From: Yuukianura sp. NJ FZ-2021
Taxonomy: Eukaryota
Length of the DNA: 64,000 bases
Assembly (NCBI GenBank): GCA_046563655.1
Contig: CM102285.1
Coordinates: forward strand, 3,844,001-3,908,000
Direction of reading: 5' to 3'
Below are positions 1 to 64,000 of the stretch, in pieces. The notes under the pieces were generated by a model. The model was not told the DNA's origin. It ran no database searches and was given only the letters and a program-made list of their open reading frames with translations. A program made the position numbers and the translations under genes. How positions within the stretch are numbered: position 1 is the stretch's first letter; each line of letters starts with the position of its first letter.

Positions 1-1824
1 AATTTGAGCAACCCTAACCTCGCCCATTACTTAACCACTAAAGTACTTCAACGTTAACTAATAATAATCGTAAATCGGATGAGAGACGAAACAACTTGAC
101 AAATTTTTGTCATGGTTTGTTTTGTTTTTTTGTAATTTTTTACCATAATACACATCATAGAATAAACATGCAAAGAGCTTGCTTTAAACATATCGCATGA
201 GGTGTTTATGAAAGAAAATTTAAAAACAAAACCAGAACATTCAATTAAAACAATTTTCCCTTCAAGAGGGGCAAATGAAAGCTAAGCAGGTTCAAAAATT
301 TCAAACTGTGGAGAGTTTTTTCCCAAGAGCTACGGTCGCCTGTATGGAGGTATTGACGATTTTCACTATTATTTCTTATATTTGAAATTTGAATATTGTT
401 TTCCCTTAACAGTGATACGAGAGCAAAATCCAGTCTCTTAATTAGTATGCGTTTTGTCTTCTACGTCCTCTAGAAGTTATGTTTACATGTTAATGTAACC
501 CTCATGTTATGTATTTCGTTTAGTTTGCATGTTTATGAATTTGCGTGCAATGTTTAGTTCAAGTTTCTGTCAAAAATTAGCTTCGGGTCGTTAGAAAAAC
601 CTATAAATATAGGTTTTACCCAATAATGTTAAGACGTCCGCAGTATGTTTGAGCAATTATATTGGCTTGCTCTGGATCTCCAGCCTTGGTGACTAGATCA
701 CTCATGTACGTAGCGTATACATATCAATGACCTATGACCTTTGAAAGTTGCGAGTAGTGGTGTGGAGAGCCATTTATTGAGTAGTTTAGCTTGTTTGGAG
801 TTAATATTTTTGGTGTAAGGTCAGTTGAGGTGAGTTCAAGTAGAGAGTTTAGACGTTGCGAATTACTGCACCGTAACAACATAAAAAGAAAAGTTTACAA
901 AGAAAAGAGTTATGAAAAAAAAAATAATTTTTTTGTGTTTTTGAAATAATTTCAAAGTGAACCCCCTCGCGTCATCAGGAGCTCACTAGTGAAAACAGAT
1001 ACCGGAAATGTTGAGTAGCTTCCTAGAGAAATTGCCGCCTACTGACTGCCAGACAGACTGAAGGACAGACAAGGTCATGGGGACATAGATAAACTAGCTT
1101 TCGCTACTTAACAAACAATACTAAATAATGAGTGATTTAAACTTTTTACTTTATTTTATTGTGAGGTGAAAGAATCAGCCGTGACGCGGGATTCAATTTC
1201 ATCACAACATAATGGCTCTGATGACACTGCTGCTTTGACAAAAATGGCTTCTTTGTGTCAACATTTGTTTTTTGCAACATTGAAAACGCGGGTCGATAAT
1301 TCTCATCGTCATTTCACTTGGAAAGTATACCTTTGAAGAGACATTGAAGTCACTATTCCAATTGTGCTCAATTTTGACCAATTCAGCAAACAAATTTGTT
1401 TTCTACTGCACAAAGTTTCGCACAGAACTATCTCATTTGTTGAAGTCATATACATTCTAAAAACATAAAATATTCCAACAACGCCTCTGTCCAGCTGTTG
1501 AAACAAATCATTGTCAATAATTTGCCGACTTCGAGCACTTTCGGCAGAAAATAAGAATGTAACGAGTTTTCTTTCAACATATTGCATGAGGTATTTCCGA
1601 AGATAATTGAAAAAAAAATGGACAAACGTTCAATTAAAACAATTTTCCTTTCAAAAAACACAACGTTTGAACGTTGTTAGGTGAAAGTTTGGTTTGGTTG
1701 CTTTAACAATTTTTGTTAAAGAAAGTATGTTATTACCTCGCGACATTAGTTTCCCAATTAATAATAAATAGCGTAAGCCAACTGTGTCATAAATGAAACT
1801 GCATTGGGTATTTCGAATTCGAAA

Positions 1825-3845
1825 ATGCTGGACGCTAGTTTCTTGGAGTTGTACGTTACATATTTTGAATTTTGGTACAGACTTGCGGTTTGTCCATATA
1901 AGCTAAAGATCAATCCACAATCAAAAATTTACGAAGTAACCACCAGCATCACTTGCAAAGTAATCATAAAAACAGCAGCAGTTTTTTGAGAATAGAATTT
2001 AAAAAATCTTGCAAGTTTCTCCTAAATTCTTCCGAAATTGTTCCTTTCAGGTTGTTCATGTTTACTTTCTGGTGGTTTTTTACATGGGCAGTATCGGATG
2101 GTTTCGAGGAATAACCCTCATGGGGACGTGGAAAAAGGAAAAGAGCCAGCTAGACTACTTTGAAAAAGCAACGATAGTGGGAGCCGTATTTGCAAATACA
2201 TGTCTGATGGTAACATTTTGGCGTAAATTGCAGCACTTTGCAAAACTCGTCAACTACAAACCGCCATCACTGTTTGAAACAACAAACGGTTCAGCTTGCA
2301 AGAAAACCGTATGTTGATTTAAACTGAATGTGATCTGTATTCAAAAACTGTATTAGTATTCTGTGTTATTTTAACACAATTTAACGTTATGCTAACATAA
2401 TTTATCTTTATTTATGTTAGCATAACTAAACTTGACTAAAAGATAAACGCATAGTACAAGTAGTGCAGATGTGGGGACGTAAAACTAAGCGTCTGAAACT
2501 TGTCGCTATATGGGCAACTTGATCCAAAACTGTAAACGGTGTAGGAGAAACCGCACCAAATAATGATCAATGATGTTTTTGTTTTTTGGAACTTTAAGAA
2601 CTAACGCTTTTAGTTTTTATAATGTTTGCTACAGTTGCCCATAATTCCTTAAATAAGCAAACAAATTACTTTTTCCAGCGTTTACTTTTATGTGTGACAC
2701 CATTTACTATTAACGAAATGGAAGACTTCGACCAATAATAGTTAAATAACATGCATATGTTTTCTTGGTTTCCCAAATCTACTTCTCTTTTGTCAGGAAA
2801 AACGTAGCATGTTCATTGGTGTGTGTACTATGGTGGTGGTACACTACGCAATATTATTTTTGCGGTTTTTTGAAGCGGCATCTTGGGACTCGTCAACCTA
2901 TTACAAAGAAATGGCAGGTTGGGGATTGAAAAGCCTGTTCCTGGATGAGGTTCACTGTGGACGAAGGTACAACTATATGTTTCAGTTGATTGGATTTGTA
3001 TTTGCATTGCAAGCGGAATTGGCACTGCAATTGAGCAGATTAGCTGTGGAGTCTTTAATTGTCATCACAATTATACACTTGTACCGGCTGGCACACCGTT
3101 TGGAGGTCAAGGCCAAGACCATGAAGCTGTGTGAAGTGAGAGAAATACAAAATTTCCCCTGCTTAAATCTTATTGGTTTATGATGTCAGAAAATTTGTTC
3201 AAACTTGTTTTTTTAACAAATTAGGGAATAAAAGAACTTGAGGAGTTCCGTTGCGTTTTAAATCTATTGAACAGTGCAAATGAAATCATGTTATGCGGAG
3301 TCGTCTTTGGGAACATTCCGGTTCAAATCCAATGCATTCCTGAAATGCTGCAGCCAAGTGGAGTCGTTATTCTTCTGGACAGCATCACCTTTGCGCTACT
3401 ACCAATCGTCTTGCTGATATGTACGTCCTGGTTCAAATCAAAGGTACACAGAAAATATATAACCAATAACAAAATTGATTATCAAACAAAATTATTTTCA
3501 CAACATTTGTAGTAATGTAAACGATTTTGTATATTAAGGTTTAAAACTATCACATATTCCAGGTAACGTCTGTTTTTCAAGACTGGATCCTCCATTGTCC
3601 AAGAAATGTACCTGAGCAGCATATGTTGGTTCTTTTTTACGGACTATCTCCCGACAACTTTGGTGTCCGAGCATTTGAATTTATTAACTTTAATGCCTCG
3701 TTTGTTGGGACGGTAAGAATATTTGGTAGATGATGGAGCACTATAAACCACTATATTATTTTATGCAATTGAACGTTCATAATAGGTGTGTAGCCTAATC
3801 CTCACGTTCTCTGTTGTCATCATTCAGTTTAAAACACAAAAGTAA
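1825..3845 (+). CDS. Gustatory receptor-like 7TM chemoreceptor, lineage A copy 1 (6 exons)
   Basis: Exons 1825-1959, 2051-2308, 2797-3135, 3225-3443, 3563-3712 and 3786-3845 join in frame through phase-0 GT-AG introns. The protein has multiple hydrophobic segments. The C-terminus ..AFEFINFNASFVGTVCSLILTFSVVIIQFKTQK* resembles the GR TM7 motif TYhhhhhQF. Confidence 0.85.
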
Positions 3846-4658
3846 TCACACGGGACTTGGGTAATGGGTATGCTGAGCATATGAAAATGTAATCCCCGCA
3901 TCAAGCTCCACAAGTTGAAACATTACCATATCCATTTCTTCCACTGGACATCCCGCCGTGGATGAAATGTCGGAAAACTAGATATGCAGCAACACTGCTA
4001 AATTATTATCCACTAGCTTTTACGAAAATAAAAAGTTAATTTAGACATGGCAAGTGGAATTAATTAAAGTGGTTTAGGAAAGACTGCACAGTAGGCGTGA
4101 ACAGTAGTTGAATCGGACTACTTTTGACCTTGATCTGATGGCATGGATGATGAAACCGTAAATTTAAACATGAAATTTTGAAAATCCGTCAGAGAATTTA
4201 CGTGGAAGGGAACTGTGCTGACATGAATTAAAGTAGTAATGGTAATTGAGGAAGTTGTTTGTGTTCCGCTCCAAGGCTGGTCTTAAGCGTACGTTATTAA
4301 AGTTATCAAAAATTTTTGAATTGTATAAATTTGGAATAATTCTCTTCCTTTTTCGATTGTATCGTCTGCAAAAATTTGAGCGTAATTTTTTGTTTATTCC
4401 TTTTTGCTTTGGGTTTTAAATCATAAACTTTGATTTTGTTACGGCCAGTTTGGGTGAGCTTTCCATATGCCGGAAATAAATTCGTTCGACTTAAAAGGAA
4501 AACTACATACCTCAGAACTATATTTTTCCGATCTGCAAAGCATGCATTTTGAATTCTTAGAAAATTTGGCGTTTATAAAAGTGAAGCTTAAGGTCTCAGA
4601 GGAATTACTCGACTGTTTAACCAAAACCAAAACATTTTTACAGGCTATTTTGTCGAAA

Positions 4659-6033
4659 ATGTTGACCAAACGACAACTGGAGCTAATGCACTTCCTGCTA
4701 AAGAAAAATTCAAACTTGAACATGGCACCTTTCTCCTACAACGGAAAAGGTTGCACACTTCAAACAAGCGACAAACTTTGGAAAAAGTCAAAAGTCGTAG
4801 CCATTGTATGGTTTCTTTTGGTAGGTCTAAACTACTACACAATTTTCTCCTACATTCAACAACCCACGACCGCCATGTTCAAAACAATTCTTGGCTATAT
4901 TACTCTCGTCTGTCAAATGATTCCAGTAATTTGCAAAATCAATTTAATTTTATATCCAAAGGAAGTTGCCAACACGCTCAGCAACTTGTTTCATGTCAAC
5001 AAAATCCTGGGTAAGGTAAAGGGTTTACTTTTAGAAACATTGGTTGGTGCACACTTTCGCTTTTGAGCAGAAAATGGAATTTTAAAGGCAGAAAATGAAA
5101 CAAGATGAACTTGACATGTTTTTAAATCAGAATTTAGAAAGCAAAAAGAGCTCTTAAAAATTATCATGAAATTCCAGAAGCAGGACCTGTAAGACGCAAA
5201 GGTTGGAAATTTCAAGATGCATTGTTCGCGGGAATAATGGGCAGCGCGAGTGCTGGTGTGATATGGATATTGCTGATTCAAGTCTACGTTATTCTGGATA
5301 TACTAACGTCAACTCCAAGTGTCGCCATGGCATACTGCCTTTTAACTCCTCTCCCGGTCATTACTTCTATGCAGGATGTCGAGCTGAGCGTTTCCGCATT
5401 CTTGGCAGTATTTGTTGTACCCGCTTGGCTAAACCTGACAATGTAAGCACTTTATAAAACTATATTGATTAATATAATAATAAAAAATTCTATGACTAGT
5501 GTGTTCATGAAGGACTTTATAATTTCCGTATTAAATTTTGTAAATTTAGAAACGACTACGTTATTCCAAAGGCCTTCAAGTGGGAGCAAAAAGCGATTGG
5601 AAGTTACCGTCAGATATCGGTTTTGACGCAAGTGGTCAACATATCCCTGGGCTCACTCACCCTTGCGTCCAAAGTAGTTCTCATGCTCAGCACCACAATC
5701 ATCGTCTACACTTTGATTAGATTTACAAAGCATCTGGGCTTGACGCTCTACGTGTCTTTAACGCTAAATCTGATTTGCATGCTCATAGTAACTCCAGCTA
5801 CGGCCATTGCTATGTGCAGAATATTTGACATCTCTCAGCTTTTCCATACACACATGGAAAAAGCCCTAATTGCGATGAACCATGAAGGAAGAGTTGTAAT
5901 GCGCAGGAATATTAAGGCGCTGGCCCCTCTGCGCTTCAACATTTGTGCTTTCTACCACATGACAGGATCAGCTAAACTCACAATGTTGGACATCATTGCT
6001 AATGGAATAACATTTTTACTCATTAATTATTAA
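4659..6033 (+). CDS. Divergent multi-TM chemoreceptor-like protein, lineage B copy 1 (3 exons)
   Basis: Exons ~4659-5010, 5178-5442 and 5550-6033 splice in frame (phases 1 and 2). The protein is hydrophobic, ~365 aa, and ends PLRFNICAFYHMTGSAKLTMLDIIANGITFLLINY*. It is a clear paralog of 6614-8326. The GR-superfamily assignment is inference from size, hydrophobicity and C-terminal pattern. Confidence 0.7.
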
Positions 6034-6613
6034 GTGTTAAATCATAATGTTATGCATTAACATATTATGAATCACATATATAGGACAACAGCATATTGTG
6101 TAGTATAAATTATATTAGGTTAGTATACTATACGTTATGTACTACGTTAGTAGAAATTAGAAAACTTAGAAACCATATACAGAGTGTATATGTTCTGTAC
6201 ATAGCCTGTACATATAGTATGTATATATAGTCTGGGTCAAATAGCAAAATAATAAGGCAAAGTTTGAGGTTTGGGTTGCTGATGCAAAGTAATAAAAATA
6301 AATTCAAATTCATTCAAAGTGGACCAATTTTGTGATTTCGTAGTGATAGCATGCTTGGAAAAATTTAACAGTAATTTTTGGGTTGTCTTTTTAAAATGTT
6401 AGTTTTGAAATGGGTTGGTTACGCCTTCTTCAGTTGAACTTTCCGGGCTTCAAAGATAGATTCCTTGACGAAAAGTGGAAAACCATGTTTCTGGGTATGC
6501 AATTTCACTTTTGGATACGTTTCAAAAAGCTTAAACAGCGGTAGTTATATAGTGAGTTTCGAGAAGAACTTCCTACTGTTTAACCAAGACCGACAAAAAC
6601 ACCGGAGAGAAAA

Positions 6614-8326
6614 ATGTTGACTAAACTGCAAGTGAAGGTAATGTACTTCATATTGAGCTCAACGTCAAAATTGAACCTGGCGCCATTTTCGTTCAACGCT
6701 CAAAATCGTACTCTTCAAACTAGCCACAAACTGTGGAAGAAGTCAAAGGTCTTTGCCATTATTTGGTTTCTTCTGGTGGCTCTAAACTACTACATAATTT
6801 TTCACTACATTCGACTACCGACTACCTCCATGTTCAAGAAAATTCTTGGCTATTTTACTCTCGAATGTCAACTTCTTACCATCCTCTGTAAACTCAATAT
6901 GGTTTCAAATCCAAAGGAACTGGCCAGTACCCTCAACAACATGTTCTACGTCGACAATATCCTGGGTAAGGCTTCATTGAAACTACCGAATTTGAAAGCA
7001 AAAAGAGTTAAGAATAAAACAAAATAAATGTTAGATATACTTTTAAACATTTGACGCAACACCTTTCACATAAGATACATCAAATTTCAGCATCGCAATT
7101 GGGCAAAAGGGGAAAACTTCAAGACGTATTTTTCCTGGTAGTCGTTGGGATAGCGACTGTTTCTGTCACGTGGGTGGTTCTGATTCAGGTCTACGTTATT
7201 CTGGATATACTAACTGCGACCCCAAACATCGCCATAGCGTACTGCCTTCTGGCTCCCCTTGCTGTCGCCACAACTACACACGATATCCAGTTGCACGCTT
7301 GCGCGTATTTGGCAGTATTCGTTATACCATCTTGGCTCAACCTGACACTGTAATGACTGTAATAACAGTAAATTAACCAGCAAATATAGTAGTAATTAAC
7401 TAATTAATTAATAATACAGTGGGGGCAAGAAAACCTGCACACTTCAAAACTAGCTGTTTGTTTATTTTGGCGAATTGAGGGGGGGGGGGGAGGGGAATAA
7501 GTTGACAACAGAAAACTTTTTCTTTAACATGACAGGCAATAACTTTCTTTAAAAACATCCCGAAAAAAAACAAGTATTGAACCAATTTTGTTTGTATTTT
7601 TATTTGTCAGTTTTTTTGAATTTTTTTAAGAATTTTGATGTTCTGGACCTTTTTTAAACTCAAGCCCCAATAACAACAGAGAACAAACTTGGGTGAATTC
7701 ATTTTCAAAACTTTTGTTTAAAAAATTCAAAGCTCGAGGTATAGTCTAACCTGTTGAAGAAAAAGTATCTGTTTGTCAGAAATAAATCTCGCTATTTTTC
7801 TGAGTCTCGACACAATAATTATGGTATGTTTACTTTTATGACGTTTAGAAACAACTGTATTTCAAGTTTTAAAATGGAACAAGTTTCGATTGAAATCTAC
7901 CGCAAGATAGCAGTTTTGACGAAAATGACCAACCTATCATTGAGTTCACCTTCACTTACGATAAAAACAGTTCTAATGATCAACGTAACGATCGTCGTCT
8001 ACACTCTGATTAGATTTACAATGCATTTGGGTGTAACCCTCTACGCTGCTTTGACGCTAGATGGCGTTTCCATGCTCATAGTACTTCCAGCCACGGCGAT
8101 TGCCACGTCAAGAATATTTGACACATCTCAGCTTTTCCAGAGGCACATGACAGAAGCCCTTATTACGATGAGCGTTGAAGAGAGGGTAGTTATGCGCAGG
8201 AGCATTAGGGCTCTGTTCCCCTTGCGCTTCAATATTGGCTCTATGTATCACATGACAGGGACAGCCAAACTCAGAATGTTGGACATAGTTGCCAACGGAA
8301 TAACCTTCTTACTTATTAACTACTAA
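6614..8326 (+). CDS. Divergent multi-TM chemoreceptor-like protein, lineage B copy 2 (3 exons)
   Basis: Exons ~6614-6965, 7091-7349 and 7849-8326 have the same intron positions as copy 1. It shares KLWKKSKV..IWFLLV.LNYY and the C-terminus ANGITFLLINY*, and the upstream non-coding regions are also homologous. Confidence 0.7.
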
Positions 8327-8329
8327 GTG

Positions 8330-9395
8330 TATTACTATAATTATAGTCAATTTATATTCATGAGTACATTAGGGCGTACATTATTATTATTGAATTACCA
8401 AACATCCAACAGGGTCATAGTTAGAATTACTATTATTTTAGAAAGTGTACGGTATGTTACCATTCCAACAAGCTTCAAATGCGATCATCGATTGGCTCTA
8501 CATACGAATTCATAACATAACCTAACCAAAATTTACAGTCAGTAGCAAGGTTGCTATAGCAACCAATTGTATTGCTTAGCAATCAACAATCTGCTTGTTT
8601 ACCCACCTTGGTCAGTAGTCAAGGAATGTTTTGAGTATTATTTTAATTAATGTTAAATAAAATGTTTAAAATTAAAGACTAGTCGATTTTTCTTAAACAA
8701 ATATGTCTATTTAATTTCCGTGATGCACTCAATTTTATTTTTCGTTCTGTTTTTTTAGATCCGTTTTCGCAAACCCATTAAACACAACCATAAACCACTT
8801 GATTGTCAAATGTAACTCTAATTTCAAGTTCAGGTTGGTCAGTTTTTGAACATTTCTTTTAACTAATAACTAAACTACGCTGTACCATTTAGTCCGATTC
8901 GTTTCGTACATTTGCATTCAGTCATCGGAATTGCTATTAGCAACGCAACTTTTTTGAATTAAACAAAGGATCAAAAATAAAAATTCAAACTATACTATAA
9001 TTATAATCAATTTATATTCACGAATACATCAGGGCTTATGTATTAACACATTATTTAATATAATTGAATTACCCTAACATCCCAGAGGAACATAGTTAGA
9101 ATTACTATTAGTTTGGAAACTGCGCGGTATTTTACCACTCCATGAAGCTTCAAATAAGAACATCGATTAGCTCAAGATACAAATTCATAACCTAACCTAA
9201 CCAAATTCACAGTAGTCTAAGGATGTTTTGAGTTTTGTGTTACTTTGTTAAATAAAATGTTTCAAATTAAAAACTATAGTCGATTTTGCTGAGACAAATA
9301 GTATGTCTATTTAATTTCCCTGATGCAGTCAATTAAATTTTTCGTTCTGTTTTTCTATCCGTTTTCACAAACCCAACAAGCACCACCATAAACCA
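8330..9395 (+). repeat. Degenerate tandem duplication of the 3' flank of lineage B copy 2 (~8330-8795 vs ~8991-9395)
   Basis: The two copies share colinear blocks such as actataattata.tcaatttatattca, catagttagaattactatta, catcgatt.gctc, tatgtctatttaatttcc.tgatgca and ttttcgttctgttttt. Confidence 0.8.
8546..8610. mobile_element. 65-bp minimal hAT-like MITE
   Basis: Termini are CAAGGTTG...CCACCTTG, flanked by the direct repeat GTCAGTAG (8538-8545 and 8611-8618). The insert is absent from the paralogous site near 9210. Confidence 0.65.
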
Positions 9396-10055
9396 GATAA
9401 GGAGTTTGGCATTTTGCCTGTTAAATCACATTCACAACTAGAATTGTTTGGAATTGCAAAAACTATAGTAATTTGAATTTGAAAAATGTCAATGTAATAA
9501 GTTGCGGATATACAATTGCATTGTTTTTTTTTCAAGTACCAATTATATCTATATGTCACTCTTCTATCCGCAACACTTTTTCTCGTTTCCAGAAATTCAG
9601 CTTCAGACACAAACTCCGTTTTAAAATACTTTTACGTTAGCTTTATGTAGCGATGCAACTTTTTTTATATAAAAATTGGCACATCCTATGGTTTTATGTC
9701 TTCACTTAAAAAGTTTAACGGAGAAATAACGAAAAGCACTACGACAAAAAATAAACACAGAGTAACCTTTTGACCTGTCCGTTGTTGGCGCTCTTTCCTC
9801 GTGAGCGCCAGCGTGAGTCATACAAACACCAGGATTTTATAAACAATCCATTTCAATTTTTGCTGACGCTTGCAGAACGGGTAGAGAGTTATGGGCAGTG
9901 AATTCAGTTCATATGCTTCAGTCCGAATCCATTTCTCAAAGAACAAGGAATAACAGAATAGGTAAATAATATTTTTTGTTTGAAAATATTTAATTGCAAT
10001 TAGTCTTAAAAATTATTACCTTCTATAAACTCGAAATTAAAAAAACCGATAGACA

Positions 10056-10884
10056 ATGGTAGACCGAGTTGAACAAGTGACGCCGCCAGTTTCGGCTGGA
10101 ATGGTTGCCAAATTGTTAATCATGTTGATTGAACTACTGGAACTGGTGACTATCTATATAATGTCTTATGCAAAATAAATATTTTTAACATATTAATAAT
10201 TTTAAATATATCTTATGTACTTCAATTTTCCAGTTGGTGGTTTTAGTTGTTGGATATTTTGTGAGCGTCATCTTCCATCGCTATGCCGGTGTAAGAAAAA
10301 TCTTGGATCGTTTGGACTTAGTGATTAAAGATCACATTTTGATTGTGGTTTACAATCCAATTGAACTCATCGTCATCCTCATATCACTTGGTAAAAATTA
10401 AATCATCAATTTTCAAGTTTTCAACCACAGTAAAAAAAAAAAAGTTGCTGAATTACTTTTCAGGAGTGTTTCTGTTCGTGTTGTTTGAAAATATTTTATT
10501 GGTCATTGGGATGTGCTTGGTAAGCAATTGAGGACCGAGCTACCATTCATTTTATGAATTTTGCATCTTTATTGATGTTTGCAGAAATGCCGTCGGATTG
10601 TGAATGGTTGGTGCAGAAATCGGCGAAAGAGGATCATGGTGGAAGTGGTGGCTGGTGGAGTGCTTGTTTTCTATTACAAGAAACTGTCTGTCATCTACTG
10701 GCTCCTGTATGTGGCTTATTCAGTTGGCTGCTATTGCGCAGTGGTATTCCACAACACCAAGTACTTTGGATTCACCAATCTATGTCCTTGTGGATGTATG
10801 AAGCGCTTTTATGAGAAATATCTCCACGAAACTGGACAAGCACTGTTCTACAATCGCAGATTCAATTCAATGGATCCGGCTTAG
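10056..10884 (+). CDS. Small multi-pass membrane protein of unknown function (4 exons, ~200 aa)
   Basis: Exons ~10056-10145, 10234-10390, 10464-10519 and 10585-10884 join in frame via GT-AG introns (phases 0, 1, 0). The product has several hydrophobic stretches, but no family was recognised. Confidence 0.55.
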
Positions 10885-10958
10885 TTTGTGCCATTATTAT
10901 TACCTCTGCATTTCTAACAACTTTTAATTTTTAGATATTTTGAATTTTGATTGTAAAA

Positions 10959-11843
10959 TTAAACAGCTCCGTTAAGGTTGCAACTTATTACAAAAACAAT
11001 GAATATGGAAGATGCAATGATTGATAGAAGTGGGAATGCTCCATTGGCCCCATTCTGACTGTTGTAAAGTGATTCTGATGTGAGCGTGTGACCTCTAGTG
11101 CTCCGGTCATGTGGTGGAATGTGAGCAAAGTTTACGGGGTCAACGGGATGCCATGCGTAAATCACACGAACTTGACGGTTCTACAAAAACAAACAATGCA
11201 AAGAAAGAAAAGAAAAATAGCGGTTTAGTTATATTATTGTGAAAGTTTTTAGTTTAACAATTTTTTTGAAAGTGGCGTGACCTTGAGGTCAGTGTCTCTG
11301 GTGTCATTTGTTTCCCATTTTCTTCTGAATTGAATTCTGGTTTCGTACTCATCTTGATCAGCATGGACCAAAGTGTAATCTTGCGACTCGTCCTCCTCTG
11401 GCATCTCGTTTCCTTTAGCATAGTAATCCTTTCACAATTTAAAAATATTCAATTACACAAATAGTAAAAATTTTCTAAAAAATAAAGAAAAAAGTTTTTC
11501 CCCATACTCTTATGTATGCTGTTCCATTGTCCGACACCCATCCCACGACGATGTCACAGTCCTGCATGGTTCCTTTCCAGTTTTCACAGAAACCGACTGC
11601 GACGTACCCTGAAGTCCTCGCCTTCATTTCCATCGTTACAAAAACAGGGTCAGTCGTCACCCATCGTAGGTCAACCCCAGTCAACTTCTTAATACTCATG
11701 TTTCTACTGTCTTTCCATATCCCGTCCATCTTTCCATGAGCTTCTGGCTCATGCGCGTCCCCTCCAATGTGTCCCACCACACCCACAGCCACATGACCCA
11801 CCAACACAGCCAATCCATATCTCAAGATCCTCCAATCCATCAT
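10959..11843 (-). CDS. Stand-alone DOMON domain protein (DBH/MOXD1-type DOMON) with signal peptide and hydrophobic C-terminal tail (3 exons)
   Basis: Spliced translation includes LRW..VTMEMKARTSGYVAVGF...GTMQDCDIVVGWV / DYYAKGNEMPEEDESQDYTL...TRIQFRRKWETNDTRD / VRVIYAWHPVDP...HDRSTRG, which are classic DOMON motifs. No Cu-monooxygenase domain follows. Confidence 0.85.
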
Positions 11844-12369
11844 CAACCACACTAAACGTCACTCCAGAAAACAAACCTTAACTAGAAGCTATGGTTAGTT
11901 TCAAATTTAAACTTATTGTAAACTCTATGAACTTTTGTTTACTTCTTTCGGCAACTTTAGTGTGTTCAGATATGGACGATGATATTAATAATGATAGTTG
12001 AGCAAAACTATTTTGTGGTGTTAGATTTTTTTGGTATGGAGTAACAGTAATGAGGAGATGATGGAGCAACGGAACCGTGGTTATAAATAGAGAATACAAA
12101 AATAGGCTGATTAATTGTTTTAGGGTGATGATGAGCGATGGAGTGAGGGAACAATGCAGGAATATTTTAAAGTTCAGAACTGATTGACATCCTGCCCCTG
12201 TAGCCTTGGGGTACGTGGGATGACAGGCTAATTGGAAATGATAATGAACTACTAGTTGTAGTTACCTACTACGTAGTTGGACCATTTCCCTCAAAACGCT
12301 CTTTAGCATTCATCAATACGTATTAGAATATTAATAGGCCAACTGTATTTCAATTACAAATTAAATCTG

Positions 12370-14400
12370 CGTTAGTTAATCAATAATAATTAATTGATGC
12401 ATTGACGGTGCCACTCGGCTTTTCATCCTTTTTCAGTCTCCTGTGATTTGTTAGGTGAAGTTTAGTAGCACAATCGAAACAAACTTGGAAAGCAGTACAC
12501 TATGTACGCGTATGTATTGTTTTTTTAACATTTTCTTACTTTATTTTCCTGTCGCACATGTTAGGCAGTTTAATTGTTTTGTGGCCTGCTACTTTTTAGA
12601 AGAAAAATTCATAACTTTCATTCCCAATTTTTTAAATTGGTTGCATGAGTGAAATAACCGTGAAATAACAAAATAAAGTCAAGCTCGTAATTTTTTTAAA
12701 ATTTGTTTTACTTTGCCGATGCCATAAATTCAATAGAAACTCTTATGCTAAACACAATTTGTTCGAAGAAATGATACGGACATGTCTACGGAGAAGAAAA
12801 AATGAAGAAAAGTCTTTCAGTTTAGTTATAATTCAATATAACAAAAAAAGTATTTAGCTGCTAAAAACTTGACCAGAGCCGAACAAAGGATTTCTGATTG
12901 AACTAAACCCCGTTTAGTAGACTTTAGCTAGTTGGACTTAACTTTTACTTTAAACATAGTCTTTACTTTTACTCTAATTGTAAGAGTGTAATTTTCTTAC
13001 AGACAACTTCTACAAATTTTTAAACTTCGTCAAAAATTTCGAAACGCTCAAGTCAGTCGGCTCAATTTGAAGTAAAACGAATAGGATTTTTATGAGTTTA
13101 AAACAAGATTGAGACAGCAGTCATCGTATGCAAATTAATTTGATGTAACTTTCAGTTTTGGAAGAAACGGGTACGAAAATGTATGGGCCATCTATTCTCA
13201 ACAGTCACTTTGTTAAAATGGGCCACAGAAATTGGAACTGCCGTTTATTTGCTGACAATAATCAGTATCTTGGAGCCATTTTCACCAAGTTTCGCATAGA
13301 GAAATTTTCTCCAATTGACTTGCAGAAATTAAACTCAAAGAAATGGGAGAGACTTAAAAATGACCTCTTACCTTTCAACTTTAAGTCAAACGTGTGGAAA
13401 CTTTGGCATAATGCTCTCATTTCGTTTGACATTGCTCAAAGAATGGGTTTGTGTAGTAATGGACGATGTCCTTACTGCAACGAAAGGGTCACGAATTGTA
13501 CTCACATAATCCACTGTAAGTCAACGGATAGTTTATGGATATATGTACAAAAATTAGTAAGCAAAGTAAACTTAAAGCTTTCTTCCTTTGATAAGGTTTT
13601 CGGGACTAACGATAATCTAGCAAATTTTCTAATTTTTTGTTGCTCTAATATATTATATAATAGATTTATTTATAATATAAATTCAGGCAAAACAAATTAC
13701 GATCTGTTAGTTAAATATAAACAGTTTTTGTATCAAACAATTTATATTAACTACATAAGTGCTAGAAGTAAGAATCAAGTGGAAAAATTTGAAAACACAT
13801 GGTGCAAAAATAACTTAATCTCTGTGAATCCAATTTTGAAAATTAGCTTGTAGTTTAAAGTTTTCGACAAATAAATAAATCATTCTCTTCAAAAAAAAAA
13901 AAAACTGCCGTTGAATACATTTCGTCCAAGCACGTAAGAGCTGAAACATGTCCCATTTTACAAAGGAAAGTCAAACAACGTAACATATCTGTCATTCACA
14001 TTTTTAGTAGATACTCTGTTTTTAAGGTCTGTTTTAAATGTTTTGTCTCGGTGACATTCCGTATCCTGTGCTCAATTGGTCTATTGACTTTGAAAACCAA
14101 TAGAAAAAGGACTACGCTTAACATGAACACAATACACTTCCCAAAAGAAGTGTATTTATTCGCAACAAAAGGTATTAATTTCAACTACACTTAAATCTCA
14201 TCACAACACCGTTCTAATTATCTTCGTGTAGATGGGAACTCATTTTAGGGTGCTGGCATAACAATCCTGAGAGCCGTTGAACTTTCATCTATCTTCGGGA
14301 GTCGCTGGAGACGCTTCAACTTCAAAACCAACGCTAAATGATAAAGCTTTCGATTTGTTTCTGGAAAGTCAAAAAACAGCTTTGACACTTGGCGTAACTT
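12370..14400 (+). pseudogene. Decayed, internally deleted duplicate of the receptor tyrosine kinase gene at 18169-22075
   Basis: 12370-12900 matches the RTK upstream region 17083-17720. 13000-13245 matches 21160-21385, and 13903-14400 matches 21378-21480 and 21770-22120, introns included. It carries stops and deletions and is interrupted by a LINE fragment. Confidence 0.85.
13246..13902 (+). mobile_element. 5'-truncated non-LTR retrotransposon (L1/Tx1-like ORF2 C-terminus)
   Basis: It encodes W..L....LP...K..VWKLWHNAL...CPYC....NCTHIIHC......WIYV, a zf-RVT-like CCHC region. The stop is at 13853, followed by AATAAA and poly(A) at 13891-13904. The 10-bp TSD AACTGCCGTT lies at 13236-13245 and 13903-13912. 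Confidence 0.9.
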
Positions 14401-14818
14401 CTTGAAGTTTTAGAAATTATTTTATAAATGTATTTTACCTTAACCTTTTCATTAGATTAAGTTGAGGTGTGTACTACTTTGGAAGGACAACAAAAACGGT
14501 CTTGGGAAGGGTTTAGGAAGACACCATTAGGAAATTAATAGTATTTGTTCAAAACTTAAGGAAAACTTCCACTTTGTAAGCTGCAGAAAATCTTCTTTTA
14601 GGGACAAGAAAACCTGGTGCTTGTCTAGACGACTAACAAGGATAAAAGAATTTGTTTTTGAAGAGTTGAATACAAAAACCTTTTGAAGGCTTTCTTTTGT
14701 GCTAAAGCATTACAGGATTCATTGCACTGCAACATTACTTGATTGATGACTAAATTGACAATACTCTGCAACAACGCATTACAACGGCACTTACTTTCTA
14801 CTTTAGTAGATTTCCAAA

Positions 14819-16519
14819 ATGCTAAACGTCAATACCTCCGACTTGTACGTTACGTACTTTAAGTTTTGGTACCGTATTGGAATATGTCCGTTCAAACTCG
14901 TACATGAGCAAAACACGAACCTTTTCCGAGTGAGGACTAGTGCCACACACAAGGTTGGTAAAGCGTTTACGTTTGATTTTTTTAACTTTACCTAAAGTTC
15001 CTACTTTTAGATTAAAACGTTGCAGGTCGTCTTTGGTTACTTTCTCATCATTTTCTACCATAGAATATACGTTTGGTTCCAACACGCAACTCAAAGTGTC
15101 TATTCGAAGCACCAACCGAACGGTGAGATGAAATATTTTGAAAAAGCATCTATTTTTGGAGTAATTTTTGCAAGCGCATGCCATGTGCTAGCATTATGCT
15201 TAAACATGGATCGGTTTTGCGACATTGTCAACTACAGTCGTCTGCCAATAGTTGAATCCAAATTTGGAGTTTCGATTACAAAAAACGTGAGAGAAAATTT
15301 AAAGTAGGTAGTTTATTTTAACAAATCTTAAAGGCTTAAAAAGTGTTTTTCAACATGTCACTTCAAGTAAATTTTGTTTTCCAACTTATCCTAAATCAAA
15401 CAAATTATATAGGTAGCACTATATTTAATTGTTTGATAGGGCAAGCGAAGAATTTCGATTCTTCTTTGGAGTGCATTTTGGATTCATATTGTAATGGAGG
15501 TTCTCCGCAATATGCAGGAATGTTCATGGCAATTTGCAATTCACTACAATCGAACAGAAAGCTTGATGAGAAAATCGTTGCTGCCGAAGACTGTTAACTT
15601 AGGCGAATGGAAGCAAATTGTTCAATTCATCGCCTTTATATTTGGGCTACAGTCACAATTCGTATTCATTTTTATGAAAGCATCCTTGGAAACGCTGGGA
15701 ATTATTACAGCTTTACATTTACAGCGATTAGTTACTACCCTTGACCTAAAGCTGATAAATATGACGCCGGTTGAGGTTAGTTCGGAAACAGACTTAACTT
15801 ATCTATTGTCAACTTTATTAACAAAATTGGTTACGAACATGTAAAACTGTATTACAGGGAATGGCGGAGCTCGGAAACGTTCGAATCACATTGAACCTTC
15901 TAAACAAGGCCACTGGAATCATAGTCTGCGGAGTCGTGTTCGGTCACATTCCGCTTCAGATACAGTACATTCCGGCAATTCTGAACCCGTCGGGGGTCCT
16001 TACCCTCTTCGCCACGTTCTGGCTATCTATGCAACCAATTGCATTTGTGACATTCACGTCTTGGTTCAAAACGAGGGCAAAACAAATTTATTGTTAGTAT
16101 TAAAAATTTTGGAACGGAGAATGACAAAATGTCAATTTAAATTTTCCAGGTAACATCAGCGTTTAATACATGGATTACTCGAGGTGAAAAGTATGAGCTG
16201 TTTCCACAATCTGATTTCATCATGCTTCTGTTCGAGGTCTCCTCTGGAAGTTTAGGAGTAAAAGCATTTGAATTTATACATTTCGATGCGTCATTTCTCG
16301 GAACGGTGAGACAATCTATAACTAAAAAAGTATTTTACTTAGGTTCACACTTACTTAGGTTTACTTAGGTTTGGGTTAGGTTTACTTAGGTTTACTTAGC
16401 TTACAATTCACAAAATTTTTTAATTCAGTTTCAAACAAATTGTATTTCATGTTCTATAGGTGTGCAGCCTTGTCCTTACCTTTTCCGTAGTCATTATTCA
16501 ATCTGAAAAACAAAAGTAA
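14819..16519 (+). CDS. Gustatory receptor-like 7TM chemoreceptor, lineage A copy 2 (6 exons)
   Basis: Exons 14819-14953, 15026-15286, 15440-15775, 15858-16076, 16150-16305 and 16460-16519 have the same structure as copy 1. It ends GVKAFEFIHFDASFLGTVCSLVLTFSVVIIQSEKQK*. The intron 4 donor is GC at the homologous position. Confidence 0.8.
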
Positions 16520-18168
16520 ACTACATTTGACTCTACGTTACTTTATAATGTAACAGTAAATATTCTTCACTTCACGTACTACAAAAACGAAAGTTATAAC
16601 ATTGACATGCACCGATTTTGGAGAGCGCTTTTTCAAATATATTGTGAACAAACTTAGGCAGTAACTGGAATGTCGGTTGATTCATACAGTAGAGCCGTTT
16701 GACTTGGGGGTTTGGAACGCCCTCACTTTGACCTTGATCATCCGAGCGCCATATTTCACTTCTTTCTAAAACTAGACAGTCTTCCTTTTTTTTTCAGACA
16801 GCTATTCTTTTACATCTACAGATTTTTTTTTGCAGCAGAGATCGACACCTATCAAAGCTTACGACCGGAGGCAACTCGGTGGCAAGCAAATTAGCGACGT
16901 TTTTTACTCATGAAACCTGAAGCAAGAGAAATCGCAAGAGGATAGCAACTCTTGCGATACTCTGCTCTTTCTGCATTGAACCTTTTATCCGAGCAGGACA
17001 ATCGCTACTTATGAACAGCTCCGCCCCTCAGTAGTCTAACCTAACCGTGATATTTTTTTTTACAAATTTACAAATTATGTATGCGTTAATCAATAATTAA
17101 TTATATGCATGACGAGGACGAGGTTTTCGTCTTTTGCGTGTCCCCTGTGTGTATGTGAAGTAGTTGCTAATTCGAATTGAAATTAAAATATAGTAATACA
17201 CGTATAGTGTCTTTTTTACGTTCTCTACATTGTTTTCGTTGTATCAGTGAAGGTCCAGAACGTCGTTCAGTTTTAATGTAACAGAAGTTGTAAAGTGTCA
17301 TACGATTTGTGTCGTTAAAGTTCTATGTAATTACACTTTCGAAACGTCGTAAATCCTTCCTAAAGCGAAGCTTTAAATTGAAGTTCTTGAAATACAAAGA
17401 GTTCTGAAAACTTTCTGAAATTGGTAGCATTAGTGTAATAAAATAAAGGTGAAGTGTTGAATAGCACGTCATTACCGATACAATAAATTGAACAGAAACT
17501 ATAACGCTAGAAATAATTCATTCGGACCGATGGTATGGAACTTTCTCGCTTCCCTTGTTGACCAACATGTACAGCGTGACTCCAGTGCCACTTTCACTCA
17601 TTTAAGTAAACAGATGTCACGGAATACGAGGAAATGTAGAAAAGTCTTTTAAGCAGTATAATTCAATCAACAAAAAGAAAGTATCAACCAGCTCGAAAAT
17701 GGACTGATATTTCTGATTTAACGGATTCGTTTTATAGTTAAATCACCGTTTACTTTATACAAAGGTTATTCTTTTATATACAAAGGTTATATACAAAGTT
17801 TAGGTGTGTAACTATCATTAATTTTTATGATGCATTATTAACAAAATGAGCTATCAGCTAATTCATTTCCTTTCTATTTTTCGCAATTTTATTTTTAGTA
17901 TATTGTAAGGTCGGTGCCAAACTGTGGCAAAAATTATCGACGAATGCGCAGGAAAAAAAATTCTTGAAGGTCAGCTTGGGATATCAAAATTATTGGGAAA
18001 AGACGCGGAAAAAATGCAGTAGTTAAGGAAAATCAAGTGTACAATTTCAAAAAGTCGTCTTTGTAGAGGAAAACCGCCAACCTCAACATTTGTGACACAC
18101 TTGCAAATGCTTAACACCTTTCAAAGTTCAAGTTTCAAGTTAACAGTGTGTCAAAGAATTTGTCGAAA

Positions 18169-21100
18169 ATGGACACGAAGTTAGCATTGTTATCCACACT
18201 GTTGTTAATTATTGTTTTTATTAACGGAATAAACGGAAAAGTTGAGCTCGGATTTAATGAACTAAAACATGTGGTCAAACAATCTGGTACAGGGAATAAT
18301 GGAACCATACTTCAGAATAAAGACGTTCATATTGTAACGAGGTGTGGAGCAAGCTACCCAACCGAATGGATTCTAGACGATGACAAGGTCCGGTGAAAGG
18401 CTAAAACAAAATTCCAAAAGTGTAAAAAATAACATTCATCTTCAGTTGAATTTTTAGATGGACGACAACTATAGACACGCTTGGCGTGTTGAATGGACAG
18501 ATCGGAAATTTCAAAACTCCATTGAAGAAACGACCTACAACTACTTGGTATTGCTTTTGATCGAGTTCCCCGTCCTGGTTAGCACAGAGTCATTCATCTG
18601 TCGAGCAGTCGGAAACCACCACGATTCTCTCATTATTGATTTGACTCCAAACGGAGATACCGTAACACTGACCACCAAAGTTGGACCCAACAATTACGCG
18701 ACGCCACCGACACAAGCCCCTACATGCGATTTCATGTTTTCGTTCATGTATGTACCTGAAGATGGATATTATGCCCGCTGCTCCAGTACGCTTGCGCCAC
18801 AGGCTGTGCCAACTGTTGTCAACTACGACTGTACTTTCTCTGCTGCCTACTGCGCAAATACATTTAGGACACTTAAGATGTTTCAAGTGCGTGTAAAAAC
18901 TAAAACTATTTTAGGTTTTCAACAGGTTTTTATACTCAAAACCATAGTTCAAATTTTTAGAAAATGTATTTATTTTTTATTTGTTCTAAAATTGCAATAG
19001 AACAAATGTACAGAGGTGATTACTGGATACTCAAAACGGATAAACAAAACGGAAGGCTGGATGGCAATAGGAGGATCACACAGAAGTGTCGTGATACCAG
19101 GAACAGTCGTTTGCACAATTCAAGGCGAACGTGCGGCTCAAGAATATTTCTTTACTGCGCCAAACAAAGTTACTGGAGAACGAAATATACGTTAGAACAA
19201 AAGCCTTTAAATAATTCTACCACTATTATTACTCTCATAGAACTGTTTTAATCCAGTTTTTAATTTGGCTACCTAAACTTGAGTGGTTAACTTAAACTTA
19301 ATTAAGCTAAAGTTCTAACTAAACTGAGTTTTCTTTAAGAGTTCACATGGAGTGCAATTCAACCGAACCAGATGATTTGGATGAAACCCTCTACCTTTGA
19401 CCCCAAGTATTTCATAGGTCAAACATTGAGCGTTTCATGTATAATTCCAAAGTATGGGTTTTCCTATGACCCAGTACTACTCATAAAAATTAATGGTACA
19501 ACAAGCGCAATGGGTAAGTAATATCTTCGGCCTCACACTTTTTGTTTTGCTTCGTTTTCAAAAAATATTGTTCTTGACTATTAAATTGACAGTGCGAAAG
19601 AATGAAGAGGGAGTTATAGAAGATCATATACACAGAACATGGAAAGTGCCATATGTATTGAAATTACGCACGCGCGGAAGATATGAAATAAACTGTACGG
19701 GAGCTGTTTGGAACACAACGGAGTGGGCTACAAAAGCAGAACAATTTGATGTCATTGGTTAGAAATAGTTTTAGGTTTACTTAGTTTTTAAATTTACATT
19801 ACAATTATTACAAACCGAGCTATTTTTCAAACGCAGAGCCTGTTGCACCGTATTTTGAAAAACCGACGGAGAGTTTTGAATTTGTAGAAGGTGATAATGG
19901 AAAAGAAATTTTGTGTGACGCTTTAGGAGACCCAAAGCCGAACAACGTTGAATGGATGGACGGACACGTAAGATGGAAAAGCAAACCTAAGTTTTTTTTT
20001 TAATTTTGGTAATTCTAAGCATTATTATTTATTAATTTATTTCTAACTTACATTTCATAGAGTTTGCCCGGCATAAAAGCTAGGGGTCATGCGCTGACCT
20101 TCTTGGCTGTCACCAATCTGGTACATGGAGAGTACACATGCAAAGCTACAAATACTCTTGGACAGTCAGCAACCAAGACATTTTCCGTCCATGTCAATAG
20201 TTAGCTCTAATTACGTCAATTTGATTAAAATCTGCGCATGACCATATCTGAAGAATTCTATGTCGCAGGTCGTACGAGTAACACAGCGGCTATTGCGGCT
20301 GGAGTTTCCGTTGTAGTGGTGATTCTCATCGTACTGGGCATGGCTTACGTCTATTTTAAACTTAAAACACTAAACAAAATCGTCAGCGGGTTGACGACAA
20401 AGGAAATTCAGGAGTTCCAAGCAGGAAAAAAGATTGCACCCAATAACGTCAAAACTCCCGCAGATTTCATCGAATCTCTCCCGTACAACAGGTCTTATGA
20501 GTTGCCCAGAAGCCGGCTGGTCGTCGGTAACTGTTTTTTCTTTGCCTTCGTGTCTCATTTTTATTTTGTCGCTTTTGTGTTTTTTTTTAAATTTAGATAC
20601 GAGTACGCCTTTGGGTTCAGGCGCATACGGAATTGTATTCAAAGGGACTGTGAAGACAGAGCACGGGGAAATTGCCGCAGCATTCAAAACAATCAAGCAG
20701 GAAGCGGATATTAGCTACTTTAAAGCGCTTTTATCCGAACTCAAGATTTTAATCCATGTGGGACACCATGAGTCAATTGTCAATTTGATTGGAGCATGCA
20801 CCGAAAACATCAAAAACCGTAATTACTAGTAGAGTATTTATTGTTTGTCTATTTCTAGAAGGCACTTTCAAATTTGAAAATAAATTCCAGTCGCCTTATG
20901 GACTGTTAACATAGAAATTATCAATTTTTTGAACTTTTGTATACAAAAAAAAATGGAGAAAGTGTTTTTGAAAAACTGAGTTTTTCCATAAGTGCCGCAA
21001 TGGAAGCGAAAAAACAACAAAAATAAAAAGTGCCTTCTAAAAATAGGCAAACTATAATAGTTAGTTCGAGTTATTGTGATTAAAACATGCATCATACTAA

Positions 21101-22075
21101 CTTGTAGGCGAAGTGTATGTGGCGGTTGAACTCTGTCAATTCTGCCTTTGGAATTTTCTTCGCGACAACTCCTCAGCATTTTTAAACTACGTCAAAGATG
21201 GGGAAACACTCAATCAGCCCATTTTGAAGTAAAACGAAGACAATCTTTATAATAAATAAATCAAGACTGAAGTATGCAAATAAATTCTTGTTTATTTTCA
21301 GTTCTAGTACCAGGTACGAAAATGTGGGCCGCCCATTTTCAACTTTCACCTTAGTAAAATGGGCCACGGAAATTGGATCTGCGCTTGAATACATTGCGTC
21401 CAAACATGTAAGAGCTGAAACATGGCCCAACTTACAGAGAAAAATCAAACACCGCAAAAAATCTGAACATTGAAGTTTGGTTTGTTTTTTAAGCTTATTC
21501 ATGCGGACATCGCTACTCGAAATATTTTACTGTCTTTCAACCTTGATGCAAAATTGTGTGATTTTGGTCTTGCTAGACAACTCGTCGATTACAATTACAT
21601 TAAGTCGGAACAGGTACAACCTAGTTAACATTAATAGATGGAACAATACAATGTCTTTGTTTACAATGTAGTGCCCCTTGCCATGGAAGTGGATGGCTAT
21701 TGAGTCCCTGCGCCAGTTGAACTTTTCGACAAAGTCAGATGTGTGGGCCTACGGTGTGACGCTATGGGAAATGTTTAGTCTCGGCGACATTCCGTACCCT
21801 GGACTCAACTGGTCTATTGATTTTGCAAACCAATTGGAAAGAGGACTACGCTTAACACAGCCAATATACTGCCCAAAATCATTGTATTCATGCACAACAA
21901 AAAGTATTTGAACTATACTTAAATCTAATTACAACACGTTTAATTATCTTCGTGTAGATGGGAAGTCATTTTTGGATGCTGGCATAACAATCCGGAGAGC
22001 CGTCCAACTTTTAAGTATCTTCGGGAGTCGCTTGAAAAGTTTAAACATCAATACTTAAAACCAAGTTTAAATTAA
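18169..22075 (+). CDS. Ig-domain receptor tyrosine kinase, PVR/VEGFR-like (multi-exon)
   Basis: It has a signal peptide (MDTKLALLSTLL..), Ig-like exons (CDALGDPKP..VEW; HGEYTCKATNTLG) and a TM helix (AAIAAGVSVVVVILIVLGMAYVYF). The juxtamembrane segment is LPYNRSYELPR. Kinase motifs are LGSGAYGIV, KALLSELKILIHVGHHESIVNLIGACT, HADIATRN, DFGLAR, LPWKWMAIES, SDVWAYGVTLWEMFSLGDIPYPG and CW...PESRPTF. The kinase exons join in frame. Confidence 0.92.
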
Positions 22076-22689
22076 GCTTTCAAAATTTTTTATCTGAACA
22101 GTCAGCAGAACATCTTTGACATTTAGCCTTAGTCCACTGATGTTCACAAGTCTATAGACTATCACCGCACTGGGGATCACATTTATTAAAGTATCTTACA
22201 TGTTTTTTGTCTCACTTTATTTGCATGATTTGCTGCGGTGTATTAAAAATATTTCAACCGTGGTATAAGTTTTCAATTATAACTAGTTGGTGACATTTTT
22301 TACTTTTCAATTTTGAATTTGAAATACAACAAACTCATTTACTACCTGCTCTCCAAACCTACTTCATGGAATGTGTACTATAATTCAGAAATTCCCCAAG
22401 GTTACGTTTTCAATACAGATGCCATTTAGTTTTATTCAAAACTTGCTAAGTAAAAATGTGCTGCCCACTTTCAGTGTTTCGCAAGTGTTTACAAAATACA
22501 GTAGTAGTGTAATTTTACATTTTGATTGTAATGATTTCAAAGCAATTCACCCAAATATGAATTTGGTAATATTTTCTTATAAAGCCGACCCGTTTGTGCA
22601 AGGAGACGGAATGCAATTTACTAGTACTAGGTGTATCACATTTAAATAAACTTCTTGCAAAGACGATGTAAATAAGTATCGACAGATCA

Positions 22690-23260
22690 AGTATAGAAAG
22701 TTCCCGCGCAGGATATTGTTGACCTAGACTCATGATATTGTTAGAGGTCACTTGAGGTCAAACAACGTTTGGCATATTAATCCTCGCGCCGTCAAACATC
22801 CATCCTCGGAAACCTCTTCTGAATCGGTCCATCCGTTTCCGAATTGTAGAGAAAAGGATGACCTTTAGCTTTGACCCTGTTAGAGGTCACTCGCGCTCGT
22901 AGCATGAGCGACGCCATTTTGCAACTTGCAGCGTCTATATCTCTAGAACCGTAGGTCAAAGGTCAACATCGCCGACAGAAAAGTTGTTCCTCTCATTGAG
23001 ATGAACATCTTTTGTAGAGGCCATTTTTCCAAATTCCGTCGAAAATGTACTTGACCTTGGTCTTTGACTCAGAAGTTGGCCACTTCCGGTCAAACCGAAA
23101 ACCACTTGTCCACCCCTGGACCATGTGCAGTTCATCTGTGAAGACAGATTGAAAATCGGTCCAGCGGTTCCAGAGAAGTTGTGGCTAGTATACTGTCGGA
23201 CGGACAGACAGACGGACGGACGGACGGACGGCCATTACGATCCCTATAAGTATCTGACGA
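22690..23260. repeat. Interspersed repeat with (GACA/GACG)n microsatellite, DINE-1/HINE-like
   Basis: Contains repeated tgacctt/gaggtca motifs, gaaaatcggtccagcggttc and cggacagacagacggacggacggacgg. Related motifs recur at 720-1110, 33080-33340, 35150-35400 and 37800-37975. Confidence 0.55.
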
Positions 23261-23644
23261 TACTTAATAAAATTTTGAATCAAGTTGACCTAATGTATTT
23301 TGCTTTAGATTTTTCATTAAGTTAAGTTGATGTGTGCACTTTCGGGCCACAACAATAAGGACATGGTAGTTTAGGAAAATACCATTAGCAAAGTACTAGT
23401 GTTTAAACTTTTGTTCAAAAAATTACAGAAAATGTGCATTTTGCAAGTTGCTGATAATTTAATTTTCCAATAAAGCCAAGGATAAAAGAATTTTGTAGTA
23501 GAAGAGTTGCATACAAATCTCTTTTAAAGATTTTCTTTTGTACTAAAGCATTGAAAGTTTCAGTGAATTGCAAAATTACTTGATTGAATAAATAAGTATA
23601 ATACACTGTACGTACACTGGCACTTACTTTAGTAAATTTCCAAA

Positions 23645-24493
23645 ATGCTGGACGTCGATACCTCCGACTTGTACGTTACCTACTTTAAGTTTGGGTACCG
23701 TATTCTAATATGTCCGTTCAAACTCGTACATGAGCAAAATACGAAGCGTTTCCGAGTGAGGTCGCCTATTCAAGCTATCATTTTACATGGTGTTTTTCTA
23801 TTTACCAATATTCATAACTTTAGCCGCTTTTACTATCTTGTTCTTTGTGGGGTTAATTGTGCGTATAATTCCAATTTTAGTTGGTAGCTATATTAGCGCA
23901 GTAGGTTTAGCAAGTCTATAACAAGGAATATCTGTGTATTCTGGGCATTATTTAGTTTGCTGTGTATTCTTTTAATGGTTACATCCTTTCAGCAGTGGCT
24001 GAAAACGCTAGCCAATCTTCAAGAATCGTGTACAAGTGGCATACAAAGGAACAAATTTCGTCAATTATACCGAGCAATGCAAGTATTTAGTGCAATTTTC
24101 AATGAGAAGCAGAAGTGGTGGATTCAAATTGCGTACTCCGTAGACATACTTGTTGTCATTTCATTTACATTTGCAGTATTCAAAAGCAATTGGCAAGCAA
24201 ACCCTGTCATACCACTCATATTCACATTTGTGGATGTCATACTATTTGCTATTGGGTTTGTCCTTTGTCAACATGCTGTAAATCTCACAGTATATTCGGA
24301 AAGCTACTACACTTTAAAAAACGGAAGTAACTTAACACGTACAAAGTATGAACGTCGTTTTAGAAAATCGTGCCAATCAATTGTGTTAAGCGTTGGCGGA
24401 TTGTTTACAATTTCAGAAACTGATTTCTGCCTTCAAACCTACGCAAATTTTGTTCTCAGCACTACTATTAGTCTTTTGTTAACGTTTCGCTGA
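23645..24493 (+). pseudogene. Chimeric chemoreceptor pseudogene (lineage A exon 1 fused to lineage C exon 2)
   Basis: 23645-23761 is near-identical to the start of 14819 (MLDVDTSDLYVTYFKF..). From ~23764 the sequence matches lineage C exon 2 (28770 onward) in another frame. A further frameshifting deletion lies near 23915. It ends TTISLLLTFR*. Confidence 0.8.
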
Positions 24494-24639
24494 GCTACGA
24501 GCATTCAAATTTATTAGTAGCCTCTAAAATATATGGATTTTAAGATTAACTTTCGACCTAACTTAATTTGGTTAGTTATTCGCAATGTATTCCACTTTCT
24601 AGGACCTTTTTTATGTTTTTTTAATAAACGGATATTTTT

Positions 24640-24905
24640 ATTTTTTCTCTACATAATTCATGTGATTATCAAATGATAACAGGCGATATCAGCTTTCTGG
24701 CATTCTTGTCATTAATTTAAGCCAACGTAACGGTATGAATGCTCAAGCTGCGGTAGTTCTTGATACTGCGTCGGTATAACATGTAATTCCCCGAATCTAT
24801 TCTGAGAGTTGCTACACTTTAAAAAATAGTAACAATTTATCACGGTCAAAGTATGAGCGATACCTTCCAAGGTCCACCATTTGCAACAAGTATAGGCAAA
24901 GTTTG
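24640..24905 (+). pseudogene. Degraded fragment of a lineage C chemoreceptor-like gene
   Basis: The segment gagagttgctacactttaaaaaatagtaacaatttatcacggtcaaagtatgagcga...gtataggcaaagt matches 26830-26935. Confidence 0.55.
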
Positions 24906-25580
24906 AGCACGTTTATTAAATGGTCATGAATTTAATGATTTTAAATTTCATCAACTTTTCTCAGGAAATCACCTTTATTGGGTTTGCTGGAAACTTAGCC
25001 AATCCCATTTTGAGTCAGTTTAAATGGCTTGACCTAATCTTACGCCCAGTTTATTTAATAAAAAATAAACTGCTTTGAGGAAAACTTATACTTTTACATA
25101 GAGAAAACTTAAAAGCGTATTTGAATTCCGCCTTCAATTCAGTGAAATTGGGTATGTATTTTTTAATACACAGAAATTTTGGACTTTTTCATTGTTTTTA
25201 ACTGTAAGTAATTGAATTACTTAGCAAATGATATCAGGTCATGGCATCAGGAATTATTATTTACGTAAAAAGACTTCGTTTTTGCTCACTAATGTTTTAG
25301 TGCTGAGCAAGGCAACTATAAACAAAAAGCCATTATCGCTTACTAAGGTAGTCTCAATACAACTACTAAATACAAATACAACACAATTTAATCTCTCGGA
25401 CTCCGAACTGTTTTCTTGTGAAAGTTGTTAGTTGGACAGTTTGCATTTCTATTTTTCAGTAACCAAGTTCGTGCAAAGGTCGTGAAAAGTTAAAAACAAA
25501 CAAACTGTTCCACTAAAAACTTTCGCGAAAAAGCCAAATTAGCAGTCAACAAGACACTTGGAATACTGTAAATCCTAAGC

Positions 25581-27024
25581 ATGTCTGCCTACACTGAGTT
25601 TAGTCAGTACCTCAAACTGGGCCAATATTTCAAAATTTGTCCATACAATCTGGTTCGTACCAAATCACAATGGAAAATGGAAAAAGTTCCAGAAAACCTA
25701 CACAAAAGTATAAAACTAACATGTCTAGTTATGCGTCTAACTCTGTATATTGGGAGTCTATTCATAGTATTGCAAGGAATAGAAGATCGTGGTGACCCGT
25801 TCAATATCGCTGCAGAAGTTGGATTCGGAGCCGTCGTTGTCTTTGCAATCTATTCAGAACTACTCTGGAATACGGAATATGAAGAAACCGTTACTTTCTT
25901 CAACCGACTCCTTAAACTTGAAAACGACATACGTAAGTAAACTACTTCAAATAACACTATTTGAATTGTTTATTCAGTAGCAAAAGCTACATTATGATTC
26001 GAACTTGTCTGTCTGTGTGCGCTGTTTGGCTGGCTGTACCTCGACATGAATTATTTCGGAAACGGCTCAAAGATTGCGGGATCTGTTTTCGGTTGCAGAT
26101 ACCTACGATGAGTGGGCTTCAACAGGACTAACTGCAAAAAAAAATTCCTATAATTAAAAAAAATTTTTGTTTTCGTATTTTCCTAAAATCGAATTTGAAA
26201 TGCAATTTGCTAATTTGACAGGTAAAACTCTGGGCAACAGGATCTACAAGGAACAAATCCAAAATGTTGTGTACCGTTATGTGTCCGTATTTAAGCTTAT
26301 GTTCATGTCTTTCTTTGTCCAGATTCCAATTGGAATGGCTGTAATGGCTGTAACTAAGTTGTTCTTTATGAAGTCGTTTCTTTTTACGTTGTCATTTTTA
26401 ATTCCAAACCATGTTCTTGCAGTAATACTTGCGAGTGTTATATACGCTATTTTAGGAAACTTTGTTGTCTACTGGGATCATTTTAGTGTGCTCACATTCA
26501 TCTTGGCGGTGACATCGGCTGAACAGTGGTTGAAAACATTAGCCCAAGTTCAAGAAACTTGTACAAGTGAACTACAGCGAGAGAAATTTCGACAGTTGTA
26601 CAGAAGTATGCAAGTATTTATGAATCAGTTGAATGACAAGCTTGAAGTGTGGCTTATGCTTGGCTACTTCGGTGGTGTAGTTGGTCTAATTTTGTCTTCG
26701 TTTACACTTTTTAAGACTAGCTGGTTAGCAAACCCACTCATCTCCTTCATTTATACGCTGGCTGATGTTACGATGTTGGCCGCTGGATTTGTCGTTTTTC
26801 AACATCTTGTAAATCTTAGAATCAATTCACAAAGTTACTACACTTTAAAAAATAGCCGCAATTTACCACGTTCGAAGTATGAGCGACGTATCAGAATGTC
26901 ATATCAACCACTTGTAATGAGTGTAGGCAAAGTATTTACAATCGCAGAAGAAGACTTTTGCCTTCACACTTACGGCGACGTAGTTCTGAACACTACAATT
27001 GACCTATTGCTAGCGTTTCGTTAA
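25581..27024 (+). CDS. Divergent multi-TM chemoreceptor-like protein, lineage C copy 1 (2 exons)
   Basis: Exons 25581-25932 and 26222-27024 are joined by a phase-1 intron and give ~385 aa. The N-terminus includes YLKLGQYFKICPYNL and the C-terminus is VGKVFTIAEEDFCLHTYGDVVLNTTIDLLLAFR*. It has multiple TM stretches. Confidence 0.75.
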
Positions 27025-28276
27025 CATTTTTTGAGAGTACTAGTATGTTAGAGTATTCAGTAATATTATTCTATATACACTCGAAAATACAAAAAAAAAA
27101 AGAAAACAAAAAGCATAGCTAAATTTAATAGTATTCAGTTTTAATATTATTTCGTATTCACTTAAGTGTCGAAGCAGTTAGGTTACTACTATACTGGCTT
27201 TATATTTTATACAAATTTAGAAGATTTTGAGTTTCCATTCTTTTCTCTTGATTTTCGTACTTTCTCACGATATAGAGTGTGTGAAAAACTTTGTAAAGTG
27301 TGTTAACGCAAAAAGTGTGCAGTAAAAGTGGAGAAAGCGGCTTCACTGCTTTAAAAATTCTAGAGTATGATTACCATTAGCAACTTAAGGAGTTAACATT
27401 GTCACAAGACACGCGAATACTCTAAATCAGGAATAAATAGTAGTTACTTACCAAGTGCAAGCGCTACTACAGGCAAGTCATCAGCAACCAACTTTTGTCT
27501 TCAAACTTACTTACTGGAATGTTAATGGAATGTAGAATCAGCTTACCCACTCATTTTCTCTGTCAATCAGTATAGTGTTAGAAGATTCATGACGACACCA
27601 ATTGCAAAGTTTTACACTTTCGATGGTTTTACGACAAGGTTCCTATAGTAACGAAATAGTTATCTGTAAGAGGTATGTTAATAAGTCCCATTCTCCAAAA
27701 ATGTCACTGCAAACATTTTTTTACTCTGATTTAACTCTGAACTTGTTGATCACTTCAATTGAAATATAAATTTGGATCCCACTACGCGAATCCGATCTGA
27801 AATCGCCCAGGAAACGAGAGCTGAAGGGATGTCGTTTCATTTTTTTCAATTTTTGGTGGGAAAACAATAAAACCTGACGTATTGCTTAACCTGTTAAAGA
27901 AAAAACTATTTTCTTGTTTACGAACCTTGGTTTTACGAAGACTTTTTTTGTTTTTGATAAATTCAAATTGGGTTGCGGAAAAAAGACTTGCTGGTCAAAT
28001 CAACTTTTGAATTCTTAAATTCAATCTCCTTACTGACAACTCGGTGTATGTTGATGACAATTTTTCAATCTTTGACGTTAAATAATTTAACTCATTTAGG
28101 GGTAACATGAAATCTAGGTCATGTTAGTTTTTACTAGAACTGCCTCCAATATATCCAGAAAATTGAACGTGAGCAGTCCAAAATTGGAATTTCAAGGAGA
28201 TTTGACAAAAACGTAATCCCTACGTAGGTTTTTCTTTTTGAACTCAAATTGCTTAACTGCAACCCAAATAACAATA

Positions 28277-29510
28277 ATGTCGGCATACACTGAATTCAAC
28301 CAGTATTTGAAACTTGGCCAATATTTTAACATTTGCCCATACAATTTGGTTCGTATGAAATCAAGACAGTGGGCAATGGAACTAGTTCCACAAACAAAGC
28401 TCAAAAAAGTAAAACTAACATTACTTCGAATAACTGAGTACATCGGGGTTCTATCCATTCCGTTGCAAGCCATAGCAGAACGTAGTCAACCTTTGAACTT
28501 TGCCGCTGAGGTTGCACTTGGCGTCTGCGTAAGCTTTGAAATCTACTCGGACCTCCTTTGGAATACAGATTACAAAGCAGCCACTACATTTTTCAACAGA
28601 TTCTTCAAACTTGAACAGGACATCCGTTAGTTTTATACTACAAACTATTTCAGACTAAAATATTTCTTGAAATTGAATTGACGGCAGTAATTTGTTTGTT
28701 TAACAGGTAAAACGTTTGGTGATAAGATTTGTCATCAACAGATTGACAACGTTGTATACTTCTATGTCCACATTTTCAAACTGTTGTTTTACCCAGCTTT
28801 TATGTATATACCAATATTGACTACTTTAGCCGCCCTTACTGACTTGTTCTTTATAGGGTTAATTGTGCGTGTAACTTCGATTTTAATTGGTAGCAATATT
28901 TGCGCAGTAATTACGACAAGCGTTGTGATAAGTATAATAGGGAATTTCTATGCGTTCTGGGCGTTATTTAGTTTGCTATGCACTCTTTTAATTAGTTACA
29001 TCTGTAAAGCAGTGGTTGAAAATACTGGCCAAACTTCAAGGATCATGTACCAGTGACATAAATAAGATCAAATTTCGTCAGTTGTACAGAAGATTGCAGG
29101 TATTTAGTGCAATTTTCAATGACAACCAAAAATGGTGGATTCAAATGGCCTACAGCATAAACATACTTGTTGTGATCTCATTTTCATTTGCAATTTTCAA
29201 GAGCAACTGGCAAGCAAACCCTGTCATACCACTCATATTCACATTTCTAGATATGATGCTATTTGCCATTGGCTTTGTCCTTTGTCAACAAGCTGTGAAT
29301 CTGAGAGTATATTCTGAGGGTTACTACAGTTTAAAAAACAGTAGGAATTTACCACATACACAGTATGAGAGTAGCTTTAGAAAATCGTGCCAACCAATTG
29401 TAACACGCGTTGGCGAATTCTTTACAATTTCAGAAAACGATTTTTGTCTCGAAACGTACGGAAATATTGTTCTCAACACTACTGTTAGCCTCTTGTTAAC
29501 GTTTCGTTGA
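28277..29510 (+). pseudogene. Lineage C chemoreceptor-like copy 2 with a single +1 frameshift
   Basis: Exons are 28277-28625 and 28707-29510. One extra base near 28994 (cttttaattagttaca vs cttttaatggttaca in a paralog) splits the ORF into 28784-29056 and 29016-29510. This could be a sequencing error. Confidence 0.7.
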
Positions 29511-30532
29511 GAGAAAATGTACGCGAAAATTTTTTTTGTTACATTTCAAAACATTTGATGTCAAGCAAGCATTACATACATAAATTTATAATGTAACGGT
29601 AACTACAAGTGGGATTCACTGAGGCAATTCTCTGAGATGAAATGATGCCAGTCCCTTTTGGAGCTAACAACTCATCCACTTCGTAGTATTATTTCGATAC
29701 TAACAGGCGTTCTTGCAAAGATATAATTTTTTTTATAGTTATATGATTTCTTGAACTTTTTAACTTAAAATAAAAAAATTTCAAGCAGTTTCTAATAAAA
29801 ACCGTCTTAATAGTACAAAACTATATGCCAAATTTAATGAACTCATTTCATTTTATGCAAATTTACAAGATTTTACGTTTCTTATTTTTTTGGCCTCGCA
29901 ACTTCGCATCTTCCCAAGCTAGAACGGAGTGTGTTCTAAACTTTACTGAAGTTTTACCTTCCTTGACCAAAACACATAGCGGTCAAAAATTGAGGCAAGG
30001 CGAACCACGCAGTCTCATGATAAGGACGCGGATAAAAGTCGACTTCTCATTAGTCCGCAATGGCAGAGTGAAAGTTATGTTAACCACATCTGACATTTGG
30101 TAATGGACAAAGCACATTCTAGCCCAATTTTCAGTAATGCAATTACAATATTGAACATTGTTAATTTCATGTCCAGTCATTAAGCTCGTACACTGCTGAG
30201 AAACATTTGATTTGTGAAACACAGTTTTAAGTTGGAGACAATAAAGAATATTATTCTGAAAATTCAGTTTTTAAGGTCATTTATTATAAAAACAGCATTT
30301 CAAAAAGTCAAATACATACTTTAACAAATATTGTCGTGGTAACGTGTGGAATGATCGAAATAATAGTCGAAGAGGTTAGGCTGTTCGCTGCAAACGGCTG
30401 TGACTGCTTCAGTAAATTTTACGTGCTGTTACAGCTACAATTAAGGCTAGGCAATACGTACTGTTTGACAATTTTTTGAAGTTTTTGAAAGAAGAAAATT
30501 TTTGAAGTGCAAGTGTCCAATAACTTTCTCTC

Positions 30533-31773
30533 TCAGCGAAATGTTAACAAAAGATCAGCAGTGGTGTTGAGAACAAAATTTCCGAATGTTTCGAGACAGA
30601 AATTATTCTCCGAAATTGTAAAAAAACCGCCAACGTTTAACACAATTGGTTGGCACGATTTTCTAAACCTACGCTCATACTTTGTACGTGCTAAATTCTT
30701 ACTGTTTTTTAAAGTGTAGTAACGCTCAGAATATGCTCTAAGATTTACTGCATATTGACAAACGACAAACCCATACGCAAAGAACATAATATCCACCAAT
30801 GTAAATATGAGCGGTACGACAGGGTTTGCTTGCCAGTTGCTCTTGAATATTGCAAATGTAAATGAAATGACAATTAGTATTTCTCCGTAGTAAGCAATTT
30901 GAATCCACCACTTCTGCTTCTCATTGAAAACTGCACTAAATACTTGGATTGTTCTGTACAACTGACGAAATTCGTTCTTCTGAATTCCACTTGTACAAGA
31001 TGATTGAAGTGTTGCTAGCGTTTTCAACCACTGCTGAATGGACGTAATCATCAAAAGAATACAAAGCAAACTAAATAACCCCCAAAATAGAAAGAACATT
31101 TCTAATGTAGTAACCAAAACGCTAGCCAAAAATACTGCAATAGTATGATTTCCAATTAATATGGAAATTAGACGAACAATTAATCCCATAATGAACAGTT
31201 CAGTTACGGCGGCTAAAGTAGCAACTGTTGGTACACAGATAAAAGTCAGGAAAAACGATTGTTTGAAAAGGTGGAGATAAAAGTACACAACGTTGTCAAT
31301 CTGTTCCTGACAAATTTTTTCACCGAACGTTTTACCTGTTAAACAAAGATATCAATTTTATTAACTTCAATTCTATAGAAATTTTTTAATTTGAAATAGT
31401 TTTTTGTAGGTAACTAACGTATGTCGTTCTCAAGTTTGAGGAATCTGTTGAAGAACGTAATGGTTGTCTTGTAATCTGTATTCCAAAGTAGTTCAGTGTA
31501 GATTTGGAAGCTTATGCATGAGCCAATTGCAACTTCAGCGGCAAAGTTTAAAGGTTCACTACGTTCCGCCATGGCTTGTAACGGCAACGATTGAGCCGCG
31601 ATGTACATAGCGATTCGTAGTAATGGACATGCTACGCTTACTTTTTTGAGTACTTCGTGTGGAACAAGTTCCAATGCCCACTGTTTTGATTTCATATGGA
31701 CCAAATTGTAAGGGCAAATGTTAAAGTATTGGCCAAATTTCAAATAATGGTTCAATTCAATATAAGCAGACAT
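30533..31773 (-). CDS. Lineage C chemoreceptor-like copy 3 (2 exons, inverted)
   Basis: Exons 31773-31419 and 31335-30533 are in frame. It starts MSAYIELNHYLKFGQYFNICPYNL and ends VLNTTADLLLTFR*. Confidence 0.78.
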
Positions 31774-32870
31774 GGTTATTTGGATTGCAGTTGGGCAATT
31801 TGAGTGCAAAAAAGGACTCTCGGTAGGAAATCCTTTCAAGTCCAAGTCGCTTAGAAGAATTTCGATTTTGACTGTTGGTTTTCTGGATAAATGGAGGCGC
31901 TTTTTGATAAACCGACATGGCTGAACATTCATTTCACCTCCAAATGTATACTTAATATTTCAAATGAAAAATTCACAACAACATTTGCCGAGTTGTAAAT
32001 GATTGAGTACATTTTAAGAATCAGAATCTAAAAGTTTATATGGACGGAAAAGCTCCACTACCCTACTTGAAATTTAAAAAAAGAGTCACTGCTGCAAAAC
32101 CTTGAAATTAGAACTTTCCATTTATCAAAATTCCAAGGCCTGATTCTATTTTAAGAACTTACTGACTATGACTTGTAAAAGAAGTGGGTTACCTTCAAAC
32201 AAAAAAGATACTTTACATCTTAAATAATACTTAATTTGAAATCTGCATTAATTACATTTTTAGGTCATTTTTCGTTCCGCTTCTGAATTTATGTTGTCTC
32301 AACGGGTAAATTTGTATATGAAAGTTGACTAAAATTGTTCTACGCGTTACCATTTCAAGTGCCGATGAGTCCAGGTTTTCCTTAAAATTTCTGAACTCGT
32401 CATAATTACTTATACTATACCTTTTATTACTTAACTTATACCTTTTGCATTTCAACCTTTTAGTTGCTTTTGAGAATCAAAGTGGACTATATATGCTACT
32501 AACCTTTAGTCAACAATTATGCGCGTCCCAGGTTGATTTTTTATGTTTACTGTAATGATTCACATGAACTTTAGGAAAACTAACATCGAAGATGCTGTTA
32601 TTGCTATGGGAATACCGTACAATAGTTTCCGGATCGCAGGGAAATCACCTATACATAAACTTGACACAGCGTTGGGGAATTTTGACTTTTTTTATGTGTT
32701 TTTATATACTTTTTACAAATTTAAATGTTTAATTGTTAAACTCCTTGGGCAACTTTAAACCATGTAACTTGAGAAAATCCTTGATGATTTTCGTATCTTT
32801 GCAAAAACTAGTAGTTTCATTTGAGTTCAGTTTGTTTTCTAATACAAACCTCAGGATTTGGTTGTAATCA

Positions 32871-34308
32871 ATTGAGCTGCGCGGGACAATGGGTACCGGC
32901 CATCCTGGATATTTTTACAATCAATTGATTGCAGAAAGTAGCAAAATTAACTAAATTTACACTGTGAAGGAAGTGTACAACATCAGTGAAACCGGACATG
33001 ATCGCTGGGGAAATCCGGAACTACTCAGAGAAGGAGCTCTATTTGCCAGACTCAAAACATGAAAACCTTCAGTTTTATGAGTAGCTAAAGCTACTTTATT
33101 CAACAACCTTGTCTGTCTGTCTGGCCGTCCGTTATATAGAAATGTTATGTCTGGCCTTTCTTTTCTGCATAGCATGTGACCTTAAGTGACCTCGCTCGAG
33201 GTCAAAGGTTGCCTTTTTACGATATATAACTATAGCCGACTATGGCTAATCATTCTATACCGGTCGCTTTAAACTGCAGCGCCATCTTTCATTACTTTTG
33301 CAAATTCCAGTTTACGCCCTCCTTATTTTATTTGAAAATTTATGCAGACTTTTAAGTTTTAGTCAATATTTTGACGTTTTTTTTTAAACTTACGCCGTAT
33401 TTTGCTTTTCCAGAAACAATTTTTTCGCTGTGATACTTTCGGCTGCCATTGGCTTGTTTGTCGTGGATTCTCCACGTATTCGGCAAGCAGAGCTGATAAG
33501 CGGAAAATTTCACGCCAGGCAGCACTCATTGCAGAAACTGTCTCGAGCATTGAGCACAATGAATTCAGTTTTGCAAGAGGATCTGCTGGATGAAAACTCG
33601 CGTGGGCGAAGATTCATGACAGCATTGCGGAATAGACATATGGAAATATCCGGAGAACAGCACAGGGTCCAGAACTTTCCAATTCCACCGCCAGCACTTT
33701 CTGAACACAGTGAAACAGTACTGAATGCTCTCCTAGATGACGCCTCTAACATTCCAGCATCACAAAACGTAAGGAAGTTGCTGCTGGACAAATCTCCTGG
33801 AATCACTCAGTTTGATATATCTGGATCACACTATTCGTTTTCCTGCTTGCTAACTATTGCACCAAAAAAATTTGGCATTGACCCTAGTGACACACGAGGC
33901 ATGGAAGCATTTATGCATCTCTGGGCAGTAGTTGGCAGTCTTTTAGGAATTCATGACAAATTCAACTGTGCTTTGAATTTAGATGATACGGAGTCTCAGA
34001 AAAGAGTGTATGAGGACATCATGGTTCCAATCATCAAGCATTTCAACAAAGAATCATACACAATTCCAGCCACAATAGTCGACGCAACTGTTAACCGATT
34101 TGTACCAATAGTTCGTCTTAACTCAATTATGTACTATTTGGTTAACTCCGTCCTGGGAGTGGACGCTCCCCAATTGAAAACGACGCTAACGCTGTACGAC
34201 AGAGCAATAGTTTGGATTCTTACTTTCGTTACTCAAGAACTTTCGGCGTCATCGCGACTTTGGGTGCTTGGCCATTTGGCTAACGTTGTGATAGGAACTC
34301 TGGGCTAG
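32871..34308 (+). pseudogene. MpaB/Lcp (DUF2236)-like oxygenase copy 1, exon 1 disabled
   Basis: Exon 1 has ATG changed to ATT at 32871, a 5-bp insertion giving TAA at 32952-32954, and a lost donor (gccagactc vs gccaggtaac). Exon 2 (33414-34308) is still open. Confidence 0.75.
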
Positions 34309-34916
34309 AAATAGCTACAACTTTTGCGTTACAGTTTCAACCTTCAAGCGAAGTTATTGACAACTCAGTTTAATGTTGATGACAACCTAACTGCAAATAT
34401 TTAAATTCATTTCAGGAAATATATTTACAATTTTATTTGAACCCTCTTCACTTGTCATAAAAACCTGAACTAAAAAACTCTTAAATTCTAAGTTTTTACG
34501 TCGTTTTGAGAATCAATCTGTAGTATCTGCTAGCTTAGTCTACAATAATTGCTGTGCGAAACTATTATGCACGTCCAAGGTTGATATTTTTAGTTTACAC
34601 AATGATTTACGGGAACTATAGAAAAGTAATGTCATTGACATTGCTGAAATATTATGGGAATACCGTAAAATGATTTTCGCATCACAGCCATATAGCATAG
34701 ATAAGTTGAACACAACGTTTGGGAATTCTAAATCTTTCCTTCAAGTTTTTTTTATTTACACCTTTGAAAATTTTTAATTGTAAAATCCTGGGCACAACTT
34801 TGAATCTCACACTTAAGAAAATTGGAAAATCCTCATCGATTTTCGCAGGATTGCAAAAACTAGGTACATTTGAGTTGGATTTATTTTCGAAAAAGTTTAC
34901 GATTTGGTTTCAATCA

Positions 34917-36377
34917 ATGGAGCTGCAAGGAACAATGGGTAGCGGCCATTTGGTTCCAGGATATTTCTACAACCAAGTGATTGCAGAAAGTGGCAAAATT
35001 AACTACACTCTAAAGGAAGATTACAACATCAGTGTAACCGGACATGAGCGTTGGGGAAATCCGGATCTCCTCCGAGAAGGAGCTCTGTTTGCCAGGTAAC
35101 TAAAAACAAATTGTCAGATCAAGTAAACATAAAAAACATAGTTTTAGCAACCAGCAAAAGCTACTTTATGTGTCGAACCTGTATGTCTGTCTGTCTCCTT
35201 TCATCTGGTTGAGATCAACAACTTTAATTTACATCATCTAATACTAAGTGACCTCCCTCCGGGTCAAAGGTAAACTTTTGCCTATTATAAATATGGTGCA
35301 CTATGCCTCATCATCATCATAGTGTACTGGTGTGAGCAGGGGTTTGAGATTTTAGCGCCACCTTGCGCTACTTTTGTACATTCCGGTTTACGACAGGCTT
35401 AATTTATGTGAAAACCCATGCAGTTTACTAAATGCCAGTCGATGTTTTTCACCGTGAACAAAACTCTAACCTTATTTTTCAGGAACAATTTTGTGGCGGT
35501 GATACTTTCCGCTGCCATTGGCTTGATGGTCGTCGATGCTCCACGTGGTCGTCAAGCGGAACTGATAAGCGGAAAATTTCACTCCAGGCAGCACTCATTG
35601 CAGAAACTGTCCCGAGGATTGAGCACGCTGAATTCAATTTTGCAAGAGGATCTTCTGGATGAAAAATCGCGTGGGCGGAGATACATGACGGCACTGATAA
35701 ACAGACACAAGGAAATATTAGAAGAGCAGCATAGAGTTCATGCCTTTCCAGTACCACCACCATCACTTTCTGAACACAGTAAAACAGTACTGGCTGCTCT
35801 TCTGGACGACGCCTCCAACATTCCAGTATCCCAAAACGTAACGAAGCTGCTGCTGGACAGAACTCCTGGAGTCACGCAGTTTGAATTGTCTGCAGGACTA
35901 TATTCGTTTTCCTGTTTGCTAACTATTGCACCAAAACGCTTTGGCCTTGACCCCAGTGACACACGAGGCATGGAAGGATTTATGCATCTCTGGGCAGTAG
36001 TAGGCAGTCTCTTTGGAATTCACGATAAATTCAACTGTGCTTTGCATTTAGATGATGCGGAGTCACAGAAAAGAATGTATGAGGACATCATGGTTCCAAT
36101 CATCAAGTATTTCAACAAAGAGTCATTCACAATTCCAGCCACAATAGTCGACGCAACTGTTAACCGATTTGTACCAATAGTTCGTCTTAACTCAATTATG
36201 TACTATTTGGTTAACTCCGTCCTGGGAGTGGACGCTCCCCAATTGAAAACGACGCTAACGCTGTACGACAGAGCAATAGTTTGGATTCTTACTTTCGTTA
36301 CTCAAGAACTTTCGGCGTCATCGCGACTTTGGGTGCTTGGCCATTTGGCTAACGTTGTGATAGGAACTCTGGGCTAG
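34917..36377 (+). CDS. ER-bound oxygenase MpaB / rubber oxygenase catalytic-domain (DUF2236-like) protein, copy 2 (2 exons)
   Basis: Exons are 34917-35095 and 35483-36377. Motifs W.NP.LLREGALFARNNF, RGLST..(31 aa after the R)..H, TQFELS..LYSF and FMHLWAVVGSLFGIHDKFN match the pattern of this haem-oxygenase family. The family call is from motif recognition. Confidence 0.7.
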
Positions 36378-37142
36378 AAATAGCTACAACAAACAAGAAA
36401 GTAAAAAAAAGGTTAATAAAAGTTAAAAGTTATATGGCATAACATGTTAAGAAAAAAATAAACAAAACTTCGATTTATACCTTGACATTATACCTAACGT
36501 AGACTGCGGAATATATACAAAATTCAGACTGGACTAGTTAATTTGAGCACCGCAAAACGTGACTCGACAAATCTAATCAATAGATTCCCATCATCAAATA
36601 CAGAGATAGTGTACAGACAGACAGACTCGGGGAAAACATAAAGTAGCAAACTAGTTGCGTTATTTAATAACCACCAACTTTTTTTTATATCTCCATTAGT
36701 CTTTCCATAAAATTTCTACACTGGTCATAATCTAAACTAAAAAATCATTTCAACTTTTTACGTGCCTGAAATTCAAACTGGCTTATCTGGTACTAACCTT
36801 GATGCAAAAAATTATGCAGGTTGATTTTTTATGTTTAGTTTAATGACTAAAATCGCCGACACTGTGATATTATGGGAATAGTTTGCAATAATTTCCGAAT
36901 CACAGCGTGATGCTGATCACATACATAAACTTAACACAGAATTTGGGAATTCCGAATCCATTTTAAAGTGTTTTTATATACAGATTCAAAGTTTTAATTT
37001 CTAAACCCTGCCTGGGAGCAAAATACTAGAAGAAGTTCAAAATTGAGAAAACCCTTGACGCCTTTCGCAGGTTAGCAAAAACTATTTTTCATTTGGGTTC
37101 CATTTGTTCAAGACAGCAAAGGTTATGATTTGGTTATAATCA

Positions 37143-37325
37143 ATGGAGCTGCTGCAAGGTACACTGAATAGCGGCCATTTGGCTCCAGGATATTTCTACA
37201 ACCAATTGATTGCAGAAAGTGGCAAAATTAACTACACTCTAAAGGAAGAGTACAACACAAGTGAAACTGGACATGATCGATGGGGAAATCGGGAACTACT
37301 CAGAGAAGGAGCTCTATTTGCCAGG
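37143..37325 (+). pseudogene. MpaB/Lcp-like oxygenase copy 3, exon 1 only
   Basis: Exon 1 is intact (MELLQGTLNSGHLAPGYFYNQ...REGALFAR) with its donor and a homologous upstream region. No exon 2 follows. Confidence 0.75.
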
Positions 37326-38015
37326 TAACTAAAAAAAATTTCAGTACAAGACTGGGCCAGACGAGTTTTCATCAGATGAAAGCGATCAAGATGACGACGT
37401 GTTGCATGATGAGGAAAGCGGCGACGAATTTCAACTCCCATCAGAAGATTGGAAGCAATTGGCCGTTGAATTTCAAAAGGAGGCGACCCAGAGCAAGAGC
37501 CCACCAACTGAAGAACTTCTAACTCATTCCTATACCTGGGGTTAGTAGATTGATCATTATACATTGAAAAAATATGTGAAGTATTAAATATTTTTATATT
37601 TATTGCGGGACTAACCTTTTAATTTTTTTTTAAAGGTTAGCCTAACCTTTTAAAAAATATTAAATATTTTGTAAATTTTTGGGCTTTTTTTTAACAAAAT
37701 AATATTTACGTCAATTTTTTGCCTTTTTTAAAACAAAATATCAATATGTACGTAAATTTTTTGGTTATTTTTGAGACAAGAGGCTCAATTTCTGTACTTT
37801 GCTTTCCCGCAGGTTAAGTTCCGGGTCAAAGCTCATGCTCAAACACTTATTTTTCATCCAAATCAAAAAAATGACCCCTCCAAACGTTTTTTACTGCAGT
37901 GAGAGGAGTAACTTCTGTTTAGGTGACCTTGACCTTTGATATCCTTTACTAGGCTCATTTTCATTTCGCTACTTAGGTACGTCGTTTACAAGGCTTTACT
38001 TGCTAAGAACCTTAC

Positions 38016-38425
38016 CATCGGCATATGGACGTTGAGGTACAAACAGTCTTCGCTAACTGGCGCCAAATTCGTGAGGTACTGGGCGCAAGATGGCGAGTTT
38101 TTAGTTCCATCCCGAATTTCGTCTCCCCAGGAGTCTTCGTCAGGATTCAACGGTTGCGACGCCTAAAAACATTAAGATTTTTGAACTTTTCAAAATATTT
38201 GAGTCTAAACATCAACATTCTAAACAGTTTTTCACTCACCTGGAACCGAGCAGGAGGTTTTGCAAACGGAATGTTCTTGAACGAATAAATGGTTTTTCCA
38301 TTGGTTGCCGTTGTCGTCATTCCTCGAATTTTTCCGAAGTTTGTTGTTACAATCACATCTTCATCAACCGCATCCGCTGCTGAAGCCAGGATTGCTGCAA
38401 CACAAAGTAAGAGCTCAACCTTCAT
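38016..38425 (-). pseudogene. Type-B carboxylesterase, first two exons only (truncated)
   Basis: Exons 38425-38240 and 38162-38016 encode a signal peptide, VTTNFGKIRG, FKNIPFAKPP.RF and CAQ...SEDCLYLNV (carboxylesterase signature). No downstream exons with GGG or GxSxG motifs were found in the window. Confidence 0.8.
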
Positions 38426-38743
38426 TTTTTTTGTAAAGTACTTGACCAACCACTTTCAGCCACACAGTGAATGAGCTTTATGTAGAAAAGTGTGTGGCAA
38501 TTTACGAGCACTTACCTTATCAGGTTATCAGACACTGATCATTTGCAGTTTCTAAAAATCTACACTTAAAACACTTGGTCCAATTACTAAACTTTGAAAA
38601 TTTGTATGCACTAATCTGCGATCCCAAGGTCCAGATTCCAGAACAATAATTGTACTAAAAGGTCAACAAGCACTGCATATAAATTAACCTACTAGTCATT
38701 ATTCATTTTATGTAAAACTAAATATTTGGCGATGCATGAAGCA

Positions 38744-38998
38744 TGTGGCGTTTGGGAAGAATCCCATTCCCACTCGCCACAGGATGAGGATTGCATGGAA
38801 GAGACAGCTGGGATAGCTGCCTTCCAATTGCTCCATCCTTCGAGAGGTTTGTAGAATGTGGCCAGATAGCATAAGGGCAGTGCAGTCTCCCCGGACTGGA
38901 GAAAGACGTGGGTTCGAATCCCACTCGGTCACTTATTTTTTCTACACTCTCGTTCTTTGTCTCTCAAGCTATGTGAGCCCTGAATCTCACAAGCAGCT
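38744..38998 (+). ncRNA. tRNA-like structured element (SINE-like or unknown structured RNA)
   Basis: The cloverleaf at 38858-38932 has an A-box-like TAGCATAAGGG and the B box GGTTCGAATCC, followed by a T-run. It is preceded by two hairpins with complementary loops. Its anticodon loop CCGGACT is non-canonical. Confidence 0.6.
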
Positions 38999-39054
38999 CA
39001 AAAAAAGAAGTTTCATAACTGTGGTTGATTTTCAAGAAATCCTTATGTTGTCTC

Positions 39055-39110
39055 AAGTAGCGAAAGCTACTTTATGTGTCGAACCTGTCCTGCTGTCTGT
39101 CTGTCTGTCA
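39055..39110 (+). repeat. Hairpin + (TGTC)n end of a dispersed DINE-1/HINE-like repeat
   Basis: The palindrome AAGTAGC-GAAA-GCTACTT is followed by tatgtgtcgaacctgt and (tgtc)n. Variants occur at 1093-1108 (reverse), 25976, 33080, 35153, 36640 (reverse) and 37964 (reverse, partial). Confidence 0.7.
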
Positions 39111-39970
39111 TTGGCAATTCTCCTTTGTATAATTTGTAGAAACTACAGTTTTCGACAAGTTGTCTCTGCGGTCTATACATTTGTATTAATAACGCAATGA
39201 AGCACGGAAACACGCGATGGTTAAACAGCCTCAATTCCATGACGGGTATTCCGTGTTTACGAGTTTCTTGGCATTTTGAAAAATTCACTTTTACGCTTAC
39301 TTTTGGTGAAGTTGGAATTTTGAAAAATTCATCTGAAATTCAACTTTTGGATGTATTTGAAAGGCGGAAAATTCGCGTGTACTCTAGCGTCTCGACATGC
39401 TTGTCTCGAGAAAAATTCAGCTGCTGTCCAACTTTTCGTATAAAGGCATGGAAATTCATATTCAGTTCTCAAAACTTCGTAAGTGTTTCGCACTCCTTGG
39501 GAAGTAATAGGGCCGCAATAAGACGATTACGACAAAAGTTTCAGGATTTTCAGAAGATTCAGAGGATTAGTCAGGCCTATTTAATTTTAGCCCTTTTGAG
39601 TTTTTACGAAAAACAAACGAGTGTTTTGCTGGTTTTATCGTTTTAGGACGGTTAGTTTAGTTGTTGTTTTCCGTTTAGAAACGTTTGAAGTTGTCATTCA
39701 GGAACGTCCAGTATTAATTAGTGTGACTACTGCCAGTACCATGTATGACTACGAACGAGATACTAACTAATGGTTGTATTGTGTTTGAGAAAGATTGTAG
39801 AATTGTATGTGCCTTTCTACAATATACGATACGTTGTTTTTACAATTTGGTAAGGTACTTACTAAACTATGTTACAAATCTTTTCACCCTGCCACGTTAT
39901 TTTACTGGTTCCATCCCATGGAGTAAATCATACGAGCGTTTCAGTTTAAGGTGTTCTAATTTATTATTTG

Positions 39971-41040
39971 CAGTGTTCCGTAAAAAGCGCTTTTTTAAAG
40001 TCGATGCTTTGCTTTTTGCTGTAAATAGCTTTTTTTGCTGTTTTTGCTTTTTATGCTTTAAAAGCAGCAAAATTGCTGTTAATGGGAGGGACGGGGGGTG
40101 AAAGGCAAACAAGTACAAGACAAACGAAAGATGGAGGGACAGATTCTTCCTTTTTGTAACTTGTTTTCAGTTTATGTCGTTTTAAACTTTCACTTCATTA
40201 ACTTGCCAATTAATTGGTAGAAGTGAAGTGTAAGTGAGAATTACAACGCAGAACTCGAAATTGAATGGAACCAAGGCGTGAAAGACAAGTTGGTAAATCG
40301 GAGGAATCTGATTGGTGGAGACAATAGATAGATTTGAGTACGTATATGTCATGTCTTTGTGCCAGTGCCACTTTGGTATGCCCGGAACAAGTTTGACATT
40401 GGGTCTTATGCGGACAATCTACAATCTGCAGTCCCATTTTCCAGTTCCTGTCGGCACTGGCACAGCTAATGCTGGCACTGGCACAACAGGAACGCAAATG
40501 GAGTTAATTCGCGGTTGAAGGATGGGGAACTGACCAGTGGTATTTCTGTGCCTGTCGTGCCAGTGCCAGCTTAAGCTGTGCCAGTGTCGCCAGGCACTGC
40601 GGAAGATTCCCTGGCTCTTCGGGGTGGTCACTTAAGCACTTCACTGGTATGAACATACGGCAAATAAAATCAAACCAAATCTAAAAATATACAAGTCGCC
40701 GTCCACAAGTGACAATTCATAACAATACAAGCGAAGCGACGGTCCATAAGTGTCTGGTAACGCCACTGGACCAGCCACTTGAATCAGTTTTAACGCTTAA
40801 AAACAAACCGGGACACTAACTGTGACTTTAGTTTTAGCAAATTTGACAATTTGAGTGAATTTAAGCAGTTCCCGCGAGTCCCTTGAAGCTGCGCGTTCTC
40901 TCGTTCACGTTGGTTTTGTTTACCAAAAAACAGCAAAATTTAAAAAAGCATAGTCGAAAAGCGCATGCTTGCTGGTTTTGCTTTAAAAGCAAAAAAAGCA
41001 AGCTAAAAAAGCATCTGCTTTAAAGCACCGCGGAACACTG
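39971..41040. mobile_element. Non-autonomous hAT-type element (1070 bp)
   Basis: Terminal inverted repeats (TIRs) are CAGTGTTCCG...CGGAACACTG. The 8-bp TSD ATTATTTG lies at 39963-39970 and 41041-41048. There are subterminal AAAAGC/GCTTTT arrays and no transposase ORF. Confidence 0.9.
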
Positions 41041-41107
41041 ATTATTTGGTTGTTAATTTTTATAGGGATACACACTGATCGACAGCGTTACGCTTTGACA
41101 TCTGGAC

Positions 41108-43045
41108 ATGGCCGCTTTAACCTGTTGTGATATTTGTCTTGAATGCCACCCCACAGTCAGCTGCCCGCTGATACAAAACGTTCTTCAAATCTCGGATACA
41201 GAACCACTTCCAAGGGCTCTCGCTTCACTCCCATCCGTGCTGCAAGCCCGGAAAGCAGAGATGGAATCTGCCTTCCAAGTGTTCACCTCAGGAATTATTG
41301 AAAAAGGAACTCAATTCGGTCCTCTTGAGGCGCCTGTAGTTTCGAAACGAAGCTCTTCTTCTGAATCAAAATACAGAGTACGGTACACCCCAATGTTTTC
41401 CTTCTTTTTTACTTTGAAGTTTATGAATTTGATTGTTACACTCATGAAGGTGAAAGCGGCGGAGAACGGACCGATTTACTTGGATACCACTTGCTTAAAT
41501 CAGTGCAATTGGATGTGCTTGGTTCGTTGGACTGAGCACGACGAAATGTCAAATTCTATTGTATATCAACTAAGCGGAAAGCTTTACTTTTTGGTCACGA
41601 AGGAAATTGAACCAGGATGTGAATTAGTTGTCACTTACTCCCCAGGTTACAAAACGTTTATCGAGAACGGCGTAGTTCATGCTTATACTATTAGCACACA
41701 GGTGAATCCAGTTTCGCTCATTATTTATTATACCCTGCTACGTGCTACCTAAGTTTTTGGTTTACTTTTAACAGATTGATTGCCCCGCGGATGATAGAAA
41801 TTCAAATTCACTACGATTCGATACGTCTGGTCAAAAACAGGATACTCACCCTGAAATCACCCGGGTTCGAAATGGAACTGCAGGACGACTTGAACAGAAT
41901 GGGAATTTCATTTGCGAAGTTTGTGGAGCTCATTACACAAAGTTCAGCTCTCTCAAGGTGTGACATCTCATTTGCAGGCAGTAATGGCAATAATAAATAA
42001 GCGCTTAAATTCTTTGCTAGACTCACCGCTCGACGCACGGTCCCAGGAGGTACGAATGCCCAACATGCGGGAAACAGTTCCACCGACAAACTCTTTTGTC
42101 TGAGCACCGCTTCGTCCATCTCCCACCACAGGTTGTTACTACATTGCCATTCAAACTCAACTCAAACACTGAAACTGATGTTTACTTTCTTTTGTCAGTT
42201 TGTTTGCCAAGAGTGCGGTAAGACGTTGAAGACGCGGAAGGCACTGGATGTTCATCTTACCATTCACACTGGAATGAAGCAATTCGTATGTGACTTCCAA
42301 GGATGTAACAAGGCGTTTTGTCAGAAGGGCAATTTACTTTCCCACCAGTTGACGCATGTGCCGTTGGAAGAAAAGGATTTCCAATGCCCCTACTGCTCAA
42401 AGCGTTTAGCGTCTAAAGAGTCATTTCACCTTCATGTCAAGTCTCACGAGGAAAAACCGTTTAAGTGCTCACTGTGTGATAAACAATTCGTCACCGATGT
42501 AATTCTTAAGAAGCACCAGCGAGTTGCCCACACGAAGGAACGTTACTCTTGTGCATTTTGTTCTTTGATAGTCAAACAGAAGCATACGTTCCGACGACAC
42601 TTACTCCAGAAACATTCAGAATTCAGTGAAACCTGGCTGTCTGAAGGTAAATCGTCTCATTTCAGGTGTATTATTCTTTGGAATTTATTTACCTATTTTT
42701 AGTAAGAACCTCATTTTACTACGGAATGACTCTTAACGGTTTGCTCATTTGAATTGTTCAGGTCACATAGAAAATTGCTTCCAAGTACATGACGGGATTG
42801 GAACAGGGAAAGCTCCATCTAGTCGGCGGAAAACGATTGTCGTAGAAGTTGTTGGAGAGGATGTACTCGAATTGACGTCGAGCAATCAGAATGTATCGCT
42901 GGATAGGACAGGAGAAGAGCTGCAAATTGAGGACTCTCAGGAAGATCAAGTAATACTTTCCTCTACTGCTGATGAAACTGACAATGAGATTTCATGTTCA
43001 GATTCAGAACTAATCCTTCTCCACTTGAATCAAGATGGTGAGTGA
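41108..43045 (+). CDS. PR/SET-domain C2H2 zinc-finger protein (PRDM-like)
   Basis: It has an N-terminal Cys knuckle (CDICLECHPTVSCP), RALASLP, and PR-domain motifs GTQFGPL, CNWMCLVR and EIEPGCELVVTYS. Seven C2H2 fingers are spread over exons ~41775-41957, 42021-42131 and 42199-42646, followed by an acidic tail at 42762-43045. Confidence 0.88.
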
Positions 43046-44584
43046 CAAGAGAACTTTGGAAATCGAAATTTGTTTCATATGTAGAGATTGATTTTGTCGT
43101 GTTAGTTAATCCTTTGCTCAACAATCAGTATCAAAACAAATCGATCAGATTCGTCTGCACCAAAATTGTTTTACTTACACGTACGGCATGTTTGTCATGT
43201 CGATCATGCCCCGAAATACTAGTTACGCGATTATGCAGCGAATTTCACTACGTAGAAACTAATGTTCAGATTTTTTTTGATAAATTAGGATTTCTTGAAG
43301 GCTAAATAATTCAATAGCTTTTATTTTCTTTTAGGTGAGTTCGTGCTGAAACTGGGTCACGGAGGAGATGTTGCGGAAAACGCGAATTAAATGGTTGAAA
43401 GATGAGAATATAAGCCTGAAATAGAACTGCATCACTATTTTTATAACATTTGGATATTATTATTAGTCCAATACTTAGTAATAGAATAAGAGCTAAAATC
43501 AATAACTTTAATCAATAAGTTAAGCAAATTCTTATTGCTGGCTCATGAGTTGCAGTGAAACGCGGAGGAGATTGGACAACCGCCCGCCATATCTAAATTG
43601 CCTTTAACATAATACAGAACTTCTGCAGAGATAACGAAATTTATTCGTGAATGGCGGTATCTTTATAACGAAACGATCGAACTAAAAACCCAAACCAATT
43701 CGGCATTCCGCAACTTCCGCTGTGCTATTCAGCACAGCAGAAGCGAATCATCATCCTCACCTTTTACTTATATGTACTAAACATTCAAAAGGGAAAGCAT
43801 CTTCTAAAGAGAAAGCTTTCCCATTAAACCTAGGTCGTTGCAAACGGTTTTTCAGAAGTCTCAATTCTTATTGGAAGCCTGTCGTGCATTTTGTCCAAAA
43901 CTTAAATTCTGCAGCATAACGGACAATAGCCAGCTCGAAAAGCCGTTTACCAATCCTACGGTAAAATATTCATGAGTTCAATGAGAGTCGGTCGGCAAGA
44001 GTCACTAAATTATTCAGTTGTTTGCAATTTCCATCGGACCTATTTTCTTACACCTCACATTCAGTTTGTTAAAGTCGCCAAAAATCATTTCAATTTGTCA
44101 GTGTTCAGCACAGTTTGCGTTGCTTTTTCAATTTTGCGAAACGTTTACCGAAAAGTCCGTTGCTTTCAGTTGCTTCATTTCTACGATTTCGATCAATTTT
44201 CCGAAAAGTTTACCAAAAAGTTGTTTTCATTTGCATTGTACCTGTTTACCTAACCCTAATTTGTTTTCAAAGTTTCTACCAATATACTAGTAAATCCATC
44301 TAAGAGTTATGTATTTTGTTTTTCTTTAATTTTTTGATGTTTTTGTAAAACGGAGCAGCAAAAAAGCCAACTTGTGACTTTGTTTGTTTTCTCCTGAGTG
44401 CTTTTATATTTCTTTTCCCAGACAGAGGAACCTAAAAGAGCGCAACTTAAAAGTTTTCCTTTTGGAAAGTGGTCAAGGACGCCATAAAAGTCAGAATGAC
44501 TTTTCCAAAAAGCACAAAACGGAATGATGAGAAAATAAAACCGGAATCTGGGTCTTGTGAACAAGTCTAACTGTGAGTGGGACA

Positions 44585-46536
44585 ATGTCACCCGAGGAAA
44601 ATCAATTGAGCTTCCTTGACTTTCGTTGCTTGGGAGGACCAAGGACCAGAGTCAGAAGGGGCCCCTTGACTACATTGTTCAAGATCTTTGCCTCCCTTTG
44701 TTTCCTGATAACAATCACGTTCATTGTCTGGAGTTGGTCGGAACTGCAGGGAAGAAGGCTGTATCAGATCAGAGGAGATGCAGAAGATGCTGTCTTCAGA
44801 GACAGAGACACTGTCATCGCTGCTACCATCTTCAGCAATGATCTTCAAAATGCAACGGAAACGGGTCCGGGGAATGCTAAACCCTCAGATGCATTGGTAC
44901 TTCTCCAGACCTAATTTTTCATTTCCAAATTTCTGCACCCAAACATTTTTTGAAAAGGAATTTGCAGTTTACAGAACGGAAAAGTTATGTCAAGCACTTC
45001 TGTTCAAAACGAAGACACAGCAACTTTTCTTTCAATGCTGGAAGAATGACAAGACCATCTAGAATCTCTTTTACGACTTCCAGGCGCTCCAGCGGAAGTC
45101 GTCGAAATTGGATTTTCATTAACTCTGACAACATCAACAGCGCTATTGACAAGTAATGCATTTCTGATGCAAGCTTTTTTGAAAAATGAACGTGTGAAAA
45201 GCTTTTCTATTTCATTTTGAATTAACAATTGACCTTGATTTTAGGACTGATTTCAGGAGGTCACCCGATCTTAAGTCAACACAAGGATGGTCACTCGAAT
45301 GGTGTCCAGTTTACAAAGCAGCGTCCACTCCTTGGATGGCCATATTTGCCAAATTACTTAACCTTTTGACCCCACATACGGAAGAACTCATAAGAAAAGG
45401 AAAACTAACTTTTATAAAACTATTTAAAGATTTTCGATTCAACATGCCCTCAAAAGTAGCCAATTCTACATCAAAAATCAACTACAAAATGTTAATTGTT
45501 CGACATCCATTTAGTAGATTGTTGTCAGCATTTCGGGACAAGTTGGAACGAATTAAAGGGCGGGAATTCTACCATCGAAAATATGGATATCGAATACTCA
45601 CACAGTTTCGATATGCACAACAATTCAATCAATTGAGGGAAGCTCAAGGAAGTAACACTGAAAAGTTTCATACAATGCTTTCTAAAATATTAGGTAAAAA
45701 GTTATGGAAGCTTTCCTAATTTAAAAAAATCCCAGTTATTTTTTGACGCAATTTTTAATTTCCAGAACTTCGAAATGGCGTTGGAATTGTCAGTGAGAAA
45801 ACGAGGAACCAAAGCATCTCGAAGCTTTTCCAGCAAAAGCTGTTTCCAATTGCTGCTAGAGAACGTCCAACTTTTCATGAATTTGTGCAATACCTTATAC
45901 AAGCTGACCCGAGGTCAATGGACGAACATTGGCGGTAAATCAAAACATTTCAAGATCATATGACCTCAAACAGGTCAAACTATTTTTAGTTAGGTTTCTC
46001 GTTAAGTTCGATAAAACTTTCACTTCCAGCGTTTTTTCCCCTTTTATTTCTGTACTGAGAATTCACAATGCCAGGTTAACTTATTGTTAACTCAACCCAG
46101 CATAGGTCAATATTTCAAAAGAGTTGACTATGTTGTACTACTTACTATCTAACCTAATTCGCTTTAATTTTCTAGGCCAATGTATCTTGACTGTGATCCC
46201 TGCAAAAACAATTTTGACTTTATACTGCAAGTGGAGACGATGGAACAAGACAGGTCCATTGTTCTGGATCTCCTTGGATTCCATCCAAATAGGACACTCC
46301 AATCCCTTGAATCTGTCTGGAAGCGATGGACCAACAGAGGTCGAGAAGATCCTCATTCCCAAGCCAACGGAAATTTTCAAAAATTTGAACAAGGGGAAAG
46401 TAAGCTTTCTCCCTTGGAGGCTTTCTACTTTTCAAAAGTGCCAAAATCTGATCTCTCGCTGCTTTATCTCAAGTATGAAGTGGATTTTAGGTTATTCAAT
46501 TATTCAGCACAACCCTACTTCCTCATGGCCAGATAA
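44585..46536 (+). CDS. Carbohydrate sulfotransferase (Sulfotransfer_2, CHST11/HNK-1ST family), type II membrane protein (5 exons)
   Basis: It has an N-terminal TM (IFASLCFLITITFIVW), the 5'-PSB motif WCPVYKAASTPW and the 3'-PB motif IVRHPFSRLLSAFRDK. It also carries PTFHEFVQYL, DEHWRPMYLDCDPC..FDFIL..ETMEQD and LYLKYEVDFRLFNY. Confidence 0.92.
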
Positions 46537-46676
46537 CCGGAAAACTTTCTGTCAAAAATAACAAGTTTTCAACTTTTCCTTGCTACTTTCACTTTACTTC
46601 ATAATGAATTTACCACTCCATTAGCCTCGGATATGCGCCCATACCCACAAAGCATGCAGTAGCTTAACCCTTTCAC

Positions 46677-47191
46677 CAGGGCTGGTCTTTTTAGCGCTAA
46701 AAAAGAATAGCTTAGCAATTTTAGCAAAAGTGCTAAAAACCCCGCTATTTATGCTAAAACAATGTATCCTTATGGGGATCGGGCGCGAAGTTCGCAATCA
46801 GAACGCTAAGCGACAATTCGGTGCATACAAACCCTTAGATTTCCGTTGAAAGAGAACTACGCAGACCTAAAATATTTAGCAAATTAATTCATCATAAATT
46901 AACAAATAACATAGCGAAAAAAGAATATAATAATAAAAAATAATTAATAAGATTAATTTCATAAAGTAATTAATTCTTACACCACAATAACTATGATAAT
47001 TATTTCAGTCATTAACAAAATCAATTTCATCAAAACTGTTTTCTTTTTACTGTTTTTTTAAAAAAAATTATGCTTTTCAAAAAACTTTTTAAATTTCGCA
47101 GTGAACTTAGCATCGCAGCCGTTTTAGCTTAGCATAAATAGCAATAGTAGCTCGCGCTAAAAATGCTAACGCTAAATGCGAACCAGCCCTG
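46677..47191. mobile_element. Non-autonomous hAT-type MITE (515 bp)
   Basis: TIRs are CAGGGCTGGT...ACCAGCCCTG. The 8-bp TSD CCTTTCAC lies at 46669-46676 and 47192-47199. There are subterminal TTAGC/GCTAA repeats. Confidence 0.9.
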
Positions 47192-49584
47192 CCTTTCACC
47201 TTAACACTAAAAGTCAAAGGTCAACGACAAGATTTCCCTGGATTTCAATCCGGATCTCATTCGCATACGACTCCATAATGAAAGTTTCTAACGCTTGCAA
47301 ATCTTATTCGATGTTTCCAAAATTCCAACCTGCGGCGAAGCTTTGGAAAATTTCATTTTCCATTTATTTTTGAACCTACTGATGCTTCATATTTCGGCTC
47401 GTCTGTGAAAAAATATTACTTTATTGGCACATTTGTGAAATTACGCCCCTAATCTTTAATCTTTCTCGGTTGTTATTTTCGGTAACCCCGATGGTAATAA
47501 ATAATTCCTTAATTTCATTTTGATTTGACTTGGAAAAAATCGTATTTTCAAAAAGATTCATGAATTATTGCGTTATTTTGGCTATATGCCGAAAATACGA
47601 ATTTCGAGGTCCTTTCTCTTACTTTTAAAAAATCTGGGCAACTTTCTTTTTGCTGCAGCATTTTGTTGCCACAAAACCAAAACTTGTTAAACTGTTTCAG
47701 TTCGATTTTGAAAAAAATATGTAGAACTTCTTTTGCCATTCCTTGGTTTCAAGATTTAAGGAGAAAGCTACAAACCAAAAATTCGCATTGGATGTAATCA
47801 GAACAGTGTCGCGCCTTATTAAAAAGTTTGTTGCCTTAACCTTTCCCCTCTGCTAATAAAAGTAACACACAAGGCTGTTTCTACCAGGGCCATGTTGAAC
47901 TATTAAGTATAAAATTTTAAGTACAGATTTTGGTCAGGATATAAAATTAAAATTATGCAAGGTTGCAATTTTCTACATCAAACGAAACGAGCCCTACTAC
48001 GGTTATTAGACGCAGTTCAGAGGCTGAGAGACCCTCAACATTTTTTTTTCAAACCAAGATCCACAAACAAGGCCCAATTTTCTTTAATCAAACCAATGCC
48101 GATGATGATGAGGAAGAGATCATTCAGGATCCCAGCAGCTAACGATGACCAGAAGCCTCATTTCGACAGAGATTAATTTCCAAAAGACATTAATCATGTC
48201 AGCATTTTCGTCATCCAAGTTCCTTGGACCATTCATGATAGACGATTTAAAAAACAAACAAATTGTAACAGGGTGATACGTTGTCTCCAGCACGAAGGAA
48301 ATGAAACAGAGAAGATAGTGCTACTGGAATTGGAATTAAGGTCAACTTTAATTAACATTTGTGTACTGTACTAGCGCATATCGCACGTCAATTTAGTTAG
48401 TAAACTTAAACATTAAACTAAAACTTATTTATAAACACTGCCAAACAGAGAATTGATATAAGAAGAATATGAGAACCAAAAAGAACACAAAACTTAAACA
48501 CTCTTCGACTACAGTAAATACATGATAGGAATTAAGAAATTAGTCACAATTTAAGAACTTCGTCTGCCTTCAATTTCAAAATTTGAGCAAAAACGTCGCC
48601 ATATTCTACAAAGGGCTCCCATCTTAAATATTATACGGGTCGGTACAGTATAGAGTAAGGTTAACATGAAGATAGAAAGATATTTTTAGGAAAATTTAAC
48701 ACGTTTTTTAAGATTGAAGTAAAATACTACATTTTTTAAATTTCAATTAATTTCAATTTTAGATTGATCAGTTACTACTTTTACGATTACGACTACTTTG
48801 TTGCAGCTTTTACAAAAAAATGCAGTTTCGAAATGAAAATGCATTTTAAAGACGCTGTTCCCTTCCGTAAAGTTTAGCCATCATTTTTAGAATTTGTTAT
48901 ACAAAATAGAAGTGAGAACTTTTGTCCCAAAAAGTATATAAGGTCAACCCTAAAGAATTTCCTAAAAATTACAAGTGTCCAAGTACAAAAAAAAATACAC
49001 AATGCTCTAAACTTTCTTGAATCACAAAAGTTTGACTATTTTTGGTTGATCCTGAAAAAAAAAACCGAACTGCCCTCGCTTTATTTCTTCGCGTCTGTTA
49101 AAAAGAGAAATCAAAAAGCGAAATCGCGCTTACAGCGTCACGGTAAAAGTTGTGAAAAAAAAATCAAACACCGTTATTTCTGTCATCATTTATAGGTCGA
49201 TTTCCAAAGATCGAAGAATTTCGCACAAAAAAGTTTTTGGCACTAATTCGTCCTGTTTTTCTTTAAAGAATTAAACTTGAGCGTCCTTCTAATTCTGAGA
49301 TGCAAAGTGAAAAATATGTGTCGAAGGTTTGGAGACTGCGACGACGGGAGACGTTAACAAAAATAGCCTAAGGTTTCAAGTTATATGTTGCCCACAAAAC
49401 TAACGATTTTAGATGAGCCTTTTAAAGTTTTAAGCGTTAACTTTTTAACTCTTTTAAAAAATGCTATATCGTGACTACCACTCCCTTGTACTTGACATAA
49501 CTCCTCATTAAATCTGACTATCCTGGTTTGTATTTGATTGATTGTGGAGGTGAAGATTAAAGATGATGATCATGAGAATCCATT

Positions 49585-51634
49585 TCACTGAGCAGCTTGT
49601 TGCATTCGAAGTTCAAGTTCTCGAATATGGACTGCAGCTTCAACCAAGAGGTAGAATGGATAATGGCTATTTCCCAAATTGGACGATGAGGTCAAGTCTG
49701 ACATTTTGCTGAAAGGCATTGAGGTTCCACTAACGTTGAGTCCATTTCCAGAAGTTCCTGACGTACTGTTGAGGACATTTCGGCTCATTGACGACTGGAA
49801 GTGAGACATTGAATCTCCAAAGGAAGGCACATTGATCATCATCGAGTTCTGATTTATCGGTTTGAGGACATTCGGCAAGAGTAGAAGTGACGAGAGGTGA
49901 TTGTCTTTCGGAAATCCAGTAGCAACGGCATTGGAGGAGTAAAGTGGTTCCGTTTTGATTTGAACTTCGTTTGATGGAGAGGGAACAGAGGATGGTCGAC
50001 TATTAGCGTAATCTGGACTTCCGCAGGACATGTCAACGGGAACATCTTCTGACAAAAGTGGTGGAGAGGGAAAGTTGAGAGCTTTGTGAACGTCCTGCAG
50101 AGACTTTTGGAGTTGGATTTCAATCGGTCCAAGGACTTTGGTGGGACTTGGCCCTTTAGCACTGCCGGATGAGGATCCTCCATCACTTGGACTCTCTTGA
50201 CCCGTTGGAGTAGCGGCTTTGTTTGAATAGGCTTGTAGAATTCTGCGTTTCTTGTGTTGGTATTGATACACTTCCTCACTGTCACTGCTACTCGCTTCCT
50301 CTGAAGTTGAAAATTCTCTTGATTCTGAAGATTTGTTGACCTGTCCAGAGGCGTCCTTCACCCGAAGGTGTCTCCGCCTCCGATTTGTTGTTCTTCTTGA
50401 AATTGTAAAGTGTTGTGGATCTTGTCCTTCACTTCGAATCATTTCCGGAAGAATCCGTCGTCTTGCATTAATAAACCAGTTGCAAACCTGAGTGGTTCAA
50501 AAATAGAAAAACAAACTTATTAAATTCAATTCCATCTTTCATCCCGACATTTCGAAACGCTCGTCTTTCCTTGGTTGAATCAATTCAACTCTTTCCTTAT
50601 TCCTTATTCGTGTCATGAAATCGATTTTTGATCAAAAGTGCTTCCAGGCGCTTGGTTTGAGCAAAATCAAAAATTTCAGGCGCGTGATGCCTTATAAGGT
50701 TAAGAGAAGGGAAGATGACAAGATGACGCGCTCAAGTGAAAACTGACGTGTTGAAAACCATCTTGTATACAAATTATCCGGTAACCCAATTCTCCCGGTT
50801 CGAAATTCTGACACATTTCCACCTAAACCTAAAGCAATTCCGTTATTGACTGGGCGGAAGTGAAAAAAAAAAACTCGTCTCTCTTCCCCTTCACTTCCGC
50901 ATTCGAAATGTCGGTTTTGTCTACACTTTAGAAAAAAAATCCGGACGTTTATGAACGGGCATTTTTGAACTAACCTGATTAGTTTTATGAACGGCTACTT
51001 ATGGACAGGTACCTCTACGGTTCCCTGCACTATGGTCAAAAACAATTTGGTCAAAAAGTGAGAACATCAAACACAAGAAGATCTAGCCTAACCTACTATT
51101 CGTAGCAGTTGATGTTTTCACTTTTCGATCTTTTTACTTTTTGATCAAATTATTTTTACCATTTCACCTGCTACGAGCATTTCAATAGTTAGACAACACC
51201 AGACAAAACTGGACTTGGGCTGTGTCCAAAGTGACCGTCCTTGGTCGTATACCGGTCCATAAATAACCGTTTATAAATGTCTCGTTACGCTTTTAAACCC
51301 GAACATTACTCTTGACATCGTAAGCAACAGGGTAAATATACCTGAAGAAGCGAAAGTTGTGCCTGTTTTGACAGTTCCACCTTCTCACTTTCACTAGGGT
51401 AGGCGTTGTAGCGATGTTCATAGAGCCACTGCGTGAGGAGCGTGACGGCTTGTTTTGGCAGCGTGCCGCGCTTCTTGCGTTCCAACGGCTCCTTCCCATT
51501 CGTGGGACTCTTGGGAGACATATTAGGCAGACTCTTGTCGGATCCATCTTCCTGTAGGATCATATCCACATCCGACCCGTACGACATGTCATCTCCAGTT
51601 CCCGTCGTACTCGTCGACGAGTATCGATGACGAA
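49585..51634 (-). CDS. TGIF: TGIF-type TALE homeobox transcription factor (achintya/vismay-like)
   Basis: Exons 51634-51342 and 50487-49585 encode [70 protein letters not shown], with the AYP three-residue loop and WFIN helix 3. The C-terminus includes [10 protein letters not shown] candidate first coding exon lies at 56279-56270. Confidence 0.95.
50944..51288. mobile_element. Degenerate foldback/MITE-like insert in a TGIF intron
   Basis: Outer inverted arms are tttatgaacggctacttatggacaggta and taccggtccataaataaccgtttataaa. Inner arms are tggtcaaaaa..gtgagaacatcaa and ttgatgttttcac..tttttgatca. No clear TSD. Confidence 0.45.
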
Positions 51635-54600
51635 CTGCAACAACAAAACAAAGAAGCTCTTTTAGTGCAAACCGCAAACCTTTATCAATTAACCAACTTC
51701 CCCAACACAATCATCTCCAACAGTTTTCTTTTAAAAATTTACAAGCATTGAGCACCACCGCTAACACGCAGTTACCCCATTGAATGAAAACCTCCATCCC
51801 ATCTCTGCCATTATATTTTGACAATGTTCGACAGGATAAGCCCCACTTTCCAGTTTCCCACAGTCCGCAATGTTTATTAATCTACTTTGAAGAGGTCGTC
51901 GAATGACAGATTACGAGAGGGGACACTTATGTTTAAGAAGGCTTTGCTCTCCAAGATACTCAAAAAGTGTTTAGCCCCATTTCTCCGTGCCATGTCCATG
52001 TCATGGATGAGACAGATAAGTCGTTAGTTCGTTAGCAACAGGAATTGAACTGACGTTTCCAGCCACTACAACAACCTAACGAACGCTTTCTAAACACTCT
52101 TGCACCCTACTGTAAACATTACCTCCACCACAAATGTCGTTCAACTCTAGACAAGTCAAAGTAAATAACACAATCTGGCTACAGAACAAGCACCTTAATC
52201 AATCCAGTTCTTGCATTGCAGTCAACTAAAATGACAAAATTTGAACTTAACTATAGGTCTGGTTAACTATACAATCTTCCTGTCCCGTCAATCCGTCAAC
52301 CATACCGGAGAAAGCATAACATGTTACGACATTCACCTAATGTAAATTGCCCAAACTGTAGACTTCCGACTCCTCCCTCTCTTTCATAAGTAATCACTCA
52401 GCATAACAACACTAATCAACTGTCTGAATCTTCCAAGCAATCGTTTCGTTTAACCTAATTGAATTCCATGTCTACAAAATATTGGCTAAAAATGTTAAAA
52501 AAAATTAGGCATCTAAAATGTAACAATTCCACTTGACATTTCCAAATTAAAACACGCGTAACACTAAAATCATTACGTAACCCGAATCGAACTTTGGACA
52601 CAAAAAAAAAATTCTTGAACCGCGTTTGCCCTTGTACAAGTTTAGTGTTGCGAAAACGTTGGCTAAAACTGTAAACAACTCAAGATTAGAGTAAAAAGTA
52701 AAATTCCCCAAAGAATTTTTTTTACAATTATTTCCAAAAGCCAAAAAAATTTGACATATCTAAGGATGCGGCTTCGCTTGCGAATGCGATGCTGAAGTTG
52801 TGCAAATGTTGCCAAGCCCAAGACGCGCTAATTCACCATCTTCCTCCGCACATGAAAATAAATAAGGTCCCCGTGTCAAAGAGAGTGTCATCACGAATTG
52901 AAACTATTTCCAAACGCAACATCTTTCTGCTGCTTTTCCTGCTATCTTGGTGCCCTGCCTCTAGCTGCTATCTCAACTTAAAAAGTTAAGTGTGTTGGCG
53001 TTGAGTATATGCGAAGATTAGGCCATTATTACGCAAATATGTCTCTGAGAGTTGAACCGAATCCAAAGTATGGTTCAAAATAAGACGAGACTAGAAGAGA
53101 CCTCGAAAGAGAAGATTACAATTTTGGAAGATCAGAATCCAGGACCGCCAGAAACAGCAGAAAGAACACAATGAGCCAAATGCAAAAGCAGAACAGTCAA
53201 AACCGCCTCGTACTCCACATTTCCTACACTGTGAGCATTTTTCAACCTCATCTTCATACCTCTTACTATGAGTCTCATAGATTACTTTGTTTCAAAATGT
53301 CATTTAGATGGATAAATTATGATAATCCCACTCACTTTGGCCTAACCAACTTTCAACAATACCTTATTTGCAATTCGCCTAAAACTATACAATAGTCTCC
53401 CACTTTAACACATCTCCAGCAGTTCCTTATTGCGCATACGCCTACCTACCATGTAGTACTGAGCTGGAATTAATTAAATAGGATCCACCAGAACGAGAAT
53501 AACCAGGTAACCTTCCCAATCATGGCAGAAATTAACTCATGGAATCGTTTCACAAGGTCACCTCAATACTTATTTCCTTGTCCCATACACCAGACTAAAC
53601 TAAATACTAGAAAACTTAAGTTTTTTTTTTGGCAACTCAAGGTAATTGTACAGAAAAATAACAATAAGTTATGCTTTTGCTATGTATTATTCAAACTCAC
53701 ACTTTTTACACAATCATATTCACAAGCACATTACCAACATGAGAATTCATTCACGTTTTTGCCAACTGTCAAGACTTAAAAGTTAACGATATATTGCGCG
53801 TGGGAGGATTCAAAAGACATTTTTACTTCCTCAACCTAACAAATCAACATAGTCACATAGGCAGTATACATTTGGAGGCAAAAACTTTGAGCTGTCAAAA
53901 ACTTTTTAAAACTTTTTCAAGTTATGCATAGACCTTGGTGGTTAAGTCCCACCATTGTCAAACAGAGTTAGTATGCCACCTTGCTTCAACCAAGATGCAA
54001 CAATTACATACTACATATTCACATCCACTTGCTAAAACATTACTTAAAACTCTCGTCCTCCAACATCGCTAACTAACTTTCAAGTTGCAAGTTAGTTAGT
54101 ACTTGGAAGTTCGACTTATCTTTAAGATCTAAGGAAACACTACACATAACTTTTTAGTTTCAGGAATAGCAAATAAAGAAGCAGCAGAAAATTTAAATTT
54201 GACCTCCACGCTATGTTGCCTTTCTTAATTTGACAACGCGCGTAAGACTCAAATTCAGGAAGCGTGTCTGAATTTCGTCCAGAACCATGTCCAAACAGAA
54301 CCTTGGTTTTAATTACGTCCTAAATCATACCACAGGAAGAGCTGTAAGCTGGATTTCAAAAGTCATATAAGTAATAATAACAACGCTTCTGCATTTACAG
54401 AAGTATTGTACAGAAGTTTGTATTGTTGAATTCGCGCCACTTCAGTGCGTAATGTACAAAAAATTTACATTACTCACGCCAAAATCAACTAAAAAATCTC
54501 ACTCAAATCACAGTCCGAAAGACTTAAACTTTGAAAACCTCCAAATTTCTCTCATCCTAAAGACATTTTGTCCTTGGCTTGTCCTTGGTCGCAAAATAAA

Positions 54601-56269
54601 GCCAAATTGGGTTACATAACTAACATAATCCATTTGAATCTCAACCAACCCTATTACCTTACATTAGGTTAATTACGGCTATACTTACTGCCGACATAAG
54701 CAGTTGATGCAGAGAACTTCAAGTACTATACCAAACAGATAGTTAATATACAACTTGCAAACCAAAACGTCTCGAAAAAGCCCAACATTTATAAAATTGT
54801 AAGTTTTTTTCTGTTTTCTTTTTTCACACTTGCTTTTCCTTCCAGCAACCTCTAAATTGTATAGCAAATTTACTCGTCTAATTATGATTATTAGGGCAAT
54901 TAGTATGCGTGGAAGGTGTTCCAACCACTCTATTGTTCTGGTTCAACAAGTACCACTTTATACGCCATTGTTGTAAGTTCCACCAGCATCATCAGATGCT
55001 GGAACCCTCATTAGCATTATTATGCGCCACAAGTTTCTTCCTAGTAGCACAGTTCCAGTTTTCATTAGGCCTATTCAATTTCCCAGCATCTTTGTTTACA
55101 TTTTTGCTGCAGCCTCTCAGGGTCAGCACAAATTCAGCCAGCAAAGTGGCACGATTAAGAACGTCGAGACAGGAAAACATGAAATTTCGTGATGAAAACA
55201 AGATCAAATTTGTCAGCTTTTTCTCATGGTGCCTTTAGGTATAGCCTCATACCTAACTATTAAGTGCCATTGAAACGCCTACGGAATGAGGTCAACTTCC
55301 ACGTGACCCTGACACTGGCATTGCAACTGACAGACAATGACATTGACAGTTGAAGTCCTTTTCCTCATAACCTTTTCGTACAAAATGACATTTATAATAT
55401 ACTTTTGAGTGACTTTTCGAAAAAAATGTCCTTCCTATTCCTGTCTTCCGCTTCAATTACCTATGACTAATCCTAACAATAGCCTATTTGATTGTAGAAA
55501 CAAAACAAAACACTTCGTATTTCAAAATTTACATTTTACGTTGAAACAGAATTGTATTTTAATTCTAAAACTGTCAGAAACAAAAGAAAAAATCGGTTTG
55601 CAGCTGCTGCAGCTTAAAACCCTAAAAATATTCTGGCAAAGTTTTTATAAAAATTGAATTCTGTTGCACTCGGTTTAATAATAGAAAAAAAAACAATACA
55701 AAGGCGACGGACGCCTTAAAAGTCGTTGAAGGGGTCCTAGACCCCTTCGCCGTATTAATTTTGAGCCTACCAGATGAACAGAGCCCTTTGTTTTTACTAC
55801 TGAAGGGCTCATTTAGCCCAAAAATAATAACAAACGACCTCTCTCAAAAAGGAGAGGAAAAGAGAACTGAAAAAGAGAGAAAAAGCAAGCGGGTTCTTCA
55901 AACTTCAGAAACGAATTACAAAAAGAAACGCCAAGAAGCCAAATATTTATTCTAAGGCTAACATTTTTGTATCGTCTTACAGAACCTAAACTATGAAAAA
56001 AATATTAACAATTTAAAACTTATGAAAATTGTTCTAAAACGAAACAAAAAATTACTGGATTTGGAGATTTGCTCACTCAACCAAAACTGTGATCTCGTTC
56101 TACAATCTTCAAAATTCACGTAAGAGCAGGCGCCGAAAATTGAATTTAATATTTAGATATTTAGCATTTCCCTTTACCATGTTCAGTTGAATATCACAAA
56201 ACCAAATAAAAAAATGTGCAATAAATCAAATGCCTTGCTTAAAAAGTATCAAAAAAAAATTGTTCGTAC

Positions 56270-56279
56270 CTGTTAGCAT
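56270..56279 (-). CDS. Candidate first coding mini-exon of the TGIF gene (ATG CTA ACA G)
   Basis: It ends in the donor AG|GTAC in phase 1, matching the phase-1 acceptor at 51634 and giving MLTVRHRYSS. Not verifiable without transcripts. Confidence 0.35.
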
Positions 56280-57486
56280 TCTGTAGAATTTCTAGCAAGT
56301 TTAGGCCGTTTTTTTGCAGCAAAGTTATTTGGTATGACAAACCACTAGCATTAGCAATTTAAAAACTTTGATGATTTCGAATCACTACCAAAGTACGCAC
56401 AATTTTTAACAATTTGACAGTTGTATGAAAAACGTCAAAAATGACGTTTCAGTTATTGACACAGACGCTTCCCAAAAAAATCAAAACCTCCTACTCCAAT
56501 TGTCTCTAAACACAAACTAAAACACAAAAACACTTTCAACACACAAAAAAAGTCTGTAGTAGTTGTAAACAGTGGTATCCGTCCACCACACCATCACCAC
56601 AATAATTGACACATTGAGCCCATAGTTTGAAGTAGCTTATACCTCCGACATAGTCCTAGTGCTAATTATTTTTAGAAATAAGACCAATCAAGAATTGACC
56701 AAGTGCTCATCCTGCATGGAATCGTTGGAAGCCATTGGCCTTCGACTTCCATTTAGTAGAGACGCAAAAGTCAAGTTGATAGATCAACAAAGTGAAATTT
56801 AGTATGGACAAATTCAGTAGTATAGCTTTGGTTAATGGCCGTCAAAAAATGGACGTTGTTTGATAGGAACCAAAAACCACAAGACAATTTAATGTCAATA
56901 AGCAAACCTCTCCCTACTAAATTCTTGCGGCCTCCACTGGCAATCACAATTTGCGACACAATTATTGACAATTGATAACTCCTAGTGACAGGGTGTTAAT
57001 TTTTTTTACGTTAGTAATTTTTTAACAAGGACTACTTCATTACTTTTTATGCTCTCAATTTATCAGTTACACATAAACATCATTGTCTTGCTCAAAACCA
57101 CGAAATCCTTGAGCTTGGCTCAACAAAATCTAATAACAAAAAATAAATCCCAGCAGCATCCTTGAAAGTGTCTGGATGCTTCTGAATTATATATTATTAT
57201 TATAATTATTATATGCTTAAAATTGAATTCAAGATCCAAACCATAACGCCAACGCCATCATCTTCTCTTTTTGCACAATCCACACCCAATGCCATCCACT
57301 AAATTGTAGTTGACCAACCCTAAAACGTCTTCTCTGGAGTCGCATTAGGACGGAACAGATTTTGGCACAGACACTTTTACATGTTTCAGCAGGCAAATGA
57401 CCTTGACTTAGTAGCCTCTTGGCATTATTACTGCGATTTCATCACAGGACGAGGAAGCACAGAGAGCTTTTTACTAGTATGCGAAT

Positions 57487-58359
57487 CAGAGGTGGTAGCC
57501 TGCAGGTAAACCTGCGCAGGTTGCAGGCCAACCTGCAGCACGTGCAGGCGGGCTCAACCTGCGGTGGATTTTTGCAGGCTACAGGCGTGCAGGTTTTTAT
57601 TTGGAAATGTTGCAGGCGAGCGGGTTCAGCCTGCAATGCTCTGCAGGCGCCTGCAATCCTCTGCAGGCGCCTGCAGTTGGCATGCAGGCTGCGGGTTGTG
57701 ATTTTTTGAGAGTTTTATTCTCAGAAATTTCAAGAAAAGATAGAAACGAATAGAAAAATTACTTCGGAATGTTGAAGAATTAAAGTCAATGGAACTAATG
57801 CAAACTTTTTGCTGCACATTAGTTGCACTATAGGGCTTTTAAACAATAAATAATGATTCCGGAGGCAGAAGAAATATGGTTAAGTAAAGTTGGCGTTACA
57901 CTTACACGTGTAGACAACACAAAATTTGACAGTATAACTTTTGCGGATTTTTTTTATGTGCAAGGATCATGAATTTTTAAAAATTAAACAAACCAAAAGT
58001 AAGGTAGCAGTGTCGCAAACAATTTATTACTAGGAATTTTTCTCCCTACGTGTTTGGAAAGGACAACCGACAGATAATCGAGGGTGATTGAGTAATTGCC
58101 ATTATACGCAAACGAATTTACGCAGTAGTTGTAAGTGTATATTAAAATTTTCGCAGATTACAGTTCGTATAAAAAAAATTGCAGGCTAACTGCAGGCAGC
58201 CTGCGCAGGCTGCAGGCTGGCCTGCCAAAGAGCCTTGCAGGTGCAGGCGTGCAGGCTGCCGATTTTCGATAATTTTGCAGGCTGCAGGCGTGCAGGCTAA
58301 AAATTCCTGCAGTGCAGGCGGGGCAGGTTGGGGAAAATAGTTGCAGGCTACCACCTCTG
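57487..58359. mobile_element. Non-autonomous hAT-type element (873 bp)
   Basis: It has a perfect 18-bp TIR, CAGAGGTGGTAGCCTGCA. The 8-bp TSD ATGCGAAT lies at 57479-57486 and 58360-58367. Dense subterminal TGCAGG/CCTGCA arrays flank an AT-rich core. Confidence 0.92.
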
Positions 58360-61300
58360 ATGCGAATTCGCACAGACAATAAACAAAAGCGTGTAGTGGA
58401 CCAGTCAGCAAATCCTCACGGCCACTCTCACTCTTATCGTAATTTGCAAAATTACAACTGCTGACAAATCACATCAAATTCAAACTCGTTTTTAAGTTCA
58501 CCTCGTGCCGAGCGTACCAGGACACTTTTGAACGCTGATTTATGCATCAGTACGAGTACAGGCAAAAACGTTCGTTCACTCCGGCGCTCGTTTTACACTT
58601 ACAGTATCATTATGAACGGACATTCCTGCGTGCTACCTACGCATGCGCCAAATACTTTCGGACGGTGGATCATGGATCTCATTTTTCTGCACGGCGTCAC
58701 TTTTACAACTAACTACCGTAAATTTCCAAATAACACCCGTTCCAAAATAACACTCCATCTACCTAGTTAGTAGTCCTCCCCGATAACTAGACTCTAAAGC
58801 ATTAGTAACACGGGGCTACTATTTATAAATCTTCGGTATCTCACGCGATAAAAAAATTTATCCAACACTATTGAGAAATTTAAGAGATAGGACGCGCGTT
58901 ATACGCAATGAAATACGTTAGTTCATAAGACTGGGAGACATTTAAGATGCCGGAACGCTCAACATACTTGAAGCGGTACTCGAGTTTCCGTTCATAAGTG
59001 TCCGATACCCGTGTGTAGAAGCCTTGTTAGCCTTTCGCACATCAATCCGCACCATTGTTAAGTTTACTTTTCTGTCAAAGTCAAATTTCCCTCTTCACGC
59101 ACTTGAATCCTCGTGGTTTTGGTTAGCCTGTTGTGCCCAATGCCACACCCATAATCCCATATCATAACACTGTCAATGTCTTTCTGGTTCAAATCAATGA
59201 TCTCAACAGGCAAAACAGATGGCAATGGGAAATAAGCCTGCGACAATGCCAAACACACCAATGCCACTGTCAATCTCTGAGCTCAATTGAAATTTTTTAC
59301 TTCCAAATTCATACTTTCTGGCAACTTTCAAACATTTTTTGGCAAAAGACAATAGAATTGTGCTGGTGAATGGAATATAATGACATTTTGGCCTCCAGCA
59401 CTCTCAGCTCACTACGGAAATAGATACACCCAAGATCCAAATCTTAGTAATACTCAACAGTACTGCAACATTGTAAGCATCTAAAAATCTAAAAAGGACC
59501 CGTTTTGGCTGTATTCCAGTTGTTTAGACTAAAAATCCTCCTTAACATTCTTCCACGTTAAAAAGAAGTGCTAATTGACGAAATAGGAAAATCTACACAA
59601 AAGATTTTTAGTCAAGGAGAAACGAGTCGAATAATGCTAAAAGCTGAGTGCAGGATTTGATCTCATCCCCATAAATTTCTTTGCTTACAAAACCTTCAAA
59701 AAAAACTCTAAAAATACCATTTATATAAAAATTCTCCTAAAAATGTCATTTTCTCATCCAAAAGGAATTTCCTTTCCAAAGAACTTGTCCAACTCTCCAA
59801 AAATTCAATTTCACCAATTTGTCAAGAAATCCTGAAAAAAATCTCACTATACTTAAAAATAGAACGGAATCTGAAATTCCTGTCTCATGAACCTACGAGC
59901 AACGGATGCGAATCTTATGCAAAAATCCGCCTCCTGTGCCAAATGCCTGTCTGGAAGATTTAACTCAATACTTCCGCACGAGGAAGTTGAGCTTTTCGTC
60001 CTGTGCCATGTTTACCATTTCTGGAAACTCATAGTAAAAGCACTACATAACATAGTACACGTACCACACAGTAGACTTGTACTTACATAAAAATGTTAAA
60101 AATTGCGTAACTGAGCCATTTAAAAAAGACGTTTTCCTTTAGCCCACTCCCTTTTTCTCGATATACATAGCACAACATAGTTTTGTTGCAGCGTACAGTA
60201 CAGTAGCGTCCCTGTAGTCAAGTTGAATGATAAAAAGCCATAAAATAAAGTTGATCTGTCAAAACCAGTTCTCAGCTTGCCTTGATAACCCTGGAAGAAT
60301 GTCAACTCTCAATTTTTATAAATTTCTTAATTTAAGTTATATATACCATAAATATTGCTCTCAAATGTAGTAATATAAATGGGCAAAGTCAAAAGTCACT
60401 TGACTTTTAACGTAAACCATCAGCATCATAGCTCCACGAGGAAGAAGATACAGCATCCCTAAGGATCACACAAATTAAATGCGTCGCTTCTTCTCATCCT
60501 ACACCTCTTGCGTTTTTGCAAATGTAGGCCAGGGTCTTTCATTTATGACAAAAAATGTAAGTGGTTGGGCTGTTCTTCACTCTTTGGGTGGGAAATAAAA
60601 AGTGACAAGATGAAGTTATGTCAACAACACTCAAAAGCTTCAGGGATCACATTCTGTCCACAAAACTTGACATTTTAAGGCTACGCCTGTGTGCCCTCCT
60701 ACTTCATATCAAAAGTCTCTGCACAATCTTCCCGCTTGCTTACTTGCAACAATTCCCACAATAAATTTACATTCATTCAAACGGATACAAAAAAAAGTCT
60801 TCGTACGGAAAAAAAAATTAAGATAAAAAGCAAGAAATTTCTTTGCCAATCACTAACGAAGTTAAACTCTCAGCTAAAAAAAACAGGTTTTAACAATTCG
60901 CATTGAATTTGCTATCTCCAAAAAACTCCAAATTCGTGCAAGGTTACAAAAAAAAATCCGGCAAAAACAGAATCGAAATTTAATTCGCATGCCCATTCGC
61001 TAAACCTACAGACACGCCTGTTTAAAAATTAAATTTAGAACTTAACATGTTAAGAACGTTAACTTTTTGTGCCTTCCTTAACGTCGAAAGTTTTGGTATT
61101 AACTTAGGTACCAGTAAAGGTTAGTTAATGTTATTCTCAGAATTCACTCACGTTTCAACCATTCATCGTTTCCAAAACCACAAGTTTTTAAATTTTAAAA
61201 CCAGAAACGTATTTGAAATACGTTTATATAGTGTCAAGTGTACCCGCCGTTTCGTACAATTGGTAATGAGACAATTGTCATTCCACTCACTACTTTCAAT

Positions 61301-62583
61301 ACCCAGACTTAAACCCTTCATCGTAGCAATAATTTTCAAAAAATCTTTTTGAACTTTTTTTTTTTTTTCAAAAAAAAAAATGAAATAAAAATATGTTCTC
61401 ATGATACAGGAGGGAGGAGGACAGAGAAACACATGTTGGTCTGGTTCCAACCATAAACTTTTGACGGGTTTTATTTCATTTCTATTCCCAAAAGAAGCAC
61501 CAGTTAAGATGACATCTTTTCAAAAAAAAATCTTTCAAAAAAATATTCTCTCCCACGATCACGTTAACCCCTACACTTTTCGAAATTTAAAATTCAAGTG
61601 CACATAGTAGGTTCCCCTCTACTACTGCAACATTTCGGCGGTCACTCTCCTTCCCTGACACTCTCAAATTTCTCAAATGCAAGTGCTCACAGGATGCAAC
61701 AAAAAGAAACGTCTTCGTGTCAAATGCAATTTGAAATTACAAAAACCAAAAACGAAAAAAAGACATTTCGTCAAAGTGTTACGGCGCCCGTGTTAGAACG
61801 TCTGCTCTAAAAATATCTTGTCCAAGCCTCATTTAAATTTCTGACGACTCGAAATTATTTCAATTTCAGTTTTCATTTTCATAATAATCCCATTGTTCAA
61901 AATACAAAACCCAGTCGCCTCGTACAGTACGGTGCTAAAAACTTATTATACAGACACAAAAGACTTCAAACCAGCATATCTACAGCGTTATTAGAACCTG
62001 CCAAATCCAAGTCAGGGTGTCATTGACAAACCTATTCTAAAACCTCAGAAATTATCATTTTGGGATGAGGTAATTCTCGTTTTACAAGTGGTTCAGATGA
62101 CTTTTAGTCCTTAGGAGAGAGTGTAAAGTGTAACTGTAAACCACTGGGAATTGTAACTAGAGTCCCCCATGGGGATGGCAAAAAGATGTGACACAATATG
62201 CTTCGTATTATTCGTCTGTGTAATCAGAGAGACTCAAGTAGCGGAGGGGGAGAATGATGGGGCTAAGGACTTTGTTTAAGTTTTTAAGCGATGATGAAGA
62301 GCATGATGATGAAAGTGAAACCTTAAAATGTCAACTTACACTTTTGTATTTGCTACAATTTGTACTGCGCAAGTATTACTGCCTAAGTATGTTTCTCCAC
62401 TTGACATTAGACAGATATCCGAAAACACTTGAATCCAGTACCGTGAATTTTTTTTTTACTTCTAGTAATTTCTGATTTTTTTTTTTTTTTATAATTTTAG
62501 TAATTTTGTAACCTTTGCAATTCTAAAAGTTTTGTAATTTTCTAAAAACTAGACCTATTGTTTGAAATACTTGTAGTCATATG

Positions 62584-62774
62584 CAGGGTAGTCAAAAATA
62601 TGTGCTACAACCTCCGAAATATTGGCAAAAAAATATTTTTTTTAAATTGCCCAAATATTTACAAATTTTTGGGCAACAATATTTGTGCAAATATATAAAT
62701 ATTTATTATTAGAAAAAGGGAAATATTTTCATTAACATTACAGGCATGGAGAGTAAATATTTTTGACATCCCTC
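62584..62774. mobile_element. Older degenerate hAT-like MITE (~190 bp)
   Basis: The TIRs are imperfect: CAGGGTAGTCAAAAATAT and ATATTTTTGACATCCCTC. The flanks GTCATATG and ATCATATT match at 6/8 positions. There are internal AAATATT repeats. Confidence 0.55.
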
Positions 62775-64000
62775 ATCATATTTTATTTTAACATGATGTT
62801 AATTGATTGATTTTCTTGTTCTAAATTTAAACACAGACATTTTCTGGCGGGATTTAGTAGGATGAACCCGATTTATGAAAAGTCGTCCAAAGTTCATTTG
62901 TGTGACGGCACCGCCTTAACACATAAGATTGGTCGTGCTCAATTGCACCGTGAAATTTTTGACAAATGAGACATGTCAAAGCCCAGTTCCCAATCTTGTC
63001 CAAAAATGCCTTGGTTCAAAGTTCTACGGCTAGTGAAAATGGCAAATGGTGATGACTTTATGGCATTCATTAACCTTACAGCTCCGTATCTCATAAAAAA
63101 GAGTAACCATAACATGGAATGGAGGGAGGGAGACGTCGCACGGTGCAGCGGTTCGTGCAAAGACCAATTTAGTCCAGTGCTTATACAAAATGGAAATGTC
63201 AATGTCGCTCTTGACGTCAACGTCGACGCACCTTCACCTCTACTGTATTTCCCAAGAGCCTCCAGCACAGAGGCAGGAACAGAGCAAACAAGAAAACAGA
63301 CGCTCTCCAACCCTACTTAAAATTCTGTTCCATATTCCTACAGTTTTTCTGTTTTTCCAAAGTTCAAAATCATAAAAACAACAGAATTGTGTTTCACAAC
63401 AACTTACGGCACAGCGGCAATAAATCAAAAGAAAAGAAACGTTTCGTCATTCATAAGAACGCACACGCAAACGGAATATAGAGCTACATAAAAATCAAAA
63501 TCGAAATAAAAAAAAATCAAATTGAAGCATAGCAGATTCCACTTTTTTTTTTTTTACAGTTTTCTTTCTTTTACAGTTTCAACAAATCAAACAGTTTTTA
63601 TAGATCAAAAATCAATTGTCCTTTTTAAGTCCAAAACTTAGTATACTTTGTACACAGACCTAAACCACTTTTCAAAACGATATTCTTTGTTACTTTTAAA
63701 ATTCATACATTCTACAACTGCATGCAAGTTGCACAAAAGTAGAACTTTTAATTTGACACAACACAAAGGATACTGCTGGACGTCCCATCTCCCTGGATAA
63801 CAAAATCGTCCAGAAGATCCACCATTGTTAAATTGCTATTTACATTTCAAAATGTCAATTTTTATCATTCTGCCTCCCATTCTGCTCTCAACTTCTGTCA
63901 CTCTGTATCTGTCATGGACAAAGCGGCAGGCAGCATTTCCGTGATGCTTCTGCCTTGAGGTTATTGCTCACTCTACTTTATTATTTTCAAAAAACGAACA

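Follow-up and report, generated by a model that had tools for sequence, protein, structure and literature searches.

The window, the whole 64-kb stretch that was analysed, is animal DNA with a GC content of about 36%. It contains a block of 248 bp with 50% GC, as compared to 36-39% in the DNA around it. The block begins with TGTG, ends with CACA and comprises in 5' to 3' order hairpin 1, hairpin 2, the 5' arm of an extended stem, a tRNA-like unit, a run of six T residues (T6), the 3' arm of the extended stem and a terminal hairpin (Table 1). It is bordered by a short target-site duplication which can be read as 4 bp (AGCA) or as 5 bp (AAGCA, 38739-43 and 38991-95). The T6 run, the exact ends and the duplication are absent from a preliminary description of this DNA, in which 38744-38998 had been presented as a candidate for a novel structured RNA element.

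Table 1. Features of the 248-bp block and its borders (positions in the window; LTR, long terminal repeat)
Feature	Position	Strand	Description	Evidence
Probable solo LTR, Helenus-type (TRIMp3)	38744-38991	+	248 bp, TG...CA	depth, empty site, joints, ends, GC
Target-site duplication, left copy	38740-38743	.	AGCA (AAGCA with A38739)	sequence, empty-site joint
Target-site duplication, right copy	38992-38995	.	AGCA	sequence, empty-site joint
Hairpin 1	38744-38781	+	5' end of the probable LTR, putative U3-like part; TGTGGCG 38744-50 / CGCCACA 38775-81, TGGGAA 38753-58 / TTCCCA 38767-72	MFE, shuffles (z -5.6)
Hairpin 2	38782-38840	+	apical loop GGGAT 38810-14; GGATG 38782-86 / CATCC 38834-38, CAGCT 38805-09 / AGCTG 38815-19	MFE, shuffles (z -2.76)
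Extended stem, 5' arm	38841-38856	+	encloses the tRNA-like unit; CGAGAG 38841-46, TGTAGAA 38850-56	MFE
tRNA-like sequence, non-decoding	38860-38931	+		ARAGORN, Rfam
T6 run, Pol III terminator-like	38936-38941	+	starts 3 nt past the end of the ARAGORN call (38933)	
Extended stem, 3' arm	38940-38952	+	TTCTACA 38940-46, CTCTCG 38947-52	MFE
Terminal hairpin	38972-38991	+	3' end of the probable LTR, putative U5-like part, last letters CA; TGTGAG 38972-77 / CTCACA 38986-91	shuffles (z -2.89)

A PRDM9/7-like gene on the same strand starts about 2.1 kb downstream of the block and comprises a PR/SET ORF (41099-41752) and a C2H2 zinc-finger ORF (42001-42702); a search with the PR/SET exon gave one distant match. 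The window also carries a sulfotransferase exon, whose best named relatives are termite, cockroach and crab proteins with 38-49% identity. Altogether, 39 ORFs of at least 120 aa are present, 30 of which were scanned against Pfam and nine left out. One stop-to-stop ORF of at least 120 aa (38817-39200, plus strand) overlaps the block and lies outside the scanned ones; the block is taken as non-coding from its size of 248 bp. ORF 13149-13853 (plus strand) yields a zf-RVT match (E = 5.6e-06) just under the Pfam cut-off and is probably the remnant of a non-LTR retroelement.

The surroundings contain repeats of other kinds. A moderately repeated piece at 39040-39113 ends in (GTCT)n and has a depth of ~4,100-4,400 in X1, one of the public runs introduced below. 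It has a direct copy at 35153-94 (88% identity) and an inverted partial copy at 36613-47, and probably marks the terminus of a different mobile element, separate from the 248-bp block. The pair 36613-36647/39066-39100, which resembles terminal inverted repeats (TIRs) bounding a larger element with the tRNA-like part inside, was dropped as a candidate, as the empty site described below shows that the insert is 38744-38991. A very abundant repeat occupies 39262-39372 (summed word depth ~336,000 in X1 versus ~183 in the unique flank) and contains a direct repeat of 20 nt (39268-87/39312-31). Further downstream, an inverted repeat (40442-40499/40542-40599) has arms of 58 nt that are 84% complementary, lie 42 nt apart and are made of GCCAGTG/CACTGGC-like units. 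On the left, the flank 38534-38706 exists in X1 in two versions, one identical (depth 192.8), the other differing by 11 mismatches and 18 gap letters at a depth of 255.6, and therefore the flank has either a second haplotype or a paralogue.

Copies, empty site and joints in public contigs

Seven public runs contain part of 38600-39100, and four of them were aligned to 38300-39400 at a likeness of at least 80%. Two of these, X1 and X4, consist of DNA from two labelled organisms; the others, X5 and X6, are RNA libraries from the environment, of which small shares (0.05 and 0.04) were used. All four are stored as contigs. X1 contributes 493 aligned contigs and X4 102, with many different loose ends. 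The summed word depth, which is not to be equated with copy number, changes in sharp steps at 38744 and at about 38991: it amounts to ~12,600 over 38744-80, 2,800-3,900 over 38781-38854, ~40,000 over 38892-38965 and 9,100 over 38966-39002, as compared to ~183 in the unique right flank. Contigs that start exactly at 38744 are found in X1 (122 nt, depth 2,302) and in X4 (143 nt). The block is a high-copy repeat.

Other searches returned no additional copies. BLAST of 38601-39100 against the 64-kb window found no further copy of the element and only an unrelated piece at 35153-35194. A 25-nt stretch of hairpin 1 had no match in a collection of genome contigs and none in a collection of viral contigs. 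A general pattern of anticodon loop plus T arm hit 120 metagenome stretches and eight viral ones; BLAST of the element against these 128 loci found no copy of it and gave 20 alignments, 19 of them confined to 20-25 nt over the T arm and a single one extending over 52 nt at 79% identity.

The site is also found without the block. In X1, a contig of 376 nt at flank level (depth 182.6) joins 38738 to 38991; it consists of 25 letters up to 38738, followed by 38991 to 39341, with one mismatch. The same joint is present in X4 (depth 5.11), together with a second, diverged joint from 38743 to 39000. At the empty-site joint, the five letters AAGCA fit either side and occur as a single copy. The empty-site contigs fix the boundaries of the element independently. 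The copy at 38744-38991 is a discrete insertion of 248 bp that is absent from other individuals, both of the same labelled organism and of a second one, and this insertion happened recently. Because it is lacking in other individuals of the same labelled organism, the family is active or was so until very recently. Since the empty site likewise contains the A7 run at 39000-06, this run is target-site sequence rather than a tail.

The precise TG...CA ends combined with the duplication point to an integrase. A polymorphic, high-copy insertion of 248 bp with a short duplication would also suit a MITE whose transposase generates duplications of 4-5 bp, and the hairpins would then reflect its fold-back nature. 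The ends TGTG and CACA are indeed inverted, and nine of the first 14 terminal positions match. However, only four inverted terminal bases are contiguous, where terminal inverted repeats of ~10 bp or more would be expected, the hairpins are local and do not pair end to end, and the joints treated in the next paragraph are unexpected for such an element. A MITE is therefore considered unlikely.

In three of the four runs, contigs lead from the end of the element (38983/38991) back to its start (38743/38744) with 49, 51 or 60 letters in between. They comprise joints with depths of 37 and 16 in X4 (single-copy level ~5), two contigs in X5 and one in X6. None is listed in X1, the deepest-covered run, whose contigs break at the repeat borders. 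These joints fit the layout LTR-short internal region-LTR, although a tandem array of ~300-bp units would look alike. In the former case they imply a full element of ~550 bp. The contigs from X5 and X6 place the element in RNA libraries, which is no proof of transcription and points to no habitat.

Taken as a unit of such a ~300-bp tandem repeat, satellite- or retrozyme-like, possibly with a circular RNA and dispersed singly, the block would account for the contigs running from its end over ~50 nt to its start, some of which come from two RNA libraries. Yet, an LTR-internal region-LTR arrangement yields the same joints, and the ends and the duplication point elsewhere, as stated above. Furthermore, no self-cleaving ribozyme family is found with Rfam up to E = 10. 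The E-value scan of 38600-39150 gave ten matches, none of them a ribozyme, with the tRNA alone exceeding its gathering score, so that the ribozyme-like RNA considered in the preliminary description is not borne out. Its authors had seen no hammerhead core, and a second check by eye was negative, too. A tandem-repeat unit is regarded as very unlikely. Plant retrozymes have LTRs and 4-bp duplications. As far as retrozymes are described in the sources drawn on here, they resemble the element in being small non-autonomous retroelements with structured repeats, but contain hammerhead ribozymes, whereas here a tRNA-like unit and no ribozyme match is found.

Fold and its variation among copies

All stems named in the preliminary description are present where they had been placed, and the MFE fold reproduces them. 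The 255 nt from 38744 to 38998 have an MFE of -94.1 kcal/mol (z -3.63), and none of 200 dinucleotide shuffles is equally stable. When pieces of the element are folded separately with 300 shuffles each, the three hairpins have the z values listed in Table 1, the extended stem together with the cloverleaf reaches -1.93 and the tRNA-like part alone -1.15. Two flanking control folds of 248 nt have z values of -1.16 and +0.41. The extended stem comprises 13 bp.

The loop of hairpin 1, GAATCCCA, contains ATCCC. The complementarity to the GGGAT loop of hairpin 2, from which a loop-loop pseudoknot had been proposed, does exist: the duplex has -7.5 kcal/mol, and its chance per loop pair is ~0.004 according to a simulation. 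In the MFE fold, the loop of hairpin 2 shrinks to 3 nt. GGGA and TCCC recur two and four times, respectively, within the element, and the loop-loop match is partly a by-product of this repeated motif.

Copies and sister subfamilies differ in ways that bear on the stems. The outer stem of hairpin 2, GGATG/CATCC, is maintained as GGATA/TATCC in a sister subfamily (X4, X5, X6), with a change from G-C to A-T, and the next helix of this hairpin is also kept with other letters; the comparison was made by eye and without statistics from loose ends of single contigs (behind 38779 and before 38857). Two substitutions that occur among copies, C38805>T and A38944>G, retain pairing as G-U. The anticodon stem TCTCC/GGAGA corresponds to CTTC/GAAG in the sister subfamily. 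The extended stem behaves differently: positions 38949 and 38952 in its 3' arm vary among copies without a visible change of the partner, and one sister subfamily (X6, before 38857) has other letters in place of its 5' arm. For these reasons, the extended stem seems to be specific to one subfamily. The conservation of the tRNA-like layout and of the loop CCGGAYT in combination with a different stem fits several co-existing families.

The tRNA-like unit and its Pol III signals

ARAGORN calls a tRNA-Ser(gga) at 38858-38933, the sole tRNA in 64 kb. The Rfam tRNA model matches with 34.2 bits (gathering score 29), and no other family exceeds its threshold in the window. A weak H/ACA snoRNA-like match on the minus strand (25.8 bits, gathering score 35) was taken as chance. 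The unit contains TAGCATAAGGG (38867-77), which resembles an A box, and GGTTCGAATCC (38911-21), a perfect B box. The former agrees with TRGC, but departs from the pattern at the next Y and at the YGG, as it reads TAGCA...GGG, whereas most Helenus LTRs have TRGCY...YGG (Kojima 2024, PMC10886601, in the sections used here).

As the preliminary description had pointed out, the anticodon loop CCGGACT (38891-97) lacks U33 and purine 37; C is found at both positions. In addition, the variable region is short despite the Ser anticodon GGA, and the Rfam alignment reveals one non-standard pair (G1-A71), two more consensus mismatches and one gap in the 3' strand of the acceptor stem. A functional tRNA gene would have a U at 33, a purine at 37, an acceptor stem that pairs and arms that match the anticodon, and this set is not found here. 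Therefore, the unit is tRNA-like and not a decoding tRNA.

Region 38892-38965, i.e. the T arm and 40 nt downstream of it, exceeds the remainder of the block in depth by a factor of about three to ten and is joined to other tRNA-like 5' halves in many contigs. It is common to other families, which fits the published idea of a SINE captured by an LTR.

A tRNA-derived SINE, possibly composite or dimeric and copied by a LINE that recognises the terminal hairpin as tail, could provide the tRNA-like Pol III promoter, the hairpin at the 3' end, the A7 run and the high copy number. Like SINE2 elements, the block combines a tRNA-derived Pol III promoter and many copies with no coding capacity. By contrast, SINEs start with the tRNA head (5') and finish in a LINE-type tail (3'), have duplications of variable length and possess neither terminal repeats nor TG...CA ends. 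Here, 115 nt of the element precede the tRNA-like part, so that the earlier statement that this is no ordinary SINE was right. It is followed by the T6 terminator, the A7 run is part of the empty site and leaves no tail, the TG...CA ends come with a duplication of 4-5 bp, and no 5S, 7SL or snRNA family of Rfam is matched by the domain located upstream of this part. The probability of a SINE is accordingly rated as very low. A Pol III promoter with an immediate terminator is not the build of a SINE but that of the 5S unit in Cassandra LTRs as depicted in the sections of Kojima 2024 (PMC10886601) used here.

The significant fold and the near-complete cloverleaf with its own terminator might alternatively belong to a host gene for a structured non-coding RNA, for instance a tRNA-like module cut by RNase P/Z, as had been suggested before. 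But other individuals show the empty locus at full depth, and very many copies exist. Empty site and copy number together argue against a single conserved host gene, and this explanation is extremely unlikely. If 38744-38991 is a solo LTR, none of its structures needs to be a free-standing functional host RNA.

Relation to Helenus and possible life cycle

Helenus elements are TRIMs whose LTRs harbour a sequence resembling a tRNA, in which A and B boxes are conserved, and enclose both a PBS (primer-binding site) and a PPT (polypurine tract); their total length is 311-1263 bp (Kojima 2024, PMC10886601). According to the parts of this publication used here, their target-site duplications comprise 4 bp in animals and 5 bp in fungi and plants, solo LTRs with flanking duplications are frequent, and tandem arrays occur in one family. 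Several families are found per genome, and the tRNA-like parts are mostly non-functional as tRNAs. In animals, Helenus is probably mobilised by Gypsy elements. Together with Ajax and Cassandra, it has been grouped as TRIMp3 (Kojima 2024, PMC10886601). A full-text literature search yielded no other paper with Helenus as its subject and elsewhere one to three mentions.

Block 38744-38991 is probably the solo LTR of a small non-autonomous LTR retrotransposon of the Helenus/TRIMp3 kind, an assignment based on the published description of features in the sections used here and not on a match to a consensus sequence. Among the options listed in the preliminary description, a mobile-element terminus is essentially right, the structured 248-bp block being a probable solo LTR. 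A structured RNA of a novel class, as proposed there, is not supported, as a kind of element with the same make-up has already been published (Kojima 2024, PMC10886601, as far as described in these sections). The case of a full match to a known SINE or retroelement had also been raised; such a match is found in kind, but not by sequence.

The full element would consist of one LTR, an internal region of ~50 nt with PBS and PPT and a second LTR, ~550 bp in total. In this element, Pol III would start at the tRNA-like promoter of the 5' LTR and stop at the terminator of the 3' LTR, which would require read-through of the T6 run in the 5' LTR. A host tRNA at the PBS would prime reverse transcription, and an autonomous LTR retrotransposon would supply in trans the reverse transcriptase and integrase by which the RNA is copied and inserted. 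If the duplication is read as 4 bp, a Gypsy-type helper is to be expected on that account. Within the window, none of the 30 ORFs scanned against Pfam matches an LTR-retrotransposon domain (Gypsy, Copia, BEL). Recombination between the LTRs would later remove one LTR and the internal part and leave the solo LTR behind. Hairpins 1 and 2 would correspond to a U3-like part, the cloverleaf to the promoter and an R-like part, and the terminal hairpin to the U5-like end recognised by the integrase.

It is conceivable, albeit with a very small probability, that the element uses its own RNA structures in this life cycle. In one version of this model, the self-terminated tRNA-like RNA may prime its own reverse transcription, which needs a complementary site in the internal region of ~50 nt. 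The loop CCGGAYT is kept across subfamilies although the stem changes. For the published Helenus families, the sections used here report that no complementarity for self-priming was found (Kojima 2024, PMC10886601). In another version, the ATCCC and GGGAT loops of the U3 hairpins may pair in a kissing complex and the RNA be dimerised or packaged in the particles of the helper.

By this assignment, a striking structured-RNA candidate would be explained as a type of mobile element that was first described in 2024. The sulfotransferase relatives, none of them close, are weak evidence that the host is an arthropod lacking annotated close relatives and hence probably outside the Helenus host species given in Table 1 of Kojima 2024 (PMC10886601). 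This would probably extend Helenus-type elements to a host lineage beyond those listed there. In general, LTRs of this type inflate tRNA gene predictions and scatter Pol III promoter-terminator units through the genome.

Among the known systems, the plant TRIM Cassandra has an LTR with a small-RNA gene that provides a Pol III promoter and a terminator, is transcribed from the copy in the 5' LTR through to that in the 3' LTR and forms tandem arrays (PMC10886601, sections used here), features which would be shared by the element proposed here. It differs in carrying 5S rRNA and not a tRNA, and it belongs to plants and not to animals. With Helenus, as portrayed in the same sections, the element has in common the short non-coding sequence, the tRNA-like part within the repeat with its A and B boxes for Pol III, the termini TG...CA, the duplication of 4 bp known from the animal families, solo LTRs, many dispersed copies, the non-decoding nature of the tRNA-like part and the presence of several families in one genome; its inferred length of ~550 bp would lie within the published range. 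Differences from that description are the deviating A box, the near-complete cloverleaf, the T6 run directly after it and the enclosing stem of 13 bp. What is noteworthy in comparison is, on the one hand, the recent insertion and, on the other hand, an unusually complete tRNA-like unit that is self-terminated and enclosed by a stem.
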